A DNA stretch of 64,000 nucleotides, taken from the NCBI GenBank assembly GCA_046735335.1, contig JBKPTE010000046.1:32080-96079 (forward strand), read 5' to 3'. Position numbers and translations under genes: made by a program. Below are positions 1 to 64,000 of the stretch, one piece after another (the stretch's first letter is position 1; every line of letters starts with the position of its first letter). Source of the DNA: Acidobacteriota bacterium. GTDB lineage: Bacteria; Acidobacteriota; Vicinamibacteria; Vicinamibacterales; 2-12-FULL-66-21. Below the pieces are notes generated by a model. The model searched no databases, was not told the DNA's origin, and saw nothing but the letters and a program-made list of their open reading frames with translations.

Positions 1-1005
1 GCGTACCTGCGGTCGCAGCTCGAAGAGCGTTATCGCATCGACGGTCTCGTCGGCAGAAGCGGCGCGATGCGCAATCTGTTTCAACTGCTGGAGACCGTCG
101 CCGGCACGTCGAGCACCGTCCTCATCACCGGTGAGACCGGAACGGGCAAGGAGCTCGCCGCCCGCGCAATCCATCACAACAGCTCGCGGCGCTCGAGCAG
201 ATTCGTCGCGATCAACTGCAGCGCGATTCCGGAGACGCTGCTCGAAGCGGAGCTGTTCGGACACGTGCGCGGCGCCTTCACGGGCGCCGTCGGCGCGCGG
301 CAGGGGCGGCTCGAACAGGCCCACAAGGGAACGCTCTTCCTCGACGAAGTCGCCACGATGAGCCCCGCCCTGCAGGCAAAGCTGCTGCGCGTCCTCCAGG
401 AACGCGAGTTCGAGCGCGTTGGGGACTCTCACACGGTGAAGATCGACGTCCGCATCATCGCCGCAACCCATTCCGAGCTGTCCAAGATGGTCGCCGACGG
501 CTCGTTCCGCGAGGACCTCTACTACCGCTTGAACGTCATTCCCGTGCAGCTCCCGCCGCTTCGCGAACGCCGCGAAGACATTCCGCTCCTGGTGCAGCAC
601 TTCCTGCAGAAGCTCGGGGCCGACTACATCCCGCCGCGGACGGTGACGATGTCTCAGGAAGCGATGCGGCGTCTGATGGCGTACTCATGGCCGGGCAACG
701 TCCGTCAACTGGAGAACGTCGTCGAACGCGCGCTCACGTTCAGCCAGGGGCGCGCGCAGATCGAGATCGCCGATCTCGGGCCGGAGGTGGAGGCGCTGCC
801 GAACACGGGCGACGGCACGGACGACTGGTTCCCCGACGAAGGGATCGACCTGGAGCGGTACATGGAAGGGATCGAGCTGACGCTGATCAAACGCTCGCTC
901 GAGCGCACGCAGGGAAACAAGGTGCGCGCGGCACGACTGCTGAACCTCAAGCGCACGACACTGATCGAGAAACTCAAGCGGCTCGAACGACAGCCGGAAG
1001 CCTGA
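1..1005 (+). CDS. sigma-54-dependent transcriptional activator (bacterial enhancer-binding protein, NtrC family); 5' end outside the window
   Basis: The frame is open from nt 1 (AYLRSQLEERYRIDGLVGRSGAMRNL...), so the ATG at 67 in the ORF track is internal. AAA+ core with Walker A GETGTGKE, GAFTGA loop and Walker B LFLDEV. C-terminal Fis-type HTH (NKVRAARLLNLKRTTLIEKLKR). Confidence 0.9.
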   Translation, partial: AYLRSQLEERYRIDGLVGRSGAMRNLFQLLETVAGTSSTVLITGETGTGKELAARAIHHNSSRRSSRFVAINCSAIPETLLEAELFGHVRGAFTGAVGARQGRLEQAHKGTLFLDEVATMSPALQAKLLRVLQEREFERVGDSHTVKIDVRIIAATHSELSKMVADGSFREDLYYRLNVIPVQLPPLRERREDIPLLVQHFLQKLGADYIPPRTVTMSQEAMRRLMAYSWPGNVRQLENVVERALTFSQGRAQIEIADLGPEVEALPNTGDGTDDWFPDEGIDLERYMEGIELTLIKRSLERTQGNKVRAARLLNLKRTTLIEKLKRLERQPEA

Positions 1006-1008
1006 TCG

Positions 1009-1500
1009 ATGCCGCCCCGCCACGCGTTCTGGACGATCATCTACGGCAACGCGCCGACCTCGTTTCGTGCGGCAACGCGCGACGAGCTTCTGCCCACGCT
1101 GAAGCAGCTGCAGTCGAAACACCCAGACGCCGTGATGAAGTGGTTTGCCAGGGGGCGGCTCTGGACGTCTCCCGAGGAAGCGCGCGAAGCGTTGTTCCGC
1201 AAGCGCACGACGCGGCCTGAGAAGCGGGGCTGGCCCGGCGTAAAACACGAGAGGCACGATCAGAGTCCGGATCGCGAACGCGAGCATCGAGCGCCAGCGG
1301 CTCGGAGCGGCCGAAGCGCGGAAGGCCGGCGGACGGGCGAAGGGCACCGCGGGCGCGAGTGGCGTCCGGGGGGCGGCCACCGCGATCCGCGCGACCGCTT
1401 CAAGGTGCCGCGCGACGTGCGACGGAAGCGCTTCACCGCGCGCGTCCGGCGGAACGCCGCGCCGCTGAAGCCACCGCGCAAGAAGAAGGACGAGGAGTGA
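1009..1500 (+). CDS. hypothetical small basic protein (folded-looking N-terminal ~70 aa plus Arg/Lys-rich tail)
   Basis: 163-aa ORF. Its ATG lies 3 nt after the activator stop (TGAtcgATG) and its TGA overlaps the GTG of the next gene (GTGA). N-terminus FWTIIYGNAPTSFRAATRDELLPTLKQLQSKHPDAVMKWFARGRLW; the tail contains WRPGGGHRDPRDRF and KPPRKKKDEE. No family recognised. Confidence 0.55.
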   Translation: MPPRHAFWTIIYGNAPTSFRAATRDELLPTLKQLQSKHPDAVMKWFARGRLWTSPEEAREALFRKRTTRPEKRGWPGVKHERHDQSPDREREHRAPAARSGRSAEGRRTGEGHRGREWRPGGGHRDPRDRFKVPRDVRRKRFTARVRRNAAPLKPPRKKKDEE

Positions 1501-1859
1501 TCGCGCACGTCGTGCTGCTGTCCGTGCGTCAGGATCTGTCGCGGGCGGATCTGGAACGTGCGGCGGAGACGCTCGTGCGCGCCGCGCGGGAGATCCCTGG
1601 CATCCGCCGGTTCCGCGTCGGCCGGCGCATCACGCATGGCGTGCGCGGGTACGAGCAGCAGATGGTCACGAACTTCGATTACGCGCTGCTGCTCGAGTTT
1701 GACGACCGGTCCGCGCTGACGGACTACCTGCGCGCCCCGGCTCACGAGGCGCTCGGACATCTGTTTTCGACCGCAACGTCGAGCGCGCTCGCCTACGATT
1801 ACGAAATCGTTGAACCCGCCGATGCGCTGATGCTGCTCGGCGGAGAGCCTTCCGCCTAG
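1497..1859 (+). CDS. Dabb (stress-responsive dimeric alpha/beta-barrel) domain protein
   Basis: Track ORF 1359..1859 is over-extended. GTG 1497 gives VIAHVVLLSVRQDLSRADLERAAETLVRAAREIPGIRRFRVGRR...FDYALLLEFDDRSALTDYLRAPAHEAL, a typical Dabb pattern. Confidence 0.7.
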   Translation: MIAHVVLLSVRQDLSRADLERAAETLVRAAREIPGIRRFRVGRRITHGVRGYEQQMVTNFDYALLLEFDDRSALTDYLRAPAHEALGHLFSTATSSALAYDYEIVEPADALMLLGGEPSA

Positions 1860-1958
1860 AAGACCTTCCGCCTAAAGGCGGAAGCTACTGGCTTCCGGCC
1901 GTACTCCGTAGCTTCCGGATTCAGCCGGAAGCTGACGTATCCGCACACGGATGTGCGG
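1848..1958. repeat. three consecutive GC-rich hairpins after the Dabb gene; the first two are preceded by an extra direct copy of their 5' arm
   Basis: Hairpin 1: CCTTCCGCC at 1848 and 1864, loop TAAA, GGCGGAAG 1877..1884. Hairpin 2: GCTTCCGG at 1891 and 1911, loop ATTCAG, CCGGAAGC 1925..1932. Hairpin 3: CCGCACA-CGGA-TGTGCGG 1941..1958. No U-tract. Possible terminator stack. Confidence 0.7.
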
Positions 1959-2082
1959 CACGCGCCCAACCGCTCACCCCGTGCTCACTCCCTGACGCCA
2001 GAAGTTCATGACGTTGCGGGAGTTCTGTCCTGGCATCGCCAACGCAAGGAGAGCGCTCGTGCGGAAGCGAAAGGACGATTCG

Positions 2083-2541
2083 ATGCTGCGCGTCATTTTC
2101 CTGACATTGGCGGTCCTCATCGCTGGGGGCACAACCGCGCGTGCGGAGGAGTCGATGACGTCCGCCGCGCCGGTGGGCGCCGCCGTCGCAAAGGCTGCAG
2201 CCGCGACAAGGCTGGAGCTCCCCGCCTGGGCGGCGGATCGCGTCGATCGGCGTCCCGCGATGCTGCCGGCGCTCTACGGGACATATGCCGCCCTGCAGAC
2301 GCTCGATATCTATTCGACGCGGCGCGCGCTGGCCGCGGGGGCAGCCGAGGCCAACCCGCTGCTCCGCTCGGGCAGCACGGCAAGGACGATGGCCATCAAG
2401 GGAGCCGCGGGCGCGGCAACGGTCTTCTTTGCGGAACGCGCGTGGAAAAAGAACCGCGCGGGCGCAATCGTGCTGATGGCAATCCTGAATGGCACGACCG
2501 CCGCGATCGTCGCGCACAACGCGCACAACGCGCGGCGATAG
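2083..2541 (+). CDS. small secreted/membrane protein, DUF5658-like
   Basis: ATG 2083 gives a signal-like start MLRVIFLTLAVLIAGGTTARA (the track ORF starts at 2008). Motif LQTLDIYSTRRALAAGAAEANPLL plus hydrophobic C-terminal segments resemble DUF5658-type proteins. Family assignment is by eye only. Confidence 0.5.
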   Translation: MLRVIFLTLAVLIAGGTTARAEESMTSAAPVGAAVAKAAAATRLELPAWAADRVDRRPAMLPALYGTYAALQTLDIYSTRRALAAGAAEANPLLRSGSTARTMAIKGAAGAATVFFAERAWKKNRAGAIVLMAILNGTTAAIVAHNAHNARR

Positions 2542-2605
2542 GCACAGACAACGGCGCGATCACGGCCGACGGCTCGCTACGAAGATCGGAGGTCGTCGAC
2601 CCTCT

Positions 2606-3649
2606 TCACGCAGCCGCCGCTGACGACACCCCGAAGAACTCGTCGATGATCTCGCGGAGCCGCGGGATGGATTCCGCGGCGTTGATCGCGACGCGCAGGT
2701 GGGAGCCGTTCTCGATTCCCTTCGTGTACCAGGAGTTCAGTGCGCGCAGCTTGTTGATCACCCAGCGATCGTGTCCGCGCGCCGGGGAGGCCGCTGGCGA
2801 CTCGCCGGGCGCGACGTGCCGAAAGCCCTCGCCTTCGCCGGTGCGCTCGTGCTGCAGCAGATTGATGTACTCGAGGAGGAACCGTCCGCGAGCTTCCAGC
2901 GACGCGGGATCCGCGCTACGCCCCGTAGCCAGATCCGCCGCCTGCTGAAAGATCCACGGGTTGCGCAGCGCACCGCGGCCGACCAGCACGCCGCCGAGGC
3001 CGCCGTCGAGCCGCTCGATGAGCTGCGGCGCTTCCACGCAGTCGCCGCTGCCGAACACCGGGACGCCGACGGCGCCCGCTACGCGCGCGATCAGCTCCCA
3101 GTCGGAACTGCCCGTGTACGACTGCGCCGCGGTGCGCCCGTGGACTGCGATTGCTGCCGCGCCGACGTCCGCGACGCGCTTCGCGAGCTCCGGCGCGTTG
3201 ATCTGCCCCTCGTCCCAGCCGGCGCGCATCTTCACCGTGACCGGGATGCGGACCGCCTTCACCATGGCGTCGATGATCGCCTGCGCGTGCTCCGGCTCGC
3301 GCATCAGGCTGCACCCCGCGCTGTGCTTTGCAATCTTCGGCACCGGACAGCCCATGTTCACGTCCACGATGTCGGCGCCCATCTGCTCGACGATCTGCGC
3401 CGCCGCAGCCATCTTGGCCGGATCCCCCCCGAAGATCTGGATCGACACCGGGCGCTCCTCCTCGGTGTACTCGGCGTACTCGAGCGTCCGGTCGATCCCG
3501 CGAACGAGCCCTTCGGAGCTGACCATCTCGGTGACGACGAGACCGCAGCCGCCCTTGCGCTTCACGAGGCGGCGGAACGCCGTGTCGGTCATCCCCGCCA
3601 TCGGGGCGAGCGCGAACGGCGTGTCGAGTGTCAGGTCGCCAATTTTCAT
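2606..3649 (-). CDS. dus: tRNA-dihydrouridine synthase
   Basis: MKIGDLTLDTPFALAPMAGMTDTAFRRLVKRKGGCGLVVTEMVSSEGL..., a TIM-barrel Dus pattern including MGCPVPKI and HGRTAAQ. Start chosen at ATG 3649; the track ORF extends to 3703. Confidence 0.9.
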   Translation of the reverse strand: MKIGDLTLDTPFALAPMAGMTDTAFRRLVKRKGGCGLVVTEMVSSEGLVRGIDRTLEYAEYTEEERPVSIQIFGGDPAKMAAAAQIVEQMGADIVDVNMGCPVPKIAKHSAGCSLMREPEHAQAIIDAMVKAVRIPVTVKMRAGWDEGQINAPELAKRVADVGAAAIAVHGRTAAQSYTGSSDWELIARVAGAVGVPVFGSGDCVEAPQLIERLDGGLGGVLVGRGALRNPWIFQQAADLATGRSADPASLEARGRFLLEYINLLQHERTGEGEGFRHVAPGESPAASPARGHDRWVINKLRALNSWYTKGIENGSHLRVAINAAESIPRLREIIDEFFGVSSAAAA

Positions 3650-3699
3650 GATGATCTCAGTTCCGCGGAACCAAGGTTCCGCGCGACGAGCGTAGCGCT

Positions 3700-4218
3700 T
3701 CAATATGCCCGCACGTCCGCGGCATCCACTTCGACGCTGACCGCCTGCCCAATCAGATCGACGGCGAGCACGAGCCGCGCGTGCGCGCCTTTGCGCATCA
3801 GCCGGCCCACAACCCCTTTGAGCGGCCCGTGAACGACTTCAACCATCATGCCCTCCCGAATGAGCGGGCACGGGTCGTACTGGAGATCGCTCTCGACGAG
3901 CCTCCGGATGCCCTCGATCTCCTGGTCCGGTATCGGCGCGATGTCGCCGTTGAACGAAACGATGGTCACGACTCCTGAGCAGGACAGGATCGGCAGACGG
4001 CTCTGTCCTTCGAATCGCACGAAACAGTAGCCAGGAAAGAGCGGCCAGTCGATCTTCTTCCGCCGATCCTTCCAGCGGCTCCAGCGCGGGATCGTGGGAA
4101 GGAATGCTTCGTATCCCTTGCGTTCGATCTGATCGCGCACCGTCTGCTCGTGGCGCGAGCGCGTCCAGACCGCGTACCACGCGGCACCAGCCGGGCGGGA
4201 ACCGACGTCTGATGACAT
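3700..4218 (-). CDS. NusG-family paralog (NGN + KOW; RfaH/UpxY-like transcription antiterminator)
   Basis: NGN-like AWYAVWTRSRHEQTVRDQIERKGYEAFLPT...WPLFPGYCFVRFE and KOW-like GMMVEVVHGPLKGVVGRLMRK. ATG 4218..4216 shares its A with the TGA (4220..4218) of the upstream SurA-like gene. Confidence 0.8.
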   Translation of the reverse strand: MSSDVGSRPAGAAWYAVWTRSRHEQTVRDQIERKGYEAFLPTIPRWSRWKDRRKKIDWPLFPGYCFVRFEGQSRLPILSCSGVVTIVSFNGDIAPIPDQEIEGIRRLVESDLQYDPCPLIREGMMVEVVHGPLKGVVGRLMRKGAHARLVLAVDLIGQAVSVEVDAADVRAY

Positions 4219-5330
4219 CAGTTTCCGGCGGATGCCGCGGCAGCTTCGTCCGCCGCGAGCTGCTTCTCGTACGCCTTCTTCAGCTCTTCGTTCTTCCACT
4301 CGATCAGCGCCTGCGATCGAAGGCGCGTGAGGAACTTCCGCATCTCCGTCTGCGTCCGCGCCGATGCCACCTTGTCGGCGATCAAGTCGCGCACGCGGTC
4401 GAACGGCTGCAACGTCTCCGGCTTGACGGATTCGAGCTTCAGCAACTGATATCCGCGCGGCGTGCGCAGCGGCTGCGTCACGTCGCCGGGCTTCATCTTG
4501 TCGAGGAGCTCCTGCAGCTGCGGCGAGATGTCGTTGCGCGCGAACGGACCGATCAGCCCGCCGTTCGACTTCGACGAGGAATCGGACACCTCGCCAGCCA
4601 CCTTCGCGAAGTCCTCTCCCTTCGCGATCCGGGCACGCGCCGCCTCGATCTTCTTCATCGCCGCATCGTCGAGGCCGACGTTGAACGTGGTCTGCCCCTG
4701 CTGTCCCTTCTGCGAAGGCACGTCGACGACGATCTCGCGCAGCGTGATCGACGCGGGGTCGGTGAACTCCTTCGGATGCTGCTCGTAGTACTGCCGCGCC
4801 TCGGCTTCGGTGATCGTGAGCTTCGAGCCGACCTCCTGGCGCTGCACCTGCTCGATCAGCATCTGTCGTTCGAGCTGACGCCGCAGGTCGTCCATGGTCA
4901 TGTTCTCCTGCTTGAGCGCCGCCTGGAACTTCGCGTCGTCCTGCAGGTTCTGCTCTTTGCGGATGTTGTTGACCACCTGGCGGAACTGCTCGTCGCCCAG
5001 ATGGAAGCCCAGTTCCTTGCCGCGCTGCAGGAGCAGCAGCTCGTCGACGGCGTTCACCAGGACTTCCGGCGTGATCTCGGCGAGCAGCTTCTTCAGCTCC
5101 TCGTCGTTCTTCATCATCTCGGGATCGACCTTGCCGTTGAGGCGCTGCCGGAGCGCCGACACCTGGCGCTGCTCGAGATCGGTCTTGGTGATGATGTCGC
5201 CGTTCACCTTGACGAGAATCTGCTCGATGATTTCGCCCGCCGGGGCGGCGGCGCGGACGCCTGGGGCGGACCAGGCGACCGACAGGGCGGCTACGAGCCC
5301 CGCCGCGAGAAACTTCTTCATGTTGTACAT
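4218..5330 (-). CDS. periplasmic chaperone / peptidyl-prolyl isomerase, SurA-like (SurA_N + parvulin)
   Basis: Signal peptide MKKFLAAGLVAALSVAWSAPGVRA. SurA N-domain pattern (ILVKVNGDIITKTDLEQR). Parvulin domain (EDFAKVAGEVSDSSSKSNGGLIGPFARNDISPQLQELLDKMKPGDVTQPLRTPRGYQLLKLE). ATG 5321 is an alternative start. Confidence 0.8.
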   Translation of the reverse strand: MYNMKKFLAAGLVAALSVAWSAPGVRAAAPAGEIIEQILVKVNGDIITKTDLEQRQVSALRQRLNGKVDPEMMKNDEELKKLLAEITPEVLVNAVDELLLLQRGKELGFHLGDEQFRQVVNNIRKEQNLQDDAKFQAALKQENMTMDDLRRQLERQMLIEQVQRQEVGSKLTITEAEARQYYEQHPKEFTDPASITLREIVVDVPSQKGQQGQTTFNVGLDDAAMKKIEAARARIAKGEDFAKVAGEVSDSSSKSNGGLIGPFARNDISPQLQELLDKMKPGDVTQPLRTPRGYQLLKLESVKPETLQPFDRVRDLIADKVASARTQTEMRKFLTRLRSQALIEWKNEELKKAYEKQLAADEAAAASAGN

Positions 5331-5355
5331 CCGTAAATTGCTGTAATTCTGTATC

Positions 5356-8300
5356 TTAGCGCACTCCGACGCCCTCGCTCAACTCGCGCAGCAACCCGGA
5401 AAGGCGGCTGAAGAGGCCGCCCTCGCCGCGCGGATCCTCCTTCGCCGGCTTGAGGATCTCGTCGCGGCTGAACCCCGGCGTCACCTCGCCGGCAGTCGCT
5501 CGTGTGGTCCACCACGATGCTTTCGGCGGCGGCGCCTTCGCTCCCCCTACGGGGCGCGCGGCCGGCGTCGGGCGTCCGCCGCCCGTCGGCAGCTTCCGCA
5601 TGTCCAGCTTGAGCGTCGCCGGGGGCGTGAGCTGGATGTCCTGACGCTCCTGAACGAGCCGGAACAGCCACGCCGGATCGAGGCGCGCCTCCGGCCTGAA
5701 CTTTAAGACGACGACCTGCCCTTCCCGGTCGATGGACTCCACGCCGACGCCGTCCGCGAGAACCCGGATGAGCGCGTACTCGGCGAGGTTCTCGATTGAA
5801 GGGGGCGGCGAACCATAGCGGTCGCGCAGCTCGTCGAGGACGCGACGCAGCTCGGCTTCGGAGCGGACGCCGGCCATCCGCCGGTAGACCGTGAGCCGCT
5901 GGTTCATGTCGGGGATGTAGTTCTCGTCGATCCGCAGATCGACGCGGAGGTTGACGTTCGCGCGCGCCTCGTCCTCGATCTCTTCGCCCTTCAGCTCCTT
6001 GATCGTCTGCTCGAGTAGCTTCATGTACATGTCGAACCCTACGGCTTCGATGTGCCCGCTCTGTTCCCCGCCGAGCAGGTTGCCGGCCCCCCGGATCTCG
6101 AGATCCAGCGCCGCCACGCGAAAGCCGCTGCCCAGATCGCTGAACTCGCGGATGGCGGCGAGGCGTTTCTTCGCGACGGGCGACAACGCTTCTTCGGGCG
6201 GGATCAGCAGGTAGGCGTACGCGCGGCGGTCCGAACGGCCGACACGGCCGCGAAGCTGATAGAGCTGCGACAACCCGTAGCGATCGGCGCGATTGATCAC
6301 GATCGTGTTCGCATTCGGGATGTCGAGGCCGTTCTCGATGATCGTCGTCGCGAGGAGGACATCGTACTTGTGCCCGACGAAGTCGACCATCACGCGCTCG
6401 AGCGCATCCTCCGCCATCTGCCCGTGGCCGACCGCAATCCGCGCTTCGGGTACGAGCCGGGTGATCAGATTGCCCAGGGAGTAGATGGACTCGACCCGAT
6501 TGTGGACGAAGTACACCTGACCGCCGCGTTCGAGCTCGGTCCGGATCGCGCGCGAGATCACCGGCTGATCGAATTTGACGACGTTCGTCTGGATCGAGAG
6601 GCGGTCCTTCGGCGGCGTCTCGATGATCGACATGTCACGGATGCCCGCGAGCGACATGTTCAGCGTGCGCGGAATCGGCGTCGCTGTCATCGTCAAAACG
6701 TCGACGCGCTTCTTCAGTTGCTTGATCCGCTCCTTGTGAGCGACGCCGAACCGCTGCTCCTCGTCCACGATCAGCAGGCCGAGATCGCGGAACTTGACGT
6801 CCTTCGAGAGCAGCCGGTGCGTGCCGACGATGATCTCGACCTTACCGGCTTCCAAATCGCTGAGGATCTGTTTCTGTTCGGCCTTGCTGCGGAAGCGGCT
6901 CACCATCTCGATGCGCACGGGGAACGCCGCGAAACGATCCGTCAGCGTCTTCAGGTGCTGGAACGCGAGGACGGTCGTGGGCGCGAGCAAGGCGACCTGC
7001 TTGCCGTCCATCACGGCCTTGAATGCCGCGCGCATGGCCACCTCGGTCTTGCCGTACCCGACGTCGCCGCAGAGCAGTCGATCCATCGGCGAGGGCGCTT
7101 CCATGTCGCGCTTGATGTCGGCGATCGCGGACTGCTGGTCCGGCGTCAGCTCCCACTCGAAGGCCTCCTCGAACTCCTCCTGCCAGTGCGTGTCGGGGCT
7201 GAACGCGTGCCCGGAAACGGCGCGGCGCGACGCGTAGAGCTTCAGCAGCTCCTCCGCCATGTCGCGCATCGCCTTCTTGACGCGCGTCTTCGCCTTCTCC
7301 CACGTCGTTCCGCCGAGTCGATCCAGCGACGGGCGCGCCGCTCCGGTGTACTTCTGGACGAGATCGAGCCGTTCGACCGGCACGAACAGCTTGTCCTCGC
7401 CGGCATAACGGAGCTCCATGAACTCCTGCGGCTCGAGCCCGACCTCGATGCGCTTCAACCCGACGAAGACGCCGATGCCGTGGTCCACGTGGACCACGAG
7501 ATCGCCGACCTTCAGATCGCGAAAGTCCGAAAGGAAGGTCTGTGCGGCCGAGCGGCGGCGCTCGTGCGTGCGCCGCTCCTCGTCGAAGACGTCCGTCTCC
7601 GCCCAGAGCTGCAGAGTGGCATCGGGCAGCCGGAAGCCTTGGGAGAGGTGGCCGACCGTGACGAGCACGGCGCGCGCGTGCGAGTCCTCGCCGCGATCGA
7701 TCGGAGACGCGGGCACCTGATAATCCGCCAGCATTTCGATCACGCGCTCGGCGCGGCCCTGCGAGTGCGCGACGAACACGACCGTGTCGCCGCGCTCGCG
7801 GGTCCGCCGCAGCTCCGCGACCCAGTCGGGGACGCGGCCGGCGAACTCCATGGCGGGCTGACACGCGACGTGCACGCCGCCGTCGGATTCGACCGCGAGC
7901 GTCTGGAGTGGCGTACCGCGCTCGAGCAGTTCGGCCACATCGTCCGGCGCAATGACGAGCGATTCAGGCGGAGGCGCGGTTTGATTGCGGAGAACGGTCT
8001 CGCCGTAGCTGTCGTCGATCTGCGTTCGCAGCTTCGCGAGCGCCGCGCGGACTTCGTCGGGCTCCGAGACGAAGACGATCGGGCGCGCGGAGGCGAAGTA
8101 CTCGAGGATGGTCGCGGAACGATCCGGAGTGTCGGCGTCCGCCAGCAGCTCCTGAAGGGGAACGATGGCCGCCTGATCGAGCGGACGGGTGGAGCGTTGG
8201 GTCGACGCGTCGTAGGTGCGGAGCGACTCGATCGTGTCGCCGATGAACTCCAGCCGGATCGGTTGACGCGCTCCCGCGGGATAGAAGTCCACGACCCCGC

Positions 8301-8859
8301 CGCGCGCGGAGAATTCGCCGGGCTCATCCGTCGGATCTTCACGGCGGTAGCCCGACTCGACGAGACGATCGACGAGATCGAGGGGAGAGATGTCGTCGCC
8401 GGGACGGAGCAGCAGGCCCGTGCCCCGGAGGCGCGCGGGCGGGCTCAGCCGTGGGAGCAGCGCCGCCGCGGACGCAATCGCCACGCGCGCCGAACCGTCC
8501 GCCAGGCCGTACAGCGCACGCGCCCGAGCGGATGCGATGTCGAAGTGCGGCGCAAGCCCGCGATACGGATCGACCTCGTGAGACGGGAAGGGCAGGACTA
8601 CATGTGCCGCCTCGGCCTCCGACAAGCCGTCGAGCGCGCCGAGGAAGAAGCGCAGGTCGGCGGTGAGCTGCTCGACATCCGCATCGGACGGAACGACGAG
8701 CACGACCTTTTCGCGCGACGCGGCGGCCGCCGCGTAGAACGCCTTGGCGGCGGACGTCAGGCCCGCGACCGGCTGGCCCGGCGCGCTGCGCGGCAGGCGC
8801 GACGCCGCCGTCTTCAGGAGCGCGCGGAGCGAGAGCGAAGTCGATGTGGATGGTCCCAT
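5356..8859 (-). CDS. mfd: transcription-repair coupling factor
   Basis: 1167 aa from ATG 8859 (the track ORF runs on to 8982 through a repeat). SF2 translocase motifs LLCGDVGYGKTEVAMRAA and LLIVDEEQRFGV, a CarD-like RNAP-interaction region (GDLVVHVDHGIGVF), and a conserved C-terminal domain. Confidence 0.95.
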   Translation of the reverse strand: MGPSTSTSLSLRALLKTAASRLPRSAPGQPVAGLTSAAKAFYAAAAASREKVVLVVPSDADVEQLTADLRFFLGALDGLSEAEAAHVVLPFPSHEVDPYRGLAPHFDIASARARALYGLADGSARVAIASAAALLPRLSPPARLRGTGLLLRPGDDISPLDLVDRLVESGYRREDPTDEPGEFSARGGVVDFYPAGARQPIRLEFIGDTIESLRTYDASTQRSTRPLDQAAIVPLQELLADADTPDRSATILEYFASARPIVFVSEPDEVRAALAKLRTQIDDSYGETVLRNQTAPPPESLVIAPDDVAELLERGTPLQTLAVESDGGVHVACQPAMEFAGRVPDWVAELRRTRERGDTVVFVAHSQGRAERVIEMLADYQVPASPIDRGEDSHARAVLVTVGHLSQGFRLPDATLQLWAETDVFDEERRTHERRRSAAQTFLSDFRDLKVGDLVVHVDHGIGVFVGLKRIEVGLEPQEFMELRYAGEDKLFVPVERLDLVQKYTGAARPSLDRLGGTTWEKAKTRVKKAMRDMAEELLKLYASRRAVSGHAFSPDTHWQEEFEEAFEWELTPDQQSAIADIKRDMEAPSPMDRLLCGDVGYGKTEVAMRAAFKAVMDGKQVALLAPTTVLAFQHLKTLTDRFAAFPVRIEMVSRFRSKAEQKQILSDLEAGKVEIIVGTHRLLSKDVKFRDLGLLIVDEEQRFGVAHKERIKQLKKRVDVLTMTATPIPRTLNMSLAGIRDMSIIETPPKDRLSIQTNVVKFDQPVISRAIRTELERGGQVYFVHNRVESIYSLGNLITRLVPEARIAVGHGQMAEDALERVMVDFVGHKYDVLLATTIIENGLDIPNANTIVINRADRYGLSQLYQLRGRVGRSDRRAYAYLLIPPEEALSPVAKKRLAAIREFSDLGSGFRVAALDLEIRGAGNLLGGEQSGHIEAVGFDMYMKLLEQTIKELKGEEIEDEARANVNLRVDLRIDENYIPDMNQRLTVYRRMAGVRSEAELRRVLDELRDRYGSPPPSIENLAEYALIRVLADGVGVESIDREGQVVVLKFRPEARLDPAWLFRLVQERQDIQLTPPATLKLDMRKLPTGGGRPTPAARPVGGAKAPPPKASWWTTRATAGEVTPGFSRDEILKPAKEDPRGEGGLFSRLSGLLRELSEGVGVR

Positions 8860-8905
8860 GGGATGGCCGTGGCACAGGCCGCAACCGTACATTCTAACGC
8901 GGCGG

Positions 8906-8946
8906 GGTTGGAGGTTGGTTGTTGGAGGTTGGTTGTTGGATGTTGG
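8906..8946. repeat. tandem 14-nt repeat GGAGGTTGGTTGTT x2.6
   Basis: Identical copies at 8910..8923 and 8924..8937, then GGATGTTGG. Lies in the divergent mfd / PEP-CTERM spacer. No inverted partner seen nearby. Confidence 0.85.
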
Positions 8947-9117
8947 CTTGCCGGGCCGTAGCGCGAAGCGCGGCTTGTGCACCGTCGCGCGAAGCGCAGA
9001 GGTGGAAGGGCGGGCCTATGGCTCAGGTCCTGTCCTTTGCGTGCGCTCTGGGGCGCGCGGCGATCTACGGCGCTGATGGCAAACGTGTCGGGAATTGCCG
9101 GCAGAAAGGGGGGACTT

Positions 9118-9816
9118 ATGGGTAGCAGCCTGCTCTGGCGATCGCTACTGCTGCTCCCCGTCCTGACAGGCGCCTCGTGGGCGAAACCACCTGCTGCCCG
9201 CGCTGAAACGATCACGCTGGACCAGGGCTACGTCACCGTCGCGGACCAGCAATGGATGTTTCGCTTCGCGATTGGCAACGCCCAGTTCAGCGCCAGCATC
9301 CTGCCGCCGCTTCAGAGCTTCATCGGAAGCGGCTTCGACATCGGCTGCGCGGCGCTGGCATGCGTTCCGGGCCAGCACCTCGAGATGAACAACGGATCGG
9401 GGGGCTCCGTCCGGCTGGGGATCGGGAACGTCTACTATCACGGCACCCCGTTCAACGACGTCGCGTTCACGGGGCAGTGGCGGTTCCTCTCGCGCGGCGC
9501 AAATGCACCGCGCGATGGCTCGCCGACCTGGTCGCCGCGGGTGCCGTTCACGTTCTTCGGCACGCTCACCGGCACCAGCCAGGCGTCGCTCGGCCCGCTG
9601 GACGTGTTCTCCGTCCACGTCAGGGGGAATGGCGTCGCGCAGGCGGATCTGCTCCTTGAGGACCCCGGGTACGCGTTCGCTCCGGGCGGAACGTTCACGT
9701 ACAAGTTCGATGGCGGGTCAGTCACGCCCGAGCCGGCGTCGCTGCTGCTGATCGGGACGGGTGCGGCCGTGGCGTGGGGACGGCGGAGACTTACAGCCGG
9801 CGCACCTTCTCGATGA
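9118..9816 (+). CDS. PEP-CTERM sorting-domain protein (secreted, function unknown)
   Basis: RBS GAAAGGGGGG precedes ATG 9118. Signal peptide MGSSLLWRSLLLLPVLTGASWA. C-terminus VTPEPASLLLIGTGAAVAWGRRR is the PEP motif + TM helix + Arg cluster. Confidence 0.8.
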   Translation: MGSSLLWRSLLLLPVLTGASWAKPPAARAETITLDQGYVTVADQQWMFRFAIGNAQFSASILPPLQSFIGSGFDIGCAALACVPGQHLEMNNGSGGSVRLGIGNVYYHGTPFNDVAFTGQWRFLSRGANAPRDGSPTWSPRVPFTFFGTLTGTSQASLGPLDVFSVHVRGNGVAQADLLLEDPGYAFAPGGTFTYKFDGGSVTPEPASLLLIGTGAAVAWGRRRLTAGAPSR

Positions 9817-10258
9817 TCGCGCTCGTAGAGTAACCCGCCTCGATTGGTTCGCGGATCACGGCCCCGCCGCGCGCTTCGACCGTCTCGCGCCCCACTATTC
9901 CATCTTCGGGCCAGTCGGCCCCCTTCACGAGAACGTCCGGCGAGACGCGGCGAACGATTTCCGCTGGCGTGTCTTCGTCGAAGATCGACACCGCGGCCAC
10001 GCAGCCGAGCGCCGCCAGCACCTCGGCGCGCTCCAGTTCCGGATTGACCGGACGTCCTTCGCCCTTGTTCCGGCGCACCGACGCATCCGAGTTCAGGCCG
10101 ACGATCAGAAGGTCACCATGCGCGCGCGCCGCCTGCAGGTAGCGCACGTGGCCGGGATGAAGAATGTCGAACACCCCGTTGGTGAACACGATGCGCTGTC
10201 CGCGGCCGCGGGCGTCGCGGACGTACGCCTCGAGCGCGGCGTCGGAAAGAATCCTCAT
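9791..10258 (-). CDS. hldC: D-glycero-beta-D-manno-heptose 1-phosphate adenylyltransferase (stand-alone RfaE/HldE domain II)
   Basis: 155 aa. FTNGVFDILHPGHVRYLQAARAHGDLLIVGLNSDASVRRNKGEGRPVNPELERAEVLAAL...DVLVKGADW closely parallels the E. coli HldE C-terminal domain. Its ATG overlaps the upstream stop (ATGA at 10258..10255). Confidence 0.85.
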   Translation of the reverse strand: MRILSDAALEAYVRDARGRGQRIVFTNGVFDILHPGHVRYLQAARAHGDLLIVGLNSDASVRRNKGEGRPVNPELERAEVLAALGCVAAVSIFDEDTPAEIVRRVSPDVLVKGADWPEDGIVGRETVEARGGAVIREPIEAGYSTSAIIEKVRRL

Positions 10259-11625
10259 CCTCCGGAATCGGTCCGGCGGAACTCGACGCCGCCGCTGAAT
10301 CGCCAGGCATGACGCGGACGGTAGATTCCCACGTCCTTGGCGCGCGACTTCACGCGAAACGTGTAGAGCAGCCGATGATAGTCGTACGGGTACCCGTCGA
10401 TCTTGTGGACCGCGACATCGAGCTTGTAGGTGCCCTCCACGAGATCGATGGCCTCGATGGCAAACGTGATCTCGGCGTCGCCGCTCAGGCGCTCCGGAGC
10501 GAAGTCTTCGATCGCGGTGTTCGTGCCGTAGCAGCACGTCCCATCGGCATTGAAGATCCCGATGCCGACCACGAAGTCGTCGACGGGAAGCGGCGCACGC
10601 AGGCTGATGCGCAGCTGCATCGGGCTGCCCGCCTGGAACACGTGCGCCGGGACGTCGTCCCTTCCGAACAGCGAGACGCCAGTGATTTCCACCTCGCGCG
10701 AACCCCAGCGCCCTTCGGCCGCCCTGAACATGTCGTCCGGCGCGGTTGCCGCTTCCACGGGCGAATCGGGCAGGACCGCCGACGCGGGCTCGTCCGGGGA
10801 CACGATCGTTTCACTCGCGGCGGTCTGCGCGCGAGCGTCTCCCGCCGCCAGCTCCTGCTCCTCGCTCTCCTCGACGTTGGTGATGTACGCGCCCACCACC
10901 CGTTTGGGATCGCCCATCCCTTTGATCCTGCCGCTGTCGAGCCACAACGCCTCGTCGCAGAACCGCTCGACGAGGCCCAGCGAGTGCGTCACCAGCAGAA
11001 TCGTCTTGCCCCGCCGCTTGAACTCCGCGAACTTGTCGAGGCACTTGTGTGTGAAGCCCTCGTCGCCGACGGCGAGCACCTCGTCCACGAGCAGCACGTC
11101 AGGATCGACGTTGATCGCGACGGCAAACCCGAGCCGCATGTACATCCCTGACGAATAGGTCTTGACCGGAGCGTCGATGAATTCCCGCATTTCGGCGAAA
11201 TCGACGATCTCGTCGAACCGCCTGGCGACCTCGCGTTTCGACAGGCCGAGCATGATGCCGTTGATGAAGACGTTCTCCCGGCCCGAGATCTCGGGATGGA
11301 AGCCGGCGCCCAGCTCGATCAGCGCCGAAATGCGCCCGCGCACGTCGACCGTGCCCGCCGTCGGCTTCGTGATCCCCGCGACCAGCTTGAGGAGCGTGCT
11401 CTTGCCGGATCCGTTCCGGCCGATCACGCCCAGGGTCCGTCCGGCTGGAACGCTGAACGTGACGTCCTTCAGCGCGGCAAACGTCTCGTCGGGACTCAGG
11501 TCGCGCATGATGCTGCGGGAGAGCAGCGCGCTCTTGAGCGTCGCAAACTGCCGCTTGTGACTGTAGCGCCGGTAAATTTTCGATACGCCGGTCACCGCGA
11601 TCGCGGACGCGGGCCGCGCCATCAC
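10255..11625 (-). CDS. wzt: polysaccharide/O-antigen ABC exporter ATPase with C-terminal Wzt-type carbohydrate-binding domain
   Basis: Walker A GRNGSGKSTLLK, signature YSSGMYMRLGFA, Walker B LLVDEVLAVGD. It then has a ~180-aa beta-rich C-terminal domain (EVEITGVSLFG...GTYKLDVAVH). Start overlaps the permease stop by 4 nt. Confidence 0.85.
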   Translation of the reverse strand: MMARPASAIAVTGVSKIYRRYSHKRQFATLKSALLSRSIMRDLSPDETFAALKDVTFSVPAGRTLGVIGRNGSGKSTLLKLVAGITKPTAGTVDVRGRISALIELGAGFHPEISGRENVFINGIMLGLSKREVARRFDEIVDFAEMREFIDAPVKTYSSGMYMRLGFAVAINVDPDVLLVDEVLAVGDEGFTHKCLDKFAEFKRRGKTILLVTHSLGLVERFCDEALWLDSGRIKGMGDPKRVVGAYITNVEESEEQELAAGDARAQTAASETIVSPDEPASAVLPDSPVEAATAPDDMFRAAEGRWGSREVEITGVSLFGRDDVPAHVFQAGSPMQLRISLRAPLPVDDFVVGIGIFNADGTCCYGTNTAIEDFAPERLSGDAEITFAIEAIDLVEGTYKLDVAVHKIDGYPYDYHRLLYTFRVKSRAKDVGIYRPRHAWRFSGGVEFRRTDSGG

Positions 11626-12413
11626 ACTTCCTCCGCGAACGAATCACGCAACCGATCGAACACGAGATACCCGAAAAGAAAGAACACGACCGACAACACG
11701 CCGAGCAGCAGCAAGTACTTGAGATGCCCGAAGGGTCCGCGAAAGAAGAGCAGCTCCTGATACGACACGGCGAGGTGCGTGAACGGGTTGAGGTTCAGGA
11801 ATCGGCGAACGATCGGCGGCGCCTGAAACCAGGGATAGATGATCGGCGTGGCGAAAAACCAGAACGTGAGCACGTTCGCGAGAATGTCCCGGATATCGCG
11901 AAAGTGTACGGTCAGCGCCGACAGGATCAGTGCGAACCCGAGCGTCAGGATCAATTGGACGAGGACGACGAATGGAAGCCAGAGGATCGTGATCGTGGGA
12001 GGGAGCCGGTAATAGAGCAGGAACGCCGCGAGAATCGGCAGCCCGAGGAAGAAGTGCACCATGTTCGCGAGCACCGTGACGATCGGCAGAATCTCGGCCG
12101 GGAAGAGCACCTTCTTGATCAGGTTCCCGCCGGAGATCAGCACGTTCGACGATTCGGCGAGCGACGAGGCGAACCAGGTCCAGGGCAGGATTCCGCAGAA
12201 CATGAACAGCGCGTACGGCTCCAACTCGGGCCCGTGGCTGCCCGGCATCACATACTTGAACACGAGCGTGTAGATGACCAGCAGCAGGAGCGGGTTGATG
12301 AAGGACCAGAAGAAGCCGAGCACGGATCCGCGGTACCGCGCCTTCAGCTCGCGCGCCACCAGGCTGTGAATCAGGCCGCGGTAGCGTGCGAGCTTCGCGA
12401 GGTTACGGAGCAT
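11622..12413 (-). CDS. wzm: ABC-2 type polysaccharide exporter permease
   Basis: 263 aa, six hydrophobic segments, N-terminal YRGLIHSLVARELKARYRGSVLGFFWSFINPLL typical of Wzm/TagG permeases. Confidence 0.8.
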   Translation of the reverse strand: MLRNLAKLARYRGLIHSLVARELKARYRGSVLGFFWSFINPLLLLVIYTLVFKYVMPGSHGPELEPYALFMFCGILPWTWFASSLAESSNVLISGGNLIKKVLFPAEILPIVTVLANMVHFFLGLPILAAFLLYYRLPPTITILWLPFVVLVQLILTLGFALILSALTVHFRDIRDILANVLTFWFFATPIIYPWFQAPPIVRRFLNLNPFTHLAVSYQELLFFRGPFGHLKYLLLLGVLSVVFFLFGYLVFDRLRDSFAEEV

Positions 12414-13170
12414 CGACTTCGATGACGACGGTCGTCACGTTGTCGGGCCCCCCCGCATCGTTCGCGGCGGCAATCAGGCGCTCGCAGACCGCTTCGAGCG
12501 GCACGCGTTCCCCCAGCAGGCGGACGATCGTGTCGTGCGGGACGACCGTGAACAATCCGTCGGAGCAGAGGAGGAACCGCTCTCCCGCCTTCGGCGACAG
12601 TTCCACGATGTCGATCTCCGGATCGTCGCCGCCGGCGAGCGCACGCGTCACCACATTGCGCCACGGGTGCTGCCGCGCGGCCGTCTCCGTCATCGTTCCC
12701 GCGCGCACCTGTTCTTCGACCCATGAATGGTCGCTCGTAATCTGCTCGAGCTTGCCGGCGCGCAGCACGTAGATGCGGCTGTCCCCGACGTGCGCCACAC
12801 AGGCGCGCTCGCGCGAGGCGAGCAGGGCGGACGCCGTCGTTGCCATGCCGCGCAGATCGACGGCGTCGGACATCGCGTTGGCGATCTGGCGGTTGGCGAG
12901 GCGGAACGCCGCCTTCAGGCGGTTGCCGTCGAGGCTGATGGTCGGCTCGAACGGAAAGGGCCACGTACGGTTCTTGTCGGCGCCGGCGGTCTCGGCGATG
13001 AAGGTCTGAATCGTTTCCACCGCGATGCGGGAGGCGACTTCTCCGGCAACGTGTCCGCCCATGCCGTCGGCAACCACGAACAGCCCGATGTCGGCGCGGG
13101 TGCAGAAGCTGTCTTCGTTGCTGCTGCGGCGCAGGCCGGGGTCCGTGCGGACGGCCCAGGAAAGCTTCAT
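12403..13170 (-). CDS. PP2C-family Ser/Thr protein phosphatase
   Basis: From ATG 13170: MKLSWAVRTDPGLRRSSNEDSF...LFVVADGMGGHVAGEVAS...LLCSDGL...GGPDNVTTVVI. The track ORF 12403..13863 is over-extended across atpC. The 3' end overlaps the wzm start by 11 nt. Confidence 0.85.
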   Translation of the reverse strand: MKLSWAVRTDPGLRRSSNEDSFCTRADIGLFVVADGMGGHVAGEVASRIAVETIQTFIAETAGADKNRTWPFPFEPTISLDGNRLKAAFRLANRQIANAMSDAVDLRGMATTASALLASRERACVAHVGDSRIYVLRAGKLEQITSDHSWVEEQVRAGTMTETAARQHPWRNVVTRALAGGDDPEIDIVELSPKAGERFLLCSDGLFTVVPHDTIVRLLGERVPLEAVCERLIAAANDAGGPDNVTTVVIEVDAP

Positions 13171-13184
13171 CTCATTGACACGGT

Positions 13185-13642
13185 TCAACCCTGGGGCGGC
13201 GGCATGCGCTGCCGACCGACGCGCCCGGCGAGCTGGATCCGCGACGAGACCTGGAGACGCGTGAGTGATTTCATCAGTGCGGCGCGGGCTCGCTCGTAGT
13301 CGACTTCCGCCTTCGGCTGCGCGAGCCTCGTTTCCGCGCGCTTTCGCGCGTCTTCGGCCCTGGCAGGATCGATGTCTTCGGCGCGTTCCGCTATCTGGGC
13401 CAGAATTGTGACACGGTCGGGGAGGACTTCCGCAAACCCGAACGCGACGGACAGATAGGTCTTCTCCTGGCCCTTCCGGTACCACAGCTCGCCCACGGCG
13501 AGCGACGCCAGCAGCGGCGTGTGCCCCGGCAGCACGCCGAAATACCCTTCGCTCCCGGGGACCTCCACCTCGTCGACCTGCTCGCGCACGAGCAGCTTGT
13601 CGGGCATGACGATCTCGAGGTCGATGTGGGTTGGAAGCGCCA

Positions 13643-13643
<1 letters not shown>
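13185..13643 (-). CDS. atpC: F1 ATP synthase epsilon subunit
   Basis: LEIVMPDKLLVREQVDEVEVPGSEGYFGVLPGHTPLLASLAVGEL... followed by a C-terminal helical hairpin. Start abuts the atpD stop. Confidence 0.9.
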
Positions 13644-15121
<1,478 letters not shown>

Positions 15122-15134
15122 TCACTCACTCGTG

Positions 15135-15156
15135 GCTTCCGCCTTCAGGCGGAAGC
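15135..15156. repeat. GC-rich hairpin GCTTCCGCC-TTCA-GGCGGAAGC in the atpG-atpD spacer
   Basis: 9-bp perfect stem. The stem sequence is the same as in the hairpin at 1865..1884. Confidence 0.8.
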
Positions 15157-15160
15157 ACCA

Positions 15161-16042
15161 TTACAACGCCTCTGCGCCCGACACGACCTCGATGATCTCG
15201 CGCGTAATCGCCGCCTGTCGAACCTTGTTCATGTACAGCGTGAGCTGGTCGATCATCTCCGAGGCGTTCCGCGACGCCGAGTCCATCGCCGTCATCTGCG
15301 CGGCGTAGAACGCGGCGTTCGATTCGAGCAGCGCCCGGAATGCCTGCACCTCGACGTGCCGCGGGAGCAGCGTCGTGAACAGCTCCTCCGGCGTCGGCTC
15401 GTATAGATAATCCGTTGTGGGCAGGCCTCCAGCCGGCGCGGCCCCCTCGATTTCCAGCCTCGGAATCGGCAGCAATCGCTCGAGAACGATCCGCTGCTGG
15501 ATGACGGACTTGAACTCGTTGTACACGAGGTACACGCTGTCGACCTGGCCCCCCACGAACGCCTCGATCGCGGCCTGCGCGATATCCTGCGCGTGGCCGT
15601 ACTGCAGCGCCTGGAACAGGTTCACCTGCTCGTAGCGCACCTCGAACCCGCGCCGCGCGAAGAAGTCGCGGCCGCGGCGGCCGACGAGGCCGAGCGCCAC
15701 CTCGCGTGCCGGATCCTCGACGATGAACGTGCTGGCGGCCTTGATGGCGTTCGTGTTGAAGCTGCCGCACAGCCCGCGGTCCGCCGTGATCACGAACAAC
15801 AGCGCCTTGCCTCCGGCGCGCGGCGTCGCGCGCTCGTCGAGCAGCGGGTGCGATCCGGGATCCACGCGCGCGGCAAGGCTGTTGAGCACGCGCAGCATTT
15901 CGGTCGCGAACGGCCGCGCGTGCTGGATCCGTTCCTGGGCGCGGCGCAGTCGGGACGCCGCAACCATCTTCATGGCCTTGGTGATCTGCTGCGTCGATTT
16001 GACCGCGCGGATGCGGCGCCGAATGTCCAGGAGTGAGGGCAT
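15161..16042 (-). CDS. atpG: F1 ATP synthase gamma subunit
   Basis: MPSLLDIRRRIRAVKSTQQITKAMKMVAASRLRRAQ... and C-terminal LTLYMNKVRQAAITREIIEVVSGAEAL. Confidence 0.95.
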   Translation of the reverse strand: MPSLLDIRRRIRAVKSTQQITKAMKMVAASRLRRAQERIQHARPFATEMLRVLNSLAARVDPGSHPLLDERATPRAGGKALLFVITADRGLCGSFNTNAIKAASTFIVEDPAREVALGLVGRRGRDFFARRGFEVRYEQVNLFQALQYGHAQDIAQAAIEAFVGGQVDSVYLVYNEFKSVIQQRIVLERLLPIPRLEIEGAAPAGGLPTTDYLYEPTPEELFTTLLPRHVEVQAFRALLESNAAFYAAQMTAMDSASRNASEMIDQLTLYMNKVRQAAITREIIEVVSGAEAL

Positions 16043-16048
16043 GCGCCT

Positions 16049-17572
16049 CTATGCCGCCTTCTGCGCCGCCGCGAAGTCCCGTCCGTACTCCTCGAGCGCC
16101 GAATTCAACTCCGCCTTCATCGCATCGTCGATCTGCTTCTTCTCGGCGAGAGAGGAGAGCAGTTGCGCACGGCGCGTGTCGAGGAACTTGTAGAGCCCCT
16201 CTTCGTACGCGCGCACGGATTCGACCGCCACCGCATCGAGATAGCCGTTGGTCGCGGCGTAGATGATGGCGACCTGCTTTTCGACGGGCAGCGGTTGATA
16301 CTGCGGCTGCTTCAGCACCTCGACGAGCCGGCGTCCGCGATTGAGCTGATGGAGCGTCGCCTTGTCGAGATCCGATCCGAACTGCGCGAACGCCGCCAGC
16401 TCGCGGTACTGCGCGAGGTCCAGACGCAGCGTGCCCGCGACCTGCCGCATCGCTTTCACCTGCGCGGAGCCGCCGACGCGCGACACCGAGTTGCCGACGT
16501 TGATCGCCGGACGCACGCCCTGGTGGAAGAGATCGGACTCGAGGAAGATCTGGCCGTCGGTGATCGAGATGACGTTCGTCGGAATGTAGGCCGACAGGTC
16601 CCCGGCCTGGGTCTCGATGATCGGGAGCGCGGTCAGCGAGCCTCCCCCCAGCTCCTTCCGGAGCTTCGCCGCGCGCTCGAGCAGGCGCGAGTGCAGGTAG
16701 AAGACGTCGCCCGGATACGCCTCGCGGCCCGGCGGGCGCCGCAGCAGGAGCGAAATCTCGCGATACGCCTGTGCGTGCTTGGAGAGATCGTCGTAGATGC
16801 ACAGCGCGTGTCCGCCGTTGTCGCGGAAATATTCGCCCATCGTGCAGGCGGCATACGGGCTGATGTACAGGAGCGGCGCGGGATCGGATGCCCCGGCAGC
16901 GACGACGATCGTGTACTCCATCGCGCCCGTCTCTTCGAACGTCCGCACCACCTGCGCAATCGTGGACTGCTTCTGCCCGATCGCGTTGTAGAGACAGATG
17001 ACGTTCTGCCCTTTCTGATTGATGATCGTGTCGACCGCGACGGCGGTCTTGCCGGTCTGTCGGTCGCCGATGATCAGCTCGCGCTGCCCACGGCCGATCG
17101 GAACCATGGCGTCGATCGCCTTGAGGCCCGTCTGCATCGGCTCCTTCACGGGCTGGCGATCCACGACGCCAGGCGCGAGGCGCTCGATCGGCATCGACTG
17201 CTTCGAGACGATCGGCCCCTTGCCGTCGATCGGCTGCCCGAGCGCGTTCACGACGCGGCCCACGAGCTCGGGACCAACGGGGACGGAAATGATGCGCCCC
17301 GTCCGCTTGACCGTGTCCCCTTCGCGGATTTCGGAGTAGTCGCCGAGCAGCACGACGCCGACGCTCTCTTCTTCGAGATTCAGCGCGATGCCGTAGATCC
17401 CGTGCGGGAACTCGAGCATCTCGCCGGCCATCGTGTTTTCCACGCCGTGCACGCGCGCGATGCCGTCGCCGACCGACACGATCGTGCCGACCTCGGCGAC
17501 GTTGACGTCGACGGCGTAGCTGCCGATCTGGTCGCGGATGATCTTGGAGATTTCTTCTGCTTTGATGTCCAT
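16049..17572 (-). CDS. atpA: F1 ATP synthase alpha subunit
   Basis: From ATG 17572: [16 protein letters not shown]...; P-loop GDRQTGKTA. The track ORF extends 15 codons further, to 17617. Confidence 0.97.
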
Positions 17573-17613
17573 GTCCAAACTCGCGTGATCACGGCCGACG
17601 GCCGTCGATACGC

Positions 17614-18165
17614 TCACTCAGCCCCAGCGATCAAACTTTCCTTCATCTTCTCCAGCTGCGTCACGACGCTGCCGTCGTAGACCGTGCTTCCGAGCTTCGC
17701 CACAACGCCGCCGATGATCGCGGGATCCACCCGTGCCTTCAACGTGACGCGTCGTCCGGTGATGCGTCCGAGGCTCTCTTCGAGCGCCCGCAGCCGTGCG
17801 GCATCCAGCGGCACGGCGGTCGTGACGCCGCCGCGAATCACCTTCTGATGTTCCAGCAGGCGGTCGTCGTACGCGTCGGCCAGATCGGGCAACAGCAACA
17901 GGCGGTCGCGATCGGCGAGCAGCAGCAGCAGCTTCGCGAGCGGCGACGACACGGGCCCCGCCTTGTCGAGAAGCGCCTTCACGAGGCCATGCTTGCGTGC
18001 GGCGGGGATTGCGGGATTGCCAACGATGTTCCAGAGCGCCTCGTTCCCGCGCACGAGATCGGCGAATTGCCGCAGCTCCCCCTGGACCGGCTCCGCCGAT
18101 CCTTCCGCGAGCGCGACGTCGAACAACGCTCGCGCGTAGCGTTTCGCCGCCGCCCGGGCGGTCAT
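17614..18165 (-). CDS. atpH: F1 ATP synthase delta (OSCP) subunit
   Basis: From ATG 18165: [22 protein letters not shown]... ...[33 protein letters not shown] overlap with the atpF stop. Confidence 0.9.
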
Positions 18166-18839
18166 TGCGCGCCTCCGGCGATCTGCGAGGCGTAACGATC
18201 CACGAGCCGCGCCTGATCTTCCGGAGTCATCGTCTGCTTGATGCGATCGGACGCGACGGAGACGGCAAGCGTCGCGGTCTGTTCCAGGATCTGCCGCCGC
18301 GCCACGCGGTAATGCATCTCGATCTCGCGTCGGGTGTGCGCGAGCAGCCGCTGGCGCTCGGCCTCCGCGGCCTGTTCGATGCGCTGGCGCTCGGCCACGA
18401 TCTCCTCGGCCCCTCTCGCCTTGAGGGTCTCGAGCTCCGATGGCAGCGACTGCAGCTTCGCCTGAATGCCTGCGAGACGCCGGGATGCTTCCTCCCGCGT
18501 GGCGGCCGCGGCCACGAGGTCTTCGCGGACGCGCGAGATCCTCGACGAGAGGTACGTCGCGATCGGCGATTTCAGGAAGTACGCGAGCACGGCGACGAGC
18601 ACCGCGAAGTTGAAGATCTTCGCGATCGTCGCGAGCCACCCGGATCCGTGTTCCTCGCCTTCTTCGGACGGGTGAGCGGGTGCGGATGCGTGTGCCTCGA
18701 CGGGTGCGGATGCCGCTTCGTGCGGCTGTTGGGCGGTCACGCGTGCCGCGAGGGGAAGCGCAAAAACGAGCAACAGAATCGCGCACACCCACGCACACCC
18801 GCGCGCGGCGATTCGGCCAGAGGAAGGGTCGGATCTCAT
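18162..18839 (-). CDS. atpF: Fo ATP synthase b subunit with N-terminal signal-like extension
   Basis: From ATG 18839: signal-like MRSDPSSGRIAARGCAWVCAILLLVFALPLAARVTA, then a His/Glu/Ala-rich stretch, a TM helix (IFNFAVLVAVLAYFL) and a long coiled coil. The track ORF is over-extended to 19184. Confidence 0.85.
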   Translation of the reverse strand: MRSDPSSGRIAARGCAWVCAILLLVFALPLAARVTAQQPHEAASAPVEAHASAPAHPSEEGEEHGSGWLATIAKIFNFAVLVAVLAYFLKSPIATYLSSRISRVREDLVAAAATREEASRRLAGIQAKLQSLPSELETLKARGAEEIVAERQRIEQAAEAERQRLLAHTRREIEMHYRVARRQILEQTATLAVSVASDRIKQTMTPEDQARLVDRYASQIAGGAQ

Positions 18840-18876
18840 CACGAACGGATCAGTCTTCAAGGAAAATGTCCGGGAT

Positions 18877-19302
18877 TCAGGACGCCCGCCGGCCCAGGAT
18901 TCGCTCGGCCGCGGCAGCGCCGAGCGTTTGCGCATCTTCGGCGAGCCGGCGCCGCGCCTCGGCCGCTTCCGCGTCGAGACGTTTGATGGCGTCGTCGACG
19001 GCCGCCTCCGCCTGCGCGCGCGTCTCGGCGACGATCTCGGAACGCCGCGCGAGCGCCGACTTCCGCATCTCGTCCATCTCGCGATAGATCTCCGCGCGCG
19101 CCGCCGTGGTCTTCCGATCGAACTCGTCGGCCGCCGCCTGCGCCTCGGTCGCCGACCGCTGCGCGAGCGCGCGCGCCGATTCAATCGCCTCTTCGCGCTT
19201 GCGAATGACGCCCAGCACGGGCCGGAGCAGCAGCCGATCGATGACGACCGTCAGCACCAGCACCAGCACGATGACCCAGAAGACGGACAGATTGGGAAGC
19301 AC
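18877..19302 (-). CDS. atpF2: Fo ATP synthase b' subunit (second b-type stalk protein)
   Basis: GTG start. One TM helix (VFWVIVLVLVLTVVI) followed by LLRPVLGVIRKREEAI and an Ala/Glu/Arg-rich coiled coil. Confidence 0.8.
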   Translation of the reverse strand: MLPNLSVFWVIVLVLVLTVVIDRLLLRPVLGVIRKREEAIESARALAQRSATEAQAAADEFDRKTTAARAEIYREMDEMRKSALARRSEIVAETRAQAEAAVDDAIKRLDAEAAEARRRLAEDAQTLGAAAAERILGRRAS

Positions 19303-19362
19303 GGGGCGTCAGCAGACCTCGATCATCCAGCCGCACCTCTCGCGGCGTAGACAAAACATCAA

Positions 19363-19392
19363 TTTATACCATCATGGAGGGCGCCCTCTCAA
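19363..19392 (-). promoter_or_regulatory. candidate sigma-70-type promoter of the atp block (TTGAGA-N18-TATAAA)
   Basis: The minus strand reads TTGAGAgggcgccctccatgatggTATAAA. The perfect 12-bp palindrome GAGGGCGCCCTC (19377..19388) begins inside the -35 hexamer and extends into the spacer. About 55 nt upstream of the atpF2 GTG. Confidence 0.35.
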
Positions 19393-19394
19393 GC

Positions 19395-19439
19395 TTGTCG
19401 GGCACCTCTTTCATTGTCGGGCACCTCCTTGGAGGTGCC
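19395..19439. terminator. candidate selD terminator hairpin with duplicated 5' arm
   Basis: TTGTCGGGCACCTC at 19395 and 19414. GGCACCTC-CTTG-GAGGTGCC hairpin (8 bp) at 19420..19439, 15 nt past the selD stop. No U-tract. Confidence 0.4.
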
Positions 19440-19453
19440 TCAGAGCAGACGTC

Positions 19454-20488
19454 TCACCGCAGGCGCACGGCGTAACTCCCCCGGGGCGTCACCTCGCCGA
19501 CAACCCAGGCGCCCGCGCCGGCGGCGGACAGTGCCGCCGTCGCCTCCGGCAGCGCTGACGCGGCGATCGCCGCAAGCAGACCGCCGGAGGTCTGGGGATC
19601 GAACAGCACCTGGACGCGACGCGGATCGCCCCCGTGGTCGATGGCAACGCCGCCAGCAAAATGCTCGCGATTCGTGCGCCCGCCGCCGGGCGTGTTGCGC
19701 TCGACCAGATCCAGCACGGCTGGAAGGAGCGGAACGCTGTCGACGTCGATTTCGATCGAGCAGCCGCTCGCGTTGGCGATCTCCGTCGAATGGCCAATGA
19801 GCCCGAAGCCGGTGATGTCCGTGCACGCGTGCACCGCGTCCGGGGCAAGGTCGGCCAGCGCTTCGGCCGCGGCACGGTTCAGGGTCGTCATGATCTGAAT
19901 CGCCGCGTCGACCGCGTCGGCAGGCGCGCGTTCGAACTTGATGGCGGTGGCGATCACGCCGGTGCCGACAGGCTTCGTCAGCACGAGGCGATCGCCTGGC
20001 TGTGCCCCCGCATTCGTCCAGATGCGATTCGGATCGATCTCTCCGGTGACGGCGTACCCGAACTTGATTTCCGGATCCTGAACGGTGTGGCCGCCAAGGA
20101 GCGCGACGCCTGCAGCCTGCAGGACCTGGAGACCGCCGCGAAAGATGTCTCCCAGGAGCGCCGGATCCGCATCCTTCGGAAACCCGGCGATCGCGAGCGC
20201 CGTCAACGGCCGTCCGCCCATCGCGTAGACGTCGGACAACGCATTTGCCGCCGCAATCCGTCCGTACGTCAACGCATCGTCGACCACGGGCGTGAAGAAA
20301 TCGACCGTCTGCACCAGGGCGCGCGTTTCGTCCAGCCTGTACACACCCGCATCGTCCGCGGTGCGGTAGTCGACCAGCACGCGGGGATCGGACGGGACGG
20401 TCAGGGCGCCCAGCACCTGGGCGAGCTCGCCGGCGGCGAGTTTGCTCGCTCAACCAGCGCAGGCGGCGTAATCGGTAAGACGTTTCAT
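19454..20488 (-). CDS. selD: selenide, water dikinase (selenophosphate synthetase), selenocysteine-containing form
   Basis: Track ORF (19454..20416, GTG start) lacks the essential N-terminal loop. The upstream in-frame reading is ATG(20488) KRLTDYAACAG-TGA(20452..20450)-ASKLAAGELAQ. The TGA aligns with Cys17 and the following K with Lys20 of E. coli SelD (GAGCGCK). The rest of the protein is collinear with SelD (TDITGFGLIGH etc.). Confidence 0.88.
20407..20423 (-). promoter_or_regulatory. candidate bacterial SECIS hairpin
   Basis: mRNA CGCCCAG-GUG-CUGGGCG (7 bp), starting 27 nt after the UGA, with G/U in the apical loop. Alternative small hairpins lie nearer the UGA (GCGAG-CAAA-CUCGC; CUCGCC-GCC-GGCGAG). 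Not folded computationally. Confidence 0.4.
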
Positions 20489-20504
20489 TGGTTTCTTCGC
20501 TGTC

Positions 20505-20682
20505 GGTTCACAAGGTTCACGGGGTTCACAGGGTTCAGGGCTGGGTTCTCAGAGTTCCTGGTTCTCAGGTTCTTTGGTTCGCAGGTTCTCGGTTCGCAGC
20601 CCACGAACCCTGAAGAACCGATGAACCGCTGCGAACCCATGAACCCAGCCCTGAACCGCGTGAACGCCGTGAACCCCGAACC
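20505..20682. repeat. tandem-unit inverted repeat filling the parB-selD spacer (GGTTC x10 then GAACC x8)
   Basis: GGTTC at 20505, 20514, 20523, 20532, 20544, 20560, 20568, 20576, 20584, 20591. Centre GGTTCG-cagccca-CGAACC at 20591..20609. GAACC at 20605, 20615, 20623, 20633, 20641, 20653, 20671, 20678. A 17-nt exact complement pair: 20532..20548 with 20641..20657. Confidence 0.9.
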
Positions 20683-20688
20683 GCGGCT

Positions 20689-21540
20689 CTACGAATCAGT
20701 GAATCTCTCGTAGAGCCGCTGCAACTCCTCTTCGTTCCCGAAATCGATCTCGATCCGTCCGCCTTTGCCCTTGCGGACAATCCGGACGCGAGTGCCGAGC
20801 GAGAGCCGCAGCTTCTCTTCGGCGGCGCGCGTATGAACGTCCTTCACGGGCTCCGCTTTCGGCGCGGACGGCTGCTGCGCCTTGCGGATGCGCTCTTCCG
20901 TCTCGCGCACCGACAGATTCGCCGACGCGATGTCGCGCGCGAGCTGCAGCAGTAGGCCCTCGTCGGCGAGCCCGAGCAGCGCGCGCGCGTGTCCCATCGA
21001 CAACACGCCCGACGCGACGCTGGTGCGGATCTCCTGCGGCAGCCGGAGCAGCCGAAGGTAGTTCGCGATCGAAGAGCGATCCTTGCCCACGGCGTCCGCG
21101 ATCTCTTCCTGCGTGAGGTGGTAATCGTCCGCGAGGCGCCGGTACGCCTGCGCCTCTTCGATGGGATTCAGGTCCTGCCGCTGAATATTCTCGATGAGCG
21201 CCACCGCGAGCAGCCGGTCGTCGGGAATGTCACGCACGACGATCGGCACTTTGAGCAGGCCGGCGTGCTGGGCGGCCCTCCAGCGGCGCTCGCCCGCGAC
21301 GATCTCGTAGCTGCCGTCGACGCGGCGCACGACGATCGGTTGAATGATGCCGTTCGACCGGATGGAGCGAGACAGTTCCTCGATGCGCTCCTCGTCCATC
21401 TGCGTGCGCGGCTGAAAGCGATTCGGGCGCAGGAGATCGGTGTCGATCTCGAGCGCGCGCTCCGGCGGCGCACTGGGCAGGGGAGCATCGGGGATGAGCG
21501 CACTGAGTCCGCGGCCGAGGGCAGGACGTTTGTCAACCAT
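20689..21540 (-). CDS. parB: chromosome partitioning protein ParB
   Basis: From ATG 21540: MVDKRPALGRGLSALIP..., IVAGERRWRAAQHAGL, HTH LTQEEIADAVGKDRSSIANYLRLLRLP. Overlaps the parA stop by 8 nt. Confidence 0.95.
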   Translation of the reverse strand: MVDKRPALGRGLSALIPDAPLPSAPPERALEIDTDLLRPNRFQPRTQMDEERIEELSRSIRSNGIIQPIVVRRVDGSYEIVAGERRWRAAQHAGLLKVPIVVRDIPDDRLLAVALIENIQRQDLNPIEEAQAYRRLADDYHLTQEEIADAVGKDRSSIANYLRLLRLPQEIRTSVASGVLSMGHARALLGLADEGLLLQLARDIASANLSVRETEERIRKAQQPSAPKAEPVKDVHTRAAEEKLRLSLGTRVRIVRKGKGGRIEIDFGNEEELQRLYERFTDS

Positions 21541-22339
21541 GCTGAGGCTCCGGTGCTGCGGCCGCGCTCTCGCGGGCGAGCAGCTCGCGCGCGAGCGCGA
21601 GGTACGCCTCGGCGCCGCGCGATTTGACGTCGTAGAGGATGGCAGGGAGGCCGTGGCTCGGCGCTTCACCCAGCCGGATGTTGCGCGGAATCACCGTGGA
21701 GAAGACGCGATCCTGAAAGAACTCGCGGATGTCGCGCGCCACCTGCTGCCCCAGGTTCGTCCGCTCGTCGTACATCGTCATCAACACGCCGGCGATGTCG
21801 AGCGACGGGTTGAGCGCGCCGCGCACGCGCCGCAGCGTCGCCACGAGATCGGCGAGGCCTTCGAGCGCGAAGTACTCGCAGTTGAGCGGAATCAGCACGG
21901 CGTCCGCGGCGACGAGCGCATTCAACGTGAGGAGTCCGAGGGATGGGGGCGTGTCGATGAAGATGAAATCGAAGCGGTCGCGCAACGGCGTCAGCACGTC
22001 GCGCAGACGCCGCTCGCGATTCGTCATCGTGACGAGCTCCACCTCGGCGCCGGTGAGATTGCGATCGGCCGGCACCAGCGACAGCCCCTTGACGGAAGTT
22101 TCGAGGACGAACGCCGCGGGATCCTCGGCCGGCTCGGACCTCGTGAGCGCCTCGTACACGGTGCCCGCCTCGGATGCGCGCCCCTTGAGGCCGAATCCGC
22201 TCGTGAGGTTCCCCTGCGGGTCCATGTCGACGGCCAGGACCTTCTGCTTCGCCATCGCGAGCGCCGTCGCGAGGTTGATCGCGGTGGTCGTCTTGCCGAC
22301 GCCGCCTTTCTGATTTGCGACCGCGAATGTCCGACTCAT
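21533..22339 (-). CDS. parA: chromosome partitioning ATPase ParA/Soj
   Basis: Deviant Walker A AVANQKGGVGKTTTAINLA; IFIDTPPSLGLLTLNAL. Confidence 0.95.
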   Translation of the reverse strand: MSRTFAVANQKGGVGKTTTAINLATALAMAKQKVLAVDMDPQGNLTSGFGLKGRASEAGTVYEALTRSEPAEDPAAFVLETSVKGLSLVPADRNLTGAEVELVTMTNRERRLRDVLTPLRDRFDFIFIDTPPSLGLLTLNALVAADAVLIPLNCEYFALEGLADLVATLRRVRGALNPSLDIAGVLMTMYDERTNLGQQVARDIREFFQDRVFSTVIPRNIRLGEAPSHGLPAILYDVKSRGAEAYLALARELLARESAAAAPEPQHG

Positions 22340-23025
22340 TTGGTTATTCGACCAAATATGTTTGGCTGCTCTGATGTTCCACGTGGAACACTGCCGACGA
22401 CCTTGGCGAGCACCATCAGGCTACTTTGGTTGGCCGGGACAAGAGGATACCTCCCTACCTGACGTAAGGTCGAGGGGTAATCAGTGCGTTCCAATCTCTG
22501 AGATGCACCGAGGAAGAGCGCAACCCGGGATTGTCCCGTTACCGCGCCAGCGATGAGCTTCCAGCTATCGGGACCAAGCCGAACAGCCCGCGCCGAGATC
22601 ACCGTGGGCGATGGTAGTTGCGTTTCCCTCAGCACGTCGTCAAACCGCGCGGCTTCCACACGCGCCTGCAGGCCGAGTTCTCGGACAGCCTCGCGCAGAA
22701 ACGCCGCCTTCCGTGTTCGCGCCTCGATCATTTGAAGGCTAACGGCGCCAGACGCCAGCGCCAGGGGAATGGCAGGAGAGCCTCCGCCCGATCCCAGGTC
22801 AACCATGCTGGGGCCGCGGGGTAAGTGTGCAGCCGCCGCAACCGGTTCGAGCAGGAGCCGGTCAATCGCGGCGTCCGGCTCATCAAGAGAAGTGAGGTTG
22901 ATGACGGTGTTCCAGCGCGTGAGGAGCGCGTAGTACGCGAGCAAGCGCTCGACCAGCACGTCTGAAAGTGTCAGGTGTGCCGCCCCGGCACGGGCGTTGA
23001 ACCGGCCGCGGACTTCCTCGTCCAT
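22336..23025 (-). CDS. rsmG: 16S rRNA (guanine527-N7)-methyltransferase
   Basis: From ATG 23025 (the track ORF is over-extended to 23460). SAM motif VDLGSGGGSPAIPLAL. Sits in the conserved position between mnmG and parA. Confidence 0.9.
   Translation of the reverse strand: MDEEVRGRFNARAGAAHLTLSDVLVERLLAYYALLTRWNTVINLTSLDEPDAAIDRLLLEPVAAAAHLPRGPSMVDLGSGGGSPAIPLALASGAVSLQMIEARTRKAAFLREAVRELGLQARVEAARFDDVLRETQLPSPTVISARAVRLGPDSWKLIAGAVTGQSRVALFLGASQRLERTDYPSTLRQVGRYPLVPANQSSLMVLAKVVGSVPRGTSEQPNIFGRITK
22375..22390. promoter_or_regulatory. parS: parS centromere-like site TGTTCCACGTGGAACA
   Basis: Perfect 16-bp palindrome that differs from the common parS TGTTTCACGTGAAACA only by a symmetric T>C/A>G pair. 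Lies 36 nt upstream of the parA start, inside the rsmG 3' tail. Confidence 0.8.
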
Positions 23026-23030
23026 CTGGT

Positions 23031-24833
23031 CTATCGGTTCAGCCGGGCGGCAATCAAGGCGACGGCCGCCGGCGTGACGCCGGGTATTCGGCTGGCCTGG
23101 CCAAGCGTTTCCGGCCGAACGGCCGCGAGCCGCTCGACCATCTCCCTGGACAGGCCCGGAACTCCCCGATACGTGAACGTCGCCGGAATGCCGCGCGACT
23201 CCTGCTTCCGAAGCCGGTCGACGACGGTTAGCTGCCGGCGGAGATAGCCGGCGTAGCGAAACTCGGTTTCGAGCGTGGCCAGATCGATGTGGTGGCGGAT
23301 CTCGAGCGGTAGCGACCTGGCAATCCGGTCCACGTCCATACCCGGCCGCGCCATCGCTCGCGCCGCGCCGATGCGAATCCCGTCGACGACGACTGATGAC
23401 CGGCGGATCGTCTCGATGTTCCGCTCGAAACGCGTGCGGCGATCGACGAACGCCTCCCAACGGGGGTCGTCCACGAGACCCGCGCGGCGGCCCTGCGGTG
23501 TCAACCGCAAGTCCGCGTTGTCGGTCCGGAGCAGAAGGCGATGCTCGGCCCGCGACGTGAACATGCGGTACGGCTCGAGGCAGCCTCTCGTCGTGAGGTC
23601 ATCGACCATGACGCCGATGTAGGCTTCATCTCGGCCGAGGACGAGCGGATCCCGTCGGCGAACCGCCAGCGCCGCGTTGATGCCCGCCATGAGACCCTGA
23701 GCGGCCGCCTCCTCGTAGCCCGACGTGCCGTTGATCTGGCCAGCCAGAAACAAGCGACCTACCCGGTGGGTTTCGAGCGTCCGGCGCAGTTCCGTCGGCT
23801 GAATGAAATCGTATTCGACGGCGTACCCGGGCCGAAGCATCTCCGCGTCTTCCAGGCCGTTCATCGCGCGAACGACGTCCATCTGCACGCCGGCCGGCAG
23901 GCTCATCGAAAGACCGTTGACGTAGATTTCGGCCGCGTCGAGTCCCTCGGGCTCCAGGAAGATCTGGTGCCGCTCCCGGTGCGGGAACCGCATGATCTTG
24001 TCCTCGAGCGACGGGCAGTACCTCGGCCCGATGCCGGAGATCTGGCCGTTGTACAGCGGCGACTGACCGATGTGCGCCCGGACGAGGTCGTGGACACGCT
24101 CGGTCGTGTGGAGCAGGTGACAGGAGATCTGCGGACGATCGATCGCTTCTGTCAGAAAGGAGAAGGGAACCGGCGGGTCGTCCCCTCGCTCCTCCTGGAA
24201 CCGCGAAAAGTCGATGCTGCGGCGATGGAGCCGCGGAGGCGTCCCGGTCTTCAGCCGGCCCCACTCGAAACGGAACGACTTCAGCGATTCGGAGAGATCC
24301 CGTGAGGGTGGTTCGCCGGCGCGCCCCGCCGGCCGCTGCTCCGGACCGATGTGAACGAGGCCGTTGAGGAACGTGCCGGTCGTGACGATCAGCGCGTCGC
24401 AACCGTACGTGTCGCCGTCCTCCAGCGCGAGTCCGCGGACGCGGCCCTGTTGCACGAGGACCCGCCCCGCCTTACCGATGATCCATGAGAGATTGGGAAG
24501 CTCCTCGAGTGTCGCGCGGACCCAGCGGCCGTACTCGCGCTTGTCGGCCTGCGCACGCGGGGACCAGACGGCAGGACCGCGGCTCCGGTTCAGCAGCTTG
24601 AACTGGATGCCCGTGGCGTCGATGGCGAGCCCCATAATCCCGCCGAGCGCGTCGATTTCCCGAACCAGATGCCCCTTCGCCGTGCCGCCGATGGCGGGGT
24701 TGCACGGCATCTGCGCGACGGTGTCGCGGGACAGCGTGCAGACGGCCACGTCACATCCCATGCGCGCGGCGGCCCATGCGGCTTCGACCCCCGCGTGCCC
24801 GGCACCGATGACGATGATCTCGTGGCGCCGCAT
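23031..24833 (-). CDS. mnmG: tRNA uridine 5-carboxymethylaminomethyl modification enzyme MnmG (GidA)
   Basis: FAD motif [13 protein letters not shown]. 600 aa collinear with GidA, with the C-terminal ...[15 protein letters not shown] motif. Confidence 0.97.
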
Positions 24834-24851
24834 TGATGACTTACGTATGTC

Positions 24852-26195
24852 CTATTTGCCGATGCAGAACCGCTCGAAGATCGTGCGCAGCACCTCGTCC
24901 GGCGCGCGCGCGCCGGCGACGTCGTCGAAGCACGCGCGCGCCTCGTGCAGGTCCGCGAGCACCAGCTCCTCGGGCCGGCCTTCAGCCGCCGCAATCGCCG
25001 CACGCGCGATCGCCTCCTTCGCGCGAAGGAGCAGCGAGGCGTGCCGGACGTTCGCGATCGCGGGACGATCTCGTCCGGGCGACGGCGCAATCGTCTGTGT
25101 CAGCGCGGCGCGCAGCGCGTCGATGCCTTCGTCCGTCAACGACGAAACGGACAGCGCGCCGGCGTCCTCGCTCCGCCATGCGGCCGGCAGGTCCGACTTG
25201 CTCGCAACGATCACGCGCGCGCGATTGCGCGTCTCGCTCAGGAGCGATCTATCGATGTCGGAGAGCGGCTCGGAGCGATCCAGAACGACGAGCACCACAT
25301 CCGACGCAGCCGCCGCCTGACGTGCGCGCGTCATGCCTTCTTCTTCGATCGCATCGTCCGATGACTCGCGGAGGCCGGCGGTGTCGACGAGCGTCATTGG
25401 AACTCCGCCGATGTCGACGCGCTCCGTGACGAGGTCGCGCGTCGTTCCCGGCACGTCCGTCACGATGGCCCGCGCGGCGCCAATCAGCCGGTTGAACAGG
25501 CTCGACTTTCCAGCGTTCGGCCGCCCCGCGATCGCAACGGTGAGGCCCTCGCGAATGAGCCGGCCGCGAGCCGCGTCCGCCAGCAGCACGTCGAGATCGC
25601 CGGCAAGACTCACCAGCTCCGCTGATGTGCCGTTCGGGTCGCTGAAGTGATAGCCCTCTTCGGGAAAATCGAGTGACGCTTCGAGCGGCGCGATCGCGTC
25701 GAGCAACCGTGCGTCCAGCGCGCGCAGACGCCCGGTCAGCGTCCCTTCGAGTTGATCGAATGCAAGGCGCGCCTGCGCCGGTGTCACGGCATCGATGAGA
25801 TCGGCCACCGCTTCGGCCTGCACCAGATCGATTCGGCCGTTCAAATAGGCGCGCAGCGTGAACTCGCCAGGATTCGCCAGCCGCGCACCACCGCTCAGTG
25901 CCGCTCGAACGATCTGCTCGAGGATCGTCGGGCTGCCGTGCGCCGAGATTTCGACGAGGTCGTCGCCGGTATACGACCGCGGGCCCGGGAAGAACGTCAC
26001 GATGACCTCGTCGAGCGGACAGCCGTCGTGGTCGTGCACGTGCGCGAACGTCGCGAGGCGCGGCTCGACGGAGGCTCGACCCGTCAGCGCGCACGCGATA
26101 CTCGCCGCCACCGGCCCGCTCAGGCGGACGATGCCGATGGCCCCCCGGCCTGGGGGAGTCGCGATGGCCACGATTGTGTCGGCTGGCGAAAACAC
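24852..26195 (-). CDS. mnmE: tRNA modification GTPase MnmE (TrmE)
   Basis: GTG start. G1 motif GRPNAGKSSLFNRL, DTAGLR, and the C-terminal FCIGK tetrapeptide. Confidence 0.95.
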   Translation of the reverse strand: MFSPADTIVAIATPPGRGAIGIVRLSGPVAASIACALTGRASVEPRLATFAHVHDHDGCPLDEVIVTFFPGPRSYTGDDLVEISAHGSPTILEQIVRAALSGGARLANPGEFTLRAYLNGRIDLVQAEAVADLIDAVTPAQARLAFDQLEGTLTGRLRALDARLLDAIAPLEASLDFPEEGYHFSDPNGTSAELVSLAGDLDVLLADAARGRLIREGLTVAIAGRPNAGKSSLFNRLIGAARAIVTDVPGTTRDLVTERVDIGGVPMTLVDTAGLRESSDDAIEEEGMTRARQAAAASDVVLVVLDRSEPLSDIDRSLLSETRNRARVIVASKSDLPAAWRSEDAGALSVSSLTDEGIDALRAALTQTIAPSPGRDRPAIANVRHASLLLRAKEAIARAAIAAAEGRPEELVLADLHEARACFDDVAGARAPDEVLRTIFERFCIGK

Positions 26196-26354
26196 GGTTC
26201 TCGGGTTCTCTCGGGTTCTCAGGTTCTCAGGTTCTCGGGTTCTCAGGTTCTCGGGTTCTCAGGTTTCTCGGGTTCTCGGGTTCTCAGGTTCGAGAGGATC
26301 CCCGAACCCCCGAACGTGAGAACCTGAACCTGAGAACCTCAGAACCTTGGAACC
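26196..26354. repeat. tandem-unit inverted repeat filling the jag-mnmE spacer (GGTTCTCR x11-12 then GAGAACC-type x6)
   Basis: GGTTC at 26196, 26204, 26214, 26222, 26230, 26238, 26246, 26254, 26271, 26279, 26287 (GGTTTC at 26262), mostly on an 8-nt period. Centre GGTTCG-agaggatccc-CGAACC at 26287..26308. GAACC at 26304, 26320, 26326, 26334, 26342, 26350. Confidence 0.95.
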
Positions 26355-26366
26355 ACACAATTCAGG

Positions 26367-26816
26367 TTATCGCCGGCTGGAGATGATGACCGTCTTCAAG
26401 TACGCGTCGCCGATGCTCTCGGACGTCATCTGCGGATCTTCCGCGACGGTGAGGTGGACGAGCCGGCGGCAGTACGGATTTAGAGGCCCCATTTCCTGCG
26501 GCGAGCCGGACGTTCGCGCCTTCTCCATCATGAAGCGCGCCATCTGCCGCAGCTCGGCATCCTTGGCCTTGCGGTAATCCATGCAGTCGACGACGAAGCT
26601 GCGGTCGTCCTTCAACTCGCGGCGGAATCCCGTGTTGACGATTTGCTGCAGCGCATCGAGCGCCTCCGCCTTCCGGCGCAGCAGAATCTCGCCCCCCTCG
26701 CCGGATAGATCGATGCGAATCGCGTCTAGCGTGTCCTCCACGCGCACGTCGAGCGGTAGTTGCATCGCGGACAGGACGTCTTTCATGAAGGCGGCGACCT
26801 TGTGCTGCACGTCCAT
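26367..26816 (-). CDS. jag: RNA-binding protein Jag/KhpB (KH + R3H domains)
   Basis: Conserved position after yidC. R3H-type C-terminus LNPYCRRLVHLTVAEDPQMTSESIGD. Start is ATG 26816 (sharing its A with the yidC TGA) or GTG 26819. Confidence 0.85.
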   Translation of the reverse strand: MDVQHKVAAFMKDVLSAMQLPLDVRVEDTLDAIRIDLSGEGGEILLRRKAEALDALQQIVNTGFRRELKDDRSFVVDCMDYRKAKDAELRQMARFMMEKARTSGSPQEMGPLNPYCRRLVHLTVAEDPQMTSESIGDAYLKTVIISSRR

Positions 26817-28540
26817 CACTCGCGCTCCTTCGCTTGATCCGTCCGGCCGCTCCCGGCCTTCTTAATCCGTCGCTCCGCAGGCGGGCGCACGGTCCGCTGC
26901 TGCATCGGTCCGATCAGCCTGTTCGTGATCATCTGCTGCCCGATACCCCAGAGGTTGCTCACCGTCCAGTACAGCAGGAGACCGCTCGACCACCAGAGCG
27001 ACATCCCGGCGAGGACGACCGGCATGACCAGCATCATCTTCTGCTGCATCGGGTCGGCGGTCGTGGGCGTCATCCGCTGCTGGAAGAACATCGTCGCGCC
27101 CATGAGCACGGGAAGCACGTAGTACGGATCGGGCGCGACCAGATCGTGAATCCAGAGGATGAACGGCGCGCCGCGCAGCTCGATGGCGACGGCGAGCAGC
27201 GAGTAGAACGCGAACAGCACGGGGAACGTCAGCAGCATTGGGACGCAGCCGCTTGCGGGGTTGACGCCGCGCTCCCGATAGAGGTTCATCAGCTCGACGT
27301 TCATCTTCGAACGCGCGGGATCGCTCATCTTGAGCTTCGCGTAGCGATCCTGAATGGCTTTCACCTCGGGCTGAATCTCCTGCATCTTGCGCATGGAAAC
27401 CACGCTCTTGTGCCGGAGCGGGAACATCGCGAGATTGATCAGCACCGTGAGGATGATCACGGACCATCCGTAGTTGCCGACGAACCCGTTGATCCACTTG
27501 AGCGCGCGCAGCAGGGGGACGGCGAGCCACGCAAACATGCCGAAGTGGATCGCGCGGACGAGGTTGCGATCCACCGAGGCAAGGACGTCGAAATCCTTCG
27601 GCCCGAGGAAGAACGTCGCGTCCGTGGGCGGCGACGGGAACACCATCCACCAGCGGACGAAGTGGGCGCCCTCCGGATTCGACGGCATCTGGACGTTGAG
27701 CGGCTGGTACTCGACGCGAACGGGCGTCTTCGGCGCGACGAGCGCGTCCAGGAAGTAGTGGTCGTCCACGCCGACGAATCCGAACGTGCCTTCCTGGACG
27801 GCCTGCGCCGGAATCTTGTCCTGCGAGACGCGCGTGACGCTGCCGTCCTTGTAGAAGATCGGCTGGGAGGGGGGATTGTAGCTGCGCGAGTGCGGCACGA
27901 GGCCGCCGCCCAGCGACGGACCGCCGTGCACCGTGAAGCTCACGGGCTGGCCCGCGCGCGTCACGGACGCGGAGAACACGAGGACGTACGGCTGCGCGGC
28001 GGAGAGGACGAATGTCTTGTGCGCTTCGAGCCCGCCGGCGCCGCGGAAGTCCAATCGCAGCGTCTGCTGGCCTTGTTCGACGTGAAGGGCGTCGGCGCTT
28101 GCCGTGAAGCTGCCGTTCTCCAGCTCGTTCGAAAGCGCGGCATCCTGCACGCTCAACGTGAACGGCAGCGGCACGTCCGCGCCCACCGTCTGCGGGACGA
28201 GCTCCAGGGTGGCCCCTGCCGTATCGCGATACGTCTTCAGGCGCCAGCTCTTGAGCGCGCCGCCTCTCGTGGTGAATGTCGCGCGCACGTACGCGTTGTC
28301 CACGGTGATATCACGCCCCTCGATCGACGGTGCGCTGGCGGGCACGGGCGTCGCCGGCCGCTGCGTGGACGGCGCAGGCGGCGGCGATGAAGCCGGTGCG
28401 GCCGGATTCCCTGGCTGCGCGGCGGCGCCCGACGCCGGCGTTCTGGCCGCCGGCTGCTGCGGCTTGGACGGCAGAAGGAACTGGAAGCCTGCGATGACCA
28501 GGAACGAGAGGACGACGAACAGCAGAACGTTGCGCTGCAT
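26816..28540 (-). CDS. yidC: membrane protein insertase YidC
   Basis: From ATG 28540: N-terminal TM helix, large periplasmic domain, then a conserved core (YGWSVIILTVLINLAMFPLRHKS...MQEIQPEVKAIQDRY...GCVPMLLTFPVLFAFY). Confidence 0.95.
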   Translation of the reverse strand: MQRNVLLFVVLSFLVIAGFQFLLPSKPQQPAARTPASGAAAQPGNPAAPASSPPPAPSTQRPATPVPASAPSIEGRDITVDNAYVRATFTTRGGALKSWRLKTYRDTAGATLELVPQTVGADVPLPFTLSVQDAALSNELENGSFTASADALHVEQGQQTLRLDFRGAGGLEAHKTFVLSAAQPYVLVFSASVTRAGQPVSFTVHGGPSLGGGLVPHSRSYNPPSQPIFYKDGSVTRVSQDKIPAQAVQEGTFGFVGVDDHYFLDALVAPKTPVRVEYQPLNVQMPSNPEGAHFVRWWMVFPSPPTDATFFLGPKDFDVLASVDRNLVRAIHFGMFAWLAVPLLRALKWINGFVGNYGWSVIILTVLINLAMFPLRHKSVVSMRKMQEIQPEVKAIQDRYAKLKMSDPARSKMNVELMNLYRERGVNPASGCVPMLLTFPVLFAFYSLLAVAIELRGAPFILWIHDLVAPDPYYVLPVLMGATMFFQQRMTPTTADPMQQKMMLVMPVVLAGMSLWWSSGLLLYWTVSNLWGIGQQMITNRLIGPMQQRTVRPPAERRIKKAGSGRTDQAKERE

Positions 28541-28547
28541 GGACGAA

Positions 28548-28799
28548 TCAATTCGACGAAGCCGGTTCCTTCGGGGCGCGCGCCGGAACCGGATCGAGCC
28601 CGGACCCGCCGAGAGGGTGACACCGCGCGAGCCTGCGCAGCGCGAGCAGTCCGCCCCGCAGCGCGCCGTGCATCCGGACGGCATCCGCGGCGTAGACGGA
28701 GCAGGAGGGCACGAAGCGGCACGCGCCCCCAGTCATCGACGCCAAGGTCAACTGATACAATCGGATAGCGCCAAGCGCCAGTCGCGCGCTGATCGTCAT
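28548..28799 (-). CDS. yidD: membrane protein insertion efficiency factor YidD
   Basis: From ATG 28799: ...[53 protein letters not shown] overlap with the rnpA stop. Confidence 0.85.
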
Positions 28800-29176
28800 T
28801 TGTCGGCTGGGCGCCGGCAGCGCCGCAGCGTGGCCCGGAAGTCCTCCTGGACGGCGGACCACCGGGCATCGAGCAGGGCGGGCTTCGGGATCACGACGAG
28901 ATCGAGCGCGGGCCGGGATGGGGCTTCCGTTCTGAAGACTTCTCGGATCAGGCGTTTCGCGCGATTTCTCACGACGGCGCCCCCCAGCCGGCGCGAGGCG
29001 ACGATGCCGAGGCGCAGGACCTCGCGGCGGTCGGTGTCGTTGTTCACGGCGCGGTCACCGGAGGACGCGATGATCGTGAAATATCGGCCATGAACTCTGC
29101 GACCGGTGTCGAATACCCGCTGGAACTCGGTACGGCGGCGCAGCCGGCGGGCGCGGGGCAGGGTCAGGGATGGCAT
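28796..29176 (-). CDS. rnpA: ribonuclease P protein component
   Basis: [23 protein letters not shown]...[27 protein letters not shown]. Conserved position after rpmH. Confidence 0.85.
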
Positions 29177-29231
29177 GGATGACGCCGGGCGGTCCGAACC
29201 GCCTCCCGGACTGCCGATGTTGCGGTCCTCT

Positions 29232-29378
29232 TCAGCGGGACGTCGAAACGGTCAGGCGCTTTCGCCCCTTGGCGCGACGTCGCTTGAGCACGAGCCGCCC
29301 GTTTTTCGTGCTCATGCGCACGAGGAACCCGTGCGTGCGCTTCCGGTGCCGCCGATTCGGTTGATACGTCCGCTTCAT
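29232..29378 (-). CDS. rpmH: 50S ribosomal protein L34
   Basis: Not in the ORF track (48 aa). The minus strand translates to [48 protein letters not shown], stop TGA 29234..29232. Confidence 0.92.
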
Positions 29379-29424
29379 GATGATGCCAGCCTGCCGCGAA
29401 TGTCGCGCAAAGGGAGAAACCCAA

Positions 29425-29454
29425 ATACTAGCGAAGCGGGAAGAGTCCTGTCAA
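29425..29454 (-). promoter_or_regulatory. candidate rpmH promoter TTGACA-N18-TAGTAT
   Basis: The minus strand reads TTGACAggactcttcccgcttcgcTAGTAT, 46 nt upstream of the rpmH ATG. Confidence 0.45.
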
Positions 29455-29478
29455 TTCAGGCCCGGAAAATAAGGGCGT

Positions 29479-29508
29479 TTGTCACACTCGAAAACGCTAT
29501 GCTACAGT
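29479..29508 (+). promoter_or_regulatory. candidate dnaA promoter TTGTCA-N18-TACAGT
   Basis: Back-to-back with the rpmH promoter. The DnaA-box trio lies 36-67 nt downstream of the -10 element. Confidence 0.35.
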
Positions 29509-29543
29509 CCGTTCCCCGCGCGCGGTTGGGTCAGCCCCCGAAG

Positions 29544-29575
29544 TTTTCCACAGGTGTGGAAAAAAATGTGGAAAA
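29544..29575. promoter_or_regulatory. cluster of three perfect DnaA boxes (TTTTCCACA)
   Basis: TTTTCCACA at 29544..29552 (+). TGTGGAAAA at 29555..29563 and 29567..29575 (-). All match the TTWTNCACA consensus. Confidence 0.75.
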
Positions 29576-29690
29576 ACCCGGAGGCGAAGGTCGGAAACCC
29601 CTTGTAACTGGCGGCGAAAAATAAGAGCTGGGCGGCCGGCCGCCGTGGGAACAGGGTTCGCTGAAGGCGAAAGGTCCCGGAATCGTAATC

Positions 29691-31022
29691 ATGACGGGCA
29701 CTAATCTCTGGGATCAGGTCCTCTCCCGGATCGAAACCAAGGTCAACCGGCACAGCTTCTACACGTGGTTCAAGCCGACCGCGTACGTCGACGAGCGTGA
29801 CGAAGCGGTCCGCGTACGGGTGCCGAATGCGCTGTTTCGGGACTGGCTGACGAAGCACTACTCGGCCGTCATTCAGGAGGCGCTTGCCGAGCTGAATCAT
29901 CCGACGACCGCCGTATCGTACGTCACGGACGAGGCGCCCGCGGTCGTACCACCCGAACCGCCAGCGGTCGCCCTGCCCGAGCCCATCGAGGAAGCCGTCG
30001 AGGAGGGAGGGGCCCTCAGCGCCCGGTACTCCTTCGACACCTTCGTCGTCGGGCCCTCGAACCAGTTTGCGCACGCCGCCTGCCGGGCGGTCGCGGAAGC
30101 GCCGTCGCGTTCCTACAATCCGCTGTTCATCTACGGCGGGGTGGGGCTCGGCAAGACGCACCTGATGCACGCGATTGGGCACTACCTGGTGAACCATCTC
30201 AAGAACCTGAAGCTGACATACATCTCGTCCGAGCGCTTCATGAACGAGATGATCAACGCCGTCCGCTACGATCGCGTCCTCGACTTCCGCGAGCGTTATC
30301 GCAGCGTCGACGTGCTGCTCGTCGACGACATTCAGTTCCTCGCGGGCAAGGAAGGCACGCAGACCGAGTTCTTCCACACGTTCAACGCCCTGTACGACTC
30401 GCAGAAGCAGATCGTCATCAGCAGCGACTGCCCGCCGCACGAGATCCCGCAGCTCGAGGAGCGCCTGCGTTCGAGGTTCGAATGGGGCCTGATCGCCGAC
30501 ATCCAGGCGCCGGATCTCGAGACGAAGACGGCAATCCTGAAGAAAAAGGCGGAAACGGAAGGGATTCCGCTCCCGGACAACGTCGCGATCTACATCGCGG
30601 GCAAGATCAAGTCGAACATCCGCGAGCTCGAAGGATCGCTCATCCGGCTCATCGCCTACGCGTCGCTCACCGGCCGTGAGATGTCGCTGCCGCTCGCGCA
30701 GGACGTGCTGCGCAACGTCCTGCAGAACGACGAAAAGGCGATCACGATCGAGATCGTCCAGAAGGCGGTCGCCGACTACTACCAGCTGAAGCTCGCCGAT
30801 CTGAAGTCACGCAACAACTCGAAGTCGGTCGCGATGCCGCGCCAGATCGCCATGTATCTGTGCAAGACGCTCACGAACGCGTCGCTTCCGGAGATCGGCA
30901 AGAGCTTCGGCGGCAAACATCACTCGACCGTCATACACTCCATTCGCAAGATCGAAGATCTCCGGCAGCGCGAGGGAGATTTCAACACCCTCATCAACAA
31001 CTTCATGGAGTCGTTTCGCTGA
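29691..31022 (+). CDS. dnaA: chromosomal replication initiator protein DnaA
   Basis: GGVGLGKTHLMHAIG, DDIQFLAGKEGTQTEFFHTFN, and a C-terminal DNA-binding domain (HSTVIHSIRKIE). Confidence 0.97.
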   Translation: MTGTNLWDQVLSRIETKVNRHSFYTWFKPTAYVDERDEAVRVRVPNALFRDWLTKHYSAVIQEALAELNHPTTAVSYVTDEAPAVVPPEPPAVALPEPIEEAVEEGGALSARYSFDTFVVGPSNQFAHAACRAVAEAPSRSYNPLFIYGGVGLGKTHLMHAIGHYLVNHLKNLKLTYISSERFMNEMINAVRYDRVLDFRERYRSVDVLLVDDIQFLAGKEGTQTEFFHTFNALYDSQKQIVISSDCPPHEIPQLEERLRSRFEWGLIADIQAPDLETKTAILKKKAETEGIPLPDNVAIYIAGKIKSNIRELEGSLIRLIAYASLTGREMSLPLAQDVLRNVLQNDEKAITIEIVQKAVADYYQLKLADLKSRNNSKSVAMPRQIAMYLCKTLTNASLPEIGKSFGGKHHSTVIHSIRKIEDLRQREGDFNTLINNFMESFR

Positions 31023-31033
31023 GGCGAACGGCG

Positions 31034-31260
31034 TTTTCCACAGCACCCGCCGCATCCCGGCTGTGGACGTCCTGTGCGCGCTGTCCGGGGTCCGAAACCT
31101 CAACAGGAACCGCCTGAAATCCCCTCCGCGGACCCACCGATCCTTCCACAAGCTAAGTAACAGATTTTCAAGGACCTACGGCTGATATTTCGCTTTTCAA
31201 CAGCACCTCTTTCTTGTTATAATTCTTTGTTCCGGTTTCTCTCCCTATTTTCTGAGATCA
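31034..31260. other. oriC: candidate oriC segment: DnaA boxes plus AT-rich unwinding region in the dnaA-dnaN spacer
   Basis: Perfect box TTTTCCACA at 31034..31042. Degenerate boxes: TGTGGAC 31062..31068, CCTTCCACA 31142..31150, TTTTCAACA 31194..31202. Region 31141..31260 is 47/120 = 39% G+C by hand count. Confidence 0.5.
31215..31223 (+). promoter_or_regulatory. extended -10 element TGtTATAAT (candidate dnaN promoter)
   Basis: TGTTATAAT lies 43 nt upstream of the dnaN ATG, inside the AT-rich island. No convincing -35 element. Confidence 0.3.
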
Positions 31261-31265
31261 CCACT

Positions 31266-32381
31266 ATGGAACTGGTCGTCCGCAAGACCGATCTGCTGCG
31301 CGAACTTCAGCTCTTCCAGGGCATCGTCGAGCGCAAGAACACGATCCCCATCCTCGCGAACGTGCTGCTCGAAGCCAACGGCGAGGAAGTGAAGATGCTG
31401 GCGACCGATCTCGAGGTCGGCCTGCGCAGCCGCTGCACGGCGAACGTGTCCAAGGGCGGATCGCTCACGCTGCCGGCGAAGAAGCTCTACGAGATCGTGA
31501 AAGCGCTGCCGGAGACGGACGTCCGGATCGAGGAAGACAAGGGGGGCGTGAAGGTCGCAGCCGATCGGTTCGACTCGCGCATGCAGACGCTGCCGCGGGA
31601 AGACTTTCCGTCGCTGCCCGAGGCGAGCGGCACCTACAGTGCGACGCTGCCGCGCGACGTGCTGCGGCAGATGGTTTCGAAGACGCAGTTTGCCATCACC
31701 GGCGAAGACACGCGGTATTTCCTGAACGGCGCGCTGTTCATCCTGCGTCCCGACTCGATGAGCCTCGTGTCGACCGACGGCCATCGCCTCGCGCTCATCA
31801 CGGTGCCGCGCGAGACGGGCAGGAAAGGCAAGCCGGAAGACGACGTGCGGGTGATCCTCCCGAGGAAGACGCTCCTCGAGCTGGGACGCCTGCTGACGGA
31901 AGGCGAAGGACCGATCCAGTACGAGCGCGGCGAGAACCATCTGTTCTTCGACATCGGCGGACGGCTGTTGATCTCGCGCATGATCGACGGCCAGTTCCCC
32001 GCGTTCGAACGCGTGATCCCGAAGAGCAACGACAAGCGCGTCGAGTTCGATCGCGATCGGCTGACCAGCGCCGTCAGGCGCGTGGCGCTGCTGTCGAACG
32101 AGCGGTCGCGCGCGGTGAAATTCCAGATCGACAAGGGCAAGGTCGAGATCGCCTCGAGCAGCCCGGAGTTCGGCGAGGCCAAGGAAGTGCTGATGGTCGA
32201 CTACGCGGCCGCGCCGGTCACGATCTGCTTCAACGCGCAGTACGTGCTCGACTTTCTCGGTGTGGTCGAGACGGACATCGTATCCCTCGAGTTCAAGGAC
32301 GAAATGAGCCAGGCCGTGATGAAGCCGGTTGGCGCCGAGGGCTACGAATACACGTACGTGATCATGCCGATGCGCATCTGA
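31266..32381 (+). CDS. dnaN: DNA polymerase III beta sliding clamp
   Basis: From ATG 31266: MELVVRKTDLLRELQLFQGIVERKNTIPILANVLLEA... ...YVIMPMRI. The track ORF starts 13 codons earlier at a TTG. Confidence 0.95.
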   Translation: MELVVRKTDLLRELQLFQGIVERKNTIPILANVLLEANGEEVKMLATDLEVGLRSRCTANVSKGGSLTLPAKKLYEIVKALPETDVRIEEDKGGVKVAADRFDSRMQTLPREDFPSLPEASGTYSATLPRDVLRQMVSKTQFAITGEDTRYFLNGALFILRPDSMSLVSTDGHRLALITVPRETGRKGKPEDDVRVILPRKTLLELGRLLTEGEGPIQYERGENHLFFDIGGRLLISRMIDGQFPAFERVIPKSNDKRVEFDRDRLTSAVRRVALLSNERSRAVKFQIDKGKVEIASSSPEFGEAKEVLMVDYAAAPVTICFNAQYVLDFLGVVETDIVSLEFKDEMSQAVMKPVGAEGYEYTYVIMPMRI

Positions 32382-32390
32382 CCTGACTGA

Positions 32391-35035
<2,645 letters not shown>

Positions 35036-35036
<1 letters not shown>

Positions 35037-35116
35037 TGAATTGGTGAACTCGTGAATCGGTGAATCGAAATTCACCAACTCAATTCACCAACTCACCAAT
35101 TCACCAACCCACCAAT
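35036..35116. repeat. tandem-unit inverted repeat filling the gyrB-gyrA spacer (GTGAAYNN x4 then YYCACCAA x5-6)
   Basis: GTGAA at 35036, 35044, 35052, 35060 (8-nt period). Centre GGTGAAT-CGAA-ATTCACC at 35059..35076. YYCACCAA at 35071, 35084, 35092, 35100, 35108. Ends 5 nt before the gyrA ATG. Confidence 0.9.
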
Positions 35117-35121
35117 TACAG

Positions 35122-37602
35122 ATGTCAGAAATCGCCGCGACCCGCGTTCCCGTCAACATCGAGGACGAGATGAAGCGCTCGTACATGGATTACGCGATGA
35201 GCGTAATCATCGGGCGAGCGCTGCCGGACGTCCGCGACGGCCTGAAACCGGCGCATCGGCGCGTGCTGTACGGCATGCGGACGATGGGGCTCGCGTCGAA
35301 CCGCGCGTACCGCAAGTGCGCGAAGATCGTCGGCGAGGTGATGGGGAACTTCCATCCCCACGGCGACGCGTCGATCTACGACACGCTCGTCCGGCTCGCG
35401 CAGGAGTTCAACATGCGCTATCCCCTGGTCGACGGCCAGGGGAACTTCGGGTCGGTCGATGCGGATCCGCCGGCGGCCATGCGCTACACCGAGGCGCGCC
35501 CCGAGCCGCTCGCCGAAGCGATGATGGCGGATCTCGACAAGGAGACCGTCGACTTCGTCCCGAACTACGACGAGAGCACCGAAGAGCCGACCGTCCTTCC
35601 GACGACGTTTCCCAACCTGCTCGTGAACGGGTCGGCGGGCATCGCCGTCGGCATGGCGACCAACGTGCCGCCGCACAACATGCGCGAGGTCATCGACGGC
35701 GTCCTCGCGGCGATCGAGCATCGCGCCGGCACGAAGCAGGAGCGGCTCAAGGCGGTGCTCCGCGCCGTCCCCGGTCCGGACTTTCCGACCGGCGGCTTCA
35801 TCGTCGGGCGCACGGGCGTCTACCAGGCGTACACGACCGGCCGCGGCGCGATCACCGTCCGGGCACGCGTGACAACGGAGGAATCGAAAAAGGGAGAGAA
35901 GACCTCCCTCGTCGTGACGGAGATTCCGTATCAGGTCAACAAGAAGCGGCTCATCGAGAGCATCGCGGAGCTGCACCGCGAGAAGACCATCGAAGGGATC
36001 TCCGATCTGCGCGACGAATCCGATCGAGACGGCATGCGGATCGTCATCGAACTGAAGCGCGGCGAAGTGCCGGAGGTCGTCCTCAACAATCTCTACAAGC
36101 ACACCCAGCTTCAGACGACGTTCGGCGTGATCATGCTCGCGATCGCGGCGGGCCGGCCGAAGATCCTGACGCTCCTCGACGTCATCGAGAACTTCGTCGA
36201 GTTCCGCCGGGAGGTTGTGCGCCGGCGGACGGAATTCGAGCTGCGCAAGGCGGAAGCGCGCGCGCACATCCTCGAAGGCCTGAAGATCGCGCTCGACCAC
36301 CTCGACGAGGTGATTAAGCTCATTCGCGGATCGAAGAGTCCCGTGGAAGCGCGCGACGGCCTGATCGTGCAGTTCAAGCTGACGCAGATCCAGGCGCAGG
36401 CGATCCTCGACATGCAGCTCCAGCGGCTGACGGGCCTCGAGCGGCAGAAGATCCTCGACGAGCTCGTGGAGCTGATGAAGACGATCGAGCGGCTTCGCGC
36501 GATTCTCTCGAGCGACGAACTGTTGATGCAGGTCGTAATCGGCGAGCTGAAGGACGTGCGGCAGAAGTTCGGCGACGATCGCCGGACGGAGATCATCGAC
36601 GAGAGCGGCGAGTTCCGCATCGAAGATCTGATCGCCGACGAGGACATGGCGATCACGGTGACGAACACGGGGTACATCAAGCGCACCGCGATCTCCACGT
36701 ACCGCGCGCAGCGCCGCGGCGGGAAGGGGCGCATCGGGATGCGCACCCGCGAAGAGGATTACGTCAGCCATCTCTTCGTGGCGTCGACGCACGCGTACAT
36801 CATGATCTTCACGAATCGCGGCCGCGCCTACTGGCTGAAAGTCCACGAGGTCCCCGACGTCGGCCCCGGCGGCAAGGGGAAGGCGATTGCGAACCTGGTG
36901 CAGCTCGAGGAAGGAGAGCACATTGCGGCGCTCCTGACGGTCAAGGAGTTCCCGGCCGAGGACGGCCAGCAGTTCGTCGTGATGGGCACCCGGAAGGGTG
37001 TCGTGAAGAAGACGGACCTCTCATCGTTCCGCAATCCGCGCGCTGGCGGCATCATCGCGATGGGCATCGAGGACGGAGACGCGGTGATTGCCGTTGAGCT
37101 GTCCGACGGGCACGAGCAGATCTTCCTCGGCACGCACGACGGGATGGCCATTCGCTTCGACGAGAACGACGTCCGGTCGATGGGACGCGGCGCCTACGGC
37201 GTCCGCGGGATCAGCCTGCGCGAGGGGGACGAGGTCGTGGCGATGGAGGTCGTCCGCGAGGGCGGCACGCTCCTCACGGTCGCGCAGAACGGCTACGGCA
37301 AGCGTACGGGCCTCGACGAATACCGCCTGCAGTCCCGCGGCGGCGTCGGCATCATCAACATCCAGACGAGCGATCGGAACGGCAAAGTCGTCGGCATCGC
37401 GTACGTCCACGACGACGACGAGTTGATGCTGATCAGCCAGCAGGGCATGATCCTGCGCATGAAGGCGGGAGACATCCGGACGATCGGTCGCGCCACCCAG
37501 GGCGTGCGGCTGATCGAGATGGAAGAAGGCGACGCGGTCGTCAGCGTCGCGAAGCTCGCGGAGAAGGAAGGGGACGAAGAGAGCGAGCCTACGCCGGAGT
37601 GA
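35122..37602 (+). CDS. gyrA: DNA gyrase subunit A
   Basis: Active-site region AAMRYTEAR, GyrA-box/beta-pinwheel C-terminal domain, acidic tail. Confidence 0.97.
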
Positions 37603-39862
37603 GCTTCGCGAACTTCGCGAGGAGCTTCTTCTGACCGACTGAATTGAACCGGACGGTCACCTTCAGATCATCCGTGTGCTCGTCCACCGCGAGGACCGTC
37701 CCGACGCCGAACTGCGCGTGCCTGACGCGCATGCCGGGACGCAACGGCGCGGCCGACTGATCTTCGTTTTCGTACGAATAGGCAGGCGCGTCTTCGCGGA
37801 ATCTGGCGCCGCGTCCCTTCCGCCCGTACGGGTTCGTCCGGAACTCGTAATGGGCGTGCGTGAACGTTCCCTGATACGCCGGCCTCTCGGCGTCGATGCG
37901 CTCGACGAGCTCGGGAGGAATCTCGACGAGGAACCGTGACGGCTGTGTGCCCTGGTACTCGCCGAAGATCCGCCGCCGCGCGGCGCCGGTGAGGACGAGA
38001 CGCGATTCCGCTCGCGTCATCCCCACGTAGAAGAGCCGGCGCTCCTCTTCCATCTCCGCCTCGTCCTCCGACGAGCGCGAGTGCGGGAACAGCCCGTCCT
38101 CCATCCCCGCGATGATGACGACCGGGAACTCCAGCCCCTTTGCCGCGTGCATCGTCATCAGCCAGACCTTCGCCTCGCGGGTGCCGGCCTCCTCGTCTGC
38201 CTCCGAGAGCAGCGAGAGGCGATCGACGAACCCGCCGATGGACGCGTCGGCTTCACGCGTCTCGTATTCGCGCGCGGCCGAGACGAGCTCCATGAGGTTC
38301 TCGATGCGTTCGTTGGATTCCTCGGAGTTGTCGTCGCGGAGATCGTTCAAGTACCCCGTCTGGTCCAGCATCTTGCCGATCGCGATCGAGACGGGATCCT
38401 GCCGAGCGACTTGCGCGAGCCCGACGAGAAGATCGCGGAAGACGCGGAGGGACGCGACGGCGCGGTTTCCGAGCTTCCCTTCGTCCACGGCGTACACGAG
38501 GCGGGCCCAGAGCGAGCGCGCGGAGCTGACCTCGGCGAGGCCTGCGGCGAGGAGCGGCGGTGCATCGGCCGCGATCGCGTCGGGATCGATGGCCTGCAGC
38601 GCGTCCATCACGCCCTTGCCGATCCCGCGCGCCGGCACGTTGATCACCCGCCGAAGGCTCACATCGTCGTGCGGGTTGATGATCAACTTGAGGTACGCGA
38701 GCGCGTCCTTGATCTCCTTGCGTTCGTAGAACCGCACGCCGCCGATGATCTTGTAGGCGACGCCTTCTCGCATGAGCGAGTCTTCAATCGCGCGCGACTG
38801 CGCGTTCGTGCGATAGAGCACCGCGAGGGTGGCGTCGAGGTCCTCGGCGCGCGCCTGTTTCGTGGTGCGCGTGATGAAGTCCGCCTCTTCGAGCTCGTCG
38901 CCGCCTCGGAAGTAGAGGATCTTCCGCCCGCCTTTGCGCTCCGTCCACAGGCGCTTGTCCTTGCGATTGCGGTTCTGCTGGATGACCGCGGTGGCTGCGT
39001 CGAGGATCACTTGCGTGGAGCGATAGTTCTGTTCGAGCCGGACGATCTTCGCCTCGGGAAAGTCGTGCTCGAAATCGAGGATGTTTCTCAGGTCGGCGCC
39101 GCGCCACTTGTAGATCGACTGATCGGGATCGCCCACGACCGCAAGGTTGCGGTGGAGCTCTGACAACCGCCGGATGAGGAGGTACTGCGGGCGGTTCGTG
39201 TCCTGATACTCGTCGACCATCACGTAGCGGAACTTGCGCGCGTAGCGCTCGCGCGTCGCCGCGGACGTTTCGAACAGCTCGACGGTCTTCAGGAGCAGAT
39301 CGTCGAAGTCGAGGGCGTTCGAGTCCGCGAGCGCGCGGATGTAGCGTTCGTAGATCTTCGCGATCTGCTCGTCGCGCAGGTTCCACTGTCCGCGCAGCGA
39401 GTCGGGCCCTTCCATCCGGTTCTTCGCCTGGCTGATGCGCGCGAGCGCCATGCGCGGCGGCACGAGCTTGTCGTCGATCCCGAGCTCGCGCTCAGCCTGC
39501 TTCACGACGGCGACCTGGTCGGACGAATCGTAGATGACGAAGTCGCGGGAGAGGCCGATGTGCGGCGCCTCGCGCCTCAGCAGCCGCGCGCAGAGTGAAT
39601 GGAACGTCGACAGCCAGATGCCGTTGCACTCCTTGCCGAGGAGCGACTCCACGCGGTCGCGCATCTCCCCCGCCGCCTTGTTGGTGAAGGTGACGGCCAG
39701 CACCTCGTCCGCCTTCGCATGGCCATCGCCGACGATGTAGGCGATGCGGTAGGTGATGACGCGCGTCTTTCCCGAGCCCGCGCCCGCGAGGATGAGAAGG
39801 GGGCCGTCGATCTGCAGCACGGCCTCACGCTGCTCGGGGTTCAGGTTCGCGAGGAAAGACAT
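37589..39862 (-). CDS. uvrD: ATP-dependent DNA helicase UvrD/PcrA family
   Basis: From ATG 39862: MSFLANLNPEQREAVLQIDGPLLILAGAGSGKTRV, YVMVDEYQDTNRPQY, VVGDPDQSIYKWRGA. The track ORF is over-extended to 40246. The 3' end overlaps the gyrA 3' end by 14 nt (convergent). Confidence 0.9.
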   Translation of the reverse strand: MSFLANLNPEQREAVLQIDGPLLILAGAGSGKTRVITYRIAYIVGDGHAKADEVLAVTFTNKAAGEMRDRVESLLGKECNGIWLSTFHSLCARLLRREAPHIGLSRDFVIYDSSDQVAVVKQAERELGIDDKLVPPRMALARISQAKNRMEGPDSLRGQWNLRDEQIAKIYERYIRALADSNALDFDDLLLKTVELFETSAATRERYARKFRYVMVDEYQDTNRPQYLLIRRLSELHRNLAVVGDPDQSIYKWRGADLRNILDFEHDFPEAKIVRLEQNYRSTQVILDAATAVIQQNRNRKDKRLWTERKGGRKILYFRGGDELEEADFITRTTKQARAEDLDATLAVLYRTNAQSRAIEDSLMREGVAYKIIGGVRFYERKEIKDALAYLKLIINPHDDVSLRRVINVPARGIGKGVMDALQAIDPDAIAADAPPLLAAGLAEVSSARSLWARLVYAVDEGKLGNRAVASLRVFRDLLVGLAQVARQDPVSIAIGKMLDQTGYLNDLRDDNSEESNERIENLMELVSAAREYETREADASIGGFVDRLSLLSEADEEAGTREAKVWLMTMHAAKGLEFPVVIIAGMEDGLFPHSRSSEDEAEMEEERRLFYVGMTRAESRLVLTGAARRRIFGEYQGTQPSRFLVEIPPELVERIDAERPAYQGTFTHAHYEFRTNPYGRKGRGARFREDAPAYSYENEDQSAAPLRPGMRVRHAQFGVGTVLAVDEHTDDLKVTVRFNSVGQKKLLAKFAKLTPA

Positions 39863-39878
39863 GGGGAGGAAGTCAGTA

Positions 39879-39968
39879 TAGCGGGTGCGACGTGCCTCGT
39901 GCGGGTGCGTCGAGCGGCGTGCGGCGTGCGGGTGCGTGGCGCGGGTGCATTGGCGCGGTGTGTGAGAA
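39879..39968. repeat. GC-rich array of GCGGGTGCG-type units upstream of uvrD
   Basis: GCGGGTGCG at 39881, 39901, 39928; GCGGGTGCa at 39941; GCGCGGTGTGTG at 39954. Confidence 0.75.
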
Positions 39969-39974
39969 GGAGCA

Positions 39975-40400
39975 CTAGGCAGCGAATCGAAATAGGAAGA
40001 CGAACAAGAGGGACGCAGTCGCTTCCATGCTGGCAAGCACCTGCATCTTCTGGCGCCGCATCCCATAGAGCAGCTTCTGCAGCCGTTCGATCTGATCCTG
40101 GCGCGGCAAGGCCTGAACTGCTGTACATAGACAGAGCCGAACGGCGATTTCGAGCTGTGTATCGAGCTCGCACGACGAGCCGATTGCCGTGTTGATGAAC
40201 CGCAGCGTCCACTTAGGGGCCTTAATCGGCTGCCCTTCGGCGACATTCGAGAGAACGGATACGGCGGCTCTTCGCATTTGCGAGACCAGACCGTCGCGCT
40301 CCTCGTTTGGGAATTCGGCGGTCAACCGCTATGTCGACTCGACGACATCCATGCCCACTTACCCCGCCACGAGTTCTCGAAAACCTCGGTTTTCGCGCAT
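39975..40400 (-). pseudogene. four-helix-bundle protein gene (23S rRNA IVS / Avd-like family) inactivated by two nonsense codons
   Basis: AGGAGG lies 6 nt upstream of ATG 40400. Translation reads [16 protein letters not shown](40361..40359)[12 protein letters not shown](40331..40329)[32 protein letters not shown]... The stops fall where family members have Q and Y (F.dL.vWqkA..L...iYkLt..FP.eE). The track only shows the TTG-started remainder, 39975..40325. Confidence 0.65.
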
Positions 40401-40496
40401 CGTGATCCTCCTCGAGTACGCAGTTGGTGCGTACATCGCGCCCAAGTCAAAGAGCCGGGCGCTGGTGTTTCGGGACGAGGCAATTGCCGAGCCGTA

Positions 40497-40553
40497 CTCC
40501 GCACCCGCCCGCACACCGCGCGCCGCACTGCCCGCCGCACGCGCGTGCTACGA
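40497..40553. repeat. GC-rich array of the reverse-complement units (CGCACCCGC type) upstream of leuC
   Basis: CGCACCCGC at 40500..40508 is the exact reverse complement of GCGGGTGCG. It is followed by CCGCACACCGCGC and GCCGCAC...GCCGCACGCGCG. Confidence 0.65.
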
Positions 40554-40560
40554 TCCGCCA

Positions 40561-41958
40561 ATGGCCGCGACACTCCTGCAGAAGGTCTGGGACGCACACA
40601 CTGTCCGCCGGCTCCCGACAGGCCAGACGCAGCTCTTCATCGGCCTCCACCTCGTCCACGAGGTGACGAGCCCGCAGGCGTTCGACATGCTGCGCGCGCG
40701 CGGCGGCCATGTGGCTTTTCCCGATCGCACCCTCGCGACCGTCGACCACATCGTTCCGACGCGCGATCAGCGGCGGCCCTTCATCGATTTGATGGCCGAG
40801 GAGATGCTGTCGTCGCTCGAGCGCAACTGCGCGGAATATCACATCCGCCTGCTCGACCTCTCCAGCGGCAAGCAGGGCATCGTCCACGTCATCGGGCCGG
40901 AACTTGGCATCACGCAGCCGGGCATGACGATCGCCTGCGGCGACAGCCACACGTCCACACACGGCGCGTTCGGCGCGATCGCCTTCGGCATCGGGACGAC
41001 GCAGGTGCGCGACGTGCTGGCGTCACAGTGCCTGGCGATGGACCCATTGAAGGTGCGGCGAATCTCGGTACGCGGACGCCTGCAGCCCGGCGTCTACGCG
41101 AAGGACGTGATCCTCGAAATCATCCGGCGGCTCGGCGTGAAGGGAGGCGTCGGCTTCGCATACGAATACGCGGGCGACACCATCGAGCGCATGTCGATGG
41201 AAGAGCGCATGACCATCTGCAACATGTCGATCGAGGGGGGCGCGCGCGTCGGCTATGTCAACCCCGATCGCACGACGATCGAGTACCTGGGCGGGCGTCC
41301 GCTGGCGCCGCAAGGCGACGACTTCGAGCGCGCAGCGAACTGGTGGATGTCGATGGCCTCCGACCGCGACGCGCGATACGACGATGAGGTCACGCTCGAG
41401 GCCGCGAGCATCCGGCCGACCGTCACGTGGGGCATCAATCCTGGACAATCGGTCGCGATCGACGAACGGATTCCCGCGTCCGCCGACGACGAGGCGCTGT
41501 CGTTCATGGGCTTCGACCGCGGCCAGCCGCTGAAGGGGACGAAAATCGACGTCGCCTTCGTCGGGTCGTGCACCAACGGGCGTCTGTCGGACCTGCGCGA
41601 GGCCGCCCGCGTGGTTCAGGGGCAGCACGTCGCGCCGCACGTTCAGGCAATCGTCGTCCCGGGATCGCAGGCGGTCCGCGTGGCGGCCGAGCGGGAAGGC
41701 CTCGATCGCGTCTTCACCGACGCCGGCTTCGAATGGCGCGGCGCGGGCTGTTCGATGTGCCTCGCGATGAACCCCGATCGGCTCGAAGGCCGTCAGATCT
41801 GCGCGTCCTCCTCGAACAGGAATTTCAAGGGACGGCAGGGAAGCCCCACGGGACGGACGCTCCTCATGAGTCCGGCGATGGTCGCCGCGGCGGCGGTGGC
41901 GGGAGAAGTCGTCGACGTGCGCGAGTTCGCCACGACGGAGGTGGGCATTGGCCGTTGA
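40561..41958 (+). CDS. leuC: 3-isopropylmalate dehydratase large subunit
   Basis: From ATG 40561: [15 protein letters not shown]...[41 protein letters not shown]. The track ORF is over-extended to 40189. Confidence 0.95.
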
Positions 41959-42541
41959 ACGCATCCGCGAGATTTCCGGCACGGCGCTTCCGTTGCGAGG
42001 CGACGACATCGATACCGATCGGATCATCCCCGCCCGCTTTCTGAAGGCCATCACGTTCGAAGGGCTCGAGCAGCATCTGTTCGAAGACGAGCGGCGCCAG
42101 GCCCAGGCGCATCCCGTGTCCAATCCGAGGTACGCATCCGCGTCGCTCATGCTCGTGAACGCGAACTTCGGATGCGGTTCCTCGCGGGAGCACGCGCCTC
42201 AGGCGATCCGGCGCCGCGGCATCCGGGCGGTGATCGGGCAGTCCTTCTCGGAAATCTTCTTCGGCAACTCGGTCGCGCTCGGCATGCCGTGTCCGACCGC
42301 AACCCCGGACGCGATGGATACGCTCATGAATCTCGTCGAGCGCGATCCCGCGACGACGATCACGGTCGATCTGGAATCGATGCAGGTGAGCGCCGCCGGA
42401 CGCAGCTTTCCGGTGTCGCTGCCGTCTGCCGCGCGCGACGCATTCCTCAATGGAAGCTGGGATGCGACAGGCCTCCTGCTCGAGAACTTCGACGAGGTTC
42501 GAGCGGTAGCCGCCCGCTTGCCCTACGTGAGTGGTTGGTAA
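41948..42541 (+). CDS. leuD: 3-isopropylmalate dehydratase small subunit
   Basis: TTG start preceded by GGAGG (41937..41941). [27 protein letters not shown]. Confidence 0.9.
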
Positions 42542-42554
42542 GCGTCGCGCGTCG

Positions 42555-42595
42555 TTTCAGGGCCGGTCATCGGTCGCGCGGCCCTTTCAGGGCCG
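42555..42595. terminator. convergent-gene hairpins with repeated arm (leuD / LysR gene)
   Basis: TTTCAGGGCCG at 42555 and 42585. CGGCCCT at 42579..42585 can pair with either copy (7 bp with a 13-nt loop, or CGGCCC-TTTCA-GGGCCG). Confidence 0.45.
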
Positions 42596-42598
42596 CGA

Positions 42599-43516
42599 TC
42601 ACGCCGATCCCTTCAGCGCCGCCTGACCGTCCTTCGCCGGCGCCATCGCGCGCACGACTTCCAGGAATGCGTCGGCGGCGCGGCTGCGCTCGCCCGTCCG
42701 CCTGAACACGAGCCGCACCTGCCGCGTCGAGCCGAGATCGGGCACGCGCACCGCGGCAAGGTGGCCGCGCGCGATCTCGGTCAGCGCGCATCGGCGCGGC
42801 AGGAGCGCGACGCCGATCCCCATCTCCACCGCGCGCTTGATGCCGTCCAGGCTTGGAAGGGAAATCTGGATGTTGATCGACGTGCGGCGGCGCTCGTAGG
42901 CGCGCAGCACGCGATCCCGCGTCGGCGACGGATCGTTGTGCGCGATGACGACCTCGCGGCCGACCTCCTGCAGCGTCACGCGGGGACGCGACGCGAGCGG
43001 ATGACGCGGAGAGGTGAGCAGCACGAGCTCGTCGCCTCCGAGCAGCACCGTTTGAATGCCGCGATCGGCCGGCTGGAACGTCAGGACGCCGAAGTCGATC
43101 GAGCGATCGAGGACGACCTCCGCCATCTGGCGTGACGGCACGCGCCGGACGTCGATGGCGACGCCGGGGTGCAGCCTCGCGAAGCGATCGATTGCCGGCA
43201 GGAGGCTGTGCACGGCCGCCTCGTTCGCGCCGAGGATCACGCGCCCGCGCCTGACCTGCTGCAGCTCGCGCACCGCGACCTCCGCCTCGCCCGCGAGCGC
43301 GAGGAGGCGCTGTGCAAATCCGTGCAACAGCCGGCCCGCCTCGGTCAGCGTGCCGTCACGGGACGACCGATCGAAGAGGCGCTCCCCGAGCTCGTCTTCG
43401 ATGCGCCGGATGGCCTGGCTGATCGCCGGCTGGGTCCGATGGAGGCGTCGGGCAGCGGTCGAGAAGCTCCGATCCGCCGCAACCGCCAGAAAAGCCGCGA
43501 GATCCTGCAGCTGCAT
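42599..43516 (-). CDS. LysR-family transcriptional regulator
   Basis: From ATG 43516: MQLQDLAAFLAVAADRSFSTAARRLHRTQPAISQAIRRIEDELGERLF plus a substrate-binding domain. Divergent from leuA. The track ORF is over-extended to 44692. Confidence 0.9.
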   Translation of the reverse strand: MQLQDLAAFLAVAADRSFSTAARRLHRTQPAISQAIRRIEDELGERLFDRSSRDGTLTEAGRLLHGFAQRLLALAGEAEVAVRELQQVRRGRVILGANEAAVHSLLPAIDRFARLHPGVAIDVRRVPSRQMAEVVLDRSIDFGVLTFQPADRGIQTVLLGGDELVLLTSPRHPLASRPRVTLQEVGREVVIAHNDPSPTRDRVLRAYERRRTSINIQISLPSLDGIKRAVEMGIGVALLPRRCALTEIARGHLAAVRVPDLGSTRQVRLVFRRTGERSRAADAFLEVVRAMAPAKDGQAALKGSA

Positions 43517-43600
43517 AAGCAATGCTAATGTAAACCAAATAACTATAAATTGGACTTGTTCCGCGGGGCCATGTACAAGGGAAGAAGGAGGGTCCGAAAA

Positions 43601-44839
43601 ATGTCCGGCAATCGGCTGACTATCTTCGATACCACGTTGCGCGACGGAGAACAGGCGCCCGGTTTCTCGCTCCGCATCGTGGAGAAGCTGAAGATGGCGC
43701 ACCAGCTCCGCGCGCTCGGCGTCGACATCATCGAAGCCGGATTTCCGATTGCGTCCGACGCCGATGCGGAAGCAGTCCGCATGGTCGCGACGCACGTTCG
43801 CGGACCGGTCATTGCCGCCCTCGCGCGCTGCACGCCGCGAGACATCGAGCGCGCCGCATGGTCGCTCGAGCCCGCGCCGCGCCGGCGGATTCACGTCTTC
43901 ATCGCCACCTCCGACCTGCACCTCGAACGCAAGCTCCGCATGACGCGCGAAGAGTGCCTTCGCGCCGCGATGAGCGCCGTCCGTCTCGCGCGCCGCTACA
44001 CGGACGATGTGCAGTTTTCGGCGGAGGATGCGACGCGCACGGATTCCGATTTCCTGTGGCGCGTCGTCGAAGCGGTGATCCAGTCGGGCGCGAAGACGAT
44101 CAACCTGCCGGACACGGTCGGCTACTCGACCCCGGACGAGATTCGCGACTTCTTCCAGATGATCATCAATCGCGTGCCCAGCTCCGATCAGGTGACCTTC
44201 AGCGCGCACTGTCATGACGATCTCGGCCTGGCCACGGCGAACACGCTCTCGGCGATCGGCGCGGGCGCGCGGCAGATCGAGTGCACCATAAACGGCATCG
44301 GCGAGCGCGCGGGCAACGCGTCGCTCGAAGAAGTGGTGATGGCCATCCGCGTCCGCGCGGATCGGCTGCCGTTCGCGACGGCGATCAACACGCAGGAGAT
44401 CTATCCGTCGAGCCAGCTGCTCACATCGCTCACCGGAGAAGGCGTCCAGGCCAACAAGGCCATTGTCGGCCGCAATGCCTTCGCGCACGAAGCGGGGATT
44501 CACCAGGACGGCATGCTGAAGGATCGCCGTACCTACGAGATCATGCGGCCCGAGGAAGTCGGGGTTCCGCAGGCGACGCTCGTGCTGGGGAAGCATTCCG
44601 GTCGCCACGCGGTCCAGAAGCGGTGCGAGCAGATCGGGTGGACGCTGGACCGCCAGGCGCTCGACGAGGTGTACCGCGCCGTCATCGCGCACGCCGATCG
44701 CGAGAAGATCGTGAGCGACAGCGATCTCTCGGTCATCGTGTCACGCGTGATCGGATCGACGACGCCCGCGTCCGGCGGTGGCACCGTTCCCGACTTCGCC
44801 GCGACTCCCGCCGAATTCGGCTACGGCCACGGCGTGTAG
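43601..44839 (+). CDS. leuA: 2-isopropylmalate synthase family enzyme, short form lacking the C-terminal regulatory domain
   Basis: RBS GAAGGAGGG precedes ATG 43601. FDTTLRDGEQAPG, HCHDDLGLATAN, AFAHEAGIHQDG. At 412 aa it ends 7 nt before leuB, leaving no room for a LeuA_dimer domain. Confidence 0.8.
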   Translation: MSGNRLTIFDTTLRDGEQAPGFSLRIVEKLKMAHQLRALGVDIIEAGFPIASDADAEAVRMVATHVRGPVIAALARCTPRDIERAAWSLEPAPRRRIHVFIATSDLHLERKLRMTREECLRAAMSAVRLARRYTDDVQFSAEDATRTDSDFLWRVVEAVIQSGAKTINLPDTVGYSTPDEIRDFFQMIINRVPSSDQVTFSAHCHDDLGLATANTLSAIGAGARQIECTINGIGERAGNASLEEVVMAIRVRADRLPFATAINTQEIYPSSQLLTSLTGEGVQANKAIVGRNAFAHEAGIHQDGMLKDRRTYEIMRPEEVGVPQATLVLGKHSGRHAVQKRCEQIGWTLDRQALDEVYRAVIAHADREKIVSDSDLSVIVSRVIGSTTPASGGGTVPDFAATPAEFGYGHGV

Positions 44840-44845
44840 CGTCGG

Positions 44846-45901
44846 ATGAACGCACGCCTCGTTCTGTTGCCCGGCGATGGCGTCGGGCAAGAGGTGACCT
44901 CTGCCGCCCGCCTTGTCCTCCAGCGGGTCGCGGAGGTTTTCCGTCACTCCTTCGACTTTCGGACACATCTCATCGGCGGCGCGGCGCTTCGCGCGACCGG
45001 CGTGCCGCTGCCGGATGAGACCGTCGCGGCAAGTCTCGACGCCGACGGCATCCTGCTCGGAGCGGTCGGCCATCCCGATTTCGACTCGCATGCACCGCAC
45101 CAGAGACCCGAAGCAGCGCTGCTCCAGATCCGGCAGCAGCTCGGGCTGTACGCGAATCTCCGTCCGGCACGCGTGTGGAAGGGCCTCGAAGCCGCCGGGC
45201 CGCTCAAGCCTGAAGTCCTCGCGAACACCGACGTCCTCGTCGTCCGTGAGCTGACGGGCGGGCTGTACTACGGCGAGCCGCGGGGGCTCTCGCCTGAAGG
45301 GGACAGCGCGTGGAACACGATGCGCTACTCGCGCGCGGAGGTGACGCGCATCGCGCGCGTCGCGTTCGACGCGGCGAAGAGTCGCCGCAGGCACGTGACG
45401 TCGGTGGACAAGGCGAACGTGCTCGAGACGTCGCGCCTCTGGCGCGCGGTGGTCAATACGGTTGGGAGCGACTATCCGGACGTCCGCGTCGAGCACATGT
45501 ACGTCGATTCGTGCGCGATGCGCCTGGCGCTCGCGCCGGCGTCGTTCGATGTCGTCCTGACGGAGAACCTGTTCGGCGACATCCTTTCCGATGAAGCGGG
45601 CGCCGTGGTTGGGTCGCTCGGGCTGCTGCCGTCGGCCAGCCTCGGGGACAAGACCGGGTTGTTCGAGCCGGTGCACGGATCCGCGCCTGACATAGCGGGG
45701 TTGAACGCTGCGAATCCAATCGGCGCGATCCTGTCCGGCGCGATGCTGCTGCGCTACGCGCTGAAGCTCGAGACGGAGGCTGGCGCTGTCGAGGCGGCCG
45801 TCGAGCGTACGATCGCGGGTGGCCACAGGACGCGCGACATCGGAGGCACGGCGTCCTGCAGCGACATGGCAAAGGCGATCGCGGAGCGGATTCAGATGTA
45901 G
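44846..45901 (+). CDS. leuB: 3-isopropylmalate dehydrogenase
   Basis: LLPGDGVGQEV, NLFGDILSDEAG, GSAPDIAG. Confidence 0.95.
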   Translation: MNARLVLLPGDGVGQEVTSAARLVLQRVAEVFRHSFDFRTHLIGGAALRATGVPLPDETVAASLDADGILLGAVGHPDFDSHAPHQRPEAALLQIRQQLGLYANLRPARVWKGLEAAGPLKPEVLANTDVLVVRELTGGLYYGEPRGLSPEGDSAWNTMRYSRAEVTRIARVAFDAAKSRRRHVTSVDKANVLETSRLWRAVVNTVGSDYPDVRVEHMYVDSCAMRLALAPASFDVVLTENLFGDILSDEAGAVVGSLGLLPSASLGDKTGLFEPVHGSAPDIAGLNAANPIGAILSGAMLLRYALKLETEAGAVEAAVERTIAGGHRTRDIGGTASCSDMAKAIAERIQM

Positions 45902-45903
45902 GG

Positions 45904-45997
45904 CACGTCTTCAGACGTGTCTCCGCACGTCGCGGCGATCGTCACTGAGGCGCATCTTTAAGGCGCATCTAAAGATGCGCCCTACGAAGAATGCGCC
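45904..45997. terminator. hairpin pair between convergent leuB and SPFH gene, second one with 2 direct + 2 inverted unit copies
   Basis: CACGTC-TTCA-GACGTG at 45904..45919. AGGCGCATCT at 45948 and 45961; AGATGCGCC at 45973 and AGAATGCGCC at 45988. Central hairpin GGCGCATC-TAAA-GATGCGCC. Confidence 0.5.
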
Positions 45998-46002
45998 CCA
46001 GC

Positions 46003-46950
46003 TCAGGCCGGCTTCGCCGCGTCACCGCCGCGTGTGTCGGTGAGTGCCTGCTGGCGGAGCGCGGCCGCCCCGAGCAGGCCGCCCATGCCCATCGATTCCA
46101 CCGCGGTGCTCGGCACGAGCATCAGCGCGCCTTTCTCCTTCAGCCCTTCGTACAACATGTTCATCGCGCGTAGGTGAAGCGCCGTCGGATTCTCGCGATA
46201 CGATTCCGCCGCGCGCATGAACATGTTCGCGATTTCCTCCTCCGCCTGCCCCAGAATGATGCGCGCCTGTTTCTCGCGCGCCGCCTGAGCCTCGCGCGAC
46301 ATCGCGTCCTGCAGCGAGTCGGGGATCACCACGTCGCGCATTTCAACGGACTGGACCGTCACGCCCCAGGGAGTCGAGCGCTGATCGATCAGCTTCTGCA
46401 GTTCCTCCTCGATCCGCTCGCGGCCCTTCAGCAGATCGCCCAGCGACGTACGGCCGATGATGTCGCGAAGCGCCGTCTGCGCCGCCCAGCTCACCGCCTG
46501 CTCGTACTCCTGCACTTCGAGCGCTGCCTTCTCCGGGTCGTACACGAGCCAGAAGAGCACGGCGTCGACGTTGACGGGTACGGTGTCGGACGTCAGCGTC
46601 TGCTCCGCAGCAAAGCTCGTCGTGATGACGCGCTGATCGATCCAGCGCGTCACCGAGTCGACGAACGGGACGATCCAGAACAGCCCGGGACCGCGCAGCC
46701 CGACGTAGCGGCCCAGGCGCAGCACCACCCCGCGTTCCCACTGCTTCGCCACTTTCGGCGACTGCATGAGCACGACGCCGGCGATCGCGCCGGCGATCAG
46801 CGGCCAGGGCCCGTCGCTGGCGATGGTGCCCGCGATTCCAACGAGGATTGGAATCAGGAGCATCGCGAGCGCCACGACGTTGACGCGCGGACCATCGACC
46901 CCGGCGTCTTCATCCTTACGCTTCCGAATCGACAGCGGTACAACGGCCAC
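46003..46950 (-). CDS. SPFH/band-7 (stomatin/slipin-like) membrane protein
   Basis: N-terminal TM helices followed by an SPFH core (GVVLRLGRYVGLRGPGLFWIVPFVD...TSDTVPVNVDAVLFW...ALRDIIGRTSLGDLL). Confidence 0.85.
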   Translation of the reverse strand: MAVVPLSIRKRKDEDAGVDGPRVNVVALAMLLIPILVGIAGTIASDGPWPLIAGAIAGVVLMQSPKVAKQWERGVVLRLGRYVGLRGPGLFWIVPFVDSVTRWIDQRVITTSFAAEQTLTSDTVPVNVDAVLFWLVYDPEKAALEVQEYEQAVSWAAQTALRDIIGRTSLGDLLKGRERIEEELQKLIDQRSTPWGVTVQSVEMRDVVIPDSLQDAMSREAQAAREKQARIILGQAEEEIANMFMRAAESYRENPTALHLRAMNMLYEGLKEKGALMLVPSTAVESMGMGGLLGAAALRQQALTDTRGGDAAKPA

Positions 46951-46953
46951 GGC

Positions 46954-47346
46954 TCACGCTCCTTGTTGGCGCCGGCTCTCCAGCTCGGTCATCGCGTCAT
47001 CGACGCGGAAGCCGTGGGAGGAGAGATCGGCGAGAAAACGATCGACGAGACGGCGAAGCTCCACGGCGCGGGTTTCGGGATCGGGGGTCAGAGCACCAGC
47101 CGGCGCCACGAAGGTCCCGACCCCGCGCTTGGTCTCCAGCACCCCGATTCGCTCGAGGTGGGCATAGACCTTCGCGACTGTATTGGCATTTACCCTAAGG
47201 TCCACCGCAAGCTGTCGGACGGTGGGCAGTTGATCTCCGGGAACGAGGCGTCCGGACGCAAGCGCCGCTCGAATCCCGCGCTCCAGTTGCGCGTGAATGG
47301 GCGTTGCGTCCCCCGTGTCCAGACGAAAACCCGCCCACGGACTCAT
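46954..47346 (-). CDS. GntR-family (YtrA-like, short) transcriptional regulator
   Basis: Winged HTH GDQLPTVRQLAVDLRVNANTVAKVYAHLERIGVLETKRGVGTFV. 130 aa. 3-nt gap to the SPFH gene. Confidence 0.85.
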   Translation of the reverse strand: MSPWAGFRLDTGDATPIHAQLERGIRAALASGRLVPGDQLPTVRQLAVDLRVNANTVAKVYAHLERIGVLETKRGVGTFVAPAGALTPDPETRAVELRRLVDRFLADLSSHGFRVDDAMTELESRRQQGA

Positions 47347-47354
47347 CGGTGGCC

Positions 47355-47384
47355 AATGTACTACTACAGTAGAACAATTGTCAA
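47355..47384 (-). promoter_or_regulatory. candidate GntR-gene promoter TTGACA-N18-TACATT with embedded 20-bp imperfect palindrome (putative operator)
   Basis: The minus strand reads TTGACAattgttctactgtagtagTACATTggccaccgATG. The palindrome TGTACTACTA/CAGTAGAACA (47357..47376) has 8 of 10 positions symmetric. The -10 ends only 8 nt from the ATG, implying a (near-)leaderless mRNA. Confidence 0.4.
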
Positions 47385-47386
47385 TC

Positions 47387-47431
47387 GGGTCAGAGCTGAA
47401 GGAATGCTCTGACCCGCACGGGGGTCAGAGC
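47387..47431. repeat. 10-bp perfect hairpin plus third copy of the arm (X-X'-X)
   Basis: GGGTCAGAGC 47387..47396, GCTCTGACCC 47406..47415, GGGTCAGAGC 47422..47431. Lies in the GntR / OMP divergent spacer, 40 nt before the OMP GTG. Confidence 0.8.
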
Positions 47432-47471
47432 GCTTCAGTATGATGGGACCGGTCTCCTGCTGAGGTGCAAC

Positions 47472-48140
47472 GTGAAAGAAGCTCTTCTCGCTGCCGCTGT
47501 ATTGCTCGCCGCCACGCGGGCCGTCGCACAAGAATCGGCGGGGCCTTACCTGGTTGGTTCGGGGGGCGGCGTATTCGGGGACGCGCACACTACAGGCTCG
47601 CTGTCGGTAGGCTTCGGATATCTGACGCCGAGACGCGTCGGCCTGGAAGTGGACCTCGCGTGGTCGCCATCGGTGCTCGAGCAGCCGGACGTGCGGATCG
47701 CGACGACGCAGCCGATCTTCAGCGATATTGCCATCTTCCCTCCGTTCGAGCTTCGGGTGCGCTCCCGCCTTCTCACCCTTCAAACGAACGTCATTGGTGT
47801 TCTGCCCGGGTCCGGCTCGCGGCTGCGCGCCTTCGTTGAAGCCGGCGGCGGCATCGCCGATCTCCAGCGCAGGACGCACTACAAGGCGTCCATTCCTGTG
47901 CTGCCTCCGCTCGACGACATCTTTTCGCGTCCAGGCCTGCCCACCGTTACGTTCACCACCATCGATCGCGACTTCACATCGACCGACACGTCGCTCGTGC
48001 TCGGCGCGGGAGGCGGTTTCGAATACGGCGTCGGCGAGCACATGAGCGCCGGAACACACGTCCGCTACCAGCACCTGTTCACGAATGGCGAGGCCCTGGA
48101 CATGGCGCGCCTCGAGGGACGCGTGAGCTGGAAGTGGTGA
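47472..48140 (+). CDS. outer-membrane beta-barrel protein (OmpW/porin-like small barrel)
   Basis: GTG start. Signal peptide MKEALLAAAVLLAATRAVAQ, alternating beta-strand pattern, C-terminal ...EGRVSWKW ending in an aromatic residue. Confidence 0.6.
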   Translation: MKEALLAAAVLLAATRAVAQESAGPYLVGSGGGVFGDAHTTGSLSVGFGYLTPRRVGLEVDLAWSPSVLEQPDVRIATTQPIFSDIAIFPPFELRVRSRLLTLQTNVIGVLPGSGSRLRAFVEAGGGIADLQRRTHYKASIPVLPPLDDIFSRPGLPTVTFTTIDRDFTSTDTSLVLGAGGGFEYGVGEHMSAGTHVRYQHLFTNGEALDMARLEGRVSWKW

Positions 48141-48146
48141 CGCCGC

Positions 48147-49991
48147 TTACTCGACGGTGACGCTCTTCGCGAGGTTGCGCGGCTGATCGACGTCGCAGCC
48201 GCGCCTCACGGCGATGTGATACGCGAGCAGCTGCAGCGGCACGACCATCAGGACCGGCATCAGAAGGGGCTGCGCGGCGGGAACGGTGATCAGGAAATCC
48301 TGCGACGGGTCGAGGAGTTGACCGATGCCGTCGTTCCCTTCCGTCGTGAGCGCGATCACGGAACCGCCGCGCGCCTTCGCCTCCTGGATGTTGCCCATCA
48401 TCTTCTCGAAGACGTGATCGTGCGGCGCGATCGTGACGATGGGCATCTGCTCGTCGATGAGCGCGATCGGTCCGTGCTTCATCTCCCCCGCGGGATAGCC
48501 TTCCGCGTGAATGTACGAAATCTCCTTCAGCTTGAGCGCTCCTTCGAGCGCGATTGGATAATTGATGCCGCGCCCGAGGTAGAGGAAGTCGCTTCGCTGA
48601 TAGAAGCGCCGGGCGATTTCCTCCGTCAGCGGCTCGCACTTCAGCGTCTGCTCGAGCAGCAGCGGAAGCTGCGTCAGCGCGTCGAGGTGCGGCCGCGCAT
48701 CCTCGGGCGCCAGCACGCCGCGGATCTGGCCCAAGTAGATCGCGAGCAGGTGCAGCGCGACGAGCTGCGACGTGAACGCTTTCGTCGAGGCGACGCCGAT
48801 CTCAGGGCCTGCGTGCGTGTAGACGGTGCCGTCGCTCTCGCGCGTCGCCATGCTGCCGACGACGTTGCAGATGGCGATGCTGTGCGCCCCCTTCTTCTTC
48901 GCCTCCCGAAGCGCGGCGAGGGTGTCCGCCGTTTCCCCTGACTGGGTGATGACGACGGCAAGCGTGTTCTTCGGCACGATCGGGTCGCGGTAGCGATACT
49001 CGGAACCGTAGTCGACGTCGACCGGCACCCGCGCCAGCGATTCGAACAAGAACTTGCCGACGAGGCCGGCGTGCCACGACGTGCCGCACGCGAGGATGAT
49101 TACGCGCTCGGTCGCGCGCAGGACGTCGTCGGGGATCTGGATCTCCTGCAGGAACACGCGTCCGCGCTCGACCGATGCGCGCCCGAGCACCGTCTCCCTC
49201 ACCGCCCAGGGCTGCTCGAACACCTCCTTGAGCATGAAGTGCTTGTATCCGGCCTTCTCCGCCATGACCGGATCCCACGACACGCGCGTGCTCTTCTTCG
49301 AGACGCCGCGTCCGGAATAGTCGGTGAATTCCACGCCCGACGGCGTGATAACCGCCATCTCCTCGTCGCCCAGAAACACGACGTCTCTCGTGTGGGCGAG
49401 GATCGCCGGTATGTCGGATGCGACGAAGAACTCCCGATCGCCGAGGCCGACGACGATGGGCGGCCCGTTGCGGACGGTCACGATCTTGCGCGGATCGTCG
49501 GCGGAGATCAGGACGAGCGCGAACAGGCCGCGCATGTACAGCAGCGCACGCCTGACCGCGTTCTCGAGACCGTCGTCCTTCATCTCGCGTTCGACGAGAT
49601 GCGCGACGATCTCCGTATCGGTTTCCGTCACGAACACGTGGCCTTCCGACTGGAGCTGGCGCTTCAGATCGAGATAGTTCTCGATGATCCCGTTGTGGAC
49701 GACGACGATGCGGCCGGTGCAGTCGCGGTGAGGATGCGCGTTCTCTTCGGTGGGACGGCCGTGCGTGGCCCAGCGCGTGTGGCCGATCCCGTACTCGCCT
49801 TCGAGGGGATTGACGGCAATCGCTTCCTCGAGCCGCGCGAGCTTGCCCGCGCTGCGGCGCAGCTCGATCGCGCCGTCGCGCACGACGGCGACGCCCGCCG
49901 AGTCGTAGCCGCGGTACTCGAGCCGCCGCAGCCCGTCGATGAGGATCGGCAGGACCTGCTTCTGCCCGATGTAACCGATGATGCCGCACAT
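48147..49991 (-). CDS. glmS: glutamine--fructose-6-phosphate aminotransferase
   Basis: From ATG 49991: MCGIIGYIG (N-terminal Cys nucleophile), two SIS domains, C-terminal ...NLAKSVTVE. The track ORF is over-extended to 50222. Confidence 0.97.
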
Positions 49992-50010
49992 ATCGCTGAT
50001 GGTTGTCAAA

Positions 50011-50087
50011 GGCGAATGACGAACGACGAACGACGAATTTCGAGCTTCATCATTCGTCTTTCGCCGTTCGTCTTCCGTCGTTGAGTC
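50011..50087. repeat. tandem-unit inverted repeat at the glmU-glmS junction (7-nt register, GACGAAY x4 then TTCGTCN-type x6)
   Basis: Units start at 50011, 50018, 50025, 50032 (GGCGAAT GACGAAC GACGAAC GACGAAT), at 50039 (TTCGAGC), then at 50046, 50053, 50060, 50067, 50074, 50081 (TTCATCA TTCGTCT TTCGCCG TTCGTCT TCCGTCG TTGAGTC). Centre GACGAAT/ATTCGTC at 50032..50058. The right arm lies inside the last codons of glmU. Confidence 0.9.
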
Positions 50088-51456
50088 GCTTCTTCGCGTC
50101 CGCCCAGCCTTCTTTGTTGATCTGCTTCCCGCGCGCGATCCCGAGCGCGCCGGCCGGGACGTCGTCGGTGATCGACGATCCGGCGGCCACGTACGCGCCG
50201 CGCCCGACGCGCACCGGCGCAATGAGCTGCGTGTCGCTGCCGATGAACGCCTCGTCCTCGATGACGGTCGGGCTCTTCACGCGCCCGTCGTAGTTGCACG
50301 TAATCGTTCCGGCGCCGATGTTGACCTTCTCGCCGATCGTGGAATCCCCGAGGTAGGAAAGATGGCTGGCCTTCGAACCCTTTCCAAGCGTCGTCTTCTT
50401 CAACTCGACGAAGTTGCCGATCTTCGCGTGCTCTCCGACGTCGGAGTTCGGCCGCAGGCGCGCAAACGGCCCGACTTCCGCGCCGGCCCGGATGCGTGAT
50501 TGCTCGATGACGCAGAAGTTCTGAACGACCGCGCCGTCTTCGACGATGGCGTCCACGAGGCGTACGCAGGCCTGGATCTCGCAGCCGGAACCGATCGTCG
50601 TCTTTCCTTCGAGGTACACGTTTGGATGGAGCACGGTATCGGGGCCGACGGAGACGTCGGGGCCGACGAACGTCGACGCGGGATCGACGATCGTGACGCC
50701 CGCGGCCATCAGCTCCTCTACGCGTGCGGTTTTCAGGATGGCGTTCACGTCCGCGAGCTCCCTTCGACTGTTCACGCCAATGATTTCTCGTGCGTCCGCG
50801 GCCGTCACGGTCTCCACGCCGCGGCCGCGCGAACGGTAAATCCGCACGAGGTCGGGCAGGTAGTACTCCCCCTGCGCGTTGCCCGACCCAATCGACGCAA
50901 GCGCATCGAACAGCGGCGCGAGATCGAACGCGTAGACGCCGCTGTTGATCTCGTCGATGCGGCGCTCCTCCGGCGTTGCATCCCGATCTTCGACGATTGC
51001 CGCAATCGCCTCATCCCGTCGGACAATCCGGCCGTAGCCGGAGGGATCGGGCACGCGCGCCGTCAGCACGGTCGCGGCGGCCTGCGTCTCGACGTGTCGA
51101 TCGAGCAGCCGCCGCACCGTCGCGAGGCGCAGCAACGGCACGTCCCCCGACAACAGCAACACCGTACCCTTGCCCTCGGGGAGGTACGGACGCGCCTGCA
51201 GGAGCGCGTGACCGGTGCCGAGCTGAGGCTCCTGCAATGCAAAGCGCAGGCCCGGCCGAGCTCGCTGCGACGATTCGACGAGGGCCGCACCGTGTCCGAC
51301 AATCACCGTCGTCGTGGCGGGTTGCAGCGCCGCGGCGAGACGGAGCACGTGTTCGATGAGGGGCAGGCCGGCCGCCCGATGGAGGACTTTGGGCTGCGCG
51401 GATTTCATGCGCGTCCCCTTTCCCGCCGCGAGGACGACGACATGAAGCGGCGGCAT
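50050..51456 (-). CDS. glmU: bifunctional UDP-N-acetylglucosamine pyrophosphorylase / glucosamine-1-phosphate N-acetyltransferase
   Basis: [13 protein letters not shown], a left-handed beta-helix hexapeptide region, and a C-terminal tail ...[14 protein letters not shown] encoded by the repeat arm. Confidence 0.95.
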
Positions 51457-51490
51457 GGGGAGAACTGAAGGCGACGTGCCCGAGGTCAGT

Positions 51491-52237
51491 TCAACGCCGA
51501 TTCTTTCGCGGTCGCGATGACGATGAGGACGATACGGCCGGGCGGGCGGGCATGTCCGCGGGCGCGTCGATGGCCTGCCTGAAGGCTGGCTGGTCGCGTA
51601 ACGGTTCGAGGTCCGGATCCTGCCGCGCCAGCGACCGATTCTCGGGATTCAGGAGCACGGCGTTCTGCAGGTGCTCGAGCGCGTCGGACGCATTGCCCCG
51701 GCGCAGGTTCGCGACGGCCATCATGTAGTGCGCGTGATCGTGGCGCGCGTTCTCGCCGAGGGCGCGCTGCAGATGCTGCACCGCGAGCGCCTCGTTTCCG
51801 GAGTTCAGGGCAACGGTGGCCGCGTACACCCACTCGTCGGCCGTCTTCGGGGCGGGCTCGCGCGGCTCCAGCTCGCGCTCGCAGACCTTGAGGTACAAGC
51901 GGGCCCGCTCGAGCAGTTCGCGTTCGTCAGGATATTGCTGGATGACGGAGCGGAGCGCGTCGGCAGCGGCCGCAAAGTCGCGGCGCTGAAGGGCCTGGAG
52001 CCCGCGCTCGTACAGCGCAACCGCCTCGTGGTACGTGGGTTTTCGGGCAGGTGCCGTATCGACGGCGGGGGCAGCCTGCCGCTCCTGCGCCACAGGCCCG
52101 GTCGTCGTCCGAGCGGGGGCCTTACGGGCCCGTACCGGGCGGTTCCGCTTCGCCGCGGGCCGGCGGCGCGTCGTTTCGCGCTGCCGCGCGGGCTTCCGAG
52201 TTCTGCGGGCTGATGTCGCCCGGCGCGCCTTCGCCAT
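51491..52237 (-). CDS. TPR-repeat protein with highly basic N-terminal region
   Basis: From ATG 52237: MAKARRATSARRTRKPARQRETTRRRPAAKRNRP... followed by TPR-like helices (YHEAVALYERGLQALQRRDFAAAADALRSVIQQYP; AHYMMAVANLRRGNASDALEHLQNAVLLNP). The start is uncertain; the track ORF extends to 52345. Confidence 0.65.
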   Translation of the reverse strand: MAKARRATSARRTRKPARQRETTRRRPAAKRNRPVRARKAPARTTTGPVAQERQAAPAVDTAPARKPTYHEAVALYERGLQALQRRDFAAAADALRSVIQQYPDERELLERARLYLKVCERELEPREPAPKTADEWVYAATVALNSGNEALAVQHLQRALGENARHDHAHYMMAVANLRRGNASDALEHLQNAVLLNPENRSLARQDPDLEPLRDQPAFRQAIDAPADMPARPAVSSSSSSRPRKNRR

Positions 52238-52295
52238 CGCTGTTCTTCTCGAAACCTCTACGATTAGGCCGTGCCGAGCCGGCTGCGCGGCCCCG

Positions 52296-52345
52296 CCGGT
52301 TCCCCGAACCGGGGGACAGTAGCAAATCCGCAGACGCGGGGTCAA
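52296..52345 (-). promoter_or_regulatory. candidate promoter TTGACC-N18-TACTGT followed by hairpin CCGGTTC-CCC-GAACCGG
   Basis: The minus strand reads TTGACCccgcgtctgcggatttgcTACTGT (52345..52316). 7-bp hairpin at 52296..52312 in the predicted 5' UTR of the TPR gene. Confidence 0.3.
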
Positions 52346-52429
52346 GATGCTGGCGCGCTTTTCGCGTCAGCCTGTCGCAGATTTCGTCGTGGCCTCCTGG
52401 GCCATCTCTGCCACGAATGGTCGATTAAC

Positions 52430-53266
52430 CTAATCACCTGCGCGCTCCAAGCGGCGATAGACCTCGTTCGCGGCGAGTCCGTGGCGCTTTCCTACCTGGC
52501 GCATAGCCTCCCGGCGAGAAATACCCAGCGATTCTGTTACATGACCGACTTCTGCCGCCAGTGCCTCGACGCTAATACTCTCGGTGGGTGCGACGGCGGG
52601 AGCTGCGGTCGGCAGCAGGATCGTGAACTCTCCCCTGGGGTCAGTAAATTGTTCCAGAATCGCTGATATTGGCTGAACGACCAATTCCTCGTGCGCTTTG
52701 GTCAATTCCCGGGCGATCCCAACGACTCTGTCCCCCACTATTGTCGCCAGCTCCTCCATCGTCGCCCTGAAGCGGTGGGGCGCTTCGTAGAAGATCACGA
52801 GCCGAGGCTCGTCGGCAATGCGCCGGAGCCAGGCGATTCTGGCTTTCGACCGAGACGGCGGGAACCCCACGAACGTGAACTCGTCAGCTGGCAAGCCCGC
52901 GGCAGCCAGCGCCGCGACAACGGCGCTCGGCCCGGGGATCGGCTCGACGCGTACGCCCGCATCGCGCGCGGCGGCCACGAGCCCCTGACCCGGGTCGGAG
53001 ATGACGGGCGTCCCGGCGTCCGAGACGAGCGCGATGGAGTCGCCGGCGAGCAGACGCTCGACGAGCGAGCCAGTTTTCTGACGCTCGTTGTGTTCGTGAA
53101 GGCTCGTCGTCGGCGTCGAGATGGAGTAGTGTTGAAGAAGCCGGCTGGTCCGGCGGGTGTCCTCGGCCGCGATCAGGGAAACATCGCGCAGGATTCTGAG
53201 CGCCCGCAGCGTGACATCTTCGAGGTTGCCGATGGGAGTGGCGACCACGTACAGGGTGCCGGGCAT
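52430..53266 (-). CDS. rsmI: 16S rRNA (cytidine1402-2'-O)-methyltransferase
   Basis: From ATG 53266: MPGTLYVVATPIGNLEDVTLRALRILRDVSLIAAEDTR...SDAGTPVISDPG. The track ORF is over-extended to 54463. Confidence 0.9.
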   Translation of the reverse strand: MPGTLYVVATPIGNLEDVTLRALRILRDVSLIAAEDTRRTSRLLQHYSISTPTTSLHEHNERQKTGSLVERLLAGDSIALVSDAGTPVISDPGQGLVAAARDAGVRVEPIPGPSAVVAALAAAGLPADEFTFVGFPPSRSKARIAWLRRIADEPRLVIFYEAPHRFRATMEELATIVGDRVVGIARELTKAHEELVVQPISAILEQFTDPRGEFTILLPTAAPAVAPTESISVEALAAEVGHVTESLGISRREAMRQVGKRHGLAANEVYRRLERAGD

Positions 53267-53290
53267 GCGCGGGCCGCAGATTCTACCAGA

Positions 53291-54949
53291 ATGTATTCCG
53301 CCGAACCCTTGCCGCATTTCGTCGACGAGTATCTGGCGTGGCTGCACGAGACGCACCCCACCAACGCAACGTTCGACGGCGTTCACCTGCACGACGATCT
53401 GCTCGAAGATCTGAGCCGGCCGGCCATTGACGCGCAAGTGCGCGCGCTTGGCGGGTTCGCGCGCCGGCTCGCCGCGATCGATCCGGCGCGCCTCACGGAC
53501 ACCGAGCGGCTCGAGCGTCCCGCGCTCGACGCGAATATCCGCGCCCGCCTCCTCGAGCTCGAACAGGTCCGGACCTGGGAACGCAACCCGCAGCATTACG
53601 GCGACCTGCTGTCCACGAGCCTCGCGGGCCAGGCGCTGTTCGACTACGCACCGCTCCCGGAGCGCGCGCGCCGGGTGCTGTCGAAGCTGCGGCAGGTCGG
53701 GCGCTTGATGCAGTCGGCGCGCGACAACATCAAGGACCCCCCCGGCATCTTCCTGAAGTTCGGCCTGGAGAGCCTGCGCGGCGCGCAACGGTTCATCGAG
53801 GAGGATCTGCCGCGGGTATTCGGCGATCTCGACGACCTCCACGTGCTCGGCGATCTCGCCGACGCGTCGACCGAAGCGTCGCACGCGATCGGTGCGTACC
53901 TGACCTTCCTCGAAGAGGATGTCGCCCCGCGGGCCCGCGGCTCGTTCAGGCTCGGACGCGAACGCCTGGCCCAGAAGCTCGAGCTCGACGAAGGCCTCAC
54001 GCTCGACCACGAACGGCTGCTCGCAATTGCGACGCGGGAGCTGCACGCCATTCAGGAAGAGTTCCGCCGCGCGGCGTCGCGCCTCGACGGCAAGGATCCC
54101 TTCGGCGCATGGGCGCGTGCGAAGGCGGACCACCCGGCGCCCGGCGAGGTGGTGGCCACCGCGCAGGCGCAGCTCGAGGAGCTGGAGACCTTCATCCGCC
54201 GGCAGGATCTCGTGACGGTGCCGGAGTCCGCGCAGGTGCAGGTGGCCCCGACTCCGCGCTTCTATCGCTGGACGTTTGCCAGCATGTGGACGCCCGGGCC
54301 GTTCGAGGCGCGGCCGCTGCGCGCGTACTACTACATCACGGACGTCGATCCCGCATGGCCGGCGGAACGCCAGGAGGAACATCTGCGGGACTTCAGCTAC
54401 GGCGCGCTCTGGGCCATCTCCGTCCACGAGGTGTTTCCCGGACACTTCCTCCATTACCAGCACCTGCGGCGCCTCACCTCGTCACTGCGCAAGTCGATTC
54501 TCTTCTCGTCGGCGGCAATGGTGGAGGGCTGGGCGCACTATGCGGAGCACATGATGGTGGAGGCGGGGTTCCGCAGGCAGGATCCGGCAATCAAGCTTGG
54601 ACAGCTCGCCGAAGCCCTCATCCGCATCTGCCGCCTCATAGTCGGCCTGCGGCTCCACTGCGAGGACCTGTCCGTCGAGCAGGGCGTCAGGATTTTCCGC
54701 GAGGAGGCGTACCTCGAAGAATCCGCGGCGCGGCGTGAGGCCGAGCGCGGGACGTTCGATCCTTCGTACGTGCTCTACTCGCTCGGAAAGCTGATGGTCC
54801 TCAAGCTGCGCGAAGACTGCAAGGCGCACGCGGACGGACGCTTCTCTCTGCGCGACTTCCACGACGCGCTGCTCGGCAACGGCACGGTCCCGCTGTGGCT
54901 CCAGCGCAACCTGCTGCTGGGCGAAAACAACGGCGCGATGCTCGAGTGA
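53291..54949 (+). CDS. DUF885-family protein (putative metallopeptidase-like)
   Basis: From ATG 53291. The pattern ...P.ATFDGVH.HDD.L.D.S... and the HEVFPGHFLHYQH motif are typical of DUF885. Only 24 nt from the divergent rsmI start. Confidence 0.8.
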   Translation: MYSAEPLPHFVDEYLAWLHETHPTNATFDGVHLHDDLLEDLSRPAIDAQVRALGGFARRLAAIDPARLTDTERLERPALDANIRARLLELEQVRTWERNPQHYGDLLSTSLAGQALFDYAPLPERARRVLSKLRQVGRLMQSARDNIKDPPGIFLKFGLESLRGAQRFIEEDLPRVFGDLDDLHVLGDLADASTEASHAIGAYLTFLEEDVAPRARGSFRLGRERLAQKLELDEGLTLDHERLLAIATRELHAIQEEFRRAASRLDGKDPFGAWARAKADHPAPGEVVATAQAQLEELETFIRRQDLVTVPESAQVQVAPTPRFYRWTFASMWTPGPFEARPLRAYYYITDVDPAWPAERQEEHLRDFSYGALWAISVHEVFPGHFLHYQHLRRLTSSLRKSILFSSAAMVEGWAHYAEHMMVEAGFRRQDPAIKLGQLAEALIRICRLIVGLRLHCEDLSVEQGVRIFREEAYLEESAARREAERGTFDPSYVLYSLGKLMVLKLREDCKAHADGRFSLRDFHDALLGNGTVPLWLQRNLLLGENNGAMLE

Positions 54950-54954
54950 TCCTC

Positions 54955-55284
54955 ATGCCCCTATACGAATATCAGTGCGACGCCTGCCATCATCGATTCG
55001 AACGCATTCGGAAGTTTTCCGATCCCCCCGTGGATGTGTGCCCGAACTGCGGCAAGGGGCCGGTAAGAAAGCTTCTCTCCTCGCCCGCGATTCAGTTCAA
55101 GGGATCCGGCTGGTACGTGACGGATTACGCGAGGAAGTCGTCGGCGGCGGCCGATACGAAGGGGAAGGACTCGAAAGACGGCACGGCTCCAGCCGGCAAG
55201 TCGGGTGACTCGCCCTCGTCGGAATCGTCCGCGTCGAAAGCAAGACCTGCCGAAGCGTCGACGGCCGCGGAGAAGAAATCCTAG
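54955..55284 (+). CDS. FmdB-family zinc-ribbon protein
   Basis: MPLYEYQCDACHHRFERIRKFSDPPVDVCPNCGKGPVRKLLSSPAIQFKGSGWY (CxxC...CxxC) followed by a Ser/Ala/Lys-rich tail. Confidence 0.8.
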   Translation: MPLYEYQCDACHHRFERIRKFSDPPVDVCPNCGKGPVRKLLSSPAIQFKGSGWYVTDYARKSSAAADTKGKDSKDGTAPAGKSGDSPSSESSASKARPAEASTAAEKKS

Positions 55285-56175
55285 TCAGCGTGCGCTTGTC
55301 GTCTGGCCGAGATCGATCCCGCGAAGGTAGTCGCGGAAGGGATCGGCGAGATCGGGCCTGCGCAGCGCGAAATACACGACCGCTCGCAGAAATCCCAGCT
55401 TGTTGCCCGTGTCGTGCCGGACGCCGTCGATCCGGCAGCCGTAGATCGGCCGCCTCTTGAGAAGCCGCCGCAGGCCGTTCGTGAGCTGGATTTCGCCCGT
55501 GCGATCCTTGGCCGTTTCCTCGAGGGCGGGGAAGATGTCGGGGGTGAGGACGTAGCGGCCGATGATCGCGAGGTTCGACGGAGCTTCGTCGCGCGGGGGC
55601 TTCTCCACGAGATCGCGGATGCGGTAGACGCCGGGCCGCACCTCGTCGGCGTCGATGATGCCGTACGCGCTCACGTCCTGCTTCGGCACCTCCTCGATCG
55701 CGAGCACCGGGCCGTCCAGCTCCTCGAAGACGTCGATCATCTGCTTCAGCGCCGGTGGCCTGGCGTCGATGACGTCGTCGCCCAGGATGACCGCGAACGG
55801 CTCCTGGCCGACGAGCGTCCGCGTCACGAGCACGGCGTGCCCGAGGCCGAGCGGTTCCCCCTGCCGCACGTACGAGAAGTTGATCAGGTTCGAGATCTTC
55901 CGGATCTCGGCGAGCAGCTCCGTCTTTCCCCGCGCCTCGAGGAACGTTTCGAGCTCGACCGACACGTCGAAGTGGTCCTCGATGGCGTTCTTGCCTCGCC
56001 CGGTCACCAGGATGATGTTGTCGACGCCCGAGGCGAGCGCCTCTTCGACGCCGTACTGGATGATTGGCTTGTCGACGAGCGGCAGCATCTCCTTGGGCTG
56101 CGCCTTCGTCGCCGGGAGGAAGCGCGTGCCCAGGCCGGCCGCAGGAAAGACGGCTTTTCGCACGGGAGAGGTCAT
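55285..56175 (-). CDS. galU: UTP--glucose-1-phosphate uridylyltransferase
   Basis: From ATG 56175: VRKAVFPAAGLGTRFLPATKAQPKEMLPLVDKPIIQY, VRQGEPLGLGHAV. Its stop codon abuts the FmdB-gene stop with no gap. Confidence 0.9.
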   Translation of the reverse strand: MTSPVRKAVFPAAGLGTRFLPATKAQPKEMLPLVDKPIIQYGVEEALASGVDNIILVTGRGKNAIEDHFDVSVELETFLEARGKTELLAEIRKISNLINFSYVRQGEPLGLGHAVLVTRTLVGQEPFAVILGDDVIDARPPALKQMIDVFEELDGPVLAIEEVPKQDVSAYGIIDADEVRPGVYRIRDLVEKPPRDEAPSNLAIIGRYVLTPDIFPALEETAKDRTGEIQLTNGLRRLLKRRPIYGCRIDGVRHDTGNKLGFLRAVVYFALRRPDLADPFRDYLRGIDLGQTTSAR

Positions 56176-56223
56176 GTCCGCATCGTATCTCAGGACCCTC
56201 GGGCCCGGTATAGGATTTAACGA

Positions 56224-57507
56224 ATGCTCGATCCGGCGTACGTTCGAGACCACATCGACGCGGTGCGTACCGCGCTTCGGAGCCGCGGCCAGAACCCCGA
56301 TGCGGAGCTGGAGCAGCTGGCGTCGCTCGATGCCACGCGGCGGCGGGTGATCCCCGAGGTCGAAGGACTGAAGCGAGAACAGAACGCGTCAGGCGAGGAG
56401 ATCGCGCGCGCGAAGCGCCAGGGCCAGGATCCCTCCGCGATCTTCGCGGCGAACAAGGCGCGCGCGCAGCGCATTCGAGAGCTGGAGACAGATCTCGAGC
56501 GCGTCGAGACCGAACGGTTGCAGCTCCTCATGACGCTGCCGAACCTGCCGCACGCGACGGTGCCGATCGGCGCGTCCGCCAAGGACAACCAGGAGGTGCG
56601 CCGCCACGGCACGCCTCGCGAGTTCGACTTCGAGCCGAAGCCGCACTGGGAGCTGGGCCCGGCGCTCGGGATCCTGGACTTCGAGCGCGCGACACGGATG
56701 TCCGGCGCGCGCTTCTCCGTGTTGATGGGCGCGGGGGCGCGTCTCTCTCGCGCGCTGATCAATTTCATGCTCGATCTGCACTCGCGCGAGCATGGTTATC
56801 TCGAGGTCGAGCCGCCCTTCCTCGTCAACGGTGACGCCCTGCGCGGGACCGGGAACCTTCCGAAATTCGAGGAGGACCTGTTCAAGATCGCGGGCGACTG
56901 GGACCTTTATCTGATTCCGACCGCCGAAGTGCCGCTCACCAATCTCCATCGCACGGAGATTCTCGACGGCCGCACGCTGCCGCTCCGTTACACGGCCTAC
57001 ACGCCGTGCTTCCGCAGCGAAGCCGGATCGTACGGCGCCGACGTGCGCGGCCTCATTCGTCAGCATCAGTTCGACAAGGTGGAGCTGGTGAAGCTGACGA
57101 CCCCGGAGCAGTCGTACGACGAGCTGGAGTCGCTCACGTCCAACGCGGAGGAGGTGCTGCGGCGGCTGGAGCTGCCGTACCGCACGGTCGTGTTGTGCAC
57201 GGGCGACATGGGGTTCGCGTCTGCGAAGACGTACGACATCGAGGTGTGGCTCCCGAGCGGGCGCACGTACCGCGAGATTTCGTCCTGCAGCAACACCGAA
57301 GCGTTTCAGGCGCGGCGCGCGAACATCAAGTTCCGCCCCCAGGGGAGCGGCAAAGCGGAGTTCGTGCACACGCTGAACGGCTCCGGCCTCGCCGTCGGCC
57401 GTACGCTGATTGCGATCCTCGAGAATTTTCAGCAGAAGGACGGATCCGTCGTCATCCCCTCGGCGCTGCGGCCGTTCTTCGGCGCGAATCGGATCGCACC
57501 GCAGTAA
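56224..57507 (+). CDS. serS: seryl-tRNA synthetase
   Basis: N-terminal coiled-coil arm, then class II motifs (FRSEAGSYG..., [20 protein letters not shown]). Confidence 0.97.
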
Positions 57508-57617
57508 ACGCAGCCGTACATTCGTGAGCGCGCGCTTTCGAATTGGTCAGCGCCGCTGTGCCGAACGGTGCACATCCGGGCCACCGTGGGACGCATGCTG
57601 TTTGCAGCAGGAGCGCA

Positions 57618-58619
57618 ATGGTGAAGCGTGCTCTCCTCATCGGGCTTGCCGGTGCGCTGGCGGCATGCGGCGGCTCCGGCTCGAAGAACCCCGCGGCGCC
57701 CGAATCGCCTCGCGTCCTGCAGGGTCAGACGGTGAGCGCGATCGACGGCAGCCCCTCGGGCGGGTTGACCGTCGCCGTCGGAACCCACTTCGCCGTCGCA
57801 AGCGACGCGAACGGCAATTTCCAGGTGGACGTCGGTGGTCCGGGCGCCTATGACACGCAGGTGATCGGAACGCCCATCGTCGAGCGGCATACGACGCTGA
57901 CCGGTCCATCCATCGATCGCCTGAAGGTCTCGTTGATCCCCGCGAGCTTCGACCTGGCCGCCTTCGACGAGATGTTCCGCACGGCGAACAGCCGCCTGCA
58001 GCGGTGGACATCGCGTCCCACCCTCGTCATCGTCGCATCCGTGATGAAGTACGCCTCGAACGAGAGCGAACACTTTCCTGCGACCGCCGACCAGTTGACC
58101 GACGACGAGGTGACGGCCCTGACCGCGCACCTGGCCGAGGGCCTGAGCCTCCTGACGGCGGGAACGTTCACCAGCTTTGCATCCGTCTCCGTGGAGCGTC
58201 CGCAGGCGGGCGAGCAGGTCAACGTTCGCCGCGCGGGAGCGATTGTGGTCGGGCGCTACACCGGGATCACCACGCTCGCGAACACGATTGGCTACGGCAA
58301 CTGGGCCGAGCAGCCCGACGGCACGATCGTCGGCGGGACGATGTGGCTGGATCGGGACTTCGATCGGGATGATTCGCGTCGCCGGCTGCTCAGGATCCAC
58401 GAGCTTGGCCACGCGCTCGGGTACAACCACGTGACCCTCCGGACGTCGATCATGAATCCGGCAATCGGTCCCGAGCCAACCGACTTCGATCGCGCGGGTT
58501 CGGCGATCGCATTCCAGCGTCCCGTCGGCAATGTTGCGCCGGACACTGATCCCGCGACGGGGCGCCGCACCTTCTCCGTGAGCGACGGCGGTCTCCGGTG
58601 GAGCACGCCGATCCGGTAA
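57618..58619 (+). CDS. lipoprotein zinc metalloprotease (metzincin-type HExxHxxGxxH) with N-terminal carboxypeptidase-regulatory-like domain
   Basis: RBS AGGAG precedes ATG 57618. Lipobox LAGALAAC. Active-site motif HELGHALGYNH. The segment GLTVAVGTHFAVASDANGNFQVDV resembles CarboxypepD_reg. Confidence 0.65.
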   Translation: MVKRALLIGLAGALAACGGSGSKNPAAPESPRVLQGQTVSAIDGSPSGGLTVAVGTHFAVASDANGNFQVDVGGPGAYDTQVIGTPIVERHTTLTGPSIDRLKVSLIPASFDLAAFDEMFRTANSRLQRWTSRPTLVIVASVMKYASNESEHFPATADQLTDDEVTALTAHLAEGLSLLTAGTFTSFASVSVERPQAGEQVNVRRAGAIVVGRYTGITTLANTIGYGNWAEQPDGTIVGGTMWLDRDFDRDDSRRRLLRIHELGHALGYNHVTLRTSIMNPAIGPEPTDFDRAGSAIAFQRPVGNVAPDTDPATGRRTFSVSDGGLRWSTPIR

Positions 58620-58704
58620 TCGAGGTTCTTCCAAATTGCGCGCTCCGACGCGTCCTCTTGCCGAGAGGCGCCGATCCATCGGTCTGTGCGAGAATTTCCT
58701 GAGC

Positions 58705-58794
58705 GGAGAGATGGCCGAGTGGTCGATGGCGGTGGTCTTGAAAACCACTGTACCCGAAAGGGTACCGGGGGTTCGAATCCCTCTCTCTCCGCCA
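58705..58794 (+). tRNA. tRNA-Ser (anticodon UGA), CCA encoded
   Basis: Acceptor GGAGAGA/TCTCTCC. Anticodon stem GTGGT/ACCAC with loop CTTGAAA (anticodon TGA). Long variable arm GTACCC-GAAA-GGGTAC. T-loop TTCGAAT. 3' GCCA. Confidence 0.92.
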
Positions 58795-58832
58795 ATCTTC
58801 GCCAAGCGCTCGCCTTCGCTCGCCGGCTCCGG

Positions 58833-59082
58833 ATGGCAGGCCAGCGCCCGCTCATTCGAACGATTCGCGCTGCCGTTCTCGGCGACCTGACGGAAGCCGA
58901 TGCGGCAGATCGCCGGGCGCACCTCACCACAGCGGCGGCACACTGGAACGTGCTGAGACGCGATCCACCTGGCGTCCGCTCTAATCGCGCGGTCCGCTCT
59001 GCCCGGTCTCGAAGTGCTCAGCCTCGACGATCGGATCCGCACGGTGGCAAAGAAACTGGGATTCCGCGTTGAACCGCCGTGA
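58833..59082 (+). pseudogene. relic of a PIN-domain (VapC-like) toxin gene, truncated and frameshifted
   Basis: The last 41 codons (58957..59082) read DAIHLASALIARSALPGLEVLSLDDRIRTVAKKLGFRVEPP*, a typical PIN C-terminus. An upstream piece in another frame (...PLIRTIRAAVLGDLTEADAADRRAHL...) resembles the middle PIN helix. The N-terminal third is absent because the tRNA occupies that space. Confidence 0.45.
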
Positions 59083-59098
59083 GGAACGAACTCCGCCT

Positions 59099-59488
59099 TC
59101 ACTTCAGCACGCGAAACGCCTTCGTCTCGACGGGTTTGCCGTCGAACGACACCTCGGCAGTGTAGTCCCCGGTCGGAAACCCGGCGGCGCCCTTCAAACT
59201 GAAGTCAGTCGCCGCGCGGTCCTTGTACGAGACCTGCTTGCTCGCCTCGTTCACGAGGCGGTCGCCGAACTTCCAGCGGACGCCGATCGTTGCGGAACCG
59301 ATCCCCGACGTGAGCACCGCTATGTAGACGGTATCGGTTGGCCCGAATGTGGTTGCGGTGATTCCCACGGTCTCGTCGGCGTTCAGCGTCCGACCGATTT
59401 GAACCTCCGTGACCCGGAGCGTGTGCGGCGAGCAGGCCGCGAGCAATGCCGCCAGACCCAGGATGATTGCGCGCCATTTCGTAGACAT
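59099..59488 (-). CDS. hypothetical lipoprotein
   Basis: From ATG 59488: MSTKWRAIILGLAALLAAC (lipobox) followed by a beta-rich 110-aa domain. No family recognised. Confidence 0.6.
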   Translation of the reverse strand: MSTKWRAIILGLAALLAACSPHTLRVTEVQIGRTLNADETVGITATTFGPTDTVYIAVLTSGIGSATIGVRWKFGDRLVNEASKQVSYKDRAATDFSLKGAAGFPTGDYTAEVSFDGKPVETKAFRVLK

Positions 59489-59555
59489 AGGTGTAGCAGT
59501 GTAACGTCCAGCGAACCTCTCGTTGCGGACGCGAGTCTCAGACATAATCTCATTC

Positions 59556-60083
59556 ATGGACCAGCAATCCCTGCGTGCGCGTCAGGCACCGCTGAAGGAC
59601 CGGTATCGAACCGATCCGCAATCGGCATTGATTACGCTACGTGCACACGGTGCGCTCGGGGAGGGCGTCACGTGCAGCGTCGAAACGGGCCGTGCCCTCG
59701 TCGAGGCCGGCCTGCATCCCGCGACGGGCGGCAGCGGGATGGCCGCGTGCTCGGGCGACATGCTGCTGCAGGCCCTCGTCGCGTGCGCGGGGGTGACGAT
59801 GAATGCGGTCGCGACGGCGCTGGCGATAGATGTCCGTGGACGCGTCAGCGCAGAGGGCGATCTGGATTTCCGCGGCACGCTCGGCGTTGCGAAAGATGTG
59901 CCGGTCGGTTTCCGCGACGTCCGCCTGCGGTTCGACATCGTCAGCAGCGCGCCGCCGGATCAACTCGAGAAGCTGCGCCAGTTGACCGAACGCTACTGCG
60001 TCGTCTACCAGACGTTGAAGTCGTCGCCCGCGATCACGGTGTCGCTCGCCGCGCGCGGCGACGATGGTCAGACGTCGGCGTAA
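59556..60083 (+). CDS. OsmC/Ohr-family peroxiredoxin-like protein
   Basis: From ATG 59556. Size and the two-Cys pattern (ACSGDMLLQALVAC ... ERYCVVYQTL) fit the OsmC family. Confidence 0.8.
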   Translation: MDQQSLRARQAPLKDRYRTDPQSALITLRAHGALGEGVTCSVETGRALVEAGLHPATGGSGMAACSGDMLLQALVACAGVTMNAVATALAIDVRGRVSAEGDLDFRGTLGVAKDVPVGFRDVRLRFDIVSSAPPDQLEKLRQLTERYCVVYQTLKSSPAITVSLAARGDDGQTSA

Positions 60084-60102
60084 CGCCGAAAAGAGAGGCA
60101 CC

Positions 60103-61707
60103 ATGCGCAGCACTGGCATCGGCGTCCTGGCGATCGCGGCCGCGATTGGCGGCGGCGCGATGGCCGGCACGACGGAGCAGTCCCCATCGGCCGTCCCGGT
60201 GAATCCCGCGAGCCTGCGGCGCATCGGCACGGTAGAGGATCGGTATCAGTCGTACAACGTCGAGATGCTCGAAGTGACCGGCGGCCGGTTCTGGCGGCCG
60301 TATGGTCCCGAGTTCGATGCGATCCTCAAAGAGGGCAGGCCCGCGTCGGCGCCCGGCGGTCAGACGCCGGCGGGGATGGATCCGCGCCTCTACGAATACC
60401 GGCCGCCGATCGATCTGGGCAACGCGCGGCTGCGCAAACTCGCCGCGGCGCTGGGTCCAGCCTACGTCCGCGTCAGCGGCACGTGGGCGAACACGACGTA
60501 TCTCGCCGATGCGGATCAACCGCCCTCGTCGCCGCCGCCCGGCTACGGTGCGGTGCTGACGCGGCAGCAATGGCAAGGCGTGATCGATTTCTCGCGCGCG
60601 GTGAACGCGCGCATCGTGACCTCGTTTGCAACGGGAGCGGGGACGCGCGATGCCACGGGCGCGTGGACGCCGAAGGAGGCGAAGCGCTTCGTCGAGTACA
60701 CGACGGCGGCAGGCGGCAGCATCGCCGCGGCCGAGTTCATGAACGAGCCCAACATCGCGGCGATGGGCGGCGCGCCGAAGGGCTACGATGCCGCGGCATA
60801 CGGACGCGACTTCAAGACGTTCGAGACATTCGCCCGCGAGTCCACCCACGGCATGATGATTCTCGGTCCGGGATCCGTGGGCGAGGGCAACCTCATCTCC
60901 GAATCCTCGTCGACGCCCATGCCGATCATCAGGAGCCGCGACATGCTCGGGGCGTCGGCCCCCGCGTCGGTCGACGCAGTCTCGTATCACCACTACGGCG
61001 CCGTGTCGCGGCGGTGTGCGGCGATGGGCATGCAGACCACGCCGGAGGCCGCGCTCTCCGAAGAGTGGCTTCGCCGCACGGGCGACACGCTCGCCTTCTA
61101 CCGCAAGCTGCGCGACGAGTTCGCGCCGGGAAAACCATTCTGGCTGACGGAGACCGCTGATGCGGCGTGCGGCGGCAACCCCTGGGGCAAGACCCTCCTC
61201 GACAGCTTTCGCTATCTCGATCAGCTCGGGCGCCTCGCCCGAGAGGACGTCCGCGTGGTGATTCACAATACGCTTGCGGCGAGCGATTACGGCCTGCTCG
61301 ACGAGAAGACCTTCACGCCGCGGCCGAACTACTGGGCCGCGCTGTTGTGGCGAAAGCTGATGGGTCCGACGGTGCTCGATGCAGGCATCCCCATCAAGGA
61401 AGGACTGCATGTTTACGCACAGTGCCTTCGGGGAGCCCAGGGCGGCGTCGCGCTCCTGGCCATCAACAACAGCCGGACGGACGCGCACGCGCTCGCGCTT
61501 CCCCTCGCGGCCGATCGCTATACGTTGACTGGACAGCCGCTCGACACGGGCGACGTCCGGTTGAACGGACAACCGCTTGCTCTGCGGCCCGGTGATGAGC
61601 TGCCGGACATGGCAGGAGACCGCGTTGCGGCCGGCACCGTTCCGCTCCCTGCTGCGAGCATCACGTTTCTCGCGATTCCCGACGCGGCAAATCCGAGCTG
61701 CCGCTGA
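60103..61707 (+). CDS. secreted glycoside hydrolase family 79 (heparanase / beta-glucuronidase-like)
   Basis: RBS AAGAGAGG precedes ATG 60103. Signal peptide. Acid/base motif AAEFMNEPN. The nucleophile region FWLTETADAACGGNPWGKTLLDSFRYLDQLGRLAR parallels heparanase WLGETSSAYGGG...WLDKLG. Confidence 0.75.
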   Translation: MRSTGIGVLAIAAAIGGGAMAGTTEQSPSAVPVNPASLRRIGTVEDRYQSYNVEMLEVTGGRFWRPYGPEFDAILKEGRPASAPGGQTPAGMDPRLYEYRPPIDLGNARLRKLAAALGPAYVRVSGTWANTTYLADADQPPSSPPPGYGAVLTRQQWQGVIDFSRAVNARIVTSFATGAGTRDATGAWTPKEAKRFVEYTTAAGGSIAAAEFMNEPNIAAMGGAPKGYDAAAYGRDFKTFETFARESTHGMMILGPGSVGEGNLISESSSTPMPIIRSRDMLGASAPASVDAVSYHHYGAVSRRCAAMGMQTTPEAALSEEWLRRTGDTLAFYRKLRDEFAPGKPFWLTETADAACGGNPWGKTLLDSFRYLDQLGRLAREDVRVVIHNTLAASDYGLLDEKTFTPRPNYWAALLWRKLMGPTVLDAGIPIKEGLHVYAQCLRGAQGGVALLAINNSRTDAHALALPLAADRYTLTGQPLDTGDVRLNGQPLALRPGDELPDMAGDRVAAGTVPLPAASITFLAIPDAANPSCR

Positions 61708-61711
61708 TCGC

Positions 61712-62497
61712 GTGTCCCGCTATTCGGAAAGGTTCGATCGCTGGCTTGCCGCGCTCGAGTCGCGGCACCTCGCGAACCTCACACGTTCCGAGCTGACCCG
61801 CGCCCTCCGCGCGTTGTCATCCTGTTACGTCGAACGCCGCGGCCGGCTCGCTCGCGGCGGAGCGCTCGATTCCGCCGGCAAGCGCGCCGCCTTTGCACTC
61901 TTCTACGCGCCGCTGCACTTTTTGACGACGCGAGCGATCGTCGAGGCGCTCGGGCTCGGTCGGGTGACCGTGCCGCAGATCGTGGACGCGGGCTGCGGCA
62001 CTGGCGCTGCAGGTGCCGCGTGGGCGCTCGCCGTTGCCGACCGGCCGTCGGTGCGCGGTCTCGATCTGAACCCCTGGGCCGTGCAGGAGGCGAACTGGAC
62101 CTATGAGCAACTGGCAATCAACGGACGGGCAGTGCAGGCAGACGTCGCCTCGCCCAACTTGCGGGTTGTCGCGTCGAGTGCGCTCCTGCTCGGGTACACG
62201 GTCAACGAGCTGCCGGAGACCAAACGCGCCGCCGTCCTCGCGACTGTCGACGCCGCGATCGGCCGTCGCGCGCCCGTGCTCATCATCGAGCCAATCGCAC
62301 GGCGCGTTGCACCCTGGTGGACCGGGTGGGCGCGCACGCTCACTGCCGCGGGCGCGCGGGAGGAGGAGTGGCGGTTCCCGGCGGCACTTCCGACGCTCCT
62401 CGCCGATCTCGCCAGGGGTGCGGGGCTGCGCCCTCACGAGCTCACCGCACGAACCATTTCGTTCGGACCGCAGCACACGACGCGTTCGAACTTGTGA
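61712..62497 (+). CDS. class I SAM-dependent methyltransferase (Rsm22-like)
   Basis: GTG 61712 lies 5 nt after the GH79 stop. SAM motif IVDAGCGTGAAG. LLLGYTVNELPE is typical of the Rsm22 family. The start codon is uncertain. Confidence 0.6.
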   Translation: MSRYSERFDRWLAALESRHLANLTRSELTRALRALSSCYVERRGRLARGGALDSAGKRAAFALFYAPLHFLTTRAIVEALGLGRVTVPQIVDAGCGTGAAGAAWALAVADRPSVRGLDLNPWAVQEANWTYEQLAINGRAVQADVASPNLRVVASSALLLGYTVNELPETKRAAVLATVDAAIGRRAPVLIIEPIARRVAPWWTGWARTLTAAGAREEEWRFPAALPTLLADLARGAGLRPHELTARTISFGPQHTTRSNL

Positions 62498-62596
62498 TCG
62501 CCGCGTCGAAAATCGCACACGGCAGGCTGGGCAATCGCCGTAAGTCGTTGAGGCGCAAGATCGAGCCGCGGCACGCGGGGTGCTGCTGCGCACACG

Positions 62597-63820
62597 ATGC
62601 GCTTCAGGGTGAGCGGCCGGCACGATTCGTTGCTCCTGGCTGGCTTTGCCTTCGCCCTCCTGCTGGTCTTTCAGCGATCGCTCCAGTACCTCCTGAACAT
62701 CGCCACCGACATCGAGCACACGTATGGGGTCGCGCTGGTGCCGGCGCTCCTCGTCCTGAGCGTGATGTTCGTGTTCCACCTGCACGCGAACCGCCGCGAG
62801 ATGCGCGCGGAAGCAGCCGCCGCGGCGGCTGAAGCCCGGCTCGCGCGCGCGCAGGCGGCGGAGCTCACGGAGTTGATGACGTTCGGTCAGGCGCTGAGCC
62901 GCGCTTTGACGGTCGATGCCCTGCACGAGGCCGTCTGGCGGCACCTTCCCATTCTCGCGAAGGGCACCGATATCTGGGTCCTGCTGCGCCGCGAAGGCGA
63001 GTGGGAACGCGTCACGGATCGCGGGCATGCCCGCTGGCGATCCGGTGAGCTGGAAGCCATCGCCGACCGCATCGTTCGTCTGCCGTCGGAACGTCTGGCG
63101 AGCGGCGATGCGATTCCCTGCGATGGCTTCATGTGCCACGTGATCACCGTGGGTGGCGGCCCTGCGGGGATCGTCGGAATCGGCGAGCACCATGCGTCCG
63201 ACGACGCGCGCCGCGCCGTCGGGACCGCGATCACGCTGGTGGGGATCGCGCTCCGGAACGTACAGCTCTTCGCCGAGATGCGGGCCACGGCGCTCCGTGA
63301 CGAGCTGACCGGCTGCTTCAATCGCGCGCACGCGCTCGAGTCGCTCGAAGCGGAGCTGACGCGCTCGCGTCGTACGAACGCGCCGCTCTCGGTCATCATG
63401 CTCGACATCGATCACTTCAAACGCATCAACGACGAGCACGGGCACCTCTTCGGCGATCAGGTGCTCGCGGCCATCGGCCATCGCGTGCGGCAGGTGCTTC
63501 GGAGGAGCGATCTGCGCTGTCGATACGGCGGCGACGAGTTTCTGATCCTGCTCCCCGAAACGCCGGCAACCGGCGCCCATCACGTAGCCCAGTGGCTGCG
63601 CAGCGAGCTTGGAGGCGAGGACGTCACCGCCGACGGCGTCACGATCCGGCCGTCGGTGAGCATCGGCGTCGCCACGTGTCAGCCGGGGGATCGCGCCGAA
63701 GCGCTCGTCGACCGGGCGGATCGCGCGCTGTACGCGGCAAAGGCGGCCGGGCGGAACTGCGTCCGCGTCGCGTTCAACGCTCCGCGCGCTGTCGTGCCGG
63801 CTGCGGTGGTGAACCGCTAG
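62597..63820 (+). CDS. membrane-anchored diguanylate cyclase (2 TM + GAF-like sensor + GGDEF)
   Basis: DELTGCFNRAHAL, IMLDIDHFKRINDEHGH, RYGGDEFLILL, RADRALYAAKAAGRN. Confidence 0.9.
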   Translation: MRFRVSGRHDSLLLAGFAFALLLVFQRSLQYLLNIATDIEHTYGVALVPALLVLSVMFVFHLHANRREMRAEAAAAAAEARLARAQAAELTELMTFGQALSRALTVDALHEAVWRHLPILAKGTDIWVLLRREGEWERVTDRGHARWRSGELEAIADRIVRLPSERLASGDAIPCDGFMCHVITVGGGPAGIVGIGEHHASDDARRAVGTAITLVGIALRNVQLFAEMRATALRDELTGCFNRAHALESLEAELTRSRRTNAPLSVIMLDIDHFKRINDEHGHLFGDQVLAAIGHRVRQVLRRSDLRCRYGGDEFLILLPETPATGAHHVAQWLRSELGGEDVTADGVTIRPSVSIGVATCQPGDRAEALVDRADRALYAAKAAGRNCVRVAFNAPRAVVPAAVVNR

Positions 63821-64000
63821 CGCCCGTCGCTCCGGCGCGATACGCGGCGAGAATTTCGCTCATCCCAATCACGCCCACCAGCCGCGACGGGTCTGCCCGG
63901 TGCACGACGGGCAGGTACGGATAATCGGCGATCAGCTTGAGCGCGATGTCGAGGCTCTGGTCCGGGTAAACGGAAGGCAGCGGCTCGGCGACGCCCAGAA
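63774..64000 (-). CDS. CBS-domain protein, 3' end only (gene continues beyond the window)
   Basis: Not in the ORF track (no start codon in the window). The minus frame reads ...LGVAEPLPSVYPDQSLDIALKLIADYPYLPVVHRADPSRLVGVIGMSEILAAYRAGATGASGSPPQPARQRAER*, with stop TGA at 63776..63774. Overlaps the cyclase 3' end by 47 nt. Confidence 0.6.
   Translation of the reverse strand, partial: LGVAEPLPSVYPDQSLDIALKLIADYPYLPVVHRADPSRLVGVIGMSEILAAYRAGATGASGSPPQPARQRAER

Follow-up and report, generated by a model that had tools for sequence, protein, structure and literature searches.

Results

The glmU-glmS junction is occupied by two inverted heptamer arrays

The window (the whole stretch of DNA analysed here, 64,000 nt) belongs to a Vicinamibacterales MAG of 5.41 Mb, 66.5% GC and 160 contigs, and the relatives used for comparison likewise carry the label Vicinamibacterales. 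Within it, glmU and glmS adjoin one another on the reverse strand and their junction holds an imperfect hairpin of 81 nt (window 50005-50085), in which one arm is GTCAAA plus four GRCGAAY units and, beyond a spacer of 13 nt, the other has four inverted units ending in a degenerate terminus (Table 1). The initial annotation had divided this junction into eleven heptamers, and an exact read confirmed these units at every 7 nt from 50011 to 50087. The single 7-nt register claimed for them holds in the units as cut, but not as additional evidence: a register shared by both arms carries no extra weight because it follows in part from cutting the second arm as TTCGTCN instead of RTTCGTC, and would be expected by chance in 1 case in 7. 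The real anatomy of the junction is two inverted arrays with outward GTCAAY termini.

Table 1. Features of the glmU-glmS junction (window coordinates).
Feature	Position	Strand	Sequence or product	Basis or remark
glmS	48147..49991	-	614 aa, N-terminal Met-Cys	Same protein on three other metagenome contigs
Relic of ancestral glmU end and glmS ribosome-binding region (putative)	49992..50004	-	mRNA AACCAUCAGCGAU	Alignment with G001 and element-bearing relatives
Outer terminus of glmS-proximal arm	50005..50010	+	GTCAAA (UUUGAC in mRNA)	55/83 family arms start GTCAAY in register
Four units of glmS-proximal arm	50011..50038	+	GGCGAAT GACGAAC GACGAAC GACGAAT	Non-coding 3' arm of glmUS mRNA
Spacer (loop)	50039..50051	.	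13 nt, holds two bases of glmU stop	Inverted-repeat finding and folding
glmU	50050..51456	-	468 aa, conserved body to about residue 457	Homology
Coding arm	50052..50085	-	mRNA CUCAAC GACGGAA GACGAAC GGCGAAA GACGAAU	Encodes GlmU L458-E468

TRF picked up a 7-nt period across 50013-50037 and a 14-nt period across 50053-50082, and a repeat finder returned an inverted repeat with arms of 33 nt each (50006-50038 and 50052-50084), 82% complementary and 13 nt apart. The hairpin that had been proposed folded in the mRNA sense at -48.6 kcal/mol, with a z-score of about -3.3 (-3.25 to -3.4) and 1 of 200 shuffles folding as well. The glmU TGA (the complement of 50050-50052) was located at the top of the stem and the loop, in keeping with the original placement of the stop codon, and arises at a GAAT-GA unit junction. 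The last 11 codons of glmU thus fall within one arm of the hairpin, while the non-coding arm reads AUUCGUC GUUCGUC GUUCGUC AUUCGCC in the mRNA sense. The CTCAAC at the outer end of the coding arm (mRNA strand, 50085-50080) is a degenerate GTCAAC terminus; in relative L232, whose GlmU is 90% identical, the coding arm still reads GTC AAT GAC GAA (V N D E). The glmS start at 49991 (MCGIIGY) lies 19 nt past the last full unit and 13 nt past the GTCAAA terminus, and the intervening relic matches AAGGAUCAGCGCUGAU in the sister genome G001, with element-bearing relatives retaining ...ATCAGCTGATATG. The loop sequence is unique to the locus.

The absence of a glmS ribozyme, noted at the outset, was borne out by an Rfam search that included RF00234, in which the junction returned only chance-level miRNA and snoRNA matches (E >= 0.14). 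A scan of the junction found no promoter-like site and no intrinsic terminator. A sigma-70 promoter built on the TTGACA at the end of the element was rejected, as the hexamer lies 12 nt from the glmS ATG, the promoter scan was negative and half of such termini face gene 3' ends. An assembly artefact was likewise rejected, since three other metagenome assemblies show exactly the same junction. The corresponding contigs are 99.85-99.98% identical to the window and therefore carry no information on variation or constraint.

Relatives without the repeat lack the GlmU tail

The initial annotation had suggested that the glmU 3' end was extended by the repeat or had the repeat imposed on it. Comparison of GlmU C-termini supported this: the 468-aa form occurs only in a clade of at least 90% identity, its tails are translations of the repeat units, and the tail is absent in relatives without the repeat. 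Alignments with 36 relatives lose homology beyond residue ~457 of 468, and those with solved GlmU structures beyond ~454, four residues short of the end of the E. coli protein. All GlmU proteins of 97-98% identity have 468 aa, with tails reading NDGKRTAKDK or NDERRTAKDE, and the 90% relative ends in VNDEGRTTKDE. Relatives below 90% identity are 455-470 aa long with no repeat-coded tail; an 81% relative, of the G001 type, reaches 483 aa via an internal insert and again has no repeat-coded tail. A tail conserved in relatives devoid of the repeat, which would have spoken against the suggestion, was looked for, and the outcome favoured the suggestion.

The sister genome G001 provides an empty site. 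Its GlmU ends ...GWVERKKKDQR, there is 1 nt between the TGA and the glmS ATG, and no repeat is present. At the DNA level AAGAAG is followed directly by AAGGATCAGCGCTGATATG in G001, as against AAGAAG-CGA-(CTCAAC...TTTGAC)-AACCATCAGCGATATG in the window. The cleanest joints are those of L232, which reads AAGAAG-CGC, then GTCAAT with four units, TGA and about fifteen inverted units closing with ATTGAC, and then AAGTATCAGTTGATATG. The former stop (TGAtATG) is still found downstream in relatives, with one base lost in the window.

Comparison of the filled sites with the G001 empty site showed inverted termini and no visible target-site duplication. A search of the genome for a Y1/RAYT transposase was negative (PF01797 unmatched, versus matches in 6 of 14 control genomes), which ruled out RAYT/IS200 mobilisation. 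With no target duplication, no Y1 transposase and no observed movement, the term 'insertion' rests on one empty site together with the outgroup tails; a deletion on the G001 branch would be the less parsimonious reading. We infer that the insertion took place after the G001 lineage had split off and before the split from the lineage with 90% identical GlmU.

The glmS leader has lost its Shine-Dalgarno sequence

The glmU stop and the glmS start are now 58 nt apart, the AAGGA Shine-Dalgarno sequence has been displaced and the stop-start coupling is gone. Complementarity to the anti-Shine-Dalgarno sequence within the 20 nt upstream of glmS was the weakest among 107 distinct relatives (+0.7 versus a median of -6.0 kcal/mol), and the next-weakest glmS leaders are also array-filled junctions. 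All element-bearing lineages are without a glmS Shine-Dalgarno sequence, each by a different change, the old AAGGA having become AAGTA, AAGCA or AACCA. Shine-Dalgarno use is weak genome-wide by crude start calls, which weakens the case for the loss at glmS as exceptional and implies that it may be tolerated rather than compensated. The structure, or the U-rich arm, could have taken over a role in glmS translation.

The hairpin is not maintained in all close strains

All element-bearing lineages share a coding arm of one length. Its divergence was 8% against 10% at third codon positions at 97% identity, and 17% against 31% at 90%. Protein-level selection on the tail was rejected, since the strains differ there by non-synonymous changes (R to K, E to K and G to E) and the divergence runs at roughly the third-position rate.

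The non-coding arm varies, with four units in the window and about fifteen in L232, and the intergenic region measures 58, 52 or 149 nt in relatives (149 nt being that of L232). In L234-237 it carries three substitutions, none of them compensated. In L233, whose GlmU is 97% identical, the non-coding arm lies in the opposite orientation (1444-1497), so both arrays are direct and the hairpin cannot form; the inversion resembles a template switch within a quasi-palindrome. Fold z-scores were about -3.3 in the genome's own copy, -0.6 in L234, -1.3 in L235, +2.0 in L233 and -5.0 in L232. The hairpin is thus strong in its own genome and stronger in L232, and is not maintained in all close strains. 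The initial annotation had raised the question whether the hairpin might control glmS; its decay or loss in strains with 97% identical GlmU weighs against this, and argues against a selected glmS regulator.

Slippage was documented in another lineage, where two contigs of 98% identity differ at the glmU-glmS junction by exactly one 7-nt unit. In other genera the same junction carries unrelated arrays (CATCGAR, GACGACT, CGACCAA and a GGGCTTG hairpin), some of which supply the glmU stop. As a separate observation, at three junctions of other Vicinamibacterales (L050, L124 and L131) GACGACT-type arrays extend from inside the last glmU codons to the glmS ATG with the TGA or TAA inside a unit, so that the glmU stop has been captured by heptamer arrays more than once.

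The junction copy belongs to a dispersed GACGAAY family

A genome-wide search with GACGAACGACGAA (one mismatch or fewer) returned 189 matches, compared with 4 for the reversed control. An in-register scan for three or more units defined 55 family loci, of which, by our own crude GC3-based gene calls, 39 are fully intergenic, 10 extend over a gene 3' end, 5 over a called 5' end and 1 lies inside a gene. By the same calls, 21 of 55 termini are no more than 10 nt away from a stop codon, fewer loci than expected occupy divergent intergenic regions (4 of 53), and arrays adjoin start codons as well as stop codons. Where GTCAAY opens an arm it does so exactly in register, and this terminus faces the neighbouring gene.

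Twelve loci are two-armed. In all of them the GACGAAY arm comes first on either strand, and the median fold z-score is about -9, the glmU-glmS copy being the weakest fold among them. Their loops are unrelated, which does not fit a classical MITE spread from one master. The remaining loci (about 43 of 55) have one arm only and show no structure beyond expectation (median z -0.3). Window 50005-50085 is most likely a gene-less two-armed copy of the form 5'-GTCAAY(GACGAAY)n - unique loop - (RTTCGTC)nRTTGAC-3'.

Within the order the family is patchy, with matches in 41 of 121 genomes; G025, from another family, has 303. Orthologous spacers of G000 and G001 gave one array kept, one arm gained or lost, and one post-tRNA site with different families. 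At this last site (G000 C19:21536-21687 and G001 L214:1483-1584), one genome has a hairpin of the AATTGGTG family and the other a GTCAAT-GACGAAY array.

Gene ends are also affected elsewhere. At least 7 genes of the genome end inside GACGAAY arrays at a GAATGA stop, one of them with the tail QRRTTNGERRMANDD, so glmU is not a special case. In T-type units TGA recurs in a different frame every 7 nt, so that three units close all three frames, and the polarity of the two-armed copies puts the stop-bearing arm first from either side.

GACGAAY is one family among many. TRF applied to the whole genome found 652 period-7 and 465 period-8 arrays; 56% of the period-7 arrays are intergenic, compared with 9.8% of the genome, and intergenic arrays of periods 7, 8 and their multiples occupy about 5% of intergenic DNA. 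Among the intergenic units, 73% of those of 7 nt and 94% of those of 8 nt contain a SAAY core (C/G-A-A-C/T), where 15-22% would be expected. In the survey of this core, further arrays of the window were seen at 8906-8946, 20505-20678, 26196-26347 and 35036-35117. The published units GGGAATC, GGGGAYT (other strand) and TAACTGA follow a similar xAAY+3 pattern.

PF05635 genes lie between inverted arrays

All eight matches to the four-helix-bundle family PF05635 in the genome lie between inverted tandem arrays. By comparison, 66 genes out of 4119 are flanked on either side by 7/8-nt arrays, with an inverted match in 7 of these. One PF05635 gene (121 aa; C146:1298-2008) is flanked by GACGAAY arrays, the opposed arms being 520-650 nt apart. 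The left arm of this copy consists of five copies of a 28-nt higher-order unit, each opening with GTCAAA, and the encoded protein ends within the array with the tail NSERNDER. Across the eight genes, the arms belong to the families AACCTCC (83 arrays in the genome), AATTCACC (47), AACGACG (41), ACGCCGC (34), AACCCTAG (30), AACCCCG (16) and AATCCCT, and the arm of the eighth gene is a 28-nt unit with GTCAATGCCGG. The PF05635 arm families are the abundant gene-less families of the genome.

Two of these loci are of note in themselves. At C110:1-1160, about twenty copies of the 28-nt GTGTCAATGCCGGCTGGGCGCTGCGCTT stand on one side of a PF05635 gene and inverted units containing CCGGCATTGAC on the other. 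Within the window, 39975-40400 (C46:72141-72434) holds a PF05635 relic with an internal TAG, one of the eight, which adjoins GC-rich 7/13/20-nt arrays (39881-39958).

In other genera, period-7 arrays were found on both sides of 23 of 24 evaluable PF05635 loci and were usually reverse complements of one another; in GRCGAAT-rich G025 a PF05635 gene lies between (GAATGGC)4 and (CCATTCG)10. When 17 proteins were aligned, those with similar arms proved more alike. Relative to the C146 protein, identity was 71% for C110, 29-33% for G025 and 11-27% for the rest, and two further pairs combine similar PF05635 proteins with similar arms. This shows that a PF05635 gene and its arms travel together. Separately, a gene upstream of a four-helix-bundle cassette in G025 (L269:600-724; C87) ends in a GGCGAAT array, with the tail ...EWRMANGEWGSDERGSDERG...

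In the library searched, no paper linked PF05635 with dispersed heptamer arrays or dealt with repeats of Vicinamibacterales. Recent work still describes PF05635 as functionally uncharacterised and places it as a relative of Avd, a DGR protein (PMC10053308; bioRxiv 10.1101/2024.02.27.582315).

Discussion

Relation to known repeat systems

Heptamer arrays with the units GGGAATC (Xanthomonas) and GGGGAYT (Nostoc) have been described, with 70-75 convergent inverted pairs per Xanthomonas genome, about 90% of arrays intergenic and no function known (Rehm et al. 2015, PMC4692102). The present family resembles them in having 7-nt units in tandem at many loci, mostly intergenic and near stop codons, in convergent stem-loop pairs, in proximity to or overlap with the upstream stop and in length variation among close relatives. 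It differs in its GTCAAY outer terminus, its acidobacterial host and its cognate four-helix-bundle gene copy. Additionally, GACGAAC and GACGAAT have no run of G, so the G-quadruplex capability of the G-rich Rehm-type units is absent here.

A second precedent is the intervening sequence (IVS) of the Coxiella burnetii 23S rRNA (Warrier et al. 2016, PMC4990558). It bears an S23p/PF05635 ORF, its terminal stem spans 28 bp, its GACAGAT heptamers are variable, and RNase III excises it. Both elements form a long stem from terminal inverted repeats bearing strain-variable tandem heptamers, and the IVS has been described as selfish; the C146 copy of GACGAAY, furthermore, bears the PF05635 gene in its loop. 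The glmU-glmS copy, in contrast, has no ORF in its 13-nt loop, and it is found between glmU and glmS, in an mRNA operon junction and partly in coding sequence, instead of a 23S rRNA helix. The glmU-glmS hairpin thus looks like a gene-less derivative of an IVS-like cassette.

REP/REPIN elements with GTAG/CGTC-tagged REPs and RAYT genes (PMC3733652) are likewise short dispersed intergenic palindromes near gene ends, with many gene-less copies and one repeat-flanked gene. The arms here are, however, tandem arrays with no fixed palindrome, the terminus is GTCAAY with no GTAG/CGTC tag, the genome has no Y1 transposase and, unlike RAYT, the flanked gene encodes a four-helix-bundle protein without known enzymatic activity. 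TAACTGA heptamer direct repeats of Beggiatoaceae, Cyanobacteria and Bacteroidetes (MacGregor 2015, PMC4679880) also lie a few nucleotides upstream of starts, in spacers without a canonical ribosome-binding site, as at glmS; those repeats, however, are almost all direct and share one unit across phyla, whereas here each genome has many unit families, and inverted pairs are common.

Origin and fate of the glmU-glmS hairpin

The hairpin is probably a gene-less heptamer array of an IVS-like family that was inserted into the last codons of glmU, is selfish or neutral and is now decaying. A copy would have entered among AAG lysine codons, four codons before the glmU end, exchanging the last residues (KDQR in the sister genome G001) for 11 repeat-encoded residues and supplying a new TGA, a stop created at any point where GA comes after GACGAAT. 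The old stop and the glmS Shine-Dalgarno and stop-start overlap would have been pushed downstream to decay there. Since then, the non-coding arm has changed by gain and loss of units, point decay and inversion, with the length of the coding arm kept. Such an element, behaving as selfish or neutral DNA, would be tolerated because the GlmU tail is unconstrained and because the first arm met by a ribosome carries stops. The glmUS mRNA is predicted still to fold a stem of ~29 bp; ribosomes translating glmU would have to melt this stem, RNase III could cleave it, and any influence on glmS would be a by-product.

In enterobacteria, RNase E processing takes place at the glmU stop and GlmZ controls glmS, and in Firmicutes glmS is governed by a ribozyme. 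The hairpin sits exactly where these bacteria control glmS, and the stem is stable, the glmU stop lies in the loop so that translation of glmU would open the stem, glmS has no Shine-Dalgarno sequence and the genome encodes RNase III. Each of these points would suit a locus-specific regulator of glmS, be it an mRNA processing site or a translational gate. We nevertheless regard such a regulator as very unlikely: the hairpin is absent from the 1-nt junction of G001, it has decayed or been lost with no compensatory changes in strains at 97% GlmU identity (where L233 and L234, as natural variants, point toward no dependence on the stem), the same element stands next to unrelated genes at 54 other loci, and neither an Rfam match nor a promoter or terminator signal was found. 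It is unlikely, too, that the array arose in place via replication slippage and fold-back copying of local sequence. Changes of unit number by slippage are documented, L233 indicates that local inversion of an arm is possible, the loops differ between copies, and at another locus G000 has an inverted arm that is missing from G001. Against this, the G001 empty site contains no GACGAAY-like seed and misses both arms together, and the junction copy has the GTCAAY termini and units common to dozens of loci.

The evidence from the other loci bears on a further alternative, in which the whole family is functional in the manner of REPs, stop-proximal arrays shielding upstream mRNA from 3' exonucleases or slowing terminating ribosomes, and the junction copy is kept for that reason. 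Work by Liang, Rudd and Deutscher in 2015 reportedly found that REPs within 15 nt of a stop codon lower upstream expression in E. coli. The clustering of termini within 10 nt of stop codons and the scarcity of loci in divergent intergenic regions would fit, and Xanthomonas arrays are equally stop-codon-proximal (PMC4692102). The prevalence of single arms devoid of excess structure, however, together with the arrays that adjoin start codons, the turnover of copies between sister genomes and the decay of the glmU-glmS copy at about the neutral rate, makes such a function very unlikely. Insertion of a selfish or neutral IVS-like copy accounts best for the locus.

The PF05635 genes raise the tentative possibility that they are the gene-bearing masters of the heptamer and octamer families, in which case the glmU-glmS hairpin would be a non-autonomous copy with its master at C146:1298-2008. 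This would parallel the way RAYT genes relate to REPINs, except that a putative non-enzymatic ring protein would recognise its own unit. In its favour are the inverted arrays around all eight genes, the abundance of their arm families, the flanking arrays at 23 of 24 loci in other genera, the G025 gene, the greater likeness of proteins with similar arms and the widely shared SAAY core. The chief competing view has PF05635 genes simply settling in the loops of pre-existing hairpins.

Both the heptamer repeats of bacteria (Xanthomonas, cyanobacteria and Beggiatoa) and the 23S rRNA IVS proteins have been unexplained for decades. The glmU-glmS locus offers a dated natural history of one gene-less copy, from empty site, through takeover of an essential gene's 3' end that brought in a new tail and stop codon, to loss of the ribosome-binding site and then slippage, inversion and decay, all within 3-10% protein divergence. 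This history argues that such hairpins are selfish or neutral insertions, not tuned regulators, and that they remodel gene ends and operon junctions. As each abundant repeat family in the genome has one copy with a four-helix-bundle gene, the link between protein and repeat is testable. For annotation, C-terminal tails of this kind and leaders without a Shine-Dalgarno sequence in these genomes are to be read as repeat-derived.

Further length variation within the window

Two other differences were observed among the near-identical contigs. L229 (99.98% identical) is without exactly 141 nt (47 codons) of a gene for a beta-barrel outer-membrane protein (OMP; window 47517-47657), an in-frame length polymorphism. 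Most of the differences in L230 (3 substitutions and 2 single-base insertions) cluster at window 47354-47432, in a GGGTCAGAGC / GCTCTGACCC hairpin upstream of the OMP gene.
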